From IMG/VR virus record IMGVR_UViG_2706796076_000001: 61,208 nt of DNA, one strand, 5' to 3'. Position numbers and translations under genes: made by a program. Under the pieces are notes generated by a model. It saw nothing but the letters and a program-made list of their open reading frames with translations. It did not search any database and was not told where the DNA came from. This document shows, piece by piece, positions 1-61,208 of the stretch (its first letter is position 1; the number at the start of each line of letters is the position of its first letter). The DNA is from a virus. Its lineage: Duplodnaviria; Heunggongvirae; Uroviricota; Caudoviricetes; Herelleviridae.

Positions 1-212
1 ATGGATGGTAAAGAATTAATAAAAATGACACAGGAAACTTTTAAAACAAAAAATGTTACTCGAGAACAATTAGACCATATATTAAATATGCTTAATCCGA
101 GTACATATATGTTAAAGTATCATACACTTAGAGGACACCCTATTACATTTAGTATACCTAATAGGGATAGAAGTAAAGCACAAGCACATAGACCTTGGCA
201 AGTTAAAATCGT
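1..212 (+). CDS. terL: Terminase large subunit, exon 1
   Basis: MDGKELIK...RPWQVKIV matches the N-terminus of K/Twort-like terminases as recalled. The exon ends at U212 mid-codon (GT|A). Confidence 0.93.
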
Positions 213-562
213 ATAATTATTTGCGACCTTATGTAGTAATATGTATTGAATAACTCTGTTAAACGGGCATAGTAAAATAATGTATAGAAAACCAATATAC
301 TGGTAAGAAACCCTAAATCTGACTATACACAGACAGTGGGAACCAACCGTGCTAAATCTATAATTTAATTATTGACAAAATAATAATATATGATATAATT
401 TGATTATAGTAAAAGCCTAACGACTAAATTTCTATTTTAATAGATAAGAGGAATAATATTCCGTAAAGCAGAGAACCCTTAACCAAAAATAAGGGTTGTG
501 ATATAGTCTAAACCGATTCTTAAATGAATGTTAAAGTATTACGAAAGTAACGGTAGTAATTG
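213..562 (+). ncRNA. ORF-less group I intron (350 nt) in terL
   Basis: P1: exon UCGU pairs with GCGA (223-226), with the U.G wobble. P10: AUUAUUU (216-222) pairs with exon 2 AAAUGAU. P7 strands GACUA (422-426) and UAGUC (504-508). Terminal G562. Removal restores ...KIV-NDTHPNKAVIKSRQLGLSEM. Confidence 0.93.
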
Positions 563-2168
563 AAATGATACTCATCCTAATAAAGCAGTAATTAAGTCAC
601 GTCAGCTAGGATTAAGTGAAATGTCTGTAATGGAAATGGTACATTTTGCAGATATGTATAGTTTTAAAAATGTAAAATGTTTGTATACGTTTCCAACACA
701 AGAGCAACTTAAGAAATTTGTTCAGTCAAGGCTTAATCCTGTTTTAGAAAAATCATATTTTAAAGATATAGTAAATTGGGATAAAGATTCTTTAGGGTAT
801 AAACAAATAAGAAACTCTAGTCTATTCTTTAGAACGAGTAGTAAACCAGGTTCAGTTGAGGGTGTGGATATTGACTTTTTAGCTATGGATGAATATGAAC
901 GTGTTAACTCACTTGCTGAATCATCAGCACTTGAATCTATGTCAAGTTCACCATTACACATTGTTAGAAGATTCTCAACACCTTCAGCTCCAGGTGTAGG
1001 TATTCATAAATTATACCAACAATCAGACCAATGGTATTATGCACATGTTTGCCAACATTGTGATTATCATAACGAGATGAAATATGCTCCTTATGATGAG
1101 AATAATTTAGAACAAAGTGGTAACTTATTATTGGTTAATCCTGAAGGTATTGATGAACAAGCAAAAACGGTACAAGATGGAACATACCAATATGTATGTC
1201 AAAAATGTGGTAAACCTTTAGATAGATGGTATAATGGTGTGTGGGAATGTCGTTATCCTGAACGAACAAAAAATAATTCAGGTATTAGAGGGTATTATAT
1301 ATCTCAAATGAACGCTGTATGGATTTCAGCAGACCAATTAGTAGAAAAAGAAATGAATACAGATTCTAAGCAAGCATTTTATAATTATTCTTTAGGTATG
1401 CCTTACGAAGATGTTAAAATGCGTGTTCTTGAAGAAGATGTATTTGAAAATAAATCACCTGTTGCTAAAAAACAAATGTTTAACAGAGGTAATTATTCTT
1501 ATATTTCTGTAGGAATTGATTGGGGAAATCACCATTGGGTTACAGTTCACGGTGTATTGCCTGATGGTAAAAAAGACTTAATAAGATTATTTTCTGTTAA
1601 GAAAAACACAAGACCTAATATGGTTGAAGCTGATTTAGAAACAATTATATGGGAAATTTCTAAATATGAACCAGACATTATCATAGCAGATAATGGGGAT
1701 AGTGGTAATAATGTCCTAAAACTTATAAACCATTTTGGAGAAGATAAAGTTTTTGGATGTACTTACAATTCCAGTCCACGTTCTACAGGACAGTTACGAC
1801 CTAAATTTAATGAAAAAGATAATACGGTAACTGTTGATAAGCTTATGCAAAATAAGATTTATATCCAAGGACTAAAAACAAAAAATATACGTATGTATCA
1901 AGAAGTAGATGATGACCTTAGAACATATTTAAAACATTGGCAAAATGTTTTAATTATGGATGAGGAAGACGAGAAAAAAGAAGAAATGTATCAAGTAATT
2001 AAACGTAAAGGTGACGACCACTGGGCACAGGCAAGTGTATATGCAAATATCGGATTAACACGAATACAACAGTTAATACAACAAGGAAATGGTACAGCGT
2101 TTAATTCTACTTTTGTTACTACTAATTATAATTCAGGAAATAGTAATACAAACTATTATATAGATTAG
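563..2168 (+). CDS. terL: Terminase large subunit, exon 2 (spliced product 605 aa)
   Basis: In frame with track ORF 621..2168. Contains the KSRQLGLSE Walker A-like motif, the MDEYE Walker B motif and a C-terminal RNase H-like nuclease (GIDWG, KGDDHW). Confidence 0.95.
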
Positions 2169-2181
2169 GTAGTGATTTAAT

Positions 2182-2985
2182 TTGACAAATGAGTTTATTT
2201 ATGATATAATGAAAAAAGATAATGAAAGTATGGATGAAAATAATCTATACTTTCTTACAGGTAAATATTTTAGTTTTGATGAAGTTATTAATAACGAAGA
2301 AACATTAAACAAAAAATATAAACATTTATACAAACCAAATGGTTTTAATAGCTTTTATGATATGGTATTGTTTTGTAAATCAAATACTGAAAAAATAACC
2401 AAAGGCGGAGATAAAGATTTATCTAATTTGAATAAAGTTAAACGTAAAGTAATTAGAAACGGCAAAGAAGTAGAAATGACTATTTACGAAGACGGAAATT
2501 CAAAAGATAAAGAGCAACAAGATAAACAACCTGAAACTAATAATAACTCAGCTATAGGTTCTTCAGTTGAAGATAATGGTGGTATAAATGAAAAAGTAAA
2601 TCCAGAAAGATTAGCTACATCTTTGTCTATACTTAAAAATAAAGGTGTAAATACATCTCATTTAAAAGAAACATCTTCTATTTATAAAGTATTCAATAAC
2701 GGTGAGGATGTTATAGGTATAGCAGAATATAATTTATATGACAAAGAAATAAAATTAGAATCATATATTAGTTCACCAGAATCTAGCGGAGTAGGATTAC
2801 GTTCTATATTTGAACTTATAAAACTAGGTATAGATAATGAAATGGCAATATCTATATATGATATACAATTAAAAGAAGCTATTAATTATATAGATTATCT
2901 AGGTTTTAAAAAAGTTAAAGATAGATATTTAATGACTAAAAAAGAAGTTCAAAATTTTGTAGGTGATAATGATGTTTTTGTTTAA
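2182..2985 (+). CDS. Conserved hypothetical, probable virion protein (TTG start)
   Basis: 267-aa ORF at the conserved position after terL in K-like phages. Confidence 0.75.
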   Translation: MTNEFIYDIMKKDNESMDENNLYFLTGKYFSFDEVINNEETLNKKYKHLYKPNGFNSFYDMVLFCKSNTEKITKGGDKDLSNLNKVKRKVIRNGKEVEMTIYEDGNSKDKEQQDKQPETNNNSAIGSSVEDNGGINEKVNPERLATSLSILKNKGVNTSHLKETSSIYKVFNNGEDVIGIAEYNLYDKEIKLESYISSPESSGVGLRSIFELIKLGIDNEMAISIYDIQLKEAINYIDYLGFKKVKDRYLMTKKEVQNFVGDNDVFV

Positions 2986-3133
2986 TTTTATTGTCTACAC
3001 TGTTTTACTTATACTATTTATTTTAATTGATATTAGGTTTTATTATAAAAGAGAAAAAAGTAAAATTTATGAAATTAATATTGCAAGAGAACTAAAATCA
3101 ATAGAAAAAGATATAAAAGATTTATTAAATTAA
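2969..3133 (+). CDS. Small membrane protein, 54 aa (absent from ORF track)
   Basis: AGGTGA RBS, then MMFLFNFIVYTVLLILFILIDIRFYY...; one N-terminal hydrophobic helix. Fills the gap before 3147. Confidence 0.75.
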   Translation: MMFLFNFIVYTVLLILFILIDIRFYYKREKSKIYEINIARELKSIEKDIKDLLN

Positions 3134-3146
3134 AAGGAGATTTATT

Positions 3147-3638
3147 ATGGAAAAAAATACATTAACATTAGAAGAATCTATTACACCTATTAGTGGTGAA
3201 GAAAAAGAAAAAGCATTACAGGATTTTAGTGATTTAGCTTGTAAACTTATGGCTACCCTGTATGAGACTTTAAACTTGTTTAGACAAGACCCACCAAATA
3301 AACTTGATTCACATATGTTATTATTCCAAACAAGATTAAATGATGAGCTTACAGGTGAGTATCATAATAAAATGTTTGAGATTGCATTTAATAAACGTCT
3401 TAATTTAGATGAGTATACAGAGAAAATTAAAGAAGATGTTAAAAAAGGTAAAGCACTTCCTTTAGGTGACATTGTAATTGAAGACTTTTATATGAGTAAT
3501 GTACTATCTGGAAATGAAGTTCAATTAGGATTAAACTTTATGTTAAGAGAAAATTACGAAGAAAAGCAACGAATTAAAGAGGAAGAAGAGTTAAAATTAA
3601 AAAAAGAAAAAGAGAAATTAATGGAAGATAATAAGTAA
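3147..3638 (+). CDS. Conserved hypothetical protein
   Basis: AGGAGA RBS; 163 aa; followed by a terminator. Confidence 0.8.
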   Translation: MEKNTLTLEESITPISGEEKEKALQDFSDLACKLMATLYETLNLFRQDPPNKLDSHMLLFQTRLNDELTGEYHNKMFEIAFNKRLNLDEYTEKIKEDVKKGKALPLGDIVIEDFYMSNVLSGNEVQLGLNFMLRENYEEKQRIKEEEELKLKKEKEKLMEDNK

Positions 3639-3641
3639 TTT

Positions 3642-3668
3642 AAAGGGTAGATATACTACCCTTTTTTT
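3642..3668 (+). terminator. Intrinsic terminator
   Basis: AAAGGGTAG-atata-CTACCCTTT followed by a T run. Confidence 0.8.
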
Positions 3669-3671
3669 GCA

Positions 3672-3681
3672 TGTTATATTA
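3672..3681 (+). promoter_or_regulatory. Putative late promoter (TGTTATATTA)
   Basis: The same 10-mer recurs upstream of structural genes at 6230, 8093, 18718 and 37671. Confidence 0.6.
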
Positions 3682-3714
3682 TATATAGTATAATAACATA
3701 TTTGAGGTGGGTAT

Positions 3715-4101
3715 ATGCTCAGTATAGATTTTAATTTAATAACTTCTCTATCAGTTATTGTCCTTAGTTTGAGTGTATTATATATACTTATATATTCTTG
3801 TGCTAAAAAAAATAAATCCTTTTTTGTAAAATTAATTAATTATGTTATACTATTAGTATCATTTTATTTTTTAGTTTCAATGTTTCAAAAAACATCTGAT
3901 ATTATTAAAATAGACGTTATAAATACTATAGAAAATACAGAAAAATATAATGGCTTTTATAATCCATTTGTTATCGTAGGAACAGGAACGATAGGTACTA
4001 TTATTGGTTTTGTATGGTATAAAATGGAAAAGTACGTTAAAGAGAGAAATATAAAAGCAACTAAAAAGGAAGAAGATAATAGTGATATATTCAAAAGATA
4101 G
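3715..4101 (+). CDS. Membrane protein
   Basis: 128 aa with three hydrophobic segments; GAGGTG RBS. Confidence 0.75.
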   Translation: MLSIDFNLITSLSVIVLSLSVLYILIYSCAKKNKSFFVKLINYVILLVSFYFLVSMFQKTSDIIKIDVINTIENTEKYNGFYNPFVIVGTGTIGTIIGFVWYKMEKYVKERNIKATKKEEDNSDIFKR

Positions 4102-4453
4102 TAAATGGGATGAAGCTAAAGAATTTATTAAACAACAAGGTATGCAAGATAATTGGATAGAAATAGTTGATTATTACAGACAAATTGGTGGAAGACATGT
4201 TGCTGTATTTATTGCTATAGATAAACAAAAGTATATGATATTAGAAGCTACAAAAGATAATAGAGTTATTTTATTAGACAAAGACAACAACATATTATTA
4301 GAGGATTATGATTTAGTAACAGAAAGTAAAAAAATGTTTTATTATATAGAAGAACCATTTGAATATAAAATTAATTTACCTAAAAATATAAGTGAATTAA
4401 CATTTAATAATACAATTGTATTATCAGTGGTTAGAAATGGTGGTGACAAATAA
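4082..4453 (+). CDS. Conserved hypothetical protein upstream of portal
   Basis: 123 aa; conserved synteny. Confidence 0.75.
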   Translation: MIYSKDSKWDEAKEFIKQQGMQDNWIEIVDYYRQIGGRHVAVFIAIDKQKYMILEATKDNRVILLDKDNNILLEDYDLVTESKKMFYYIEEPFEYKINLPKNISELTFNNTIVLSVVRNGGDK

Positions 4454-4454
4454 C

Positions 4455-6146
4455 TTGGCAGATTTATTTAAGAGTTTAAGACTAGGTAAAGACTATACCG
4501 ATAGTTATGGAGCGGTACCTATAGATAATGATTTACAAGCTAATATAAAAAAAATAGAACAAGATAATGTTAATTTAAATAAGAGCATATCAAAATCTCT
4601 ATATGGTAATCAGCAGGCATATGCAGAACCTTTTTTGTCTTTAATGGATACTAATCCAGAGTTTAGAGATAAAAGAAGTTATACAAAGAATGAGCATAAT
4701 TTACATGATGTTCTTAAAAAGTTTGGTAATAATCCTATACTAAATGCAATTATACTTACTAGAGCAAATCAGGTAGCTATGTATTGTCAACCTTCTAGAT
4801 ATTCTGAAAGAGGATTAGGTTTTGAAGTACGTATGCGTGATTTAGAAGCAGAACCTGGTAAAAAAGAAAAAGAAGAAATTAAAAGAATTGAAGAATTTAT
4901 ATTAAATACAGGAAGAGATAAAGATGTAGATAGAGATTCTTTTCAAACTTTCTGTAGGAAAATAGTTAGAGATACTTATTTATACGACCAAGTTAATTTT
5001 GAAAAAGTATTTAATAAAAAGAATGGTACTAAGTTAGATAAGTTCATAGCTGTTGACCCTAGTACAATATTCTATGCTACTGATAAGAAGGGTAAAATTA
5101 TAAAAGGTGGTAAAAGATTTGTACAAGTTATAGATAAAAAAGTTGTAGCTTATTTTACTTCTAGAGAACTTGCTATGGGTATAAGAAACCCTAGAACAGA
5201 TATTAATGCTTCTGGATATGGACTTTCTGAAGTAGAGATAGCTATGAAAGAATTTATAGCTTATAATAATACTGAAAACTTTAATGACAGATTCTTTAGT
5301 CATGGAGGAACAACTAGAGGTATATTACAAATAAAAGCAGACCAACAACAATCTCAACATGCATTAGAAAATTTTAAAAGAGAATGGAAATCTAGTTTCT
5401 CTGGTATTAATGGAAGTTGGCAAGTGCCTGTAATGATGGCTGATGACGTTAACTTTGTAAATATGACACCTACAGCAAATGATATGCAATTTGAGAAATG
5501 GTTAAACTATCTTATTAATATTATTTCAAGTCTGTATGGAATTGACCCCGCTGAAATTAACTTCCCTAACAGAGGAGGAGCTACAAGTTCTAAAGGTGGA
5601 AATACATTAAACGAAGCAGACCCGTCTAAAAAACACCAAGCTTCTCAAAATAAAGGATTACAACCTTTATTAAGATTTATAGAAGACTTAATAAATAGAC
5701 ATATTGTATCTGAGTATGGAGATAAATATACATTCCAATTTGTTGGTGGAGATTCTAAATCTGAAAAAGATAAAATAGAAATACTTAAAGCTAAAGCAGA
5801 AGTAGCTTTAACTGTTAATGAAGTAAGAAAAGAATTAGGTGAACCACCAATCGAAGGCGGAGACACTATACTTAACGGTGTATATGTACAAAGAGTAGGA
5901 CAAATATACCAACAAAATCAATATGAAGATGCACAAAGAAAAGAAAAATTAGAAATGATGCAAAATGTATTAAGCTCAGAAGGAGAAGACCAAAATACAG
6001 AAACAACAAATGAGCAAGATACAGAACAAGAAAGTAATGAAGTAGGTAAAGACGGACAAGTTAAAAATCAAACAAATACAAATCAACAAGGTATGACAAC
6101 AAGTAAAAATCCTAATAACGAAAAACCTGAAGATTTTAAAAAATAA
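4455..6146 (+). CDS. Portal protein (likely TTG start at 4455, 563 aa)
   Basis: Begins (M)ADLFKSLRLGKDY as recalled for K-like portals. Has FFSHGGTTRGIL and YGIDPAEINF portal motifs. The track start at 4416 overlaps the previous gene. Confidence 0.93.
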   Translation: MADLFKSLRLGKDYTDSYGAVPIDNDLQANIKKIEQDNVNLNKSISKSLYGNQQAYAEPFLSLMDTNPEFRDKRSYTKNEHNLHDVLKKFGNNPILNAIILTRANQVAMYCQPSRYSERGLGFEVRMRDLEAEPGKKEKEEIKRIEEFILNTGRDKDVDRDSFQTFCRKIVRDTYLYDQVNFEKVFNKKNGTKLDKFIAVDPSTIFYATDKKGKIIKGGKRFVQVIDKKVVAYFTSRELAMGIRNPRTDINASGYGLSEVEIAMKEFIAYNNTENFNDRFFSHGGTTRGILQIKADQQQSQHALENFKREWKSSFSGINGSWQVPVMMADDVNFVNMTPTANDMQFEKWLNYLINIISSLYGIDPAEINFPNRGGATSSKGGNTLNEADPSKKHQASQNKGLQPLLRFIEDLINRHIVSEYGDKYTFQFVGGDSKSEKDKIEILKAKAEVALTVNEVRKELGEPPIEGGDTILNGVYVQRVGQIYQQNQYEDAQRKEKLEMMQNVLSSEGEDQNTETTNEQDTEQESNEVGKDGQVKNQTNTNQQGMTTSKNPNNEKPEDFKK

Positions 6147-6160
6147 TTATTAAATTAATT

Positions 6161-6205
6161 TTGTAAACTAACTAATATGTGGTATAATATACATATTAGT
6201 TAGTT
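6161..6205 (+). promoter_or_regulatory. Sigma70-like promoter embedded in a perfect 15-bp inverted repeat
   Basis: Arms AACTAACTAATATGT (6166-6180) and ACATATTAGTTAGTT (6191-6205), with TATAAT (6183-6188) in the loop. Confidence 0.6.
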
Positions 6206-6229
6206 ATTTTTATTATATTAAACTTAAAG

Positions 6230-6239
6230 TGTTATATTA
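6230..6239 (+). promoter_or_regulatory. Putative late promoter (TGTTATATTA)
   Basis: Recurrent motif, upstream of the prohead protease. Confidence 0.6.
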
Positions 6240-6287
6240 TACATAGAAAATAATAAAATTAACTAGACAAGTGAGGTGTAAAAACCT

Positions 6288-7058
6288 TTGGAAGAAATGA
6301 AGTTTAATGCTTTTGTTCCTATGGACTTATCAAAATCTGTAAGCACAAAAGAGGATACAGAACAATTTTCTAAAGTTTCAGGCTGGGCTAGTACACCAGC
6401 ATTAGATTTACAATCAGATATTATAAACCCTAAAGGAATTGACATAAGTTATTTTAAAGAGCACGGTTATGTTAACTATGAGCATAATCAAGATGAAGTA
6501 GTAGGTTTCCCTACAGATAATTGCTATGTTGATGTTGAAAAAGGATTATATATCGAAGCTAACTTATTTAAAGATAACGAAAATGTTATTAAGATGTTAG
6601 ACTTAGCAGAGAAATTAGAAAAATCTGGAAGTGGTCGTAAGTTAGGTTTTAGTATTGAAGGTGCAGTAAAAAAACGTAATGTAAATGATAACAGAGTTAT
6701 TGATGAAGTAACAATTACAGGTGTCGCTTTAGTTAAAAATCCAGCAAACCCTGAGGCAACATGGGAAAGTTTTGTTAAATCATTCTTAACAGGACATGGA
6801 ACTACACCTGAAACGCAAACAGACGCAGGAGCATTACGTAGAGAATCTTTAGCATCTAGTATTACAAACTTAACATATGTAACTAAGATTAAAGATTTGA
6901 AAAAATTTAATGATACTTGGAATAATATTGTAGAAGATTTGAATAAATCTAATCAAATGGGTTATGAAGAATCCATTATAACATTACAGCTTGCTAAAGG
7001 TCTTTCAAGAAAAGACGCTGAGTTAGCAGTAATGCAAATTAGGAAGGAGCATTTATAA
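6288..7058 (+). CDS. Prohead protease (TTG start)
   Basis: Contains GWASTPALDLQSD, YEH, LGFSIEG and GVALVKNPANPEA (HK97-type protease motifs); lies between portal and capsid. Confidence 0.92.
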   Translation: MEEMKFNAFVPMDLSKSVSTKEDTEQFSKVSGWASTPALDLQSDIINPKGIDISYFKEHGYVNYEHNQDEVVGFPTDNCYVDVEKGLYIEANLFKDNENVIKMLDLAEKLEKSGSGRKLGFSIEGAVKKRNVNDNRVIDEVTITGVALVKNPANPEATWESFVKSFLTGHGTTPETQTDAGALRRESLASSITNLTYVTKIKDLKKFNDTWNNIVEDLNKSNQMGYEESIITLQLAKGLSRKDAELAVMQIRKEHL

Positions 7059-7060
7059 TA

Positions 7061-8074
7061 ATGGCTAAAGGATTATCAAATATCTTAGAAGAATATGATA
7101 AACTTAATGAATCTATCACTAAGTCTCAAGAAGATAAAACAGAAGATACAGAGACAAAAGATAATGTGGTAGAAGAAACAGAAACACAAACAGCTGAAAC
7201 TCAAGCTACAGAAAATAAAGAACCTGAAAAGGTAACTGAAGAAGATTCTAAAGAAGCTCAAGAAGAAGGAGAAAAATTAGAATCCGAAGGAACTGAAGAT
7301 GTAAGTCCAGAAAAAGATGATACAGTAGAAAAGTCTACTAAAGAATCAAAAGACCCAGTAGACCATAAAGATACTAAGACTGAAGATAAAGATAATGAGA
7401 AACGTAAAAATAAAAAAGAAGATAAAGATTCAGAAGAAAAAGAAGATTCTAAAGAAGGTAAAGAAGATAAGAAAGAAGAGAAAGACTCTAAAGAAGATAA
7501 AAAAGAAGGAAAAGAAAAAACTTCTAAATCAATTTCTGATGAAGATATTCTTACAGGTTTCTCTACAGTTTTAAAATCTTTAGAAGCTATTTCACAAGAA
7601 AAAGAACAATTTGTTACTAAATCTGAGTTTAAAGAATTAAATGATAAGTTAGATGCTGTATTAGATAAAAAAGAAACAGAAGAAACAAATGTTGAAGAAA
7701 CTAAAGAAGATGGAAACCAAGAAGAAGAAACAACTCAAAAATCTGTAACTTCAACTACACAAGAAAACGAAGGTAAAGCTGAAGGCTTTGTTAATAAATC
7801 TGTTGATACTGAAACATCAGAAGCTGACGAAGTATCCGAAGGTAAATCAGAACAATCAACAGAAAGCTCACAAGAAGAAGCAGAAACTTCAGAAGAAGGA
7901 TTAACTCAAGAAGAACGAAAAGTGTTTATGGATAAATTTAAAGAGCAAGCTTCACGTAAAGATAAGAACTATGCTCATTTAAATAAATTACGTCAAGCTT
8001 ACACTAATGTAACAACTAGTCCTGAAAGAGCTACAGAAAATGACGTAGAATTAATCAAAGATTTTATTAAATAA
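7061..8074 (+). CDS. Acidic, low-complexity scaffold-like head protein
   Basis: 337 aa, rich in E/K/D/T; between protease and capsid; many xxKS motifs. Confidence 0.7.
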   Translation: MAKGLSNILEEYDKLNESITKSQEDKTEDTETKDNVVEETETQTAETQATENKEPEKVTEEDSKEAQEEGEKLESEGTEDVSPEKDDTVEKSTKESKDPVDHKDTKTEDKDNEKRKNKKEDKDSEEKEDSKEGKEDKKEEKDSKEDKKEGKEKTSKSISDEDILTGFSTVLKSLEAISQEKEQFVTKSEFKELNDKLDAVLDKKETEETNVEETKEDGNQEEETTQKSVTSTTQENEGKAEGFVNKSVDTETSEADEVSEGKSEQSTESSQEEAETSEEGLTQEERKVFMDKFKEQASRKDKNYAHLNKLRQAYTNVTTSPERATENDVELIKDFIK

Positions 8075-8092
8075 TAAAAGTATACAAAATTG

Positions 8093-8102
8093 TGTTATAT
8101 TA
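8093..8102 (+). promoter_or_regulatory. Putative late promoter (TGTTATATTA)
   Basis: Recurrent motif, upstream of the major capsid gene. Confidence 0.65.
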
Positions 8103-8200
8103 TACAATGTAATTAATAAATAAAAAAACTAAAAGGATTTAGGGGTTAATCACCCTACTTCCTACCTTATATAATAAAAGATGAAAGGTGATTAACTTTT

Positions 8201-9592
8201 ATGGCTAACGGAAAAAAATTAAATGCTCAGCAAAACCAATATGCTGATGCGTTCCAAGAAGAAGTAGTTAAATCGTTCCAAACAGGACACGGTATTACTC
8301 CTGAAACACAAATTGATGCAGGAGCTTTAAGACGAGAAATTTTAGACGACCAAATCTCTATGTTAACATGGACTAATGACGATTTGATTTTCTATCGTGA
8401 TATTGCACGTAGACCAGCTGAATCAACAGTAGTTAAATACGATGTTTATTTACGTCACGGTAATGTAGGACATTCACGTTTTGTTCGTGAAGTAGGGGTA
8501 GCACCAGTAAGTGACCCTAATATTCGTCAAAGAACAGTATCAATGAAATACGTTTCTGATACTAAAAACATGTCAATTGCTAGTGGTTTAGTTAATAACA
8601 TTCAAGACCCAGCACAAATCTTAACAGAAGATGCTATCGCAGTTGTTGCTAAAACAATTGAGTGGGCTTCATTCTATGGTGATGCTTCATTAACTTCAGA
8701 ACCAGGTGGAGAAGGTCTTGAATTTGACGGATTAGCTAAATTAATTGATAAAGATAACGTAATTGACGCTCATGGTGAATCATTAGATGAAAAAACATTA
8801 AACGAAGCTTCAGTACGTATCGGTAAAGGCTTTGGTACAGCTACAGATGCTTACATGCCTATTGGTGTACACGCTGACTTTGTTAATAATATTTTAGGTC
8901 GCCAAGTACAATTAATGCAAGATAATAACGGTAACGTTAACACTGGATACAGTGTGCAAGGTTTCTACTCAGCTCGTGGATTTATCCGTTTACACGGTTC
9001 TACAGTAATGGAAAATGAATTAATCTTAGATGAAGGTTTACAACCATTACCAAATGCTCCACAACCAGCTAAAGTAGAAGCTACAGTAGAAAAAGGTAAA
9101 AAAGGTAAATTCATTAAAGAAGAAGACCGTTCTGGTTTAGTTTATAAAGTTGTAGTTAACTCTGATGAAGCTGAATCAGCTCCTTCAGAAGCAGTAGAAG
9201 CTACTGTAACAGACGCTACAGACGCTGTTAAATTAACAATCACTGTAAACTCTATGTACCAACAACAACCACAATACGTTTCTGTATACCGTCAAGGTAA
9301 AGAAACAGGTCAATTCTACTTAATCAAACGTATTCCATTGAAAGATGTTAATGAAGAAGGTAAATTAGAATTCTTAGACCTTAATGAGACACTACCAGAA
9401 ACAGCAGACGTATTTGTTGGTGAAATGTCTCCACAAGTAATTCACTTATTCGAGTTACTACCAATGATGAAATTACCATTAGCACAAATTAATGCTTCAG
9501 TTACATTTGCTGTATTATGGTATGGTGCATTGGCATTACGTGCTCCTAAAAAATGGGCTCGTATCAAAAACGTTCGTTACATTGCATACTAA
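8201..9592 (+). CDS. Major capsid protein
   Basis: 463 aa; VKSFQTGHGITPETQIDAGALRREIL...KWARIKNV is typical of K/Twort/A511 capsid proteins. Confidence 0.97.
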   Translation: MANGKKLNAQQNQYADAFQEEVVKSFQTGHGITPETQIDAGALRREILDDQISMLTWTNDDLIFYRDIARRPAESTVVKYDVYLRHGNVGHSRFVREVGVAPVSDPNIRQRTVSMKYVSDTKNMSIASGLVNNIQDPAQILTEDAIAVVAKTIEWASFYGDASLTSEPGGEGLEFDGLAKLIDKDNVIDAHGESLDEKTLNEASVRIGKGFGTATDAYMPIGVHADFVNNILGRQVQLMQDNNGNVNTGYSVQGFYSARGFIRLHGSTVMENELILDEGLQPLPNAPQPAKVEATVEKGKKGKFIKEEDRSGLVYKVVVNSDEAESAPSEAVEATVTDATDAVKLTITVNSMYQQQPQYVSVYRQGKETGQFYLIKRIPLKDVNEEGKLEFLDLNETLPETADVFVGEMSPQVIHLFELLPMMKLPLAQINASVTFAVLWYGALALRAPKKWARIKNVRYIAY

Positions 9593-9632
9593 GATAGCTT
9601 AGTAAAATAAGAAAAATTTAATAAAATTTTAT

Positions 9633-9664
9633 AGAGGGTAAACTTTGTTTATCCTCTTTTTTTA
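9633..9664 (+). terminator. Intrinsic terminator after capsid gene
   Basis: AGAGGGTAAAC...GTTTATCCTCT followed by a T run. Confidence 0.75.
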
Positions 9665-9691
9665 TTATAACATGAAAGGAATTTAAAATCT

Positions 9692-9958
9692 ATGCTTAAT
9701 TATACAAAAACTAATATTGAAATGGCAACTCCATATGGAAAAGTTACAATTGATGATAAAGGTAAAGTAAATGGTTTAACTAAAGAACAAGAAAAAGAAT
9801 TTGCTAATTTAAATGGTTTCACTTATACTGAAGATAAAAAATCACAACCTAAGAAAGAAACTAAAGAAGAATCTAAAAAAGAAGATACTAAACCTAAAAC
9901 AACTACAAGAAAAACAAGCACACGTAAAACAACAACTAAAAAATCAGAAGATAAGTAA
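9692..9958 (+). CDS. Small head-associated protein with K/T-rich tail
   Basis: 88 aa; syntenic with K-like phages. Confidence 0.7.
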   Translation: MLNYTKTNIEMATPYGKVTIDDKGKVNGLTKEQEKEFANLNGFTYTEDKKSQPKKETKEESKKEDTKPKTTTRKTSTRKTTTKKSEDK

Positions 9959-9967
9959 GGTGAGAAT

Positions 9968-10876
9968 ATGGTAAACTCAATGTTCGGAGGTAATTTAGAC
10001 CCTTATGAAGGCTCTATGAATTATGAGTACCCTTACCACCCAGCAGGTAATCCTAAACATATTGATGTAAGTGAGATTGATAATATAACTATAGCAGATT
10101 ATGGATGGACTCCTGATGCTGTTAAAGCTTATATGTTTGGTATAACTGTACAGAATCCTGATACAGGACAACCTATGGGTGATGAATTTTATTATCATAT
10201 TTTAGAAAGAGCAATAAGTAAAGCAGAACATATACTGGATATATCTATCTTACCGGATATTCAAAATGAGTCTAGAGATTACTATGAAACAGAATTTAAT
10301 AGTTATATGTTTGTACATGCATATAAAAAACCAATATTACAAGTAGAGAATTTACAACTACAATTCAATGGTAGACCAATTTATCAGTATCCAGCTAACT
10401 GGTGGAAAGTAGAGCATTTAGCAGGTCATGTACAACTATTCCCTACAGCTTTAATGCAAACAGGACAATCTATGAGTTATGATGCAGTGTTTAGTGGGTA
10501 CCCTCAATTGGCAGGTGTATATCCTCCTAGTGGTGCTACTTTTGCTCCACAAATGATAAAACTTGATTATATATCAGGTATGCTACCTCGTAAACGAGCA
10601 GGTAGAACTAAACCTTGGGAGATACCACCAGAGCTAGAGCAATTAGTTGTTAAGTATGCATTAAAAGAGATTTATCAAGTATGGGGTAATTTAATCATAG
10701 GTGCAGGAATAGCAAATAAATCATTAGAAATAGACGGAATTTCTGAGACTATAGGTACTACACAATCAGCTATGTATGGTGGAGCTAGTGCTCAGATAAT
10801 TCAAATAGATTCAGATATAAAAGAGTTATTAGACGCTTTACGTTCTTATTTTGGAACTAATATGATAGGCGTTTAA
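9968..10876 (+). CDS. Head-tail connector/neck protein
   Basis: 302 aa, MVNSMFGGNLDPY... as in the K-like neck module. Confidence 0.8.
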   Translation: MVNSMFGGNLDPYEGSMNYEYPYHPAGNPKHIDVSEIDNITIADYGWTPDAVKAYMFGITVQNPDTGQPMGDEFYYHILERAISKAEHILDISILPDIQNESRDYYETEFNSYMFVHAYKKPILQVENLQLQFNGRPIYQYPANWWKVEHLAGHVQLFPTALMQTGQSMSYDAVFSGYPQLAGVYPPSGATFAPQMIKLDYISGMLPRKRAGRTKPWEIPPELEQLVVKYALKEIYQVWGNLIIGAGIANKSLEIDGISETIGTTQSAMYGGASAQIIQIDSDIKELLDALRSYFGTNMIGV

Positions 10877-10889
10877 GGAGTGAATTTAA

Positions 10890-11765
10890 TTGGAAAAACC
10901 ATATATGATTAGTCAAGGATTTAACGGAAATGTATTTAATAAATCTACTTCCTATGCTTATATAGGTGATGTAGACCAAGTAGAGAAAGAAAATAAAACA
11001 GCAAGATTAGAATTTGATACCAAAGATATGAGAAGATTTACAAAAGATAGAGGTATTAAAGTCTTGTGGGAGCGTGCATATTTTTGTACTTGTCTAAACC
11101 CAGAGACAGGTTCTCCTAGACTAGATTGTCCTAGATGTCATGGTAAAGGTATTGCATATTTACCAGCAGAAGAAACTCATATGATGATACAATCACAAGA
11201 GAAAGGAACACAAAATATAGACATCGGTTTAGTAGATACAGGTACAGCTATAGGAACAACAAAATTAGAAACTAGAGTTTCTTATAGAGATAGATTTACA
11301 GTACCTGAAGTGTTAATGCCTCAATCATTAGTCTATTTTGTAAATGGTGAACGTATTAAAAAAGGTATACCTTTATACTATGACGTTAAGGAAGTAACAT
11401 TTATAACTACTCAAGAAAAAGTATTAAATGAAGACGATTATAAGATAGAGAATGGTAGATTATTTTTAAATGAACAATTTAAAAATTCAACTGTTTCATT
11501 AAATATTTTAATGACTTTAAGATATGTTGTATCCGATATTTTAAAAGAAAGTAGATACCAATATACAACATTTAATGAACCAAAACCAAGATTTGAAAAC
11601 TTACCTCAAAAATTACTTCTTAAACGTGAAGACGTTATTGTACTACCAGACCCGTATGTAGTTAATGATGCTTTAGAAAAAGATATTGAATTACAAGTTG
11701 AAGACCCTAAAGCAAAATCAGGACAAGGTTCATTAGGTGGGTTCTTTAATGGAGCATTTAAATAA
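10890..11765 (+). CDS. Neck/head completion protein (TTG start)
   Basis: 291 aa with CxC...CPRCHGKG motif; conserved synteny. Confidence 0.78.
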   Translation: MEKPYMISQGFNGNVFNKSTSYAYIGDVDQVEKENKTARLEFDTKDMRRFTKDRGIKVLWERAYFCTCLNPETGSPRLDCPRCHGKGIAYLPAEETHMMIQSQEKGTQNIDIGLVDTGTAIGTTKLETRVSYRDRFTVPEVLMPQSLVYFVNGERIKKGIPLYYDVKEVTFITTQEKVLNEDDYKIENGRLFLNEQFKNSTVSLNILMTLRYVVSDILKESRYQYTTFNEPKPRFENLPQKLLLKREDVIVLPDPYVVNDALEKDIELQVEDPKAKSGQGSLGGFFNGAFK

Positions 11766-12400
11766 TGGCTAAAAAAGTAAAAGCTACTAAAAAACCTACT
11801 ATATTTAAGAATGGTAAGCAGGTAAGTAGGAAGACTATAGATTCAATGCGTTCTGATATACTCGATAAGCTACAAGCAACCGCACAGCAAGTAGATGACG
11901 TTTATATCAAACGTATGCCTACTTATTTAGAAGTGACAGAAAAGAAATTAGAAGAAAAAGGAGTAATAGACTTAAAAAAAGCCTTTGCTAAATCTTCTAA
12001 AAAAAGAAGAACTAAAAATGGTGGCTGGTACTTGATTGTACCAATACGTATAAAAACCAGTCGAATGAACAGAGATACTTATCAAGATATGCGTAAGTTA
12101 CAAATACCTTCAGGTAAAAGTTCAGCTAGTTCTTTAACATCATATTTACAAGCAGTGAGTAAAGGTAGAAATATAACTCACCCGTCAATGAAACCTAAAT
12201 CACCTAGTAATAACATGACTAAGGTAAGACGTAAACCTAAGAAGAAAGCTTCATACTTTATATTCAGAACAGTATCAAGTAAATCACCTTCTAGTGCTTG
12301 GGTATTAAACAGAGATAAAGTAAATAGTGATAATTTTTCTAAAACTACTTTAAATAACGTTAAAAACTTAATGAACTGGAAAATGAGAAATATAAGATAG
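11765..12400 (+). CDS. Basic tail completion-type protein
   Basis: 211 aa, K/R-rich; translationally coupled to the upstream gene. Confidence 0.7.
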   Translation: MAKKVKATKKPTIFKNGKQVSRKTIDSMRSDILDKLQATAQQVDDVYIKRMPTYLEVTEKKLEEKGVIDLKKAFAKSSKKRRTKNGGWYLIVPIRIKTSRMNRDTYQDMRKLQIPSGKSSASSLTSYLQAVSKGRNITHPSMKPKSPSNNMTKVRRKPKKKASYFIFRTVSSKSPSSAWVLNRDKVNSDNFSKTTLNNVKNLMNWKMRNIR

Positions 12401-12415
12401 TAAGGAGGTATATTA

Positions 12416-13273
12416 ATGGCTATATCATCAGTAGATTCATATTTATTAAAAGAAATTAAGCCTAGATTACGTACAGTGCTAGACAATTGTTATATTATAA
12501 ATGAAGTTTTAAAAGACTTTGATGAACAAGCTAGAAATAACTTTATAGAATCTTTTTGTGGTAAAAATGCACAACGTGAAATTACTATAGGGTATAACTT
12601 TCCAGAATTTAAAACCAACCATGAAGCTCATTACCTTATCCAATTAGGACAAGGGCAAGAAGTAGGAACAGCTCTTGGTGGAGTTCAAGGTAGTTATTTT
12701 GAAAATAGTAATAATACTTATGTTGAGAATTCAGTAGCACAAAGAGAAGGAGATAAGCTAGTATTTACAGTAAGTAATCCAATTCATTCAGTAATTAATG
12801 TAGATGATGTAGTATTTGCTAAAGCTGATGATATGAAAGTTAAAGATAATAAAATCTACTTTAATTATAACTTTAATGAAGATTATGAAGGGTATAACGC
12901 TATAATTACTTACGTTGAAAAAACAGATGATACTAAAGGTATTGTAAAAGGTATGAATGTAGAAGAAAGTATTACAGTAGTAGGATTATCATATAATGTT
13001 GATGTTGCTAGATGTATGGATGCTGTATTAAGAATGATATTAATATCTATGCGTGATAGTATTGAAGAGCAACAAACATTTCAACTACAGAAGTTAAGTT
13101 TTGGTGATTTAGCACCAATTATTGATAACGGTAGTGATTATATTTTTGGAAGACCTACAATTATTAGTTATACTTCATCTTCTGATTTAGATTATACAAT
13201 AACACAAGAAATAAATAAGATAACCTTTAAAGAGAGGGCTGTAAATAATGGCACAAGCAAAGAAATCAACTAA
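12416..13273 (+). CDS. Tail terminator/neck structural protein
   Basis: 285 aa, MAISSVDSYL... conserved upstream of the sheath gene. Confidence 0.72.
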   Translation: MAISSVDSYLLKEIKPRLRTVLDNCYIINEVLKDFDEQARNNFIESFCGKNAQREITIGYNFPEFKTNHEAHYLIQLGQGQEVGTALGGVQGSYFENSNNTYVENSVAQREGDKLVFTVSNPIHSVINVDDVVFAKADDMKVKDNKIYFNYNFNEDYEGYNAIITYVEKTDDTKGIVKGMNVEESITVVGLSYNVDVARCMDAVLRMILISMRDSIEEQQTFQLQKLSFGDLAPIIDNGSDYIFGRPTIISYTSSSDLDYTITQEINKITFKERAVNNGTSKEIN

Positions 13274-13469
13274 AAAAAGTAATAAATCATCTTTTAATGG
13301 TTATATTCATATTGATACTTTTATTGATATTGCTAAAGTTATGTTTGGTTTAACACCAGGACAAGCTGAAGGATTTAAAGCATATATGAATGGTAAACAT
13401 TACCAGTATAAAGATGAAGATTTTTTACCTTACCTGGAAGAGTATACAGGTAAGAAATTTGATATTTAA
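13248..13469 (+). CDS. Small conserved protein before tail sheath
   Basis: 73 aa; conserved synteny. Confidence 0.7.
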   Translation: MAQAKKSTKKSNKSSFNGYIHIDTFIDIAKVMFGLTPGQAEGFKAYMNGKHYQYKDEDFLPYLEEYTGKKFDI

Positions 13470-13488
13470 AGATAGGAGAATTTAGAAT

Positions 13489-15273
13489 ATGGCAAATGAT
13501 TATAAAGAAGTATTCCCACGTAGACCTATTACGAGACCTCATGCTACTATTGAAGTAGATTCATCAGGTATCGGCGGTTCAGCAAGTGCCAGTGAAAAAA
13601 CTTTAATGTTAATTGGTAAAGCTGAAGGCGGGGAACCTAACCAAGTTTATAAATTACGTAACTATTCACAAGCAAAACGTACTTTCCGTTCAGGTGAGCT
13701 TTTAGACGCTATTGAATTAGCTTGGGGTTCTAATCCTAACTACACAGCAGGTCAAATTTTTGCAATGCGTGTAGAAGACGCTAAGCCAGCATCTGTTGAA
13801 AAAGGCGGTTTACGTATCGTATCAGATATTTACGGTAATGCGTCTAATAATATTCAAGTAGCTCTAGAGAAAAACAACTTAAGTAAATCATTACGTTTGC
13901 GTTTGATTTTTGAAAACGACAGATTTAATGAAGTTTATGACAACATTGGTAATATCTTTACAGTTAAATATACTGGTGAAGAGCCTAAAGCTACTGTTTC
14001 TGTAATCCATGATGATGAAACACAAAAAGCTGAAAGTCTAGTATTAAAAGTTGGAGATAATGTTGTTAAATCGTATGACTTAAGTGGTGGTTTATATAAA
14101 TACACTAACGAAGTTATTACAGATATTAATCAACTACCAGACTTTGAAGCTAAGTTATCACCTTTTGGAGATAAAAACATTGAAAGTACATTACTTGACC
14201 CAGTAGAAGATTTAGATGTTACAGATAAAGGTGCTTATGTAACAGCTATTTTTGGTGACTTACAAAAACAAACTGAATATAATGGTTTAATTCATTTTGA
14301 ACGAGTACCAGAAGACGTATCTAATTCAAGTGATGTAACAGTAGATGCTGGAGAAGACAATGCCACAGTAACAGCAACAACAGAAGAAGGTGCAAAATTT
14401 AAAACTATTGAACCTTTCGAGTTAACTAAACTTGAAGGTGGTACTAACGGAGAAGAGCCTACAAGCTGGGCTGATAAATTTGAGAAATTTGCTCACTTAG
14501 GTGGATACTATATCGTACCATTATCTTCTCGTGAATCTGTACATGCAGAAGTAGCTCACTTTGTTAGAGAACGTTCAGATGCAGGGGAACCTATGAGAGC
14601 TATAGTAGGTGGAGGAATAGCAGAACATAAAGAAAAACTTTATGGAAGAGCTTCTTCATTAATGAATCCTCGAGTATCTCTAATCGCTAACAGTGCTACT
14701 TTAGGTATGGAAAATGGTCGTAAATTACATGCACCAGCTTACATGGTAGCAAGTGCTGTAGCAGGTCTAGCTTCAGGTTTAGGTATCGGAGAATCAATTA
14801 CATTTAAACACTTGCATGTCAATGGTTTAGATAACATTTATGATTCTACTGACCTAGATGAATTAAATGAAAATGGTATTATTAGTATCGAGTTTGTTCG
14901 TAATAGAACTGTTACAAACTTCCGTATTGTAGAAGATGTAACTACTTACAATGATATGTCTGACCCTATTAAGTCAGAAATGGCTGTAGGGGAAGCTAAT
15001 GACTTCTTAGTTTCTGAATTGAAGAGAGAATTAGAAGATGAGTTCATTGGTACACGAACAATTAATACAAGTGCTTCAATTATGAAAGACTTTGTAATCT
15101 CTTACCTAGAACGTAAGAAACGTGACAATGAAATTCAAGACTTCCCACCAGAAGATGTACAAGTTATTATCGAAGGTAAAGAAGCTAGAATCTCATTAAC
15201 TATTTACCCTATCAGAAGCATTAAGAAAATTTCTGTAAGTCTTGTTTATAAACAACAAGCATTACAAGCCTAA
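13489..15273 (+). CDS. Tail sheath protein
   Basis: 594 aa; FPRRPITRPHA start and IKKISVSLVYKQQALQA end, typical of Twort-like sheaths. Confidence 0.95.
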   Translation: MANDYKEVFPRRPITRPHATIEVDSSGIGGSASASEKTLMLIGKAEGGEPNQVYKLRNYSQAKRTFRSGELLDAIELAWGSNPNYTAGQIFAMRVEDAKPASVEKGGLRIVSDIYGNASNNIQVALEKNNLSKSLRLRLIFENDRFNEVYDNIGNIFTVKYTGEEPKATVSVIHDDETQKAESLVLKVGDNVVKSYDLSGGLYKYTNEVITDINQLPDFEAKLSPFGDKNIESTLLDPVEDLDVTDKGAYVTAIFGDLQKQTEYNGLIHFERVPEDVSNSSDVTVDAGEDNATVTATTEEGAKFKTIEPFELTKLEGGTNGEEPTSWADKFEKFAHLGGYYIVPLSSRESVHAEVAHFVRERSDAGEPMRAIVGGGIAEHKEKLYGRASSLMNPRVSLIANSATLGMENGRKLHAPAYMVASAVAGLASGLGIGESITFKHLHVNGLDNIYDSTDLDELNENGIISIEFVRNRTVTNFRIVEDVTTYNDMSDPIKSEMAVGEANDFLVSELKRELEDEFIGTRTINTSASIMKDFVISYLERKKRDNEIQDFPPEDVQVIIEGKEARISLTIYPIRSIKKISVSLVYKQQALQA

Positions 15274-15332
15274 TTAGGCTCTATTGAGGAGCCTAATGGC
15301 TCCTCTATATAAAATATAGGAGAGTGAATTAA

Positions 15333-15677
15333 ATGGCATCACAAGCTAAACAAACAGTCCATACTGGTAATACCGTATTGTTGTATATTAAAGGTAAACC
15401 AGTAGGAAGAGCACAATCAGCAAGTGGTAGACGTGAATACGGAACTACTGGTGTGTATGAAATTGGTTCAATCATGCCACAAGAACACGTTTACTTAAAA
15501 TATGAAGGTACGTTAACAGTAGAACGTTTACGTATGAAAAAAGAAAACTTTGCAAAATTAGGATATGCTTCACTAGGTGAAGAAATTCTTAAAAAAGATA
15601 TTATCGACATTCTTGTTATTGATAATTTAACTAAACAAGTGATTATCAGTTACCATGGCTGTAGTGCTAATAACTAT
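15333..15677 (+). CDS. Tail tube protein, exon 1 (115 codons)
   Basis: MASQAKQTVHTGNTV...YHGCSANNY; ends in U15677. Confidence 0.93.
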
Positions 15678-16009
15678 GAAAAAGATTGTAGCTTCTAAGA
15701 GTAATCTTAGTCGAAAAACTTTTCTAAACAGGGAAGCCTAAGTGTATAAAACATAAGGTAATCTTGTGCTAAATCAGTTTATAATAAACTGTAAATGCCA
15801 AACGACTAACTGAAACCTACTTATAATAATAAGGGAAGTAAGTGTACAACCAAGCGGTCAGGGTGTGAAGTAATTATTCTATAAATCCTTGCTAAGTGGA
15901 AAAGAAAAGAGTCCTTAAATGGATTATGATATAGTCTGAACTATATGGAAACATATAGAAGTTCATAAGAGAACTGGTAATGACTAGCGACCATTATCGA
16001 ACGAAATTG
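15678..16009 (+). ncRNA. ORF-less group I intron 1 of tail tube gene (332 nt)
   Basis: P1 CUAU/GUAG (15688-15691); GACUA 15804-15808; UAGUC 15932-15936; GAAA-capped P9; terminal G16009. Confidence 0.9.
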
Positions 16010-16038
16010 AATGAAGAATGGAGAACTAATGAAATCGT
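16010..16038 (+). CDS. Tail tube protein, 29-nt micro-exon 2
   Basis: Encodes NEEWRTNEI(V), corresponding to the recalled K-like NETWQTNEIV. Confidence 0.9.
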
Positions 16039-16356
16039 AAATAAATTGCGACCTTAAAGAGTAATCTTTATTGAATAATTTATCTAATTCATGGAACACC
16101 CTAACGTAAAGACGAGGGCAATCATGAGCTAAGCTCTTTATTTAAAGAGAAAGTGCAACGACTATCCTTGGAACGGACATGAAAATTGTCAATAGGAGTA
16201 GGGCTCAAGTTAATGGAGTAGGTGAGAATCCTTTAAATCGAAATGGTAAAAATCCTATATAAAAAATAGGATTGTGATATAGTCTAGACTTATAGGAAAC
16301 TATGAGAAGTTCATAAGAGAACTGATAGAGTGTTACGAACTCTATTGAATATAACG
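16039..16356 (+). ncRNA. ORF-less group I intron 2 of tail tube gene (318 nt)
   Basis: P1 UCGU/GCGA (16048-16051); GACUA 16160-16164; UAGUC 16280-16284; terminal G16356. Confidence 0.9.
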
Positions 16357-16405
16357 AACTGAAGAAATTGAGTTCTCGTACTTAACAGCTTCAGATAAAG
16401 CTTAA
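16357..16405 (+). CDS. Tail tube protein, exon 3 (spliced product 140 aa)
   Basis: TEEIEFSYLTASDKA*, the canonical tube C-terminus. Confidence 0.92.
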
Positions 16406-16414
16406 TTTCTAAGT

Positions 16415-16446
16415 AAATAGACCAGGATTAAATTCTTGGTCTATTT
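16415..16446 (+). terminator. Terminator hairpin after tail tube gene
   Basis: 13-bp stem AAATAGACCAGGA / TCTTGGTCTATTT. Confidence 0.7.
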
Positions 16447-16449
16447 AAC

Positions 16450-16478
16450 TTGACAAAATACAAATGAAATGGTAACAT
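16450..16478 (+). promoter_or_regulatory. Sigma70-type promoter of the endonuclease gene
   Basis: TTGACA-N17-TAACAT with extended -10 TG. Confidence 0.65.
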
Positions 16479-16509
16479 AAGATTAACATTAAATAAGGAG
16501 AAATTTTAT

Positions 16510-17448
16510 ATGACAGGATACAAATTAAAAAGTTATGGTGAAAGGATTATAGAAACTATATTAACAGAAAATAATATAAATTATGTAAGTGAAAAAAGTA
16601 TAAATACAGGTAGAAAAAGACCACAAAGGATAGATTTTTACATAAAGGTAAAAGGTAAATATTATGCAATAGAATACCAAGGAGAGCAACATTTTAAAGA
16701 AACTACAGGTGCATGGTCTAGTAAACCGTTAGAGTATGTTCAGATGTTAGATAATGTTAAATATGAATATTGTAAAAGAAATAATATAAATGTTTTATAT
16801 ATTAATTATCCTAACCTAGATAAAAAAGATATTTTATGTCAAATAGAAGATTTTTTAGGTATTAAATTAAAATACACAGAAGGAATTAGAGATTTTTATA
16901 TAGGTACAGAGAAAGAGAAAGAAGTAATAGAATTTTATTTAAATCATTCTGAAAAAGAAACACAAGAAGAATTTGATATGACAAAAAATGAAGTTAAAGG
17001 ATTAATGAGACGAAGAGGTATTATTAAAAGATTTAAAAGAGTTATAGGTCTAAATATAAAAACTTTAGAAGAAGTAAAGTTTGACACATTAAAAGACGCT
17101 CAGGAATGGCTAGGTTCTAGCGGTATTAGAGGCTGTGTTACAGGTGATAGAAAAACATGTTGTGGTTATGTATGGAGATATGAAGATGAAGATTTTTCCT
17201 ATAGAGCTAAAACTATAACAGATAAACGTATTAAAGTATATGTAGCTAAAAAAGGGAATGAAGTAATAAAATTACCTTTACAAATGTTATCATCAAAATA
17301 TGGACTACCTAAAGCTAACGTAGTAGGTTGTGTTAAAGGTAAGTATAAAACTGTTAAAGGGTATACTATTAGAGAAGCTACAAAAAAAGAACAAGAAGAA
17401 ACATTAAGTAGTATAAGTTATATAGATTACATTCAAAGTTTTAAATAA
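16510..17448 (+). CDS. Free-standing putative homing endonuclease (Vsr/DUF559-like nuclease plus two NUMOD1-like repeats)
   Basis: SYGERII...RIDFYI...AIEYQGEQHF...DNVKYEYC nuclease motifs; C-terminal repeats GCVTGDRKTCCGYVWRY and GCVKGKYKTVKGYTIRE. Confidence 0.75.
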   Translation: MTGYKLKSYGERIIETILTENNINYVSEKSINTGRKRPQRIDFYIKVKGKYYAIEYQGEQHFKETTGAWSSKPLEYVQMLDNVKYEYCKRNNINVLYINYPNLDKKDILCQIEDFLGIKLKYTEGIRDFYIGTEKEKEVIEFYLNHSEKETQEEFDMTKNEVKGLMRRRGIIKRFKRVIGLNIKTLEEVKFDTLKDAQEWLGSSGIRGCVTGDRKTCCGYVWRYEDEDFSYRAKTITDKRIKVYVAKKGNEVIKLPLQMLSSKYGLPKANVVGCVKGKYKTVKGYTIREATKKEQEETLSSISYIDYIQSFK

Positions 17449-17451
17449 CCC

Positions 17452-17480
17452 TTGACAACCATCAAGGGTTAAATTATAAT
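17452..17480 (+). promoter_or_regulatory. Consensus sigma70 promoter; the -35 box overlaps a 10-bp inverted repeat (17446-17471)
   Basis: TTGACA-N17-TATAAT; arms TAACCCTTGA and TCAAGGGTTA. Confidence 0.85.
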
Positions 17481-17504
17481 TACAAAAAGAAAGGAAGGAT
17501 TATC

Positions 17505-17639
17505 TTGACAAATAGAAAAAGTATTGGTAAGATGAGTAAGACAAGAGCAACATGGCATATAAAACCATATACTCAAGTTAAAAAAGATAAGACTAAATAT
17601 ACTAGAAAAAGAAAACATAAGAAAAGAGATGATTATTAA
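17505..17639 (+). CDS. 44-aa highly basic peptide (TTG start; absent from ORF track), ArfA/BrfA-like candidate
   Basis: AAGGAAGG RBS; MTNRKSIGKMSKTRATWHIKPYTQVKKDKTKYTRKRKHKKRDDY; its stop overlaps the next ATG. The ORF is well supported; the function is inferred. Confidence 0.75.
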   Translation: MTNRKSIGKMSKTRATWHIKPYTQVKKDKTKYTRKRKHKKRDDY

Positions 17640-18100
17640 TGGGTAAAACATTTTATTCAAAGAGAAGAACAACTTGTAAGAGCAGACAAAAAAAGAAACA
17701 TATAAACCAAATGAGTACACAAGAATTACTTCATTGTAAAAATTTATTACAGTATTCTTTGATTATTAATGATAAGTTCATTTTAACAAAACACACTAAA
17801 GATAAACTTAAAACATTCCTTAACTTAGGAAAATTAAAAGGTATGATTTATTCAGATAGTTTTAATTTAGATAATATTATAGAATATAATGAAACAGTCT
17901 TAGGTGAAAATACATATAAAAGAGTATTAGTTAGACATCCAGAAATTGTCACAGTAGAAAATCAAGTATGTTATCAATACTGTGTAATAGAAATTCAAAC
18001 AGGTAAGATAATTACAGTGTATTATAATAAAACACATGATAGTCATAAAACATTAGATTTAAGTTATTACGATGAGAGTTTAAAAATTATTAAGAGGTGA
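17639..18100 (+). CDS. Hypothetical protein, possible DUF4258/RelE-like fold
   Basis: 153 aa with FILTKHTKDKL...RVLVRH...KIITVYY pattern. Confidence 0.65.
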   Translation: MGKTFYSKRRTTCKSRQKKKHINQMSTQELLHCKNLLQYSLIINDKFILTKHTKDKLKTFLNLGKLKGMIYSDSFNLDNIIEYNETVLGENTYKRVLVRHPEIVTVENQVCYQYCVIEIQTGKIITVYYNKTHDSHKTLDLSYYDESLKIIKR

Positions 18101-18104
18101 TTAT

Positions 18105-18302
18105 ATGGAGTTAATAGAAATTTATTTTATTATTCTGAATGTACTTATTATTATTGTATCTAACATAGTATTAATATCGTTTACAATTATTAATAAAGAT
18201 AGAGGAGACGTAAGTAAGTATTATGGTATTTCTATTGGATTAATTATTGCATGGATTATTACTAATATACCATATTGGATTATCGTAATTTTTTACATGT
18301 AA
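18105..18302 (+). CDS. Small two-helix membrane protein
   Basis: 65 aa, two hydrophobic segments; GAGGTGA RBS. Confidence 0.7.
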   Translation: MELIEIYFIILNVLIIIVSNIVLISFTIINKDRGDVSKYYGISIGLIIAWIITNIPYWIIVIFYM

Positions 18303-18305
18303 ATG

Positions 18306-18334
18306 TTGACAAACTAATAAAGAGAAGATATAAT
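18306..18334 (+). promoter_or_regulatory. Consensus sigma70 promoter
   Basis: TTGACA-N17-TATAAT. Confidence 0.85.
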
Positions 18335-18367
18335 AAACTTATAAATAATTAAAGGAGATTGATTTAA

Positions 18368-18661
18368 ATGAAATTAACACAAGTAAGATTTGAAATGGAA
18401 AAAGAATTAAAAGATTTCCCAGAAGGTAATAGTAAATATGATGCAATTAAAGTAAATAGTATTTTAGATATTTTTAAAGAATCAGTTAAAAAGGTTGAAA
18501 AGATAACTCGTAAATATATCAAAGGACAAGAAGTACTTACTATTGATTATAAGTACTATGATTCTTTACAAGAATATTATGATTATTTACTACATAATAA
18601 AGAAGGTATTAAACAAGGGCTAGAAGAAATTGTAGAGTATACAAAAAACTTGGAAAAGTAA
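18368..18661 (+). CDS. Hypothetical protein
   Basis: 97 aa; AGGAGA RBS; own promoter. Confidence 0.75.
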   Translation: MKLTQVRFEMEKELKDFPEGNSKYDAIKVNSILDIFKESVKKVEKITRKYIKGQEVLTIDYKYYDSLQEYYDYLLHNKEGIKQGLEEIVEYTKNLEK

Positions 18662-18703
18662 TTTTGATATTTGATTAAAATGTGATATAATAAAATTAAT
18701 ACA

Positions 18704-18755
18704 AAACCTATACTATCTGTTATATTAATTATGAATAATTAAATAGTATAGGTTT
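18704..18755 (+). promoter_or_regulatory. Putative late promoter TGTTATATTA (18718-18727) inside a perfect 13-bp inverted repeat
   Basis: Arms AAACCTATACTAT and ATAGTATAGGTTT; 24-nt identity (18714-18737) with 37667-37690. Confidence 0.6.
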
Positions 18756-18786
18756 ATTTTACGTTAAAAAGGAAGGTAAATTTATT

Positions 18787-19197
18787 ATGGCTGAAAATAA
18801 TACACAAAATAATAACACTGATGAATTACAGGAGTTAAAGAGAAAGAAAGAACAAGAACAAGACAATACAGTTTCAAGAGTTATTCGTGGAGTAAATGAT
18901 GTTTTTGAGAAATATTATAATTTTAAAGAAATTAAATTAGATTTCAATATTAAATTAAGAGTACCTAATGCATTAGAGCAAGGTACAATTAACGCTATGC
19001 GTTCAAATTACTTAGGAGGTATGGATTTATACCAAAGCGATGAGATTTATAAAGCGTATCAAATGTTAGCAACAATTCAAGTCGTAGGTGTAGAAGTACC
19101 TGATGAGTTAAGTGACCCAGAAAAAATATATAACTTAATACCTTTAGTACGAGTTTACGATGATTGGATTGACTTCCTAGGAACCTTTCGTAGGTAA
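18787..19197 (+). CDS. Tail assembly chaperone
   Basis: 136 aa; YLGGMD...YQMLAT motif; two genes upstream of the tape measure. Confidence 0.8.
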   Translation: MAENNTQNNNTDELQELKRKKEQEQDNTVSRVIRGVNDVFEKYYNFKEIKLDFNIKLRVPNALEQGTINAMRSNYLGGMDLYQSDEIYKAYQMLATIQVVGVEVPDELSDPEKIYNLIPLVRVYDDWIDFLGTFRR

Positions 19198-19228
19198 CAG
19201 AGATAAAGAAATTTCTGATTCAGGCGGG

Positions 19229-19738
19229 ATGCAAGCACTTGTTAAGAGACCTTTATCCAGGAATATGTGGGCTATTATGAGAGAGTTTAAAGTATTGCCT
19301 ACAGACCCTAATTTCAAAAATTTAGATGCCTACCAAATACACTTTATTATTGAAAGTATGAATTTAGATAATAGAGAAATGGAAAGACGAAATAAAGGTT
19401 ACGATAGTACAGTTGAAGATGATGATACTTCATGGTATGATGAATCACAAGAAGAATTCGAGCCAGTACCAGACTTCTTAGATGCTGAAGACTTAGCAAA
19501 ACAAGCCTATGACAGACTTTCAGAATCAGAACGTATTAAGATGACTGAACGTGCAGAAGCTGAAGAAGATGATGAGGAAGCAAGAGAAATTCATAAAAAT
19601 AAAATGGCACAAATTCAAAAGAATATTGAAGAGCTTGACAAACAAGTTAACAATACTAGTGATAATCAAGAAGAGTACTCACAACAAAGTATTGAAGACG
19701 CACTTAATGAGTTTGACGATGATGATTTATATATGTAG
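19229..19738 (+). CDS. Second tail assembly chaperone (probably also made as a +1 frameshift fusion)
   Basis: Acidic 169 aa; the +1 frame is open from 19181, overlapping the end of the previous ORF. Confidence 0.78.
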   Translation: MQALVKRPLSRNMWAIMREFKVLPTDPNFKNLDAYQIHFIIESMNLDNREMERRNKGYDSTVEDDDTSWYDESQEEFEPVPDFLDAEDLAKQAYDRLSESERIKMTERAEAEEDDEEAREIHKNKMAQIQKNIEELDKQVNNTSDNQEEYSQQSIEDALNEFDDDDLYM

Positions 19739-19768
19739 GGTGGTAGGATGTTACTACCACCTTTTTTT
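19739..19768 (+). terminator. Intrinsic terminator just upstream of the tape measure gene
   Basis: GGTGGTAG-gatgtta-CTACCACC followed by T7. Confidence 0.75.
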
Positions 19769-19792
19769 AAAGTATAGGGCGGTGATTACTTA

Positions 19793-22700
19793 ATGGCAAT
19801 GAATGATAACTATAGATTGAATATATCAGGTGATAGCTCTCAGTTAGAGAGTAGTTTAAAAATCATACAAGCTTATATGGATGCTATAGAAAATATGGAG
19901 CTTGACAAACCGATTGACGGTATGGCTGATAAACTAAAAATTATAGCATCTCAATTTAAAAGAATTAAAGATATTGCTGATAAAACTGATGGTAGTGCTT
20001 TTATATCTTCTAAAGATATGAATACAGTAGTAGATTCTACAAGAAAAGCTACTAAAGAAATTAATGATTTTAAAGATGCTATATCCGATGCTCAAAAAGA
20101 ACAAATAGCAATGGGTAAAGCACCTAATACAAATTTACAAAAATCATATGAAAAATTAAATAATACTTTAGAATCTATGACTAAGAATTTAGATGAATTC
20201 TCTTCAAAAACTGTAGGTACCGATAGTGGTATTAATACACGTATACAAGATATGAAGCGTCTAGGTGAAGCTACAGATGATTATTATGAATCTTTAAATA
20301 ATGCTATGACAGCTCAACAAAAGATGAAACAGATAAGAGCTTCTGAGTATAGAGTAAGACGTAATTTAGATAAATCAGAAATATCAGGTAGAATGTCTTA
20401 TGATACAGGTACTCAAACTAAATCAGCAATCGGTAAATCTCAATTTATGCGTAGAGATTCAGCTGACCTAAAAAAACAATTGGCTGATTTACGTAATAGA
20501 GATAAAAATGATACATCAATGACTAATCTTAATAGGAGATTTACAAATAAAGAAATTGATAAATCTACCTATCAACAAGAAAGAGCACAAATAGAAGCTA
20601 ATAATAAAGCTAGAGCCAAAGAAATAGATTCCATTGAAAAATTAATACGTCAAATGGATACTACATCTAACTACTTTGATAATGTAGCTAGTAAACAGAT
20701 GGATGACCGAAGAATAGACCCAGCTAGAGGAACGTTTAAAGGTATCTTTAGAGAACGTGCACCTTCCATTGCCTCACACGGTGTAATGGCTGGTATGGCT
20801 GTTGGTGGCGGTATGTACATGAAAGGTAAGTCTTTAAGTGAATCAAACCGACCACAAAAAATAGCCTTAGGTCAGCAAATGGGTACAAGTGATTATAAAT
20901 CAGTAAGACATAATTTTGAAGAGATGTCAATAGATAATCATCTAGGTTATAATAGTACTGATATGCTTAAATTTGCTTCAGACTACATGGGAAGTGTAGG
21001 ATATAAAGGTCAAGACAATGTAAATAGTGGAGTTAAAGAGTTAGCTACAGGTGGAAAAGCGATGGGTATCGCAGACGACCAAGCTTATAGGGACTCTATG
21101 AATACATTAATGCACACTGGTGCTATTGATTCTGGAGCAGATATTAAAGATATACAAAGTGCTTTCTTAGGTGGACTAAAAGAATCAGGAATGGTTGGAA
21201 GAAATGAAGAGCAATTAAAAGCTTTATCTTCAATTGCTGAGTCAGTCGGTCAAGGAAGAACGATGACAAAAAATGATTTAAGTAATGTATCATCTATGCA
21301 ATCTATGTTAGCATCTTCAGGTTCTAAAGGATTACAAGGACAACAAGGTGCAGAATTCATGTCAAGCCTTAATGATGGAATTAGAAATGGTATGCAAGAC
21401 CCTTATATTAGAAATGCAATGGGTTGGGGCTCACAATACCAAGGTTTAGAAGGTAGGTATGATTTACAAAAACGTATGGATAAAGGTATTGCCGACCCTG
21501 AAAATGTATCAGACCTTTATCAACAAGCTACTCAAGTATCAAGCTCTAAAAAAGGACAAAAGATAGCCTTTAATGAAAGCCTAAAACAAATGGGTGTAGA
21601 TGCTACCTTAGAACAGTCTGATGAGTTATTTAAAATGGCTGAAGAAGGTAAGCTAACTAAGAAAGCTTTAGAAGACTATAAAAAGAAAACATCTAAAGAA
21701 GGTTCTAAAGAAAGAGATAAAAACTCTAAAGATTATAAAGAATCACAAGAAGGTAAAGACGACCAAGGAAAAGCTAAAGCTGATAGATTAGCAGAAAACC
21801 TTTACGATATGACTGGAAAAATAAGAAATGTTAATACAGCATTAATGAGTCTTCCAGCACCTTTCTACTTAGCAGGAGCTAGTGCCATGGCTTTTGCTGT
21901 TTCTTTAATGAAATCTATAGCAATGATGAAAGGTTCAGAGATGTTAGGTAGAAGAGCTAACGGAGAATCTTTATTAGGAAGAAGAGGCAGAGGAAAAGGT
22001 AGAAATGGAAGAGCAGGAGGTCGTAGAGGAAGAACAGATAATGGTTCTGGAACTCCAATAGGCGGTGGAGGCTCCCCTAAAAAACCTAATGGTAATGGTG
22101 GTGGAACATTCCACAAAGGCTCAACAGGTAGAAAAGGTGGAAGACTTGGAAGAGTTGGTGATTTTGGTAAAAGACTTATCCAAGTTGGAGAATATAAACC
22201 TACCGATACAAGCCGAGGCGGACAGATAAAAGGTTTAGGAGATTTAGGTAAGAAAATAAAAGATGGAACAACTAGAGCAGGAGAAGGCATTAAAGGAATT
22301 GATTGGAAAGGACTCGGAAACAATGCTAAAAACATTGGTAGAGGAGTTGTTTCAAAAGGTCGAGGAATTGACTGGAAAGGAATAGGAAGTAATGCCAAGA
22401 CAACAGGAAAAGGTATAGTCTCTAAAGGAAAAGGTCTTTTATCTAAAATACCTAAAGGCAAAGGCGGAACAAGTGGTATAACAGCAGGAGCTAGAGGTCT
22501 TAAAGGATTAGGAAAAGGAATTCCATTATTAGGATTAGGTATATCAGCATTAGATATAGGTAGTTCTCTTAAGAGCGGTAACAAAGAAGCTATAGGAGGA
22601 AGCATCGGTGGAGCTACAGGAGCTACCGCAGGTGGAGCTATTGGTGCTACTATAGGTTCTGTAATACCAGGATTAGGAACAGCTATAGGTGGTATTGCTG

Positions 22701-23071
22701 GAAGTACAATAGGAGGAATAGTTGGAGATAAAGCTGGCTCAGAAGTCGGTAAAAAAGGATTGAAAAAATCTTTAGGTATCGGATGGACTAAACCTAAATC
22801 TTATAAAGACTTTGGTCTTGTAGGAAAAGCATGGCATGGATTATTTGGAAGCAAAAAAGGTAAAAATAAAAACATACCAACAAACGACCCTACCAAAATA
22901 GGATTCTTAGGTGGAGCTGGAAAAGGAGGAATGGGTTCTCCTTCAGATGATAAAGTAAAAAGAAATCCAGCACTTATTAGTATGGCACCACAATTAAGTC
23001 ATCAAGGTTTAAGTGAATTTGAAAAAGAGGGAGATAAAGAAAATAAAAAAGGAATTTCAGGATTTAGAGGT
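19793..23071 (+). CDS. Tape measure protein, exon 1 (1093 codons)
   Basis: MAMNDNYRLNISGDSSQLE...; long helical region then Gly-rich region; ends ...GISGFRG at the U.G splice site. Confidence 0.9.
22295..22432 (+). repeat. Tandem 23-aa (69-nt) repeat in tape measure
   Basis: GIDWKGLGNNAKNIGRGVVSKGR followed by GIDWKGIGSNAKTTGKGIVSKGK. Confidence 0.85.
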
Positions 23072-23587
23072 AACGATTGTTACAAACAAATTGCCTTGCT
23101 AGTAGCGTAAGTTGCTAGTATCGGGTGTTAAATGCTAAGAATCCGTAAAGCTAACTTAACTAAAACAGAATCCGAAAGGATAAATGGAAAAGTTACGAAA
23201 GTAGAAAAAATAAGTTAGATGTGCTAAGGTTAAATCCTAAGGTATACGTAATCGGTCTTTAGCAGGGAAAGTCCTAAGTTAATAGATAAGGAAGACCCTC
23301 AACGACTATCTCCTGACGGGAGAGTAAAACCACAAGCTATTGGTGGAAGAAAAATACCCACCCTATAATAATAGGGAAGTCAAATAGTCTACACACGTAG
23401 TGAAAGCTAGTGACTAGGAATAGACCTAGGGCTTAGAAGTAGCGTTCTATAGCTAAATAAAGTTAAAATATATAAGTTTTTAAATTTTATTCCAACTTTA
23501 TATTTTTAAAAAAAATAACTATCCTTCTAAGACCTATATAAAAGGATAAAATTTATAAATGTTTTATATATTTTAACCTATGGTAAG
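23072..23587 (+). ncRNA. Group I intron in tape measure gene (P7.1/P7.2 present, IA2-like); proximal 3' end uncertain (G23583 or G23587), distal alternative end near 24467-24486
   Basis: P1 GAGGU/GCCUU (23093-23097); P2 hairpin; P3 GGGUG/UACCC; P4 UGCUAA/UUAGCA; GACUA 23304-23308; UAGUC 23385-23389; GAAA-capped P9. Confidence 0.88.
23462..23493 (+). repeat. Intronic docking strand complementary to both 23544-23577 and 24438-24461
   Basis: 14 consecutive bp plus about 10 further bp with the proximal copy; 23 of 24 bp with the distal copy. Confidence 0.9.
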
Positions 23588-24436
23588 AAGAAGGGTAAGA
23601 AGAGAAATAATCTAAAAGAAAGATTTAGACTTGAAACTTTAAGAGAGAAAAATGCACGAGAACAAAATAAAAACATACCTGTATTAAGCCAATTCTTTGA
23701 TAACGTAATAGCTAACCTAGAATCATCAGACTCTGGAGGAGATGATGAAGGCGGTTCTGTAGGTGAACTAGATTACTTAAATGGTAAAAACTTTACTAAT
23801 TCAGATATAACTAAACACGATTTAGGTAAAACAGCTAAGGGCGTTAATGCTAAGATGTTAAATAAATGGATTGACGCTATGGCTCCTAAAAATTCTAAAA
23901 TGCGTGGTTTAGGAGAAATATACATGAAAGCAGGTAAAGCATCTGGATTAGACCCTCGTTACTTAGTAGCACATAGTGCTGTAGAAACAGCTTGGGGTAC
24001 TTCCAACCTATCACATGGAGGAGACCCTAAAAAAGGTAACTGGTACGGAATTGGTGCGTTTGATAACAATCCTAATAACGGATTTAATTATGGTTTAGGT
24101 ATTGTTGGTGGAGCTAAGTGGATAGCTAAAAATTTCTATAGTAGAGGACAAAAAACACTACACAAAATGCGTCATAATGGAGGACAACATGAATATGCAA
24201 CAGCAGGAAACTGGGATACAATGATTGCTAGTATAATGGGTAGTTCAGATAAATTCTTAAAAGGTGGTAAAGGTGGTAGGTTTTCACCTCCACAGACAGA
24301 AACAGTAGAATCAACAACAAGAAGTAAGAATTTAGACTTAAATTTAACTATTCCAGAAGGTTATGATGTAGATAAAGCAAGTGATATGATTGTAAATGAA
24401 GTAGTTAATTACATGAATAAAAATTTACAATACTAA
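23588..24436 (+). CDS. Tape measure alternative C-terminal exon A: linker plus GH73 glucosaminidase-like domain
   Basis: Frame open from 23531 with no credible own start. Contains LREKN, LDPRYLVAHSAVETAWGTS, NWYGIGAFD and YAT. Start coordinate assumes the in-frame junction at G23587. Confidence 0.75.
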   Translation, partial: KKGKKRNNLKERFRLETLREKNAREQNKNIPVLSQFFDNVIANLESSDSGGDDEGGSVGELDYLNGKNFTNSDITKHDLGKTAKGVNAKMLNKWIDAMAPKNSKMRGLGEIYMKAGKASGLDPRYLVAHSAVETAWGTSNLSHGGDPKKGNWYGIGAFDNNPNNGFNYGLGIVGGAKWIAKNFYSRGQKTLHKMRHNGGQHEYATAGNWDTMIASIMGSSDKFLKGGKGGRFSPPQTETVESTTRSKNLDLNLTIPEGYDVDKASDMIVNEVVNYMNKNLQY

Positions 24437-24486
24437 TATTTAAAAACTTATATACTTTAACGTATGGCATACTAGGAGATAAAAAG

Positions 24487-25296
24487 AAAAAAGGTAAAAT
24501 GACTACCGAACAACTCAGAGAGAAAAATAATGCTTCTGAGACTAAAAACCTTAAAACTTATAAAAGTTTATTAGATAGAGCTGAACAATTAATAAATGAT
24601 GCTAAATCTTTAGACGGAGGAGGAAGTGATTCAGGTAGTTCTGATGACTCTGACGTAGGGGATTCAGCAGGTGGAGATAAGAAAAAATCAGCTGATAAAT
24701 GGAAAGATGATATTAGAAAAGCCGCCAAAGCAATGGGTGTTAAAATATCAGATAAAGATGTAGACGGAATAGCAAGTCTTATTCAAAAAGAATCTGGTGG
24801 AGACCCTAAAATAAAACAACAAATTAAAGATATAAACAGTGGCGGTAATGAGGCACAAGGTCTTTTACAATATGTTCCTAGTACTTTCAACAACTATAAA
24901 GTAAAAGGACATGGAAACATTCATAATGGATACGACCAATTATTAGCTTTCTTTAATAATAAAAACTGGAAGAGCGACTATAACCCTAACGGTGGTTGGT
25001 CTCCTACAGGAGGAAGAGCTAAAGGAGGTAAAGGTGGTAGATTCTCAGCACCACAAGAACCTGTAAGTCCTGTGACAAGTGCTTTACTTAACAATACAGC
25101 ACCTTTACCTACAAGAAGCTCTAATAGTAATTCAATGTCTAGTAACGTGAATAATAACAATAATGTTAGAGTTAATGTGAATGTACAAGGTAATCAAAAT
25201 AATTCTGAAGAATTAGGAGAAGCTGTAGAAAGTAAGTTTAATAATGTTATGAATACAGATTTAAGTATCTTCTCCAATCAATATAGAAGAGTTTAA
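24487..25296 (+). CDS. Tape measure alternative C-terminal exon B (or stand-alone ORF from ATG 24499): linker plus SLT-type lytic transglycosylase
   Basis: IASLIQKESGGDP (catalytic Glu) and GLLQY motifs; LREKN start and KGGKGGRFS end shared with exon A. Confidence 0.75.
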   Translation, partial: KKGKMTTEQLREKNNASETKNLKTYKSLLDRAEQLINDAKSLDGGGSDSGSSDDSDVGDSAGGDKKKSADKWKDDIRKAAKAMGVKISDKDVDGIASLIQKESGGDPKIKQQIKDINSGGNEAQGLLQYVPSTFNNYKVKGHGNIHNGYDQLLAFFNNKNWKSDYNPNGGWSPTGGRAKGGKGGRFSAPQEPVSPVTSALLNNTAPLPTRSSNSNSMSSNVNNNNNVRVNVNVQGNQNNSEELGEAVESKFNNVMNTDLSIFSNQYRRV

Positions 25297-25297
25297 T

Positions 25298-25321
25298 AAG
25301 GTGGTTTATAAACCACCTTTT
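25298..25321 (+). terminator. Intrinsic terminator after exon B
   Basis: AAGGTGGTTT-ata-AACCACCTT followed by T. No equivalent hairpin lies between exons A and B. Confidence 0.75.
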
Positions 25322-25352
25322 ATACATATTTTTTAACAAAGGACAGATTTAA

Positions 25353-27959
25353 ATGAAAAGGATAAGAAGACCTGATATAAGATTAGAATTCGTTACAGAT
25401 GAAAATATATTTACTTTAAGATATAGTAATGCTGTAGAAGTTACAGGAGAGCAAGTAGGAAATAAAGTCCTAGGTTTCCAAACTAAAAATGCTATGTCAG
25501 ATGATAGTGCTACTTTTGTCATTACTCTAGCAGGAGATACAAATTGGGATAAAGCTTTAATGATTAATGATATTGTTAAGATTTATATTAATCCTAATCC
25601 AGCAGATGATAAAGAAGGACTAGTATTAGTAGGTATGATTTCTCAAGTATCTAAAATAGGAAGTTACAGCAACGACCAAACCACATATAGAATAACAGGT
25701 CAAGCTTTCTCTAAACCTTTTATTAAATTTGGATTAGGTGTAATCCAAGAGGTTCAAGCTGTATTACCAGCAACAGGTTGGTTAGTAGATGGTGAGAAAA
25801 TAAAATTTAGTGGTTCTAATGCTAGTCAAATAATGAAAGAGGTATTAGATTATTTTATACCATTTATGAGATATAAGTACGATGATGGTAAAGGTAACCA
25901 TAATAAGACTATATCCGACCATTTTGCTTGGGATGGATTAGATAGCTGGACAGCTTTTGAGAATCTTAAAGACACCACTCAATTAACTAATTTTGACGGT
26001 AGCTTAAAGCAAATGATGGATATGATTACAGCTAAACCATTTAATGAATTATTCTTTAGAAACGGACAAGATAAAAACGCTGATAAAACACAATTAGTTA
26101 TGCGTAAGACACCTTTTAATGAATCTCAGTGGAAAGCTTTAGATTATGAGACAGTAAGTTCTGAAGACTTTGTAGAAGAAGATGTAGGTAAATCTGATGT
26201 AGAGACATATTCTATATTTACAGTTACAACACCACAAATGCTTAAAACAATGGAAGCTGATGTATTTTCTAAACCGCAATATCATAAAGAGCTTGTTGAT
26301 AGATATGGTTATTCTAAATTAGAAGTAGAAAATATGTATATACCTATTGAAGAGAACTCATCTACAGAAGATGATAACAATGATGCTGGAGATGAACAAG
26401 AATCTTATGATAAAGTAATGAAAGACCTTAAAAAAGAAGGTAAAGATAAAGTATCAAAAGCAAAAAATAAATGGGTTAAAAAGTTAGCTAGTAAATATAA
26501 AGGATTAACGAAAGAAAATGCACAAGAAATAGTTGACAAATTCTCAAAAGATGGTAAACTAAGTGAAGAAGATTATAAAAAGATTATTGATAAAAGAGAT
26601 GCTGGAGCTCAAAAAGGTACTTACGATAAAGTATTAAAAGACCTTAAAAACCAAGGACAACAAGAAGTAAATGCAAAACAAGAAGGTTGGGCTAAAATAC
26701 TATCTAGTAGATATCATGATTTAACTAAAGACCAAGCTAAAAAATTAGTAGCAGAGTTCTCAAAAACTGGAAGTATCTCTGAAAGTAAGTATAAAGAAGT
26801 TACAGGTAGAAGTGCGGAGTCAGACCAACAAATAGATAATAGACCTATAGCAACTGTATCTAAGCTTAAAGATAAACTTAAAAAACACTTCCCTGATAAT
26901 AAATCTTTTGAAGGAGAAGATGGTAAAAAGAATAAGAAAAAAGCTATTGATGATTTAGCAAATAACTTTAGATTTGGTAGTAAAGCAGATGCTGAAAAAC
27001 TTGTAGAAAAATATATGGAATATAAAGGAACACCTCCTGACGACCAGATATATAAAGACTATATTAAGGCATTAGAGGAGATTAGTAATGCTAGTGCAGA
27101 TGTAGGAGCAGATGCTACAGACAGTCCTATGTTGATATTTAGTAAAATGCTTTATAATTGGTATTACAATAATCCTAACTTCTATTCAGGAGATATAATT
27201 GTTCTAGGACACCATAAATATGATTTAGGAAAACGATTGTTTGTTAAAGATGAACAACGTAATGATGTTTGGGAATTCTATATTGAATCAGTAGAACATA
27301 AATTTGATTACAAACAAGGATACTATACAACTATAGGAGTAACTAGAGGACTTAAAGAAGCTGAAGTACCAGACGGAAGTCCTGTTAGATTTGCACCTCC
27401 TTGGGGTCAATCATCAGACTTTATCGGAGGTTTATTAGGAGAGAAATCACTAGCAGACATGAAATCAGAAGCCATAGCTGAAAAAAATAAAGGTAAAGAT
27501 GGTGGCGGAGATGATGAAGGAGGAGACGCTAGTGGAGGAGAATCTCTTAAAAAATTAGAAAAGTACAAAGGTGATTTACCTAAGTGGGATAAGAAAACTT
27601 ACCCAGGAAATCCACAAGTAGGTGGTTTAGTAGGTGAATGTACTTGGTATGTATATAATAGACGTAAACAGTTTGGGCTTTCCTGTGGAGCGTGGGGTGA
27701 TGCTCATAATTACGACAACGCCGCCAGAGCACAGGGTATAGGTGTAGGAACAACACCTAAACGTGGTGCTATTCTTAACTGGGAAGCTTACAAAAGTGGA
27801 GACCACGGAACAGGTCATGTTGCTTTTGTAGAAGGTGTCTCTAAAGATGGTAAAACAATCCATATATCTGAATATAATTATTCAGCTTACCATACTTATG
27901 GTGAGAGAACGCTTAAAGTAAGTAGTTTACCTAAGGGAAATTATCACTTTATATATTAG
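25353..27959 (+). CDS. Tail-associated lysin/baseplate hub with C-terminal CHAP domain
   Basis: MKRIRRPDIRLEFVTD start as in K ORF56-like proteins; GECTWYV...GHVAFVE...ISEYNY CHAP catalytic motifs. Confidence 0.92.
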   Translation: MKRIRRPDIRLEFVTDENIFTLRYSNAVEVTGEQVGNKVLGFQTKNAMSDDSATFVITLAGDTNWDKALMINDIVKIYINPNPADDKEGLVLVGMISQVSKIGSYSNDQTTYRITGQAFSKPFIKFGLGVIQEVQAVLPATGWLVDGEKIKFSGSNASQIMKEVLDYFIPFMRYKYDDGKGNHNKTISDHFAWDGLDSWTAFENLKDTTQLTNFDGSLKQMMDMITAKPFNELFFRNGQDKNADKTQLVMRKTPFNESQWKALDYETVSSEDFVEEDVGKSDVETYSIFTVTTPQMLKTMEADVFSKPQYHKELVDRYGYSKLEVENMYIPIEENSSTEDDNNDAGDEQESYDKVMKDLKKEGKDKVSKAKNKWVKKLASKYKGLTKENAQEIVDKFSKDGKLSEEDYKKIIDKRDAGAQKGTYDKVLKDLKNQGQQEVNAKQEGWAKILSSRYHDLTKDQAKKLVAEFSKTGSISESKYKEVTGRSAESDQQIDNRPIATVSKLKDKLKKHFPDNKSFEGEDGKKNKKKAIDDLANNFRFGSKADAEKLVEKYMEYKGTPPDDQIYKDYIKALEEISNASADVGADATDSPMLIFSKMLYNWYYNNPNFYSGDIIVLGHHKYDLGKRLFVKDEQRNDVWEFYIESVEHKFDYKQGYYTTIGVTRGLKEAEVPDGSPVRFAPPWGQSSDFIGGLLGEKSLADMKSEAIAEKNKGKDGGGDDEGGDASGGESLKKLEKYKGDLPKWDKKTYPGNPQVGGLVGECTWYVYNRRKQFGLSCGAWGDAHNYDNAARAQGIGVGTTPKRGAILNWEAYKSGDHGTGHVAFVEGVSKDGKTIHISEYNYSAYHTYGERTLKVSSLPKGNYHFIY

Positions 27960-27973
27960 AAAAGAGATGAGTT

Positions 27974-28882
27974 ATGATACAAGAAATTAATATTAAAGTA
28001 ACAAATTTAATAGATAATGTATATAATTTTTATCAAGTAACTAATGATATTATATCTTATAAGAATCAAAAACTATTTGATTTTTGTACACATGAATTTG
28101 CTATAGATAGAGGTAGAGCACGACCATATCCTGGTGTTATATCAGGTATGGTTGTTTCTAAAGTGAATGTTGGAGAAGAGGATATTATAGGGGATGAAGC
28201 GACTGTAAAAGCTAATTTCTTAGTATCACATTATGTTCATAGAGATGTGGAATATTATAATTCTTTAATAAAATATTTTATAGTAGTTAAATTAATCTAT
28301 AGTGAAAAATATGAAGAGTGGTATGTTGATGATTTAACTGAAGATTACGAAGTTCAAAAAAGTAGTTATGATGAAGGTATATCTGTAATTAATACAGAAC
28401 CTATAGATAATGCTGTTAAAATGATTCAAGATAATATAGATAATTTTGATAATATTAATTATATGTTTAAAGGTAAAACTTCTAACAATCCTTTATTTTT
28501 AGATGATAATTATTATGTAGATTCCTTTAATTTAATATATTGGATTTTATATACAAATGGAGTAGATGTTAATTATAGATTTGGATTAGATTACTTGCTT
28601 TCTTCTACAACATTTGATACAATATTTAATAAAGGATACAAATATGAAACTATGAAGGAAGAATTTAGACAAGGAGATATATTATTCTTCAATAAAAATG
28701 ATTCTTTTATAGGTTTATACTTAGGAGACAATCAATTCTTTTCAATTTTAGGAGAGTTTCCTAAAGATGACATACATCCTAAAATTTTTTCACTTGATGA
28801 TTATTGGGATAAATTTAATGGTAGAGTGTTAAGAGTAAAAATAAAAGATTACTTAGAAGAAGATACAGAAGAAGGTGAGTAG
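27974..28882 (+). CDS. NlpC/P60-like tail protein, apparently lacking catalytic residues
   Basis: GDILFF...IGLYLGDNQF; no Cys or His at the expected positions. Confidence 0.75.
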   Translation: MIQEINIKVTNLIDNVYNFYQVTNDIISYKNQKLFDFCTHEFAIDRGRARPYPGVISGMVVSKVNVGEEDIIGDEATVKANFLVSHYVHRDVEYYNSLIKYFIVVKLIYSEKYEEWYVDDLTEDYEVQKSSYDEGISVINTEPIDNAVKMIQDNIDNFDNINYMFKGKTSNNPLFLDDNYYVDSFNLIYWILYTNGVDVNYRFGLDYLLSSTTFDTIFNKGYKYETMKEEFRQGDILFFNKNDSFIGLYLGDNQFFSILGEFPKDDIHPKIFSLDDYWDKFNGRVLRVKIKDYLEEDTEEGE

Positions 28883-28884
28883 TA

Positions 28885-31038
28885 GTGGTAGTACGATTAC
28901 AATCGTCATTAGGAAGTAATGTTAAGCAAGTAGATGCTGATGATTTTAATATAAATAATTTATACTTAGCTAAAATAACTAAAGTAAATTATAAATATCA
29001 AACAGTGGAATTTCAAACTAAAAATACGTATGCAGGTCAAGTTAAAGGTTCAGATGGTAAATATTCAGCACCTATACCAAAAAGTTTTATCGGTAAAACA
29101 CCTGAAGGGGTTTATTTTGGTGAAGTACCACTTGTTACTCCAGGTTCTACAGCTCTTGTAGGATTTATTAATGGAGAAGGTAGTAGACCTATAGTACTAA
29201 ATGTATATGGTGATTCAGATGTCAATAAACTCATAACACCCACACCTATAGATAGTGGAGATTTTTCTAATGAGGATATTTTTAGATATGGTAGTGCTAT
29301 GTATAAATTATATCCATCATTAACATATGATTTTATAGATGGTGAAGGTACTGTAATAAAAACATTTAACGGTAAATCTTTCTTTACAATAAACTCTAAT
29401 GAAGATGAGCAAGAACAAGCAACAGACTTCTACACAGGAACCAGTTATGGTGATTTATATCCATCACATGATAGAAGAGGAGACTTAGTAGAACCACGAA
29501 ATCAAAGAGCACCTAAAATGCTATTTAAACATCAAGGAGATATAGGAGAAGATAATCACATTACTACAATATTTATTGGTGAAGATGGTACTTATCGGGT
29601 ATCTAATATGGATACTGAAAAACAAAAGAGAACAACTCAAGAGATTTCTAATAATAATTATAGAGTAAAACATGAAGGAGATTCTTTACTACTTGATGAA
29701 GGTCAAGTTTGGGTAGAGTATGGTATTGATTCTGAAACTAATTCATTTTATATAAAAAATGATAATAACAAATTTGAATTTACAGATAAAGGTATTCTAG
29801 TAAATGAGAGACCTATTTTAGATGCTTTAGATGATAGTATACAAAATTCATCAAAAGAGTTGGAAGAAATAAAAAAACAAATAAAAGATATAGATAATAT
29901 GCTTTCAACAGTAGGTAAAGAAAATATAGAAGAGCTCATAAGAGATACTAAAAATGCGATAGAAGTATCTAAAAAAGCTACAGATGATGTTAATCTTATG
30001 AATACTAGAATAAGTGATGTAAGTTCAAGAGCAGAAGGAATAATACAACAGTTCCAAGATTTTAGAGATAAGACCTATAAAGAATTCTATGAAGACGCAT
30101 CAAAAGTAATTAATTCTTATAACCAAGAGTTTGAACCACTAAAAAATGATGTTACTACTATAAAGAAAAAGATAAATTCTTATGATACGAATGATTTACC
30201 TGATATATATGAAAGACTTAATACAATAGAGAGTAAATCATTTAACACAGATAGCTCAAAAGAGGCTAGTCATGAGGAGCGTATTAATAACTTAGAGAAT
30301 AATTATACAACAATAAATAGTACTGTAGATTATATTGATAAATTATCGAGAAGTTTAAATGATAAGAAAATACCTAGTTTAGAGGGCAGAATATACACTT
30401 TAGAAAAAGGTAGCAATAATTCATCAAATGCTATATCCTTTTTTAACTCCTTAGGTTATGAAGGTAGCATTAATGAATTGCTAGGTTTCATAGAAAATGA
30501 TAAACTTATAAGTAAAGACGTTGGTATAGAATTTAAAAGAAACTCAACGGAATCATACAAAGGTAGAGACTATGGAGTAGATGAGCCTATATATGATTTA
30601 AACGGGTTACTTATTAGAAATACAAAATCTGAAACAGCTACTATTAAATTAGATAAATATATTAATACCGAAGCTACCTGTTATTTTACTTTTGAATCTT
30701 CAAATAGAAGAATGTCTAAACAAGTGTTGTTAGAGATGTCTACATTAAAATTTGGTATAGATGAAGATTTTAACTTTTATGTAGATGTAAATGGTAAAAC
30801 ATTTACATATAATACAAGTTGGAATCCAGCGTCTTGGAAAAGTTATGATATTGTGTTAAAATGGTCTAATAATAGTAACACTGTAACTTTATTTGTTAAT
30901 AATAGTAATTCTGGATTCTTAGACTTTGGAGGGTATAAAATGCCTGATACAAAAGAAATAAAGTTGAATACTGAATTTGATGGTGCAGTAAAAGAAATAT
31001 ATGTGTATGATAAGTATATTAAAGATAGATACATTTAA
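28885..31038 (+). CDS. Baseplate spike-like protein (GTG start) with coiled coil and C-terminal LamG-like domain
   Basis: VVRLQSSLGS...YLAKITKVNY N-terminus as in K-like baseplate proteins; C-terminal YDIVLKW...VTLFVN...FDGAVKEIYVYD. Confidence 0.75.
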   Translation: MVVRLQSSLGSNVKQVDADDFNINNLYLAKITKVNYKYQTVEFQTKNTYAGQVKGSDGKYSAPIPKSFIGKTPEGVYFGEVPLVTPGSTALVGFINGEGSRPIVLNVYGDSDVNKLITPTPIDSGDFSNEDIFRYGSAMYKLYPSLTYDFIDGEGTVIKTFNGKSFFTINSNEDEQEQATDFYTGTSYGDLYPSHDRRGDLVEPRNQRAPKMLFKHQGDIGEDNHITTIFIGEDGTYRVSNMDTEKQKRTTQEISNNNYRVKHEGDSLLLDEGQVWVEYGIDSETNSFYIKNDNNKFEFTDKGILVNERPILDALDDSIQNSSKELEEIKKQIKDIDNMLSTVGKENIEELIRDTKNAIEVSKKATDDVNLMNTRISDVSSRAEGIIQQFQDFRDKTYKEFYEDASKVINSYNQEFEPLKNDVTTIKKKINSYDTNDLPDIYERLNTIESKSFNTDSSKEASHEERINNLENNYTTINSTVDYIDKLSRSLNDKKIPSLEGRIYTLEKGSNNSSNAISFFNSLGYEGSINELLGFIENDKLISKDVGIEFKRNSTESYKGRDYGVDEPIYDLNGLLIRNTKSETATIKLDKYINTEATCYFTFESSNRRMSKQVLLEMSTLKFGIDEDFNFYVDVNGKTFTYNTSWNPASWKSYDIVLKWSNNSNTVTLFVNNSNSGFLDFGGYKMPDTKEIKLNTEFDGAVKEIYVYDKYIKDRYI

Positions 31039-31058
31039 AGGAGGTTGAAGGGAACACA

Positions 31059-31727
31059 ATGGCTGATAAATATAGTTCTATGACAGAGTTATTTAAAAAT
31101 GAAGTAGAAGGTACTGATTACGAGGTTATTACTGAAGACAATGATAGTAAGGTACTCTTAACAAGTATACATGGTGGAGGTATTGAAGTAGGGTCTACTG
31201 AATTAGTAGAGGCAATAAGAGAACTAGGAAATTATAATATCTATGAGTTCAAAGGATTAAAAAGTAGTAATAATTCTAGCTTACATGTTACATCCACTAA
31301 TTATGATGCTCCTCAATTACTAGAACTTATAAAAGAAACAGATTATGCAGTTTCTATACATGGAGCATCAGGAGAAGAACCTATTTGTTATATGGGTGGT
31401 AATGATGTTAAGTTGAGAAATGCTATATGGTCTGCTTTAGAGGATATAGGTATTAAAGTACAAATATCCCCACCTAATATTATAGGTGAGAATGATGATA
31501 ATATTACAAATAGAACACGTAAATCTAAAGGTGTTCAACTAGAGTTAACAACAGCTTTAAGACAATCATTTTTTAAAAATGGAGATAGTAGAAGATTCAA
31601 AAGGGAAAATAAAGATAACTGGACTGACATAATAAAGAACATGGCAAAAGCTATACATGATACAGTTCAAGAAAGTATTAAATACGATAGTAATAATGTT
31701 ACAACAAAATATAAAGTTAATTTATAA
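31059..31727 (+). CDS. Poly-gamma-glutamate hydrolase (PghP/DUF867 family)
   Basis: SIHGGGIE, LHVTS, VSIHG and VQLEL family motifs. Confidence 0.88.
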   Translation: MADKYSSMTELFKNEVEGTDYEVITEDNDSKVLLTSIHGGGIEVGSTELVEAIRELGNYNIYEFKGLKSSNNSSLHVTSTNYDAPQLLELIKETDYAVSIHGASGEEPICYMGGNDVKLRNAIWSALEDIGIKVQISPPNIIGENDDNITNRTRKSKGVQLELTTALRQSFFKNGDSRRFKRENKDNWTDIIKNMAKAIHDTVQESIKYDSNNVTTKYKVNL

Positions 31728-31750
31728 GGCGGTTTTATACCGTCTTTTTT
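31726..31750 (+). terminator. Intrinsic terminator
   Basis: AAGGCGGT-ttta-TACCGTCTT followed by a T run. Confidence 0.7.
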
Positions 31751-31782
31751 ATTATGATGCTATATTAAAATTGATAAAGATA

Positions 31783-31811
31783 TTGCAGAAAAGATACATA
31801 TGTGGTATAAT
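31783..31811 (+). promoter_or_regulatory. Sigma70-like promoter
   Basis: TTGCAG-N17-TATAAT with extended TG; a TGCTATATTA late-like variant lies at 31758-31767. Confidence 0.6.
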
Positions 31812-31840
31812 AGTAAATATATAGAAGGAAGTGAATAAAT

Positions 31841-32638
31841 ATGCCACAAGCAGACGGTAAAAATGATTTAAAAAGAGTTGTTTTACATTTACCTTCAGAA
31901 GGAGATAAAGGCTGGTATAGATTTAAAGTTAACCCTGAAAATTATTCTATTGAAATGCCTCAACGTACGAGTGTAATAAAAACTAAATCTGATATTATTA
32001 TAGAAGATTATGGTAAAGATATAGAGGTTATTAATTTTTCAGGTACTACAGGATTTAAACCAATTATGGAAAATGGTGTAAAAAGAAACGGTAAAGATAA
32101 AATAGAGGAATTAGAACATATTATAACTAAATATGCAAAAGGTGCTGGAGATGGTAATCAACAAAGTAATACTATGTTTTTTTATAATATGACAGACGGT
32201 AGATATTATAAAGTTCATTTAGCACCACAAGGATTAAAAATTACACGTTCTAAAGATGAACCACTATTATTTAGATATGATATTACTTTAATGGTTTTAG
32301 GTGATGCTTTTGAGCCTGATAGAAATTCTATTGCAGACCCAGAGTTAGGTAATAAAGCTATAAGTTCTGAAAAAAGTTTACAAGATAAATTAAATAATTT
32401 ATATCCTTCAGCTAAAAAATCTAGGGATATTAATAATAATACTAAAGATAATAATAACAATAATAGTTCTACTAAAAGATTACCTCAAACTCAAACAGAT
32501 ACGAAACCTAAAACATATTCACCTACAGCAAATGGAAATAGAATATATAATCCAAGAAATTCAACAAATGGATTAAAAGGAAATGTGAGTAATATGGCTA
32601 TGATTATAGGTTATGGAAATGGTGGTGTAGACGCTTAA
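31841..32638 (+). CDS. Baseplate protein
   Basis: 265 aa; YRFKVNPENY...IEDYGKDIEVINFSGTTG, tube-initiator-like. Confidence 0.78.
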   Translation: MPQADGKNDLKRVVLHLPSEGDKGWYRFKVNPENYSIEMPQRTSVIKTKSDIIIEDYGKDIEVINFSGTTGFKPIMENGVKRNGKDKIEELEHIITKYAKGAGDGNQQSNTMFFYNMTDGRYYKVHLAPQGLKITRSKDEPLLFRYDITLMVLGDAFEPDRNSIADPELGNKAISSEKSLQDKLNNLYPSAKKSRDINNNTKDNNNNNSSTKRLPQTQTDTKPKTYSPTANGNRIYNPRNSTNGLKGNVSNMAMIIGYGNGGVDA

Positions 32639-33162
32639 TGAGACATGAAATTTACCAGACAGCTAGTTTATTAAGATTTTTAAATAATATAAATTTAAAT
32701 AATACAAATATTCAATATAATTTATTAGATGAGAGGATAGGATTTGTCTCAAGATACTATACACCTAATATACAATTAAGTGAATTAGCACAAAGAGTAT
32801 TAAATGATATTCAACACAATAATATTAAAACAGCAGAAAAAGATTTAAATAAAAATTCTATAGTAAATAAAATAGATAAAACAATGTTAAAAGTACAAGC
32901 ACCAAGAATTTATTTTATTTTACAAACTATAATTATGGAATCTTATGCTATTGTTAATTGCTTTGTTGAAAATATAGACTCTCTTGTATATTTAACTGAA
33001 AGAGATGTTAAAATAGCAAGAGAAAATTTAAATTATGTAGCTGATTATTTAAGTGATTATGAAGAGTATAGTAGTGTAGTAACAGACTTAAGAGAATTAG
33101 ATATTTGCTTTGGGTACATAGAATTACAACTACCTTTAATTAAGAAAGAGCGTGGATATTAA
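32638..33162 (+). CDS. Baseplate protein
   Basis: 174 aa; coupled; conserved synteny. Confidence 0.72.
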   Translation: MRHEIYQTASLLRFLNNINLNNTNIQYNLLDERIGFVSRYYTPNIQLSELAQRVLNDIQHNNIKTAEKDLNKNSIVNKIDKTMLKVQAPRIYFILQTIIMESYAIVNCFVENIDSLVYLTERDVKIARENLNYVADYLSDYEEYSSVVTDLRELDICFGYIELQLPLIKKERGY

Positions 33163-33866
33163 TGAGATTTAAAAAACATGAAGTTAGGTATAATGATACT
33201 ATGCAGGCAATATCTCAAAGATATTATGGTAGTCCAGAATACTGGATAGATTTAATTGAGCATAATAATTTAAAATATCCCTATATTGTAGACGACCATA
33301 TGTTGAAAAAAGATAACCCTGAGCATTTAGTAACTACAGGAGATTATATTATTATACCTGAATACTCTTATCTAACTAATGCTACACTAAAAGAGATTAA
33401 CAAGAAAGATAGAGATATTTTAGTAGAGATGGCTTTAGGTAGTGACTTAAATGTTACATCTAATGAAGACTACTTTAATAAACATGGTACAAGTGATGAA
33501 ATACTTAATTTTACAGAAGATAATAAAGGTGATTTAAGTACAGTTGTAGGTGTAGATAATATTAAACAACAATTACAAACGAGATTACTTACACCTAAAG
33601 GTTCATTAATATTACATCCAGATTATGGTTCTAATATACATGAATTATTTGATAAAAATATACCAGAAACAGCAGTACTTATTGAATTAGAAATAATAAG
33701 AACCTTATTATCAGATAGTAGGGTTAAAAATGTTAATACTATAGATTGGACTTTGAAAGGTAAATGCTTTTGGGGTAAGTTTTCTGTAGAGATTGAATCT
33801 GTAGAGGAATCAATAACATTTGTATTACAATCTGATGAGACAGGTATATTTGCAAGGTTTGAATAG
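33162..33866 (+). CDS. Baseplate wedge protein (LysM-like N-terminus, gp25-like C-terminus)
   Basis: DTMQAISQRYYG...W and LLTPKGSLILHPDYGS motifs. Confidence 0.85.
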   Translation: MRFKKHEVRYNDTMQAISQRYYGSPEYWIDLIEHNNLKYPYIVDDHMLKKDNPEHLVTTGDYIIIPEYSYLTNATLKEINKKDRDILVEMALGSDLNVTSNEDYFNKHGTSDEILNFTEDNKGDLSTVVGVDNIKQQLQTRLLTPKGSLILHPDYGSNIHELFDKNIPETAVLIELEIIRTLLSDSRVKNVNTIDWTLKGKCFWGKFSVEIESVEESITFVLQSDETGIFARFE

Positions 33867-33879
33867 GAGAGGTATATAA

Positions 33880-34926
33880 ATGAAAACAAGAAAGCTAACA
33901 GATATATTATCTAGAATGATAGATAAGACAATGATTGCAACAAGTAAAGTATCAGATTTTACTCCAGGTTCAGCAGTACGTTCATTGTTAGAGGCTATCG
34001 CTCTTGAATTAGAACAATATTATATATTAACAAAAGAAAATATTGAGTGGGGTATAGAAGAAGGGATAGTAGAAGCTTTTGATTTCACAAAAAGACGTGA
34101 AAGAAGAGCATATGGTGATGTGACTATTAGATTTTATAATCCATTAGAAGAAACTATGTATATTCCCAGAGGAACTACTTTTACTTCTACACGACAGCAA
34201 TATACACAACAATTTGAAACTTTAGTCGATTACTATGTAACAGAAGGTTCAACAGAAGCTAAAGTAGAAGTATATGCTAAAGAGGCTGGAATTATAGGAA
34301 ACGTTCCAGAAGACACGATTAATGTTATGACATCTTCTTCAACTTTGATTAAATCAGTTAATAATGATTTATCTTTCTCTACAGGTAGAGATGAGGAAAG
34401 TCAAGAAGAATTAAAAAGAAGATTCCATATGTTTGTTGAGAGTAGAGGTAGAGCTACTAATAAATCAATTAGATACGGAGCTATGAAAGTACCTGACGTT
34501 AAAGGTGTTTATGTATACGAACAAGTAGGATTAGTAACAGTTTATGCTCATGATAATAATGGTACATTGCCTAATAATTTAATAAGTGATATTGAAGAAG
34601 CTTTGGAAGATTATAGACCTAGCGGAATTATGTTACGAGTTAGACCGACTGTAAAAACAGATGTAGATGTTGATGTTAGAGTAGTCATAACAAATAAAGC
34701 TAGAATAGGTGAAACATTACAAAGACATATCGAAAGTGTTATTAGAAGTTACTTAAATGACTTTAATGTATCGGATGATTTGATATTGGCTGATTTAACT
34801 CAAGTAATTATGAATATAGATGATTCTTTAATATATGATATTCAATTTAATAGTATTATGGGTAATATCGAAACACAACCAGAAGAGATTATTAGAGCTG
34901 GTAAGATAAATGTAACATTAGTATAG
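33880..34926 (+). CDS. Baseplate J-like wedge protein
   Basis: 348 aa; DFTPGSAVRSLLE, AGIIGNV and GRDEES motifs. Confidence 0.88.
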   Translation: MKTRKLTDILSRMIDKTMIATSKVSDFTPGSAVRSLLEAIALELEQYYILTKENIEWGIEEGIVEAFDFTKRRERRAYGDVTIRFYNPLEETMYIPRGTTFTSTRQQYTQQFETLVDYYVTEGSTEAKVEVYAKEAGIIGNVPEDTINVMTSSSTLIKSVNNDLSFSTGRDEESQEELKRRFHMFVESRGRATNKSIRYGAMKVPDVKGVYVYEQVGLVTVYAHDNNGTLPNNLISDIEEALEDYRPSGIMLRVRPTVKTDVDVDVRVVITNKARIGETLQRHIESVIRSYLNDFNVSDDLILADLTQVIMNIDDSLIYDIQFNSIMGNIETQPEEIIRAGKINVTLV

Positions 34927-34942
34927 AAAGGAGGTAAAAATT

Positions 34943-37600
34943 TTGAGTAGTTTTTTGAAAAACTTACATCCATTATTAAGAAGAAAAAAAGATAAAAATC
35001 TTAATGAAGATACAAACTATATACTACTAAACACTTTAAATGAAGAGTTAAATACGGTAGAGAGAGATACAATTGAGAGTAAATTACAATCTTCTTTAAA
35101 AAGTGCTACAGGAACGTATTTAGATAAATTTGGAGATTGGTTTGGTGTATACCGTAAAGTAGATGAGAAAGATGATAAATATAGACAAAGAATCATTAAA
35201 TACTTACTTTTAAAAAGAGGTACGAATAATGCTATTATTGAAGGTATTAAGTATTACTTAGATAGAGATGACCTTAATATTAGTATCTATGAACCATTTA
35301 AAAACATTTTTTATACTAATAAATCTGAATTAAATGGTAACGATAAGTTAATGGGTTATTACTATAGATTTGCAGTTATTAATGTCACTATAGGTAATTA
35401 CTTCCCTTTAGAAATTATAGATATTATAAATGAATTTAAACCCGCTGGAGTTAAGCTATATGTAACCTACGATGGTGGTGCTACTAATAATGGAAGCTTG
35501 ATATATCAATGGTTAAACGATGATATGAAAGTAGCAATGTATGAAGACATCATTAATTTTTATGGTTACGATGAGTTATTATACGGTCATATTAATTTAG
35601 GACTAAGAAAAACAGATAGTCTTAATTATAAATCTGTATTTATTAATAATAAAAGTTTAATCAATAGTGAAGACGTATTAACGGGTTCTTCTAATGTAGG
35701 GAGAATATTTAATAATGTTAGTATTAAGTCTTCATATAATTACACACCACAATATAATTCTTCCGTAGCAAATATAATTTCAGAATTAAAAAATAAAAGT
35801 GAAGAATTAAGTACTGATTTTTATTTATATACAAATGAAAAAAATAAAGTTAGTGTTCCAGTAACATTTAAATCTAATTCAGGTATAGAATATATTTATA
35901 ATAATTTTAATTTAAGAGATTACTTAATTAAAACTAAACCTAATTTATTGAACAAAACTAAAAGAGAAATATCTGATTATATAGGTCAAGTTGATTTCAA
36001 ACTAACTTTAAAAGCGCTATTACCTCCAGATGAATATATTAATATTGTTTTACAAATATATGATTTTGATAGAAATAGATGGAACACAATAAATTATAAT
36101 TCTGTTTCTTTTTATGAAAAGGATTATGATTTTAATATAGGGTATTTAAATGATTATTTAAATGATGATTTGAATATGTTTACTAGAATACAAGTTTATG
36201 GTTACGATGATGAAGTAACACTTGACATAAATTATTTAGATATGGTATTTTATCATTATGAAACAGGAGTCTATACAATACATCCTTATACTCCTATTAT
36301 AAGTATGTATAATGAGTTTTATGATATGTTTTATGTAGAAGCATATAAGGTGTTTAGTCCTACTAATGGAGATATTATATCTAGACCATCATATAAAAAA
36401 ATACAGTATATAAAAGTAACAGATAATAAGGATACAGATTTAAATCATGAAGAAGTTTACGGTAATTCTAATTACTTAGTTAATGATAAGTCAGTTGACG
36501 AGTATATAAAATCTATAGAAAACTATATAAAAATTACTAACTATTCTACTATTGAAGAAGAATATATACATGGAGAAATAAAAGATATAAATAAGGATAA
36601 TATCATAGAAAAAGTATATAAATTCAATGGAGTTAGAACAGACTTAAAAGATTTTAAAATTGAAATACCATATAATCCTATACCAGATTTATATATTATG
36701 ATTTCTGAAGATGGTAAATCTTGGGAAAAAGTAGCTAAGATAAATTATTCAAAAGACGAAGAAGTTAATACTACTGTAGTTAATAAAGTTGTAGATTTAT
36801 ATGGGCTTAGATTTGTAAATTACTCAGAGTTAACACCAATGTCTGAAGTTATATTAAGTTCAATAAATAATATACTTTTAGAGGATTTAACTGATGCTTC
36901 TAAAATTGTAAGTGCAATGCCTAAAAGCTATTTTAATGCATTGTGGACTGACATAGACACTGAATATTCTGTAAAAATGGATACTTTAAAAGTTATTAAT
37001 GACACAGATAATGGTATTATAGATTCATCAAGTGGAGAAATACTTAAATCTACTACATTAGATGTAAAAACATACACTTCATTAGATGATATTAACTACT
37101 CTAATCTTAAATACGTAGAAGATTTAAGATTAGGTTCACCTAGAACATTAGATGAATTAGCAAATCATCAATTCACAGATTTAAGTTACTATGTAGATAA
37201 TAATCCTAAAGTTAATTTCTTTAAAACTGAGATAAGTTTAATACCTGAAGAAAATGTAAATATATTGAGAGACAGTAATATACCTCAACCAGTATCTTAT
37301 ATAAACGGAGCTAAATATGAGTTAGAGCAACCTATTGTAAGCGGACATAAATACAAAGTAACTATTTTAGGAGAATTGTCACCAGAAGTAACAACAGTTA
37401 ACGTTGTAAATACAAACACAGATATGAGTGAAGTAGTATTCTATCCAGAAGAGATTGACAAATCACAAGGATTATTGGAAAAAGAATTTACAGCTAAAAC
37501 AACTTCTATCAGAAAAAATGAATCTATAAAAATATATACAGATGCTAATATAAATGAAGCATTTAAGATTAAGAAAATAAGTTTAGTAGAAATTGAATAA
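34943..37600 (+). CDS. Large baseplate wedge/arm protein (TTG start)
   Basis: SATGTYLDKFGDWFGVYRK...KPAGVK, a P2 gpI-like N-terminal domain. Confidence 0.8.
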   Translation: MSSFLKNLHPLLRRKKDKNLNEDTNYILLNTLNEELNTVERDTIESKLQSSLKSATGTYLDKFGDWFGVYRKVDEKDDKYRQRIIKYLLLKRGTNNAIIEGIKYYLDRDDLNISIYEPFKNIFYTNKSELNGNDKLMGYYYRFAVINVTIGNYFPLEIIDIINEFKPAGVKLYVTYDGGATNNGSLIYQWLNDDMKVAMYEDIINFYGYDELLYGHINLGLRKTDSLNYKSVFINNKSLINSEDVLTGSSNVGRIFNNVSIKSSYNYTPQYNSSVANIISELKNKSEELSTDFYLYTNEKNKVSVPVTFKSNSGIEYIYNNFNLRDYLIKTKPNLLNKTKREISDYIGQVDFKLTLKALLPPDEYINIVLQIYDFDRNRWNTINYNSVSFYEKDYDFNIGYLNDYLNDDLNMFTRIQVYGYDDEVTLDINYLDMVFYHYETGVYTIHPYTPIISMYNEFYDMFYVEAYKVFSPTNGDIISRPSYKKIQYIKVTDNKDTDLNHEEVYGNSNYLVNDKSVDEYIKSIENYIKITNYSTIEEEYIHGEIKDINKDNIIEKVYKFNGVRTDLKDFKIEIPYNPIPDLYIMISEDGKSWEKVAKINYSKDEEVNTTVVNKVVDLYGLRFVNYSELTPMSEVILSSINNILLEDLTDASKIVSAMPKSYFNALWTDIDTEYSVKMDTLKVINDTDNGIIDSSSGEILKSTTLDVKTYTSLDDINYSNLKYVEDLRLGSPRTLDELANHQFTDLSYYVDNNPKVNFFKTEISLIPEENVNILRDSNIPQPVSYINGAKYELEQPIVSGHKYKVTILGELSPEVTTVNVVNTNTDMSEVVFYPEEIDKSQGLLEKEFTAKTTSIRKNESIKIYTDANINEAFKIKKISLVEIE

Positions 37601-37666
37601 AATTTAAATCTTTAGTTGTATTTTTTACTAATTTGTGATATAATTATGTAGAAGATACAACTATAG

Positions 37667-37690
37667 TATCTGTTATATTAATTATGAATA
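37667..37690 (+). promoter_or_regulatory. Putative late promoter; 24-nt identity with 18714-18737
   Basis: TATCTGTTATATTAATTATGAATA. Confidence 0.65.
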
Positions 37691-37723
37691 TGATAAACCT
37701 TAATATGAAAGGAAATAATAAAT

Positions 37724-38245
37724 ATGGCTATAGCAACGTATAATTCACATGTAGAGTTAGCAAAATACTTAGTTAGTAAAGCTAATTCTACTTATTTAGT
37801 AGTAGGTCGTACAACACCGTGGTCTAGTGAAACTAACCCACCACAACCAAATGAGAAAACGACTTCATTACAGGAAATAATTGGATATAAGAAAACACAT
37901 AGAGCAACATTAGTAAGACCAGCACAGTCACCACAAGATGATGATAAAGAAAAAATATCTTACGGTAATAAAGATTGGGTAGTAGTTACTACAGAAAATG
38001 CTAAAGATGAAGGAGCTAAATGGGTTTATCTTGAAGCAGATGTTGTAGGTAATGAATTACCATTAGGAACGTATAGACAAATTGGTTTCGTTATTGACTT
38101 AGTCCCTAATAGTGGCGTAAGTAAACCTAACCTATTACCAAGTGAAGTAAAAGAAACAGGAACTTTAATGTATTTTGAGAACAAACAATTCCAAAACAGA
38201 ACGGAAACTACAACAGCTAAAGAGAGATGTATTATTGAAGTTTAA
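37724..38245 (+). CDS. Baseplate protein
   Basis: 173 aa, [14 protein letters not shown]... Confidence 0.8.
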
Positions 38246-38265
38246 TAAGAAAGGAAGCATATTGA

Positions 38266-41200
38266 ATGGTCGTAAATTTTAAAGTATCCCCTTACCTAGA
38301 TAGATTTGAACCATCTCAAAATAGAACCAGAGTCTTATTTAATCCTGATAGACCATTACAACAAGCAGAATTAAATGAGCTTCAATCTATTTCAACATAT
38401 TATCTTAAAAATTTAGGAGACTCTATATTTAAAGATGGTGACAAACAATCAGGATTAGGGTTCACATTAACAAATGAAAATATATTATCAGTTAATCCAG
38501 GTTACGTTTATTTAAACGGTAAAATTAGATACTATGATTCTGATGAGACAGTAAGATTAACTGGTGTAGGTAAAGAGTATGTAGGAATGAAAATAGAAGA
38601 GAGAATTATCACTCCAGATGAAGACTACTCTCTATTAGACCAAACAAGCGGTGTTCCTAGTTATTTCTCTAAAGGTGCTGACCGATTAGAAGAGAAAATT
38701 GTATTAACTCTAAATGACCCTACATCAGCTACTATATATACTTTTTTAGACGGTCAATTATTTGTTAAATCCAACAATCCAGAAATGGATAAAATAAATA
38801 AGGTATTGGCTGAACGTACTTATGATGAATCAGGTTCATATAAAGTTAATGGATTTGAATTATTTTCAGAAGGTAACGCTATAGATGATGCTCATGTATC
38901 TATCGTAGCAGACGCAGGTAAAGCGTACGTTAAAGGTTGGCAAGTAAATAAACCAACATCAACAAGATTAAATGTTGAGAAGTCATTTGATTTAGGTAAA
39001 GCTGAAAATGAAAGTACAATATTCAATAAATCTACTGGAAGTATTAGTTTAGCTAACTCTCCAGTTAAAGATATTAATAGAGTAACAGGTCAAGTATTAG
39101 TTGATAAAGAACGTGTAACAAGAGGTTCAACAGGAGATAGTTTAGATTACCTCTCAAATAATACAGCTTTTGAGGTAGTTAGAGTATGGACTGAGACATC
39201 ACCAGGACAAACAACTAAAGAGTATAAACAAGGTGAAGATTATAGATTAGTTGACGGACAATCTATTGACTGGTCTCCAGGAGGTTCTGAACCTAACGGA
39301 GGTACAAGTTATTACGTATCTTATAAATACAACAAGAAAATGGAACAAGGAACAGATTTTACAGTTACAACACAAGGTGAAGGTCTAGGAGAAAAATGGT
39401 TTATTAATTTTGATACTTCAGGAGGAGTTAAACCTACAGACCAGTCTGTAGTGTTAGTAGATTACACGTATTACTTAGCACGTAAAGATGCAGTTGTGTT
39501 AGACCGTTTTGGAGAAATTACAACTGTTAAAGGTGAACCTAACATTATGCGACTAGTAATGCCACCGACAGCTACAGACCCTGAAGTCTTACAATTAGGT
39601 ACAGTAACAGTATTACCTAATTCAGATTCAGCTGAATGTTTAACTTATGCAGTAACGAGACTTTCTATGGAAGACTTGCAAAATGTTAAAACTAGAGTTG
39701 AAAATTTAGAGTATAACCAAGCTGTAAATGCACTGGATGATGAAGCTATGGAAGGTCAAAATCCTCTAACATTACGTTCAGTATTTAGTGAAGGTTTTAT
39801 TTCTTTAGATAAAGCCGATATTACTCACCCAGATTTTGGGGTATCCTTTAGTTTTGAAGACGCAGAAGCTACATTGTCATATACAGAACAGGTTAATCAA
39901 CCTACTATTTTAGATAGTTCTACAGCTAAGATATGGGGTAGATTAATCACAGCACCTTTTACAGAAGAAGCTACAATAAGACAGCCACAAGCTTCAGAAA
40001 CACTAAATGTCAATCCATATAACATACCAAACAAACAAGGTGTAATGAAAATTAAACCTAGTGAGGATAACTGGATAGAACAAGAAAATGTTACTATTAC
40101 TAAACATAAAACTAAAAAGTATACAATGCACAGATTCTGGAGACATGGTGGAACTAACTATAATGAAACAGAACATTATTTATACTCTAACTTGCAATTA
40201 GATAAAGGTCAAAAATGGGCTGGAAAATCATGGGCTTACGATGTAAAACATGGTAGAACTGGTACTATTTTAGAATCTGGTGGAAGAAAAACACTAGAAG
40301 AAATGATTGAATTCATCAGACAAAAAGATGTAACGTTTACTGTTAAAGGTTTAAGTCCTAATGATAATAACCTATACCTATTGTTTGATGGTGTTAGGGC
40401 TCCTATTACCCCAGCATCAGGATATAGAAAAGGTTCAGAACCAGGAACTATTATGTCAGATGCTAAAGGAACAGCTAAAGGTACATTTACAATACCTCCA
40501 GGTATACGTTGTGGTAATAGAGAGGTAACATTAAAAAATGAAAACTCTACAAGTACAGCTACTTACTCAGCACACGGTCGTAAAAAGACAACAACTGAGA
40601 TTATATTTAAAACAAGAGTAACTGTTAATTTAGTAGACCCACTAGCACAATCATTCCAATACGATGAAAATAGAACAATCACATCTGTAGGGTTACACTT
40701 TGCAAGTAAAGGTGATAGAAATTCAAATGTAGTTGTTCAAATTAGAGGAATGGGAGACCAAGGTTTTCCTAATAAAACAGTTTATGCTGAAACAGTTCTA
40801 AATGCAGACGATATTAAAGTATCAAATAATGCAAGTGCTGAAACTAGAGTATACTTTGAAGACCCTATGATGGCTGAAGCAGGTAAAGAGTATGCAATTG
40901 TTATTATTACTGAAAATAGTGACTATACAATGTGGGTAGGTACTAGAACAAAACCTAAAATAGATAAACCTAATGAAGTAATTTCTGGAAACCCTTATGT
41001 ACAAGGTGTTCTATTTAGTTCATCAAATGCTAGTACATGGACTCCACATCAAAACTCAGACCTTAAATTCAATGTTTATACAGCTAAATTTAATAAAATA
41101 GCAACAATTGAATTCGACCCTATTAAAAAGGTTAAAGGTGACCGTATTGTATTAATGTCAACTTACTTAACTCCAGACAATACAGGTTGTAGTTGGGAAT

Positions 41201-41721
41201 GTAAAATCATTTTTGATAATATGAGTAATGATGTAACATTTGATAGCTTACAATGGCAACCTATAGGAAACTATCAAGATATAGACTTATCAGCAGTAGC
41301 TAGAGAAGTAAAACTTAAAGCTACATTTGATTCAAATAAATATATCTCACCATTCATGACAGTAAGTGATTTAACATTTACTACTTTCTTAACACAATTG
41401 TCAGGTTCTTATATTGGAAGAGCTATTGATATGTCTGAAGCACCATATAATACTATTAGATTTAGTTATGAAGCGTTCTTACCTAAAGGAACAAAAGTAG
41501 TACCTAAATATTCTAGTGATAATGGTAAAACATGGAAAACTTTAAGTAGTAGACCTCAAGTTAAACAAAGCAATAATGAATTCTACAGATATACAATAGA
41601 TGAGAAAGTTAAAGATAAAGGTACTAATACACAATTACAAGTACGATTAGACCTTTCAACAGAGAATAGTTTCTTAAGACCTAGAGTTAGACGACTAATG
41701 GTTACAACTAGAAATGAGTAA
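38266..41721 (+). CDS. Adsorption-associated tail/baseplate protein (DUF4815-like)
   Basis: 1151 aa; SPYLDRF...RPLQQAELNELQS start. Confidence 0.85.
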   Translation: MVVNFKVSPYLDRFEPSQNRTRVLFNPDRPLQQAELNELQSISTYYLKNLGDSIFKDGDKQSGLGFTLTNENILSVNPGYVYLNGKIRYYDSDETVRLTGVGKEYVGMKIEERIITPDEDYSLLDQTSGVPSYFSKGADRLEEKIVLTLNDPTSATIYTFLDGQLFVKSNNPEMDKINKVLAERTYDESGSYKVNGFELFSEGNAIDDAHVSIVADAGKAYVKGWQVNKPTSTRLNVEKSFDLGKAENESTIFNKSTGSISLANSPVKDINRVTGQVLVDKERVTRGSTGDSLDYLSNNTAFEVVRVWTETSPGQTTKEYKQGEDYRLVDGQSIDWSPGGSEPNGGTSYYVSYKYNKKMEQGTDFTVTTQGEGLGEKWFINFDTSGGVKPTDQSVVLVDYTYYLARKDAVVLDRFGEITTVKGEPNIMRLVMPPTATDPEVLQLGTVTVLPNSDSAECLTYAVTRLSMEDLQNVKTRVENLEYNQAVNALDDEAMEGQNPLTLRSVFSEGFISLDKADITHPDFGVSFSFEDAEATLSYTEQVNQPTILDSSTAKIWGRLITAPFTEEATIRQPQASETLNVNPYNIPNKQGVMKIKPSEDNWIEQENVTITKHKTKKYTMHRFWRHGGTNYNETEHYLYSNLQLDKGQKWAGKSWAYDVKHGRTGTILESGGRKTLEEMIEFIRQKDVTFTVKGLSPNDNNLYLLFDGVRAPITPASGYRKGSEPGTIMSDAKGTAKGTFTIPPGIRCGNREVTLKNENSTSTATYSAHGRKKTTTEIIFKTRVTVNLVDPLAQSFQYDENRTITSVGLHFASKGDRNSNVVVQIRGMGDQGFPNKTVYAETVLNADDIKVSNNASAETRVYFEDPMMAEAGKEYAIVIITENSDYTMWVGTRTKPKIDKPNEVISGNPYVQGVLFSSSNASTWTPHQNSDLKFNVYTAKFNKIATIEFDPIKKVKGDRIVLMSTYLTPDNTGCSWECKIIFDNMSNDVTFDSLQWQPIGNYQDIDLSAVAREVKLKATFDSNKYISPFMTVSDLTFTTFLTQLSGSYIGRAIDMSEAPYNTIRFSYEAFLPKGTKVVPKYSSDNGKTWKTLSSRPQVKQSNNEFYRYTIDEKVKDKGTNTQLQVRLDLSTENSFLRPRVRRLMVTTRNE

Positions 41722-41727
41722 CTTATA

Positions 41728-41752
41728 AAAGGAAGGGTAAAACCTTCCTTTC
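41728..41752 (+). terminator. Terminator-like hairpin
   Basis: AAAGGAAGG-gtaaaa-CCTTCCTTT. Confidence 0.65.
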
Positions 41753-41780
41753 TATACATATAAAAAAGGAAGTGGTTATA

Positions 41781-41933
41781 GTGCCTAAAGAATATAGAGA
41801 CCCTTATTCACAGGCTAAAATATTTGTACCTACACATGAAGAGATTAGAATTAAATCTTTAGAAAAAGAATTAGAAGAGAAATTAAAAAAAGCAGATATG
41901 TTATTAAATAAACTACAAGAGAAAGGAAATTAG
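41781..41933 (+). CDS. 50-aa coiled-coil protein (GTG start; absent from ORF track)
   Basis: AGGAAGTGG RBS; MPKEYRDPYSQAKIFVPTHEE...; syntenic with the small K-like gene before the fibre genes. Confidence 0.75.
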   Translation: MPKEYRDPYSQAKIFVPTHEEIRIKSLEKELEEKLKKADMLLNKLQEKGN

Positions 41934-41938
41934 ATTAA

Positions 41939-43867
41939 ATGGCTTTTTCTTATACAGACTTAAAAGAAACAGATAGATTAAAAGACCTTTATCCTAAAGT
42001 AAATGATATAGGACATTATTTAATAGGATTAGAAGAAAATATAGAAGGCACAGGTAATATAGAAACTTATGATAGTGTTGATTTTAATAATGTTACAAGT
42101 AAAGTTAGTAAAAGTGGTACTTATTACTTTACTAGAACAACTAATCAACCTGAAGATGTAAATCACAATGGGTATGTTGTTTTATATGTTAGAAATAAAA
42201 GTTTTTACAAAATTTATTTCTCTCCTTTTAACACAAATGAATTATATGTTAAAACGAATAATAATGGAACCTTAACTGACTGGAGTAAATTCAAGTTGGA
42301 AGATGATGATTTCTTTGATGAAGGAAACACAGTAGACATTAAAAGATTAGATAAATCGACAACACAATTTGCAACACTTTTAAATCCACCTAAAGAAGAT
42401 TTAAACACAGGTTGGTTAGATTACAAAGAAAGTAAAGAAGGTAAATCAGCTATATTAGAATTTAATCCTATTAACTCTACTTCCACGTTTACAAAGATGA
42501 GAAGACTTCCTGAACAGGAACAAAATAATAACTTATTAAGAGATAGTTTATTTGTTCATCCTGAAACGGATTATCATAATGTAAAAACAGATAATTGGGA
42601 AAACCCTCCTTTTTGGGGCTATTCAGATAATGCTAAAAAATCAAGCATAAAATTTAGAGGAGAAAATGTTGTACAAGTAGATGATGGTTCTAATAAATAC
42701 CCTACTGTAATGTCTAAGAGATTTAAAATGGGTAAGCAATTATCGGTAGGAGATACTGTAACAGTATCTGTTTATTTGAAAGTAAATGACCCTTCTTTAT
42801 TTAAAGATAATCTAGCATATTTTGAATTAGCAGGGTATGATGATGTAGATACTTCTATTAATCCATATACAGGCGGTAGAAGAGAGGTAACAGCAGATGA
42901 GTTATCTACTGAATGGAAGAAATACTCTTTTACTTTTTCTATACCAGAGTACACACAAGGTGCTTCAGGTGTTAAAACAAATTATGTATCGTTATTATTA
43001 CGTATGAATTGTAGTAAATCAGGTACTAATAACGGTGCAATTGTTTACTATGCTATGCCTAAATTAGAAAAAGGTAGTAAAGTAACACCATTCATAACAC
43101 ACGAAAAAGATGTTAAACAGTACGATGAAATATGGACTAATTGGAATGAACTTGTACCTAAAGATAGACTTAAAAATTATACCACAGTAGATACTGACAA
43201 TGATAGTTATTTTAAATATAGATTTTGGAAAGACGAAGTAGGGGATACCTCATTCAAAGACTTATTATTAGGACTACCACAAGGACTCCATACTATATAT
43301 GCTCAGAACGGAATTAAAGATTTACCAGGAACAGAATCATTAAGAGGGACAGTATTAGTAGATTACAGTAAAGGTGATTTAACTAATAGTAATAAATTTA
43401 TTACTTCTAACCTAATGACATTAAGTGGTAGGACTTATAAGTTAACTTTTAATGGTACTACATGGAATGTACCACTAGGAACAGAAAACAGCTTCTTACT
43501 GTGGACTGGGGAAGCAGACTTATCAGATTCTAGTATTAATATGACTTTTAAAGATTCAATTAAAAATTATGATTATGTAGAGATAACATTTTACTTTGAT
43601 GCATCAGGGTCTTATACTACAGAGAGATTAGACCTTACTGTTCCAGGATTATCAAACTTCTATATTAGAGGTATGAATTTAGCTAATAGTTCTACATCAA
43701 CAAGTATTGACTTTTATGAAGGAGAAATCGACTTGGTTTCAGACACTATGGCTAAACCAGCAATGTCTAAAAAAATTAAAATAAGAGACGGTGTATCTAG
43801 TGTAGAAGGTTTTAATACAAAAGGACATATAATAGTATACAATATTGTAGGTATTAAAAAATTATAG
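41939..43867 (+). CDS. Tail fibre/receptor-binding protein with carbohydrate-binding-like module
   Basis: 642 aa; LKETDRLKDLYPKVN N-terminus; EWKKYSFTF and MPKLEKGSKVTP are CBM-like. Confidence 0.78.
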   Translation: MAFSYTDLKETDRLKDLYPKVNDIGHYLIGLEENIEGTGNIETYDSVDFNNVTSKVSKSGTYYFTRTTNQPEDVNHNGYVVLYVRNKSFYKIYFSPFNTNELYVKTNNNGTLTDWSKFKLEDDDFFDEGNTVDIKRLDKSTTQFATLLNPPKEDLNTGWLDYKESKEGKSAILEFNPINSTSTFTKMRRLPEQEQNNNLLRDSLFVHPETDYHNVKTDNWENPPFWGYSDNAKKSSIKFRGENVVQVDDGSNKYPTVMSKRFKMGKQLSVGDTVTVSVYLKVNDPSLFKDNLAYFELAGYDDVDTSINPYTGGRREVTADELSTEWKKYSFTFSIPEYTQGASGVKTNYVSLLLRMNCSKSGTNNGAIVYYAMPKLEKGSKVTPFITHEKDVKQYDEIWTNWNELVPKDRLKNYTTVDTDNDSYFKYRFWKDEVGDTSFKDLLLGLPQGLHTIYAQNGIKDLPGTESLRGTVLVDYSKGDLTNSNKFITSNLMTLSGRTYKLTFNGTTWNVPLGTENSFLLWTGEADLSDSSINMTFKDSIKNYDYVEITFYFDASGSYTTERLDLTVPGLSNFYIRGMNLANSSTSTSIDFYEGEIDLVSDTMAKPAMSKKIKIRDGVSSVEGFNTKGHIIVYNIVGIKKL

Positions 43868-43879
43868 AGGTGAAAATAT

Positions 43880-44272
43880 ATGGGAATATACATTATTAAC
43901 AAAGAAGAGATTGTATTACATTTAGATGACAACGAAATTTTAGGATATACATTAGAAGGTGGGTATGACCCTTCAAGTATTAATAATGCTCTTTTAAAAC
44001 GAAGTCAATTACCAGAAAACTTCTTTAATGAATTCTCTTCAGGCAGGTTTGCATATTATAGAGATACAGATAAGGTAGAGTATAACCCTGATTATGTTCC
44101 AGTAAAAAGAAATGTAGAAGATGATGATGACGAGGACTCTTATAGTTCAGTACCTAATGGTTATGTTCCTAGAAAAGATTATGAAGAGTTAAAAAGTCAA
44201 TTAGATGAGATTAAGAAAACACAAGAACAAACATTAGAGTTATTAAAACAATTATTAGGACAGAAAGGGTAG
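43880..44272 (+). CDS. Fibre-associated small protein (DUF2977-like)
   Basis: 130 aa; ILGYTLEGG...EYNPDY pattern and C-terminal coil. Confidence 0.65.
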   Translation: MGIYIINKEEIVLHLDDNEILGYTLEGGYDPSSINNALLKRSQLPENFFNEFSSGRFAYYRDTDKVEYNPDYVPVKRNVEDDDDEDSYSSVPNGYVPRKDYEELKSQLDEIKKTQEQTLELLKQLLGQKG

Positions 44273-44278
44273 ATAGTA

Positions 44279-45649
44279 ATGTCCTTACAATTTACACAAA
44301 TAACAGATAAACATACATTGAAAGACTTAACAACTCAAGTTAATAATATTGGGATTGAGTTAACTAAGTCAGACAATATATTTGAAGTAACTGATGACTT
44401 AACCACAGACATTAATAAGTCACAGAAAGTTAAATTAACTAATGATTCAGGTGGAGCTAAAAGACCTAATAGTATTAGTTTCCTTCATGATATTAAAGAA
44501 CCTGGATATTATTATATCCATCAAAGTGTACTACAAAGAGTTCCTGACAGACCTACAGTAGCACCTCGTGATGCACTTTTAGTTGTATACCCAGTATATA
44601 CAACAGGTACAGCTGTAATTGTACAGCAGTTATATACTATTAGTTTCTCTGATACAGAATTAAGTTCGGTGTATAGATATGTTAATAATACAACAGCTTC
44701 TAACTGGCAACATAATGTGTTACTCCCAGGAAACAAAAGTAGAACATACGCTAACATGGATGTATTAGATATTGATACACCAGGAACACATTTTATATTC
44801 AGAGGCTCTAATTTACCTGTAAGAGCTGGTTCTGGTTTAATATCAGTTGTATCATCAGAATATTATGGAAAAGTATTTATTTATGTTGACAATGAAACTA
44901 ATAAGATATATACTAGTAATAGTAACGGTTCAGGTACATTAAATTGGAAATCACAAATAGAAGTAAAAGATTTAAAACCTTTTTTACTGTCCGATGTAGA
45001 TGATAACTTAGCTGTTAAAGGTACTAACATAGGTATTAAAGTATCAGATAATAAATCTTTTGGTAACTTTATACAAGATTACGTAACAAGAACTAATCAG
45101 CATGTTTTAACATTTTATTGTCAAGGTGGCGTAGTAGGAAACCCTGCGGGGTCAGATTCTTGTAGAGGGTTATTTATTTCTAGTGCTTCAGAAGATGATT
45201 TTGGATATGGTGTATATTATGCTATATCTAATGGTGGAAGGTTATATACAGGTACGGTAACGAATAGTAGTTGGAATGAATCTCAAAAGTATCCTATAAT
45301 GAAAGAATTATGGACTGGAACTCATAACTTTAAAGATACAAAGAAAAAAGAAAAAATGTCAGATAGCATAGACAATTATAATTATGTAGAGATATATACA
45401 AACTATAGAGCCTTACAAAATACAAAGGGAACAGATAAAACAGGTACTTTATGTCATAAGTTTTATGTCGATGGTGATGGTATCTATGTATGCTCAGGTT
45501 CTTATGTATCAGGAGACCCTGATAGAATAGGTGTAGAGTACTACCGAGTAACATTAACTATTTCAGGAGATACTTGGACTATTAAAGATAGTGCAGTAAA
45601 TAATAATAAAAATCAATACATTAAAAGAATAGTTGGATTATCTATTTAA
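44279..45649 (+). CDS. Receptor-binding protein
   Basis: 456 aa; last structural gene; ELWTG...SIDNYNYVEIY head domain. Confidence 0.8.
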   Translation: MSLQFTQITDKHTLKDLTTQVNNIGIELTKSDNIFEVTDDLTTDINKSQKVKLTNDSGGAKRPNSISFLHDIKEPGYYYIHQSVLQRVPDRPTVAPRDALLVVYPVYTTGTAVIVQQLYTISFSDTELSSVYRYVNNTTASNWQHNVLLPGNKSRTYANMDVLDIDTPGTHFIFRGSNLPVRAGSGLISVVSSEYYGKVFIYVDNETNKIYTSNSNGSGTLNWKSQIEVKDLKPFLLSDVDDNLAVKGTNIGIKVSDNKSFGNFIQDYVTRTNQHVLTFYCQGGVVGNPAGSDSCRGLFISSASEDDFGYGVYYAISNGGRLYTGTVTNSSWNESQKYPIMKELWTGTHNFKDTKKKEKMSDSIDNYNYVEIYTNYRALQNTKGTDKTGTLCHKFYVDGDGIYVCSGSYVSGDPDRIGVEYYRVTLTISGDTWTIKDSAVNNNKNQYIKRIVGLSI

Positions 45650-45677
45650 GACTAAGTTAAAAACTTAGTCTTTTTTT
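45648..45677 (+). terminator. Intrinsic terminator ending the structural module
   Basis: AAGACTAAGTT-aaa-AACTTAGTCTT followed by a T run. Confidence 0.85.
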
Positions 45678-45679
45678 AT

Positions 45680-45708
45680 TTGCAATTTATTACTATTTGT
45701 GCTATAAT
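45680..45708 (+). promoter_or_regulatory. Sigma70-type promoter of the replication module
   Basis: TTGCAA-N17-TATAAT. Confidence 0.75.
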
Positions 45709-45740
45709 AAAACAAGTGTAAGGTATGTGAGGAGATTAAT

Positions 45741-48700
45741 ATGAAATTACATGTTAAAAACTTATATACTTATATAGAATTTGAGGAGGGAGATAGTTAT
45801 TTAAAAGATATTATTTTAAAAAGGATGCACACAACATTAGGTGCAAGACAAGAAGGGTTTCAATATAGTCCAGCGTATAAAAGAGGTCAGTGGGATGGTT
45901 ATATAGATTTCTATGAGTACGATAGAGATAGATTCCCTACAGGACTACTATTTAAAGTACAAGAGTTACTAGGAGAGCTACAGTCTAGATACAATTTTCA
46001 ATATGGAATAACTGATGAACGTGATGAGAGTTTCTTAGCTGAAGAAGACATAGATAAGGAAATTAATTTACTAGATGATAATGTAGGTCAAATAACTTTA
46101 AGAGATTACCAATACGATGCTGTATTCAATAGTTTAACTTACTTTAATGGTATACTTCATATAAGTACAAACGGAGGTAAATGTATTTCTATGGATTCTA
46201 TGATTTTAACTACAGAAGGGTATAAGTCTCTTCAAGAGATTTTTGAAACTCAGGGAGTTAAAGTAGATAATAAAGAAAAAGTCATAGAATTAAAATACCC
46301 ATTAATAAATCGTTATGGTGAAGTTGAGTATACTAGTCATTTTACTAAGAATGGAGAAAAACCTACAAAGAGAATAAAAACTAATAAAGGTATTGAGTTA
46401 GTTAATACTTATAATCACCCCTTATTAGTTAGAGAGGGTTTTAATCTTAAATGGAAAAAAAGTGAAGATATTGAAGTCGGAGATATTTTAGTATCTAGAG
46501 TAGGAGACCGTCAATTTGGTAACAACAATACCGTAGAAAATGAAGAGGAAGCCTATGCATTAGGTTGTATGGTAGCTGACAGTTATTTAGGTTCTTACAG
46601 TCGTTTGTCATTTTCTAACGATAAAAAAGAGATACTAGATAAAGTTTCTAAATTCTGGAATACTTTCAGTAATAAGGAAGTTTATTATGATACACATAAA
46701 GAATCTAAAGGTATAACTATACACTTACATGATACAATAAAAACTAGGGAATTTCACGATAAATATAAAATTGAATATGGAGTAGCAAAAGATAAAAGAA
46801 TACCTAAGTGTATTATGGAAGCCCCTGAAAATATTCAATTAGCATTTGTAAGTGGTTACTTAGAATGTGAGTCCAGCATATCAGAAAAGAACTTAGAAGT
46901 TACGAGTGCTTCTAAAGATTTAATAAAAGACTTACAACTTATTCTTTCTAATATAGGGATTGTATCAACTAGTAAAGAAAAAGTAGTTAAAAAATACAAA
47001 CACAATAACTATTATAGACTTATAGTTAATAGAAAAGAATTAATTAAATTATTACCTTTATTAAGATTCGAAACACAACAAAGAAAAACTCAAAAAGAGA
47101 ACTTCCTATCTATTGGTACAAAAATTAAAAGTTCTTATGGAAACACTATAGAAGGGTCACGTTATTTACTAAAAAAATATAGAGATTCTTTAAATATAGA
47201 TAAAAAAGAATTTAGTAAGTATCTTTCAAGAGACACTATTACTATTGATAAACTTAGAGAAGTAGTAGCATTATACCCTGACGGAGATAAGGAAATTAAA
47301 GAACTTTTTGAAAGTATAACAGATAAGAATATCTATTACCAGAAAGTAGAACAAGTATTAGAAGAGGAGATTATACCTACATTCGATGTATGTATGCCAA
47401 AAACACATAGTTTTATTTCTAATACAGTTGTTAATCATAATACCGAGATTGCTAGTGGTATTATAGACCAACTATTACCTCAATTAGAAAGAGGAGAAAG
47501 AATAGCTTTCTTTACAGGTTCTACAGAAATTTTTCATCAATCAGCAGATAGATTAAAGCAAAGATTAAATATACCTATAGGTAAAGTAGGAGCAGGTCAA
47601 TTTAATATACAGCAAGTAACAGTTGTTATGGTACCTACACTTAACGCTAACCTTAAAGACCCTACACAAGGCGTTAAACTAACACCTAAACAGAATATAA
47701 GTAAGAAGATTGCTACTGAGTTTTTACCTAAGTTTGAAGGAGGTACAAACCAGAAGAAACTACTAGGTATGTTATTAGATAATTTTATACCAAAAACCAA
47801 AGTAGAACAAACGGTTAAAGATGAACTTATCGGTATTTATAAATCTTGTAAGAATGACAATGAAGTGCTTATGAGATTAAAAAATCATAACGCTAACTTT
47901 CAAAATATAGTAAGAAATAAGAATAAGAAAAAATATGATAAGTATCATCGTATGCGTGAGTTTTTAGATACTATAACGGTTATGCTTGTAGATGAAGCAC
48001 ATCACTCAAAATCAGATACTTGGTATAACAATTTAATGACTTGTGAAAATGCGTTATATAGAATAGCTTTAACAGGCTCCATTGATAAAAAAGATGAGCT
48101 TTTGTGGATGCGTATGCAAGGTTTATTCGGAGATGTTATATCTAGAGTAACGAATAAACAACTTATAGAAGAAGGTCATTCAGCTAAACCTACAATAAAT
48201 ATTATACCTATAGCCAACCCTAATGATATTGATAATATAGATGAGTATCGAGTTGCTTATGAGAAAGGTATAATAAATAATAATTTTAGGAATAAACTTA
48301 TTGCAAAATTAACAGAGAAGTGGTATAATGAGGACAAAGGGATACTTATTATAGTAAACTTTATAGACCATGGAAATAATATATCGGAATTACTAGATGG
48401 TTTAAATGTAGAACATTATTTTTTACATGGTGAAGTTGATTCTGAGATACGTAAACAAAAACTAAATGATATGCGTAGCGGTAAATTAAAAGTAATGATT
48501 GCTACAAGCTTAATAGATGAGGGTGTAGATATTTCAGGTATTAACTCACTTATACTAGGAGCAGGTGGTAAATCATTAAGACAAGTATTACAACGTGTAG
48601 GTCGTGCTTTACGTAAAAAGAAAGATGACAATACAACACAAATTTATGATTTTGCAGATATGACTAATAGATTTTTATTCCACCATTCAAAAGAGCGTGA

Positions 48701-48743
48701 GAAAATTTATAAGGAAGAAGAATTTGAAATTAGAAAAATGTAA
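45741..48743 (+). CDS. Superfamily 2 DNA helicase with intein (580 aa after protein splicing)
   Basis: LRDYQ, STNGGK|T, VDEAHH, LTGS and QRVGRALR motifs. Confidence 0.93.
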   Translation: MKLHVKNLYTYIEFEEGDSYLKDIILKRMHTTLGARQEGFQYSPAYKRGQWDGYIDFYEYDRDRFPTGLLFKVQELLGELQSRYNFQYGITDERDESFLAEEDIDKEINLLDDNVGQITLRDYQYDAVFNSLTYFNGILHISTNGGKCISMDSMILTTEGYKSLQEIFETQGVKVDNKEKVIELKYPLINRYGEVEYTSHFTKNGEKPTKRIKTNKGIELVNTYNHPLLVREGFNLKWKKSEDIEVGDILVSRVGDRQFGNNNTVENEEEAYALGCMVADSYLGSYSRLSFSNDKKEILDKVSKFWNTFSNKEVYYDTHKESKGITIHLHDTIKTREFHDKYKIEYGVAKDKRIPKCIMEAPENIQLAFVSGYLECESSISEKNLEVTSASKDLIKDLQLILSNIGIVSTSKEKVVKKYKHNNYYRLIVNRKELIKLLPLLRFETQQRKTQKENFLSIGTKIKSSYGNTIEGSRYLLKKYRDSLNIDKKEFSKYLSRDTITIDKLREVVALYPDGDKEIKELFESITDKNIYYQKVEQVLEEEIIPTFDVCMPKTHSFISNTVVNHNTEIASGIIDQLLPQLERGERIAFFTGSTEIFHQSADRLKQRLNIPIGKVGAGQFNIQQVTVVMVPTLNANLKDPTQGVKLTPKQNISKKIATEFLPKFEGGTNQKKLLGMLLDNFIPKTKVEQTVKDELIGIYKSCKNDNEVLMRLKNHNANFQNIVRNKNKKKYDKYHRMREFLDTITVMLVDEAHHSKSDTWYNNLMTCENALYRIALTGSIDKKDELLWMRMQGLFGDVISRVTNKQLIEEGHSAKPTINIIPIANPNDIDNIDEYRVAYEKGIINNNFRNKLIAKLTEKWYNEDKGILIIVNFIDHGNNISELLDGLNVEHYFLHGEVDSEIRKQKLNDMRSGKLKVMIATSLIDEGVDISGINSLILGAGGKSLRQVLQRVGRALRKKKDDNTTQIYDFADMTNRFLFHHSKEREKIYKEEEFEIRKM
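46182..47441 (+). mobile_element. 420-aa intein with LAGLIDADG homing endonuclease
   Basis: Starts with Cys (CISMDS), has the TYNHPL block B, LGCMVADS and VSGYLECES LAGLIDADG-like helices, and ends VVNHN followed by Thr. Confidence 0.93.
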
Positions 48744-48758
48744 GGAAGGATAAGTATT

Positions 48759-50372
48759 ATGGGAAGTGTTAAGACAAAAAGAAAACTACTAGACTATTTA
48801 GAATCTAATTCTAAAGACAATATATTTACTATATCAACAAAGAAAAAAATAGCTGAGTCAGTAGGTGTATCTGTATCAACTATTAATAACAATCTTAAAA
48901 AATTAGAAGAAGAGAATAAAATAGCAGTAGCTACTAAAAAAGGTCACAACGGTGGTATTGTTATTACACTTATTAAAGAGAGATTTAATACAGAAGACCT
49001 TGTAGAATTTAATAAGAGTAACGATAATATTATACAATCAGCACAGAAATATGCTAAAGATTTAAGAGATAAACACTTCCCTACATATACTTATCAAAGA
49101 AAAGAAAATAGAAGACGAACTAAACAAGAGATGGCAAAATATAAGGCTATCAAAGATAAGAATAGACGTATTATACTAGATATGAATTTAGAGCTAAGCA
49201 ATATGAATTATCCTTCTAAAGAAGTATTTAATATGTCTTATGACCCTGAAGGGTTTTATAAAGCTTATATATTATGCAAACTCTATGATACGTATTGTAT
49301 AGCACACATGAACGCTAGACGAGATTTTCATGAAAGAAGAATAGAAAAAAATGACTTAGAACCATACCAAGTAAAACATCATAAAAAGTATATAGAGTTT
49401 TATAAAAATCAATTAGTTGTATTTTTATCTAAAAATAGTGTATCCGATAATTTCTTTGGTAGTAAAACATTTAACACTTTCTATAATTTTTATAATAAAA
49501 TAAAAGATTTAAATAATTTTAATGTTTTTCTTTATATGCAAAATGTATTTAATAATGTATCTTATGTGTATGAAAATACAAATTCTAGTATAAATATTCC
49601 TATGCCTAATTATTTTAATTCTGATAAATATTTTGAACAATACTATAAATATATAGATACTATAAAGAAAAATGTAAATAACACACAGAGACATTTAGGA
49701 GATACTGAGTTATTAGTAGATTCAACTATATATAAGAATAATCCAGCATTAAATCAGTTACAGCAAATGTATATGTCAAAATTAAATGATGAAATACATG
49801 ATATTGACACAATGTTTGAAAAAGCATTAGATTTAGAGGATTTAGAATTCGGTTTTGTAAGAGATAATAAACACTTGACTTTATTAAACTTTAGTGATAA
49901 AGTAGATAAATCAATTAAAGATATGAAAAAAGAAGAAGCAAAAGTAATTAATAAATTTGTTAAGCAACTTATTATTAATGAGTATGCACCAACTAGTTTT
50001 TCAAGTAATGTACGTATTTCTTTATTTCCTATGCAAAGACACCATATAATATCAGAATTAGAACTTAATAATAAATCCTTAAAAGATAATTTAATTAATA
50101 TAGGATTAGTATCTGATAATGCAGACCTAAGAAATTTAACTAAGCAAGATATTTCAAATCTTACTTCAGTAGCTTATGACTACCTTGTACTTAGTAAGAA
50201 TAGTTCTACCTATTATGTTTTGAGAATGTTTGCTGACTTCATGGGTTATGAAGTAAATATCAAAGATGTTAAATATATTTTAACTAAATATAACTTAGAG
50301 GACTTGATTCCATTAACTTCTTATGGTATGCTAGATTATAATAGATTGAAAAGAGAGAGTGATTATCAATAA
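48759..50372 (+). CDS. Rep-like protein with N-terminal HTH
   Basis: KIAESVGVSVSTINNNLKKL helix-turn-helix; 537 aa; conserved synteny. The last codons come from the inserted IS. Confidence 0.8.
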   Translation: MGSVKTKRKLLDYLESNSKDNIFTISTKKKIAESVGVSVSTINNNLKKLEEENKIAVATKKGHNGGIVITLIKERFNTEDLVEFNKSNDNIIQSAQKYAKDLRDKHFPTYTYQRKENRRRTKQEMAKYKAIKDKNRRIILDMNLELSNMNYPSKEVFNMSYDPEGFYKAYILCKLYDTYCIAHMNARRDFHERRIEKNDLEPYQVKHHKKYIEFYKNQLVVFLSKNSVSDNFFGSKTFNTFYNFYNKIKDLNNFNVFLYMQNVFNNVSYVYENTNSSINIPMPNYFNSDKYFEQYYKYIDTIKKNVNNTQRHLGDTELLVDSTIYKNNPALNQLQQMYMSKLNDEIHDIDTMFEKALDLEDLEFGFVRDNKHLTLLNFSDKVDKSIKDMKKEEAKVINKFVKQLIINEYAPTSFSSNVRISLFPMQRHHIISELELNNKSLKDNLINIGLVSDNADLRNLTKQDISNLTSVAYDYLVLSKNSSTYYVLRMFADFMGYEVNIKDVKYILTKYNLEDLIPLTSYGMLDYNRLKRESDYQ

Positions 50373-50385
50373 GAGATGAGTAATT

Positions 50386-51492
50386 ATGATACGATATAAA
50401 ACAGAGATAAAACCAAACAAAAAACAAATAAAAGAAATTAATAAAACAATTAATGCGTGTAAATTTGTTTATAATAAATTTATAGAAATTAATAAAATTC
50501 GTTATGACAATGGCTTGAAATTTTTAAATCATATGAAGTTTAGTGTATGGTATAACAATGAATTTATTCCAAATAATAAAGATAAAAATTGGACTAAAGA
50601 AGTAAGCACTAAAGCTACCAAACAAGCCATGGCAAATGCAGAAAATTCTTACGTTAGATTTTGGAATAAAACTAGTGGTTATCCTAATTTTAAGAAAAAA
50701 CAAAGTAATGGTTCTTATTACTTGATAGGTAAAATTAAAGTAGAAAGACACAGAATAAAGTTACCTAATTTGAAATGGGTTAAATTAAAAGAAAAAGGAT
50801 ATATACCTAATAAAAATATAAAATCAGCTACTGTCATTAAAGAAAATGATAGATACTTTATATCAGTATTAGTTGATGAAGAACCTAAGATTATCTTTAA
50901 GAAACCTCAAACAGAAGGAATAGGTATAGACTTAGGTTTAAAAGATACATTGTTCACACCTTCAGGTGTTAAAATAACAGATTTAAGAAAAAATAAAAAA
51001 CTTATTAAACTAAATAAATCATTAAAGAGACAGCAAAGAAAATTAAGTAGAAAACAAAAGAAATCAAATAATTGGTTTAAACAGTTAATAAAAGTACAAA
51101 GATTATATCGAAAAATATCTAATTTAAAGAAAGATATTAAACGAAAAAGCATTTTATCCATTGTTAAAGAGAATCCACAATATATCACAATTGAAAATTT
51201 AAATATTAAAGGTATGATGAAAAATAGAAAATTGTCTAATGCTTTCCAGCAAGTAGGATTAGGTTACATTGTTGATTGGCTTAAATGGAAATGCTATGAA
51301 TATGGCATTGAATTAAGACAAGTTGATAGGTTTTATCCATCTAGTCAGCTATGTAACCAGTGTGGAAATAGACAAAAAATGCCTTTAAATAAAAGAGTTT
51401 ACAAATGTGAAAATTGTGGTACAATAGAAGATAGAGATATAAATGCTAGTATCAATTTAAAACAAGCAAAAGAATACACAGTACTAGTGTAA
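50386..51492 (+). CDS. tnpB: TnpB RNA-guided endonuclease
   Basis: RuvC residues in GIDLG, ITIENL and DRDINAS; CNQC/CENC zinc finger; YPSSQLC motif. Confidence 0.95.
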   Translation: MIRYKTEIKPNKKQIKEINKTINACKFVYNKFIEINKIRYDNGLKFLNHMKFSVWYNNEFIPNNKDKNWTKEVSTKATKQAMANAENSYVRFWNKTSGYPNFKKKQSNGSYYLIGKIKVERHRIKLPNLKWVKLKEKGYIPNKNIKSATVIKENDRYFISVLVDEEPKIIFKKPQTEGIGIDLGLKDTLFTPSGVKITDLRKNKKLIKLNKSLKRQQRKLSRKQKKSNNWFKQLIKVQRLYRKISNLKKDIKRKSILSIVKENPQYITIENLNIKGMMKNRKLSNAFQQVGLGYIVDWLKWKCYEYGIELRQVDRFYPSSQLCNQCGNRQKMPLNKRVYKCENCGTIEDRDINASINLKQAKEYTVLV

Positions 51493-51668
51493 AAGAAAGG
51501 AGAAAGTTACTAAAAATTAGTAACTTACTTTAAATGTACTATATAAATACGGTGGGCTACATCGGAATTAACGCTCTGGGAGTGGTTTTTAGACCTAGTT
51601 GTAAATACAACTAACCACGTTGAAAAGAGAACTTTTCTAAATACATTTAAGTATGTTTTTAGTAGCAG
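51493..51668 (+). ncRNA. Probable TnpB omega-RNA scaffold (right end)
   Basis: TACGGTGGGCTACATCGGAATTAACGCTCTGGGAG resembles recalled tnpB 3' regions; several hairpins (e.g. TAGTTGTA-aa-TACAACTA); ends ...GTAGCAG. Confidence 0.65.
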
Positions 51669-51677
51669 TGAGAAGAT

Positions 51678-53117
51678 TTGAGTAAACGAATAAAGGAAGT
51701 CATCCTTCATAAATCAATGAATGATATTAATTTTGCTAGAGAGGTTTTAACTAACCTACCTAAGCATCTATTCTCAGATGAATCTGAGGAAATGAAATAT
51801 ATTTATACAGCAATAAAAAGAAAATCACATACTTCAGAACATATATCTACAGAGTCATTAGCTATCAAAATAGAAGATATAATGACAAAAAATAAATGTG
51901 AAGAAGATACTATTACTAATACAATACAATATATGGATAATTTAACAAAAGTTAAGTTAGATAATGAAGATGATTCTATAAATAGTGAAATAAATAAATA
52001 TGTTAAAACAGAAATGTCTAAAAATGTTTTGACTAAATTTATTATAGAAAATAAGCAGGAAGATTCTGATAACTTAACAGAACTTGTTGAAAAACTAAAA
52101 GAAATAGAAGTAAAAGACATTGCGGGTACTAGCGGTGAGCTTATTGATTTCTTTGCAGATACTGATAAAAAATTACATGAGTTAAAGCACATTGCTAAAA
52201 ATAAATTTTCTACAGGGTTTGCTTCTATTGATGAGCAAATAGAAGGAGGAATTGCTAGAGGTGAAGTAGGATTAGTTATGGCTCCTACAGGTAGAGGTAA
52301 GTCATTGATGGCTTCTAATCTAGCTAAGAATTATGTACGTTCTGGTTTAAATGTTCTATATGTAGCACTAGAGGAGAACATGGATAGAATGATTTTAAGA
52401 GCAGAGCAACAAATGTTAGGTGTAGAGAAAAAGCATTTAATTGATGAGAATATGCAATTAAATGAAGATGTATATAAAGCTTTACAAAAGAAATATGAAG
52501 AAAATAGACCTTTCTTTGGTGAGTACTTTTTATCTAAACACATGCCACAGCAAGTATCTCCTAATGACTTAGAACAGTTAATCGTAAATACAAGAATAAA
52601 GTATGATAAACGTATTGATGTTGTAATTATTGACTACCCACATTTGATGCGTAACCCTTATGCAAGAAATTATTCAGAATCAGATGCTGGAGGTAAATTA
52701 TTTGAAGAGATTCGAAGATTAGCACAACAATACCAGTTTGTATGCTGGACTTTAGCTCAAACTAATAGAACAGCATACGGTGCTGAAGTTATTACAAGTG
52801 AACATGTTGAGGGTTCTAGAAAAATACTAAACGCTGTCGAAGTAGCACTTGCAGTAAACCAAAAAGATGAAGAATTTAAAAACGGTTACTTAAGACTTTA
52901 TTTAGATAAAATACGAAATAGTTCAAATACAGGTGAAAGATTTGTTCACTTAAAAGTAGAACCAAGTAAAATGCGTGTAAGAGATGAGACCCCTGAAGAA
53001 GAAGCAGAACATAAACAATTATTATCAGATAATGGTAAAGATAGACCTAATACTTTTGATAAAAAACAAAGTAAGATAGAAACTATAAATAATAATTTTG
53101 GAGGAATTGAAATTTAG
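51678..53117 (+). CDS. DnaB-like replicative helicase (TTG start)
   Basis: APTGRGKS Walker A; VVIIDY; LAQTNR; KIRN. Confidence 0.92.
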   Translation: MSKRIKEVILHKSMNDINFAREVLTNLPKHLFSDESEEMKYIYTAIKRKSHTSEHISTESLAIKIEDIMTKNKCEEDTITNTIQYMDNLTKVKLDNEDDSINSEINKYVKTEMSKNVLTKFIIENKQEDSDNLTELVEKLKEIEVKDIAGTSGELIDFFADTDKKLHELKHIAKNKFSTGFASIDEQIEGGIARGEVGLVMAPTGRGKSLMASNLAKNYVRSGLNVLYVALEENMDRMILRAEQQMLGVEKKHLIDENMQLNEDVYKALQKKYEENRPFFGEYFLSKHMPQQVSPNDLEQLIVNTRIKYDKRIDVVIIDYPHLMRNPYARNYSESDAGGKLFEEIRRLAQQYQFVCWTLAQTNRTAYGAEVITSEHVEGSRKILNAVEVALAVNQKDEEFKNGYLRLYLDKIRNSSNTGERFVHLKVEPSKMRVRDETPEEEAEHKQLLSDNGKDRPNTFDKKQSKIETINNNFGGIEI

Positions 53118-53181
53118 TAAAAATACCACTTGACTTATTAAAAGTTAAGTGGTATAATTTATGTATAATAAAAAAAGGAGT
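53118..53181 (+). repeat. 64-bp promoter-RBS cassette, copy 1
   Basis: TTGACT-N17-TATAAT inside a 12-bp inverted repeat, plus AAGGAG; 62 of 64 nt identical to 55098-55161. Confidence 0.9.
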
Positions 53182-53188
53182 AGGTTAG

Positions 53189-53494
53189 ATGAAATTAACA
53201 ATTAGAGAACTACAAGATAAAACAAATTTTTTAAAATACTCAAAGTTAAGTAAAACCACAAAAGAAGATATGGTAAACTACTTAGCAGACGAAGAAGAAT
53301 TAAAAAAGATAATTAAAGAAACTGTAGGAGATACAATAAAAAAAGGTAATAAAAAATCTGTAATTGATGATATTTGTGTTGAAATTAATGAATATATAGA
53401 GAGCACGTTATCACTATATTTGGATACTGAACCATTACATTTAACGCTTGATGAGTGGTCAGACCATGATACAGTAGACTTGGAGGTTGAGTAA
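53189..53494 (+). CDS. Hypothetical protein (accessory)
   Basis: 101 aa, directly downstream of the cassette promoter and RBS. Confidence 0.75.
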   Translation: MKLTIRELQDKTNFLKYSKLSKTTKEDMVNYLADEEELKKIIKETVGDTIKKGNKKSVIDDICVEINEYIESTLSLYLDTEPLHLTLDEWSDHDTVDLEVE

Positions 53495-54057
53495 TGCTTA
53501 CTAATAAACAACTAAAGATTAACTTAATAATTGTAAAGCCTGATGACTTTATAATAGAGCAATACTTTTATTTAGGATACTGTGAGACAATATTAAGAAA
53601 CAGTAAAACTACATTACTAACAGTATATAATTTTGATAATATAGTTAGGGTGGATAATAATAAAAGAGGTGTAACTAGATATTTTAAAAAAGAAAATAAA
53701 AGCGATAGTATACCTGATGAAGCATTAGATTATTTATATTTAGATATATTTGAAAAGGAAGTTAAGATAGAGCCTTTGACTACACAAGATATTTATAAAT
53801 ATATTAAAAATAAAGTTCCTAAAGATTACATTGTTAAGAACATATGGAATGAGGTACAAGTATACAAAAATTTTATAACGGAATCAGTTATAGTAGAATT
53901 TATAAACGAAAGGTATGTAAAATTAGTTAGTATACAAGGTACTTCTATAACTTATCTAAGACCTAATTATGGAAATAGTTTAACTAATACACTTATATAT
54001 GATACTATTGATGATTTAGTAGGATACTTACTTGAATTGATGGGGGATAATAAATAA
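53494..54057 (+). CDS. Hypothetical protein (accessory)
   Basis: 187 aa; coupled; GGAGG RBS. Confidence 0.72.
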   Translation: MLTNKQLKINLIIVKPDDFIIEQYFYLGYCETILRNSKTTLLTVYNFDNIVRVDNNKRGVTRYFKKENKSDSIPDEALDYLYLDIFEKEVKIEPLTTQDIYKYIKNKVPKDYIVKNIWNEVQVYKNFITESVIVEFINERYVKLVSIQGTSITYLRPNYGNSLTNTLIYDTIDDLVGYLLELMGDNK

Positions 54058-55091
54058 TGAAATTTATATTTTTTACTGACAGTCATTTTCATTTATTTAC
54101 AAACTATAGTAAACCAGATGAGGAATTTACAAATGATAGATTTAGAGAACAAATAGAAACACTACAGAAAGTTTTTGATATTGCAAGAGAAAATAAGGCT
54201 AAAGTTATTTTTGGAGGGGATTTATTCCATAAAAGAAATGCTGTAGACACTAGAGTATATAATAAAGTATTTGAAGTATTTGCTAACAATCAAGATGTTA
54301 AAGTATATATGGTTAGAGGAAATCATGATGCAGTATCCAATAGTTTATATACTTCTTCAAGTATTGATATATTTGAAACATTACCTAATGTAGAGGTTAC
54401 AAAGTCTTTAAGAACAGAACCGTTGAGTAGTAAAGTACAACTTACAATGTGTGCTTATGGTGATGAGACTGAAGAAATTAAAGAGTTTATTAAAAACTCT
54501 TATGTAGAAGGTAAAGTTAATATTTTAGTAGGTCATTTAGGTGTAGAAGGTAGCTTAACAGGTAAAGGGTCACATAGACTAGAGGGTGCTTTTGGTTATC
54601 AAGATTTGATGCCTAATGAATATGATTTTATTTTACTAGGACATTACCATAGAAGACAGTATTTTAAAAATACAAATCATATGTACGGTGGGAGCTTAAT
54701 GCAACAATCATTTAGTGATGAACAAGAAGCTAACGGGGTACATTTAATTGATACGGATAAATTAACAACAGAGTTTATACCTTTAGATACTAGAAAATTT
54801 ATTACTATACAAGGAGATAATCCACCAGAAGAATTAGAGGAACTAATCAATAAAAATCATTTTATTAGATTTATCGGAACACCAGAACAGGCTAAAGTAT
54901 TTGAACTGGATAAAGGTATGGAAGATAAAAATGTACAAGTACAAATGCAAAAAGAATATACAGTAGAAAAGAGAATTGATTCAGATGTTTCTGATAGTCC
55001 TTCTGAGATAGTATCTAGTTTTGCAGATAAGTATTACCCTGACTCAAAAGATGAAATGCTAGAGTGTTTAAAAGAAGCACAAATAAATTAA
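54057..55091 (+). CDS. SbcD/Mre11-like metallophosphoesterase nuclease
   Basis: DSH, GDLFH, GNHD and GHYH motifs. Confidence 0.93.
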   Translation: MKFIFFTDSHFHLFTNYSKPDEEFTNDRFREQIETLQKVFDIARENKAKVIFGGDLFHKRNAVDTRVYNKVFEVFANNQDVKVYMVRGNHDAVSNSLYTSSSIDIFETLPNVEVTKSLRTEPLSSKVQLTMCAYGDETEEIKEFIKNSYVEGKVNILVGHLGVEGSLTGKGSHRLEGAFGYQDLMPNEYDFILLGHYHRRQYFKNTNHMYGGSLMQQSFSDEQEANGVHLIDTDKLTTEFIPLDTRKFITIQGDNPPEELEELINKNHFIRFIGTPEQAKVFELDKGMEDKNVQVQMQKEYTVEKRIDSDVSDSPSEIVSSFADKYYPDSKDEMLECLKEAQIN

Positions 55092-55097
55092 GTAAAA

Positions 55098-55161
55098 TAA
55101 AAATACCACTTGACTTATCAAAAGTTAAGTGGTATAATTTATATATAATAAAAAAAGGAGT
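55098..55161 (+). repeat. 64-bp promoter-RBS cassette, copy 2
   Basis: Near-identical to 53118-53181. Confidence 0.9.
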
Positions 55162-55168
55162 TAATAAA

Positions 55169-55558
55169 ATGTTCAAACGATATAAGAATTATTTAGATAA
55201 AAGTGATGAAGAGAATTTAGATGAAGATTGGAATAGAGTAGTAGATGATTTATGGGAAGTTATTAGAGATATTAAACCTAAAATCAATACATTAGATATA
55301 AGTAATGTGGTAAGTAAAGATTTAGATAAAAGTAAACCTATATTACAGTTTAAAGATGCAGATAGTGTAATAGAGAACATTTGTAATGTTGAAGGTTTAG
55401 AAGATGGTTTATCTAAAATAAAAAAGATTTTTGACGACAGTAATTTTGAAAAACATTACTATAATAGAATTATAGAACATGATGAATACTATTGGATTGA
55501 TTACGGTTCTCATCATTGTTTCTTTAGAGTTACGAAAGGAGATATAAATAATGGTTAA
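55169..55558 (+). CDS. Hypothetical protein (129 aa; likely start 55169, not 55064)
   Basis: ATG lies 8 nt after the cassette GGAG; the track's upstream extension runs through the promoter. Confidence 0.8.
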   Translation: MFKRYKNYLDKSDEENLDEDWNRVVDDLWEVIRDIKPKINTLDISNVVSKDLDKSKPILQFKDADSVIENICNVEGLEDGLSKIKKIFDDSNFEKHYYNRIIEHDEYYWIDYGSHHCFFRVTKGDINNG

Positions 55559-57464
55559 ATTTAAGTATGTTAAAATGAATAATTTTATGGCAATTAAAGA
55601 AGCAGAATTAGAGTTAGATAACCAAGGATTAATTTTGATTGAAGGGGTAAATAAAACTAATGATTCTTTTGATTCTAATGGTAGTTCAAAATCTACTTTA
55701 GTGTCATCTATTACTTATGCTTTATATGGTAAAACAGAAAAAGGATTAAAAGCAGATGATGTAGTTAACAAGTATGAAAAGAAAAATACATCAGTTATTT
55801 TATCTTTTAATATTGGAGAAGATAATTATAGAGTTGAACGATATAGAAAACATAAGGAATTTAAAAACAAAGTTAAATTATTTTGTAATGATAAAGAAAT
55901 TACAGGCTCTACAAATGATGTGACAGATAAACAAATACAAGATTTATTTGGAATTGATTTTAATACCTATGTCAATGCCATTATTTACGGACAGGGAGAT
56001 ATTCCTATGTTTTCACAAGCAACAGATAAAGGTAAAAAAGAGATTTTAGAATCAATTACAAAAGTAGAAGTCTATAAAAAAGCACAAGATGTAGCTAAGG
56101 AAAAAGTAAAAGAAGTAGAAGAACAACAAAATAAAGAACAGCAAGAAATTGAAAAACTAGGATACCAAAAAGAACTAAAACAAGAACAGTTTGATAAAGA
56201 AGTGTCTAAGTATAACCAAGTAATGGAACAAAAGAAACAAGAGGAAGAAACTTTCAAACAAAGACAAGAAGAATATAATAACAAAGTTAAAGAATTAGAT
56301 GAACAAATTAACACATTAAAACAAAATATACCTGAAATTGAAAATACAGAGTTTATTTTCAGTGATAACTATAATAAAGCAAAAGAAGGTATTGAACTTA
56401 TTAAAAACAATATAAATGATAAGTTAATGCCCGTTTGGAATCAAGAAGAATTGTCTGAACGAGTAGTAGACCAAGAAATTAGAAGTATCCAATCTAAGAT
56501 TAATCAACTAGATACAAACGACCATTGCCCTGTTTGTGGTTCTCCAATTGATAATTCACACAAAGTAAAAGAAAAAGAAAATATGGAGACACAAATATCA
56601 CAAGAACAAGAAAAGTTAAAACAACATAAAGAAAATAAACAAAAAATAGAAGATAAAAAAAGAGAATTAGAAACTAAGATTAACCAATTAGAACAAATGA
56701 TGAAAGAAGAAGATTTACAAAAACAAAATCACGATAGAGAAATACAAAAACAATATCAACAACAACAAGAAGTGTATAACAATATTAGTCAATTAGAAAA
56801 TAGTAAATCAGGTTTACAAAAACCAACACTTAATGATTACTCATATATTGAAAAACCTGATGAAAAATTATACAAAAAAGAACAAAATGATATTGATAAA
56901 GCTATTGACAAACATAAAGATAAAGTGGTACAATTAGAGACGAAGAAAAACAAATACAGTAATGCAGTAGATGCGTTTGGTAATAAAGGTATACGTTCTG
57001 TAGTACTAGATTTCATTACACCATTCTTAAATGAAAGAGCTAATGAGTATTTACAAACATTATCAGGCTCCGATATTGAAATTGAATTCCAAACACAAGT
57101 TAAGAATTCAAAAGGAGAACTTAAAGATAAGTTTGATGTAATTGTTAAAAATAGTAATGGTGGAGAATCTTACAAAGCTAACTCAGCAGGAGAACAAAAA
57201 AGAATTGATTTATCAATTAGTTTTGCAATTCAAGATTTAATCATGTCTAAAGATGATATTTCTACTAATATTGCTTTATATGATGAGTGCTTTGATGGTT
57301 TAGATACTATAGGTTGTGAGAACGTAGTTAAGCTATTAAAAGATAGACTTAAAACTGTAAGTACTATTTTTGTTATTACTCATTCAGAATCTCTTAAACC
57401 ATTGTTTGAGAATGTAATTACAATGGTTAAAGAAGATGGAGTATCAAGACTAGAGAAGGGATAA
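55551..57464 (+). CDS. SbcC/Rad50-like ABC ATPase
   Basis: SNGSSKST Walker A; coiled coil with CPVC hook; NSAGE signature; LYDE Walker B. Confidence 0.93.
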   Translation: MVKFKYVKMNNFMAIKEAELELDNQGLILIEGVNKTNDSFDSNGSSKSTLVSSITYALYGKTEKGLKADDVVNKYEKKNTSVILSFNIGEDNYRVERYRKHKEFKNKVKLFCNDKEITGSTNDVTDKQIQDLFGIDFNTYVNAIIYGQGDIPMFSQATDKGKKEILESITKVEVYKKAQDVAKEKVKEVEEQQNKEQQEIEKLGYQKELKQEQFDKEVSKYNQVMEQKKQEEETFKQRQEEYNNKVKELDEQINTLKQNIPEIENTEFIFSDNYNKAKEGIELIKNNINDKLMPVWNQEELSERVVDQEIRSIQSKINQLDTNDHCPVCGSPIDNSHKVKEKENMETQISQEQEKLKQHKENKQKIEDKKRELETKINQLEQMMKEEDLQKQNHDREIQKQYQQQQEVYNNISQLENSKSGLQKPTLNDYSYIEKPDEKLYKKEQNDIDKAIDKHKDKVVQLETKKNKYSNAVDAFGNKGIRSVVLDFITPFLNERANEYLQTLSGSDIEIEFQTQVKNSKGELKDKFDVIVKNSNGGESYKANSAGEQKRIDLSISFAIQDLIMSKDDISTNIALYDECFDGLDTIGCENVVKLLKDRLKTVSTIFVITHSESLKPLFENVITMVKEDGVSRLEKG

Positions 57465-57470
57465 GAAAAT

Positions 57471-58070
57471 ATGAAATTAGTATTTAAAGATAAACAAGAA
57501 GTAGAAGTTATGGTATACCATAAAAAAGATTCATATGTAAAATTTAAATCACCTATTGAATCTATAATTAATTGGTATCCATTATCTAATTCTTATGATT
57601 ATAAATTAGCAAAAGATAAAAACTTTTTAGAATTAAAAAGATTACGGTCTTATTTACCAACATCTTATGGTATTAGTGATAACAATTCTTCATTAAAAAA
57701 AGAAGAGGGTTACAGATGTAATTTAAATACATGGTATAATCCTATTGTAGAAAAATATAATATGAAAGTAATTAAAAAAGCTGAAGAATATGGTATTACT
57801 ACAATTAAAGATAAATTTACACAAGAAGATGTTGATGAAGGTTTCGATATTGTAGGAGTTATGTTAAATACAATGAAAGATGTTTCTTTGGAAAGATACA
57901 AGAAATCATTGTCTGATAGGTATCTTAAGAAGTTTAATCTAAAAAGTAAAGATACACAAGTATCAGAAGCATTACAACATACAGATGCTTCAACAGATTA
58001 CACTTATGATATGTTAGGTAAGATTTATAATATGTTAGTTATTATGAAAAAAATAATTAAAGTAAGATAG
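57471..58070 (+). CDS. Conserved protein (recalled as anti-sigma factor in K-like phages)
   Basis: 199 aa; synteny between the ATPase and primase. Confidence 0.55.
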   Translation: MKLVFKDKQEVEVMVYHKKDSYVKFKSPIESIINWYPLSNSYDYKLAKDKNFLELKRLRSYLPTSYGISDNNSSLKKEEGYRCNLNTWYNPIVEKYNMKVIKKAEEYGITTIKDKFTQEDVDEGFDIVGVMLNTMKDVSLERYKKSLSDRYLKKFNLKSKDTQVSEALQHTDASTDYTYDMLGKIYNMLVIMKKIIKVR

Positions 58071-58081
58071 GTTATGGTAGT

Positions 58082-59137
58082 ATGGAATTTACAGACTTTT
58101 TAACTTCTGAAATAGGAAGACCTAAAGAAAATACAATAGGAGAAAAAAGATATTGTTGTCCTTTTTGTGGGGAGAAAAAGTATAAGTTTTATGTACATGA
58201 AGAGACAGGGCAATATATATGTTTTAAATGTGAACGTGTAGGTAATCCATTTACTTTTATGAAAGCATATTTTAACGTTAGTAGTAAAGGTGCTAAGGAT
58301 ATATTAGAAGGTCACGATATAGAATTAGATAATTTTAATATTGTTGATTATGGTGACGATACTCTAACAACAAGTGAACGACTTATTTTAATGATGAGGG
58401 GTGTAGATACTACTAAAAAACAAGTAAGTATCAAACCTCCAGAATTACCTACTGGGTTTAAATATTTAAAAGATAACGTAAATAATACTGAGGCTAAACC
58501 ATTCTTTGACTACCTTTACAGTAGAGGTATAACATATAATCAAATTGTTAATTATAATATCGGTTATATAATAGAAGGATGGTGTTGGAAGGCTAACAAG
58601 GAAGAAAAAATAAAACTTACAAACAGTGTTATATTTTTTACTTATGATAACGAAGGCAAATATCAATATTGGAATACTAGAAGTATAGAAAAAAATCCTT
58701 ATATTAAAACTCTCAATGCACCTGGAGATGAATACGATATAGGAAAAAAAGATATTGTATTTAATTTAAACATCGCTAAACATCAGTCTTTTGTAATTAT
58801 TACTGAAGGTGTATTTGATGCTTTAACATTCGGAAAATACGGTGTAGCAACATTAGGTAAACATGTATCAGAAGAGCAAATAAAACTACTTAAGTTAAAT
58901 ATAGATGAAGAGACACCAATATTTATATTTTTAGATAGTGATACTATAACACAAAATGTATCACTGGCTTCTAAATTATATACAACACATAAAAATGTTT
59001 TTGTAGTACCTCATGGAAAACAAGATGCTAATGATTTAGGTGTTAAGAAAGCTATAGAGATTATTAAAAATAATAAAATACTAGCTACACCAGAAGGTAT
59101 TTCTAGGTACAAATTACAACAAAAATTTTACAAATAG
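58082..59137 (+). CDS. DNA primase
   Basis: CPFC...CFKC zinc finger; TOPRIM ITEGVFD, DSD and QDAND. Confidence 0.93.
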   Translation: MEFTDFLTSEIGRPKENTIGEKRYCCPFCGEKKYKFYVHEETGQYICFKCERVGNPFTFMKAYFNVSSKGAKDILEGHDIELDNFNIVDYGDDTLTTSERLILMMRGVDTTKKQVSIKPPELPTGFKYLKDNVNNTEAKPFFDYLYSRGITYNQIVNYNIGYIIEGWCWKANKEEKIKLTNSVIFFTYDNEGKYQYWNTRSIEKNPYIKTLNAPGDEYDIGKKDIVFNLNIAKHQSFVIITEGVFDALTFGKYGVATLGKHVSEEQIKLLKLNIDEETPIFIFLDSDTITQNVSLASKLYTTHKNVFVVPHGKQDANDLGVKKAIEIIKNNKILATPEGISRYKLQQKFYK

Positions 59138-59139
59138 AC

Positions 59140-59168
59140 TTGCATAATATTATTATTTGTGGTATAAT
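59140..59168 (+). promoter_or_regulatory. Sigma70-type promoter
   Basis: TTGCAT-N17-TATAAT with extended TG. Confidence 0.75.
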
Positions 59169-59198
59169 AATAATTAAGAATTAAAAGGAGGAAACAAT

Positions 59199-59510
59199 TT
59201 GGAAAAAGATATTTTAAAGTTTATTGATTCGTATATTACAGCTCAATCAACAGAAAACTACCAAAGAGCTAACCAATTAGAAGAAGAAGGAAAAGATAAA
59301 ACAGCTTCTTATACAGACTTAGCTAAAGCAATTACTAACTTAACTATGGGAGTATCTAAACAGTTAGATGATATTGAAGAAAGTTATAATATGAACCTCA
59401 ATATCCTAATTGATGCTTTAAGACAAGCTGATATGATTAATGATGATGTGATTGATTTTATTCAAGAAAAATTAGAAGAAATTGATAAAGAAGAAGAGGA
59501 GAATGAATAA
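59199..59510 (+). CDS. Conserved hypothetical protein (TTG start)
   Basis: 103 aa; AGGAGG RBS. Confidence 0.78.
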   Translation: MEKDILKFIDSYITAQSTENYQRANQLEEEGKDKTASYTDLAKAITNLTMGVSKQLDDIEESYNMNLNILIDALRQADMINDDVIDFIQEKLEEIDKEEEENE

Positions 59511-59944
59511 TGACTAAAGTAACAGAAACAGAATTAAAAACATGGTTAACAACTTTATTAAAAGCAAAAGCAGAAGGTTCAGAAATTACACAAAAACAAC
59601 AAAAAGAATTACAAGAGATTGGTAAAAAACAAGTAGACTTAGAGACAGCTACTGTAATTGCTCAAAGAATTTCTGAACAAAACCAACGAGAACTATTAGG
59701 TATTATTGATAATGCATGGAACTATATTGATTTAATTTTAGTTTTATTAGAATCTGAAGTAGGTATTACAGATGAACAAGCTAAAAAAGCATCTGAGAAA
59801 GTAAATAAAAAACGTGAAGAATTCTTACAAAATAAACAAGAAGAGTTTAAAAAACAACAAGAAGATAGTTTTGAGCCAGATAAAGAACCAGATAAACAGG
59901 AAGATTCTGAGAAAGTCGTTAAAATGACACCTAAAAATGACTAA
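59510..59944 (+). CDS. Conserved hypothetical coiled-coil protein
   Basis: 144 aa; coupled; GAGGAG RBS. Confidence 0.75.
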   Translation: MTKVTETELKTWLTTLLKAKAEGSEITQKQQKELQEIGKKQVDLETATVIAQRISEQNQRELLGIIDNAWNYIDLILVLLESEVGITDEQAKKASEKVNKKREEFLQNKQEEFKKQQEDSFEPDKEPDKQEDSEKVVKMTPKND

Positions 59945-60548
59945 CTCTAAAAAGAAAGGCGATGCGTTTGAGAGAAAGACAGCCAAAATTCTAGGGGAGT
60001 GGTGGGGTGAGAAATTTAACCGCTCTCCACAATCAGGAGGAGCAAGTTGGGCTAGCGATAATAACGCAGTAGGTGATATTGTTACTCCAGCAGGCTCTAA
60101 CTTTCCTCTTGTTATAGAATGTAAACATCGTGAAAATTGGTTAATTGATAACGTATTGCTTAATAATAAAGAAACACATACATGGTGGCAACAAGTAGTA
60201 AATGATAGTGACGAGGTAGGAAAAGTACCTTGTCTTATTTTTACTAGAAATAGGGCTTCTACTTATGTTGCTTTACCATATATTGAAGAAGTTTATAACG
60301 ACTTAAGAGAAGAAGAATATCCTGTTATGAGAACTGATTTTATTATCAAAAATATACGTGAAGATAAATTTTATTACGATGTTTTAATAACCACGATAGA
60401 CGGGTTGACTGGATTTAAACCTTGCTATATTATTAATCACTATTCGGAATTTGAGACAATTCCATATAAGAAGGTTGATTCTAAGGTAACTGAAACAAGT
60501 AATAAAGATGAAGATAAGTTGATAGACAACCTTCTTGATAATATTTAA
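59937..60548 (+). CDS. Holliday junction resolvase (Hjc-like PD-(D/E)xK)
   Basis: SKKKGDAFER...GDIV...IECK motifs. Confidence 0.88.
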   Translation: MTNSKKKGDAFERKTAKILGEWWGEKFNRSPQSGGASWASDNNAVGDIVTPAGSNFPLVIECKHRENWLIDNVLLNNKETHTWWQQVVNDSDEVGKVPCLIFTRNRASTYVALPYIEEVYNDLREEEYPVMRTDFIIKNIREDKFYYDVLITTIDGLTGFKPCYIINHYSEFETIPYKKVDSKVTETSNKDEDKLIDNLLDNI

Positions 60549-60565
60549 GAAGGAAGAGATACAAT

Positions 60566-60964
60566 ATGACAAGCAAAGAAAGACCATTAATAGTTTACTT
60601 TTCAGGAACAGGTCAAACAGAAAAGTTAGTAAATAAAATAAATCCTGATAACTCATTTGAGACATTAAGAGTTAAAACAGGTAAAGAAGTTATTAATAGA
60701 GATTATATATTAATTACACCAACATATATGAAAGGTGAAATGCCTGTACAGATAAAAAAATTAATTAATAATAACCATCCCCCTAAAGAAGTTATTGGAA
60801 CAGGAAATAAACAATGGGGTAAATTTTTCTGTGGAGCAGGAAGAACAATTTCTAACATGTTTAATATACCTCTAATTGCTAAAGTTGAGCAATCAGGACA
60901 TTTTAATGAAGTAGAAAATATATTAAATTACTTTAAAGAAAATTATAAAGTGATTGGAGCATAG
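60566..60964 (+). CDS. nrdI: NrdI flavodoxin
   Basis: YFSGTGQT, LITPTY and GTGNKQWGKFFCGAG motifs. Confidence 0.93.
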   Translation: MTSKERPLIVYFSGTGQTEKLVNKINPDNSFETLRVKTGKEVINRDYILITPTYMKGEMPVQIKKLINNNHPPKEVIGTGNKQWGKFFCGAGRTISNMFNIPLIAKVEQSGHFNEVENILNYFKENYKVIGA

Positions 60965-60968
60965 ATAA

Positions 60969-61208
60969 ATGGCAAAGAATTATGGAAAATGGATTGAATT
61001 AAATAACGAAATTACCCAGCTGGATGAGTATGGTAAAAATAAATTATATAAAGATAAAGAAGCTCTAAAAGAGTATGAAGATTATGTTAAGTCTAATACA
61101 AGAGAGTTTGATAATGAAGTAGATAGAGTTAGAGTATTGACAAAAGAAGGCTCTTATGATAAAGTACTAGATAACGTGCCTGATACTATTATTAAAGAGA
61201 TGACAGAA
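60969..61208 (+). CDS. nrdE: Ribonucleotide reductase class Ib large subunit, 5' part (runs off the window)
   Basis: WIELNNEI...KDKEAL N-terminus typical of NrdE; follows nrdI. Confidence 0.85.
   Translation, partial: MAKNYGKWIELNNEITQLDEYGKNKLYKDKEALKEYEDYVKSNTREFDNEVDRVRVLTKEGSYDKVLDNVPDTIIKEMTE

What the first reader, a model, noticed from the sequence alone, without database searches (positions are those of the whole stretch)
23072..25296. Group I intron with two mutually exclusive 3' ends: candidate alternative self-splicing that swaps the tape-measure muralytic domain
Seen: downstream of the ribozyme core, strand 23462-23485 (GTTAAAATATATAAGTTTTTAAAT) has two complements. The proximal one (23544-23577) gives 14 perfect bp plus about 10 more. 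The distal one (24438-24461) gives 23 of 24 bp and starts just after the stop of module A. Each complement is followed by TATGG (TTATATATTTTAACCTATGG vs TTATATACTTTAACGTATGG), in the same reading phase, then a KKGK...LREKN segment. Module A ends in a GH73 glucosaminidase and module B in an SLT lytic transglycosylase. Inference: proximal pairing splices exon 1 to A (about 1375 aa). Distal pairing loops out A as intron cargo and splices to B (about 1362 aa). This is a docking-site/selector switch reminiscent of Dscam, giving tape-measure isoforms with different peptidoglycan chemistry from one gene. Caveat: the exact 3' G is unresolved. With the P1-supported 5' site U23071, the P9.0-supported G of TATGG (23583/24467) gives out-of-frame products. 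G23587 and G24486 give in-frame, aligned products (FRG-KKGKK and FRG-KKGKM). I know of exon skipping in Twort orf142 introns but not of selector-driven alternative domains.
Basis: partly seen in the sequence, partly recalled or inferred. Interest (0 to 1): 0.95.

Follow-up and report, generated by a model that had tools for sequence, protein, structure and literature searches.

The report
Phage intron with two alternative endings
A self-splicing RNA inside the tail tape-measure gene of this Staphylococcus epidermidis phage can end at either of two sites, so one gene makes two tape-measure proteins with different cell-wall-cutting tips; public RNA data show both joins.

Summary
The 24-28 nt strand at 23462-23489 has two complements, at 23544-23577 and at 24434-24461. 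Each is followed six bases later by TATGG and then by an open frame: A carries a GH73 glucosaminidase domain, B an SLT transglycosylase domain.

RNA-seq contigs from one public study join window 23070 to 24468 (exon 1 to B, three runs) and 23070 to 23584 (exon 1 to A, one run). Both joins are in frame and give proteins of 1368 and 1376 aa.

These splice after a G, one base before the usual U-G pair, and have a long AU-rich terminal stem.

Three phage genera keep the two-ended layout, with lineage-specific complementary changes. B has no usable start codon in a Twort-like phage. Intron-free relatives carry either an A-type or a B-type end fused to the tape measure.

Limits:
- The RNA evidence is assembled contigs from one study, not raw reads.
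- There is no DNA control from the same strain.
- A second RNA study, of SEP1 itself, shows only unspliced contigs.

Earlier notes of this scan proposed the same dual ending on other staphylococcal phages. I found no paper reporting it.

The parts
19793..23070 (+). Exon 1 of the tape-measure gene: 1092 codons plus GG of a split Gly codon. It ends ...GGA TTT AGA GG.
   Evidence: The ORF runs 19793..23110. RNA contigs leave the colinear sequence after 23070.
23066..23098 (+). P1 region. The exon strand AGAGG (23066-23070) pairs with the guide GCCUUG (23093-23098). U23071 pairs with G23093, one pair beyond the cut. A small hairpin GUAAC/GUUAC lies between.
   Evidence: Read from the sequence. A sibling copy in the Romulus portal gene has exon GGCGG with guide GCCGTG, a compensatory change. 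Group B IStron P1 is described this way in PMC4227781.
23071..23583 (+). Short form of the intron (513 nt): an IA-type ribozyme core plus the terminal AU-rich stem. It ends in omega-G 23583.
   Evidence: Joint 23068->23582 with 5 ambiguous letters. RNAalifold on 4 homologues gives 118 pairs, 35 of them with compensatory changes. There is no Rfam RF00028 hit.
23462..23489 (+). Dock: the 5' strand of the terminal inverted-repeat stem.
23544..23577 (+). Proximal selector: 3' strand of the stem, version 1. It lies 6 nt before omega-G 23583.
   Evidence: 14 perfect pairs plus a 10-nt block. Duplex energy -22.7 kcal/mol against a shuffle mean of -6.7.
23584..24436 (+). Terminal exon A: a linker (KKKGKK...LREKN), a GH73 glucosaminidase domain, then KGGKGGRFSPPQ, ending in the stop codon. 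When the distal site is used this exon is part of the excised intron.
   Evidence: Pfam PF01832. Junction translation. Colinear with Listeria phage P100 gp28.
24434..24461 (+). Distal selector: 3' strand of the stem, version 2. It overlaps the stop codon of A and lies 6 nt before omega-G 24467.
   Evidence: 28 nt, 93% complementary to the dock. Duplex energy -21.7 kcal/mol. In the folded 1.4-kb precursor the dock pairs with it at probability 0.92.
23071..24467 (+). Long form of the intron (1397 nt): the ribozyme plus exon A as looped-out cargo. It ends in omega-G 24467.
   Evidence: Joint 23068->24466 with 2 ambiguous letters (GG) in RNA runs X5, X9 and X11.
24468..25296 (+). Terminal exon B: a linker (ILGDKKKKGKMTTEQLREKN...), an SLT lytic transglycosylase domain, then KGGKGGRFSAPQ and the stop codon. 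Public records annotate only 24499-25296, as a separate gene.
   Evidence: Pfam PF01464. The junction peptide is colinear with the tape measures of phage K, JDF86 and Enterococcus phage A2.
25298..25319 (+). Terminator hairpin that ends the transcription unit.
   Evidence: Perfect palindrome (I7). Annotated as a rho-independent terminator in the RefSeq record. No promoter or terminator was found between A and B.

Best explanation
The tape-measure gene of this SEP1-like Sepunavirus is interrupted by a gene-less ribozyme of the IS607-type (group B) IStron family, a group I (IA-type) intron. The intron has one 5' splice site, after G23070, and two complete 3' ends.

Each 3' end consists of:
- an AU-rich strand that pairs with the same 'dock' strand (23462-23489) to close the intron's terminal stem;
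- six bases later, the terminal G (G23583 or G24467);
- then a pyrimidine-A dinucleotide that can pair with U23092-G23093 of the guide (a 2-bp P10).

Using the near end removes 513 nt and joins exon 1 to module A, giving a 1376-aa tape measure with a GH73 glucosaminidase tip. Using the far end removes 1397 nt, with module A as cargo in the loop, and joins exon 1 to module B, giving a 1368-aa tape measure with an SLT lytic transglycosylase tip.

Shown: both junctions exist in RNA libraries, both are in frame, and the layout is conserved. Inferred:
- The choice is a kinetic competition. The near selector is transcribed about 880 nt earlier, while the far selector is thermodynamically favoured once made.
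- Both proteins are built into tails, giving the particle two peptidoglycan chemistries.
- B is made mainly or only as this fusion.
For: RNA evidence:
- In three runs of one study (X5, X9, X11), contigs join 23068(+2) to 24466(+2).
- In X9 a contig also joins 23068(+5) to 23582(+5).
- Junction depths in X9 are 260 (B) against 61 (A), with exon 1 at 221.
- In X5 the exon-1 contig runs straight into B.
- The B junction reads AGA GG|C ATA, which fixes the 5' border at or before G23070.

Comparative evidence:
- The GG|U...GG| rule gives in-frame A and B products in Sepunavirus, Twort-like and Silviavirus phages.
- These borders are the published rule for group B IStrons, shown by RT-PCR for BcISt1 (PMC4227781).
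- Dock-selector duplexes are -19 to -24 kcal/mol for both ends in all lineages, against -6 to -8 for shuffles.
- Each lineage has its own extra helix with the distal selector: SEP1 TATATAAGTTTTTAAAT, Twort-like ATTTTATTCCA, Silviavirus TTGTATTCTA.
- The stem-to-G spacing is equal within each lineage (6/6, 7/7, 6/6).
- B has no ATG, GTG or TTG for 57 codons in PG-2021_27 and no Shine-Dalgarno sequence in Silviavirus. The B-versus-A frame offset differs between lineages, which rules out a frameshift model.
- Isoform B is colinear across the junction with the intron-free tape measures of phage K (45% over 138 aa), JDF86 (49% over 180 aa) and Enterococcus phage A2. Isoform A is colinear with Listeria phage P100 gp28.

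Mechanistic precedent: duplicating the 18-nt 3' determinant of an IS607-type IStron experimentally creates alternative 3' splice-site choice (PMC13521648).
Against: - The RNA evidence is assembled contigs, not raw reads, from a single study. That study's phage differs slightly from the window.
- The DNA run of that study (X26) is another strain, so there is no same-strain DNA control.
- The RNA-seq study of SEP1 itself (X1, X4) shows only colinear contigs. This may reflect phage DNA or precursor RNA hiding minor paths.
- The exon 1-A junction was seen in one run only.
- The same libraries hold odd chimeras: vector sequence joined to the intron's 5' end, and the intron's 3' end joined to window 6757. 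Non-standard joins therefore occur in them.
- In Alsa_1 to Alsa_4 a 1-nt shorter A-run breaks the B frame after the distal site.
- SEP1's B has an ATG (24499), so separate translation cannot be excluded.
- There is no protein-level evidence.
- The Rfam group I model does not match this intron.
Confidence: 0.8

Rival explanations
1. Only the near splice (exon 1-A) is functional, as in the RefSeq annotation. B is an independent gene translated from its own ATG. The far copy of the stem strand and TATGG is a relic of the duplication that created B, and exon 1-B RNA is a tolerated by-product.
For: RefSeq annotates the tape measure as a two-piece join ending at A's stop, and B as a separate SLT protein. 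SEP1 and Silviavirus B have an in-frame ATG 8-11 codons after the far site. The Alsa phages have a broken frame after the far site.
Against: - Exon 1-B is the dominant continuation of exon 1 in the RNA contigs.
- The Twort-like B has no start codon for 57 conserved codons, and the Silviavirus ATG has no ribosome-binding site.
- The residues upstream of the ATG (GILGDKKKKGK) align with phage K's continuous tape measure.
- The distal selector is not a copy of the proximal one. It tracks the dock in each lineage.
- No promoter lies between A and B.
Confidence: 0.1
2. The junctions are not RNA splicing. They come from DNA-level deletion or excision variants of the phage (for example transposase-type scarless excision between GG sites), or from reverse-transcriptase template switching or assembly artefacts.
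For: No DNA run of the very same strain was available. Contigs, not reads, were examined. Chimeric joins to vector and to another phage gene occur in the same libraries. IS607-type elements can be excised scarlessly from DNA by TnpA (the preprint 10.1101/2023.11.20.567912).
Against: - A k=31 assembly cannot create a join across 2-5 shared letters without real reads spanning it.
- Junction depth equals or exceeds exon depth, far above artefact level.
- No serine transposase is associated with this gene-less copy.
- In the databases searched, the phage genomes that carry this locus were seen only as the colinear exon 1-intron-A-B form (12 Sepunavirus records; about 49 mostly Silviavirus records at 80% or more coverage; 5 Twort-like records).
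- The phage DNA run of the same study shows only the colinear form.
Confidence: 0.05

Closest known systems
Group B (IS607-type) IStrons: BcISt1 of Bacillus cereus including its ORF-less copies, and CboIStron/CbISt of Clostridium botulinum and its phages (PMC4227781; 10.1101/2023.11.20.567912)
   Same: - It inserts after a GG-ending site (here GAGG; AAGG in relatives).
- The 5' exon ends in G and U is the first intron base.
- The U-G pair is shifted by one and followed by a loop.
- The core is IA-type with P7.1/P7.2-like hairpins.
- A long AU-rich inverted-repeat stem brings a distant 3' end to the core.
- A sibling copy in the Silviavirus portal gene still carries a TnpB (IS605 OrfB) gene.
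   Different: - This copy has no transposase or TnpB.
- The 3' end is UGG (GGG in one relative), not CGG.
- There are two complete 3' ends. The 'cargo' enclosed by the long stem is an alternative terminal exon of the host gene, not an insertion sequence.
Engineered duplication of the 3' splicing determinant in CboIStron (NAR 2026, PMC13521648)
   Same: Two copies of a roughly 18-nt 3'-terminal determinant give the ribozyme a choice of 3' splice sites. The terminal G and an AT-rich upstream sequence are required.
   Different: That system is a laboratory construct with copies a few to tens of bases apart and no coding consequence. Here the duplication is natural, about 880 nt apart, conserved across genera, and each site leads into a different protein domain.
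Exon skipping by group I introns in phage Twort orf142 (Landthaler and Shub 1999) and the SIOphi polymerase gene (PMC11878797)
   Same: It is alternative self-splicing in a phage of the same family (Herelleviridae), in a virion or core gene.
   Different: Those cases need two or more introns and drop an internal exon. Here a single intron chooses between two terminal exons.
Dscam exon 6 docking site and selector sequences (from my own knowledge)
   Same: One upstream RNA strand pairs with one of several downstream complements, and that pairing decides which mutually exclusive exon is joined.
   Different: Dscam is spliceosomal, protein-regulated and eukaryotic, with about 48 variants. Here the helix is part of the ribozyme's own structure and there are two variants. 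The likeness is functional only, not membership.
Alternative splicing of a group II intron in a Clostridium tetani surface-layer protein gene (McNeil, Simon and Zimmerly 2014; from my own knowledge, not read here)
   Same: A bacterial self-splicing intron yields protein isoforms with different ends.
   Different: That is a group II intron, with alternative 5' sites from tandem copies, and not in a phage.

Membership tests
Group I intron (Rfam RF00028; subgroup IA) | Match to the curated covariance model | tested here: not met
   There is no RF00028 hit on 22900-24700 even at E<=10. Two other introns in the window score 69-76 bits.
Group I intron (Rfam RF00028; subgroup IA) | Conserved core helices (P2-P9) supported by covariation, a P7 strand pair (GACUA/UAGUC), and extra hairpins between P7 and P3' as in subgroup IA | tested here: met
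   RNAalifold on 4 homologues gives 118 pairs, 35 of them with both-side changes. The P3 strands and the P7 motifs CAACGACUAU / AAAUAGUCU are invariant, and two hairpins lie between them. There are only four sequences, two of them near-identical.
Group I intron (Rfam RF00028; subgroup IA) | The intron ends in G (omega-G) | tested here: met
   The RNA junctions place G23583 and G24467 as the last intron bases. The GG ambiguity is resolved by the B junction and by the IStron rule.
Group I intron (Rfam RF00028; subgroup IA) | The 5' exon ends in U of a U-G wobble pair | tested here: not met
   The exon 1-B RNA reads AGAGG|CAUA, so U23071 is not in the mRNA. The U-G pair sits one position inside the intron.
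Group I intron (Rfam RF00028; subgroup IA) | Guanosine-dependent self-splicing in vitro | not testable with these tools
   This needs a bench assay.
Group B (IS607-type) IStron | Inserted after a GG-ending target; the 5' exon ends in G and U is the first intron base | tested here: met
   The target is AGAGG|UAAC here, AAGG|UAAC in Twort-like and Silviavirus phages, and GGCGG|UAAC in the portal copy. The criterion comes from PMC4227781.
Group B (IS607-type) IStron | The U-G pair is shifted by one from the splice site and directly followed by a loop | tested here: met
   U23071-G23093 closes P1 next to a 21-nt loop with a mini-hairpin.
Group B (IS607-type) IStron | A long, more than 80% AU inverted-repeat stem (15-34 bp) near the 3' end that encloses the ORF region | tested here: met
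   The proximal stem has 14+10 pairs and the distal stem 23 of 24. All stems are AU-rich and enclose a 68-nt loop or the 944-nt module A.
Group B (IS607-type) IStron | The 3' terminus is CGG | tested here: not met
   The termini are UGG (SEP1, Twort-like, most Silviavirus) or GGG (MR003 distal). The GG is kept and the C is not.
Group B (IS607-type) IStron | Carries IS607 genes (serine TnpA and/or TnpB), or is an ORF-less derivative of such an element | tested here: inconclusive
   This copy has no such ORF. A copy about 80% identical in the Romulus portal gene carries an IS605 OrfB/TnpB CDS. ORF-less BcISt1 copies are known.
Tape-measure protein with a C-terminal muralytic domain | Position after the tail chaperone genes, a long helical or Gly-rich protein, a C-terminal peptidoglycan hydrolase domain, and continuous homologues | tested here: met
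   Gene order follows the RefSeq and phage K annotations. Pfam finds GH73 and SLT. The products are colinear with the tape measures of P100, K, JDF86 and A2.

The most novel reading that the evidence does not exclude
A transposon-derived self-splicing intron has been domesticated by staphylococcal myophages as a programmed alternative-splicing switch. Its cargo bay now holds a second terminal exon. A competition between two selector strands for one dock sets the ratio of two tape-measure isoforms (glucosaminidase tip against lytic-transglycosylase tip) that are co-assembled into tails. This would be the first natural case I know of where a single group I-type intron makes mutually exclusive protein isoforms in a virus of bacteria, conserved across at least three genera.
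Probability: 0.7. Interest if true: 0.9.

Novelty: new variant of a known kind. Interest (0 to 1): 0.85.

Why it matters
Alternative splicing that yields different proteins is regarded as essentially eukaryotic. In phages only exon skipping between tandem introns has been reported. Here one ribozyme picks between two terminal exons and so gives a structural protein two different enzymatic tips.

- Annotation. Dozens of genomes of therapeutic-candidate staphylococcal phages (Sepunavirus, Silviavirus, Twort-like) list B as a separate gene, and the tape measure as truncated or fused to A only. These entries would need correcting.
- A published puzzle. It explains why the intron's borders "could not be determined bioinformatically" (PMC6597688): the intron splices after a G, not a U.
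- A use for a selfish element. It shows a host-beneficial role for an IStron-type element.
- A testable system. It offers a small, natural, protein-free model of splice-site choice by competing RNA helices.
- Infection biology. Two peptidoglycan chemistries at the tip of the ejected tape measure may matter for infecting staphylococci with modified cell walls. That last point is inference.

Tried and rejected
Models considered and dropped:
- The canonical 5' site U23071 combined with omega-G 23583 or 24467 predicts AGAGGU|UAAG and AGAGGU|CAUA. These are out of frame and one base longer than the RNA junctions.
- A frameshift or readthrough from A into B is excluded, because the frame offset is 2 in SEP1 but 1 in Twort-like and Silviavirus phages.
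- I first read the loose contig ends at 23068 and 23583 as a second DNA copy of the intron in the prohead protease gene. The 5' flank has stop codons in that frame and is Tn3/bla-type vector backbone, so that reading was dropped. Only the 3' flank is protease sequence. These ends remain unexplained.

Searches that led nowhere:
- Rfam found nothing for this intron.
- The search for homologous proteins with the Gly-rich end of exon 1 gave no useful continuous homologues.
- The 24-nt flank was absent from the phage, viral-contig and genome collections.
- The window's own assembly is not held.
- The Romulus/Remus paper could not be read under the PMC id I recalled from memory.
- The Rfam-positive tail-tube introns (15659-16306) could not serve as a splicing positive control, because the sequenced strains differ there.
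- Nine literature searches found no report of alternative 3' ends for this gene.
Full report
**What the window is.** The window is a Staphylococcus epidermidis myophage of the SEP1 type (Sepunavirus, Twortvirinae, Herelleviridae). Region 22600-25400 is about 100% identical to phiIBB-SEP1 and 98-99.7% identical to ten other Sepunavirus records. The ORF at 19793..23110 is the tape-measure gene (TMP, annotated "tail lysin"). It follows the tail chaperone genes, as in phage K. RefSeq already annotates this CDS as a two-piece join that ends at the stop of module A, and annotates module B (24499-25296) as a separate "SLT-domain containing protein". [quoted passage not shown]

**Checking the observation.**
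- The strand at 23462-23489 is 93% complementary over 28 nt to 24434-24461, and 100% complementary over 14 nt to 23564-23577.
- The 24-mer has no other match within 3 mismatches in the window, and none in 100 shuffles.
- Both complements end in ...TTTAAC, followed by CTATGG or GTATGG. Both downstream frames are open from that GG, in the same phase.
- Module A matches Pfam Glucosaminidase and module B matches SLT.
- A and B also share the N-terminal linker (LREKN), an acidic Gly/Ser stretch, and KGGKGGRFS(P/A)PQ.

**RNA evidence.** Seven runs labelled RNA-seq hold this stretch. All are kept as k=31 contigs.
- In study P2, contigs join window 23068 to 24466 with 2 ambiguous letters (GG). This is seen in X5 (depth 227, as the direct continuation of the 3.3-kb exon-1 contig), X9 (depth 260) and X11 (depth 13).
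- In X9 a contig also joins 23068 to 23582 with 5 ambiguous letters (GGTAA), at depth 61.
- The exon 1-B RNA therefore reads ...UUU AGA GG|C AUA CUA GGA GAU AAA AAG.... U23071 is absent, so the 5' exon ends at G23070. With a terminal G the intron is U23071...G24467 (1397 nt), or U23071...G23583 (513 nt).
- Both products are in frame. Isoform A is 1376 aa (...GFRG-KKKGKKRNNLKERFRLETLREKN...). Isoform B is 1368 aa (...GFRG-ILGDKKKKGKMTTEQLREKN...).
- A presumed phage DNA run of the same study (X26, labelled "DNA?", a slightly different strain) shows only colinear contigs. So do two runs of the SEP1 infection study P1 (X1, X4).
- P1 is probably the mSystems 2024 data set. That is my guess, because run names are coded. 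Its text mentions no DNase step in the passages I searched, and says nothing about tape-measure splicing.
- Contigs drop minor paths, so P1 is uninformative rather than contradictory. It is still the main weakness, together with the lack of raw reads.

**Why the borders looked wrong.** P1 pairing puts a U-G wobble at U23071-G23093: exon AGAGG+U against guide GCCUUG. A related copy in the Romulus portal gene has exon GGCGG+U with guide GCCGUG, a compensatory change. A canonical group I intron would cut after that U.

Notes from earlier work in this scan pointed me to IStrons. Tourasse et al. 2014 (PMC4227781) describe group B (IS607-type) IStrons exactly this way:
- The 5' exon ends in G, and the U is the first intron base.
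- The U-G pair is shifted by one and followed by a loop.
- A long (15-34 bp), more than 80% AU inverted-repeat stem near the 3' end encloses the ORF region.
- Splicing after G was shown by RT-PCR for BcISt1.

The tape-measure intron meets all of these, except that it ends in UGG rather than CGG and carries no insertion-sequence genes. The portal copy in Romulus is about 80% identical over the core. It still holds an IS605 OrfB/TnpB gene and ends ...TTTTAACTCATGG|TACT. The core is IA-like. RNAalifold on four homologues finds 118 pairs, 35 of them with compensatory changes. The P7 motifs are invariant, and two hairpins lie between P7 and P3'. Rfam's group I model does not detect it.

**Comparative evidence for two functional ends.**
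- The same layout (exon 1, ribozyme, near end, A, far end, B) occurs in Twort-like phages (PG-2021_27, Alsa_1 to Alsa_4) and in about 49 records, mostly Silviavirus (Romulus, Remus, SA11, Stau2, MR003 and others). A is only about 61% identical in protein between these groups.
- In each lineage the GG|U...GG| rule gives in-frame products for both A and B.
- In each lineage the motif after the stem is shared between the two ends but differs between lineages: TATGG/TATGG, ATTGG/ATTGG, TATGG/AATGG. The stem-to-G spacing is 6/6, 7/7 and 6/6.
- All eight observed or inferred 3' junctions are followed by UA or CA. These can pair with U23092-G23093 as a 2-bp P10, just as the intron's own first bases UAA do before the first step.
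- The distal selector is not a copy of the proximal one. Beyond the shared GTTAAAATATATAA core, each lineage's distal strand matches its own dock: SEP1 17 nt, Twort-like ATTTTATTCCA, Silviavirus TTGTATTCTA.
- Duplex energies are -19 to -24 kcal/mol for both ends, against -6 to -8 for shuffled selectors.
- In PG-2021_27, B has no ATG, GTG or TTG for 57 codons after the far site. In Silviavirus the ATG has no Shine-Dalgarno sequence.
- The frame offset between A and B differs between lineages, which excludes a frameshift mechanism.
- No promoter-like or terminator-like site separates A from B.
- One caveat: the four Alsa genomes have A6 where PG-2021_27 has A7. This breaks the B frame nine codons after the far site. 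It may be a homopolymer error or a real loss.

**Protein homology.** Intron-free Herelleviridae have one continuous tape measure with one of the two ends. Listeria phage P100 gp28 and Bacillus phages carry the GH73 type. Enterococcus phage A2 and Staphylococcus phage JDF86 carry the SLT type. Phage K shares the B-type linker.

The predicted isoform B aligns across the splice junction with these proteins:
- Phage K: ...KKKGV---KGVKGDTKKKEKMTAEQLREKNN... against ...NKKGISGFRGILGDKKKKGKMTTEQLREKNN..., 45% over 138 aa.
- JDF86: 49% over 180 aa.
- Enterococcus phage A2: 39% over 138 aa.

Isoform A aligns with P100. The ten residues upstream of B's annotated ATG are therefore conserved coding sequence of a tape measure. 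Among the records I looked at, A and B occur together only where the intron is present.

**Mechanism.**
- Shown: one 5' site and two 3' sites are used in RNA. Both products are in frame. Both 3' sites have a dock-complementary strand at the same distance.
- Supported by published experiments on the family: only about 18 nt at the 3' end are needed, and duplicating them creates splice-site choice that depends on surrounding structure (PMC13521648).
- Inferred: the choice is kinetic. The proximal selector is made about 880 nt before the distal one. In a partition-function fold of the whole 1.4-kb precursor, the dock pairs with the distal selector at probability 0.92-0.99 and with the proximal one at 0.00, in all three lineages. 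This agrees with B being the major junction (260 against 61 in X9).
- Also inferred: both isoforms enter the tail, and two bond specificities (GlcNAc-MurNAc hydrolysis against MurNAc-GlcNAc lytic cleavage) are useful against staphylococcal walls.
- The evolutionary picture is inference too. A B-type tape measure was invaded by an IStron, and an A-type end with its own 3' determinant later came to occupy the cargo position.

**Novelty.**
- Already known: the intron in this gene, group B IStron splice rules, engineered alternative 3' sites, and exon skipping in Twort orf142 and SIOphi.
- Not found in the searchable literature: a natural, conserved choice between two terminal exons by one self-splicing intron that gives two tape-measure isoforms.
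- Earlier AI notes of this scan had proposed the same dual ending from sequence alone, on a Silviavirus (StAP1), and had noted the unusual borders in a sister S. epidermidis phage. From their summaries I cannot tell whether those follow-ups used RNA data.

**Verdict.** My confidence that alternative 3' splicing is real is about 0.8. That both proteins are functional virion components remains untested.

Noticed in passing
window 23071 and 23583; window 6757-6783: In RNA runs X5 and X9 the intron contig is preceded by (T)TGATTGAGGAATTCTTGAAGACGAA+AGG. The part GAATTCTTGAAGACGAAAGG is Tn3/bla-upstream cloning-vector backbone; its last 19-20 nt are present in over 5000 plasmids, and the match ends exactly at ...AAAGG. 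In X9 the intron contig is followed after G23583 by 27 nt identical to window 6757-6783, which in the window follow cctgaGG in ORF 6288-7058. Both foreign joins lie at GG| sites complementary to the intron's guide. They could be ectopic reverse splicing, new insertions or library chimeras. I could not tell which.
   Followed up: partly
window 15659-15958 and 16029-16306; 15705-17440: Two Rfam-positive group I introns (69 and 76 bits) lie about 70 nt apart in the tail-tube region. In all four sequenced strains that were laid on the window, 15705-17440 has almost no coverage. This segment (introns plus the following endonuclease-like gene) is therefore replaced or absent in close relatives.
   Followed up: partly
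L003:6387-6430, L016, L017 versus L006:6381-6425: Three of the four Alsa phages checked (Alsa_1, Alsa_2, Alsa_3; Twort-like) have A6 where PG-2021_27 has A7 in the lysine-rich start of exon B. This puts the far-splice product out of frame. B's long ORF stays open yet has no start codon. It may be a homopolymer sequencing error, a loss of isoform B, or slippage on the A-run.
   Followed up: partly
L014:880-900 and L015:470-500 (Romulus portal gene): A copy of the same ribozyme family interrupts the Silviavirus portal gene and carries an IS605 OrfB/TnpB gene, so it is a full IStron in a phage structural gene. The record calls the gene only 'similar to portal protein'. Splicing by the GG|U...GG| rule restores HGGTTRGILQ, identical to the intron-free SEP1 portal.
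   Followed up: partly
window 6073, 6104, 19596, 19710-19716, 20903, 25324: Many contigs of RNA runs X9 and X11 begin with the same foreign letters (...GTATGCCGAAGTATATAAATCATCAGTACAAAGGAT), and some end with ACGAGAAC.... This looks like a technical linker, or a 5'/3'-end tagging oligo, in that study. If so, these positions are RNA ends; 19710-19716 and 25324 lie just upstream of the tape-measure gene and of the next gene.
   Followed up: no
window 23501-23508: The window has one more A in the intron's A-run than the SEP1 GenBank record and than runs X1, X4 and X26. It lies in the loop of the terminal stem and has no coding consequence.
   Followed up: no
window 19229-19738: RefSeq names this gene 'RNA polymerase beta subunit'. 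In phage K the homologous position holds the tape-measure chaperone frameshift protein, so the name is probably an annotation error.
   Followed up: no
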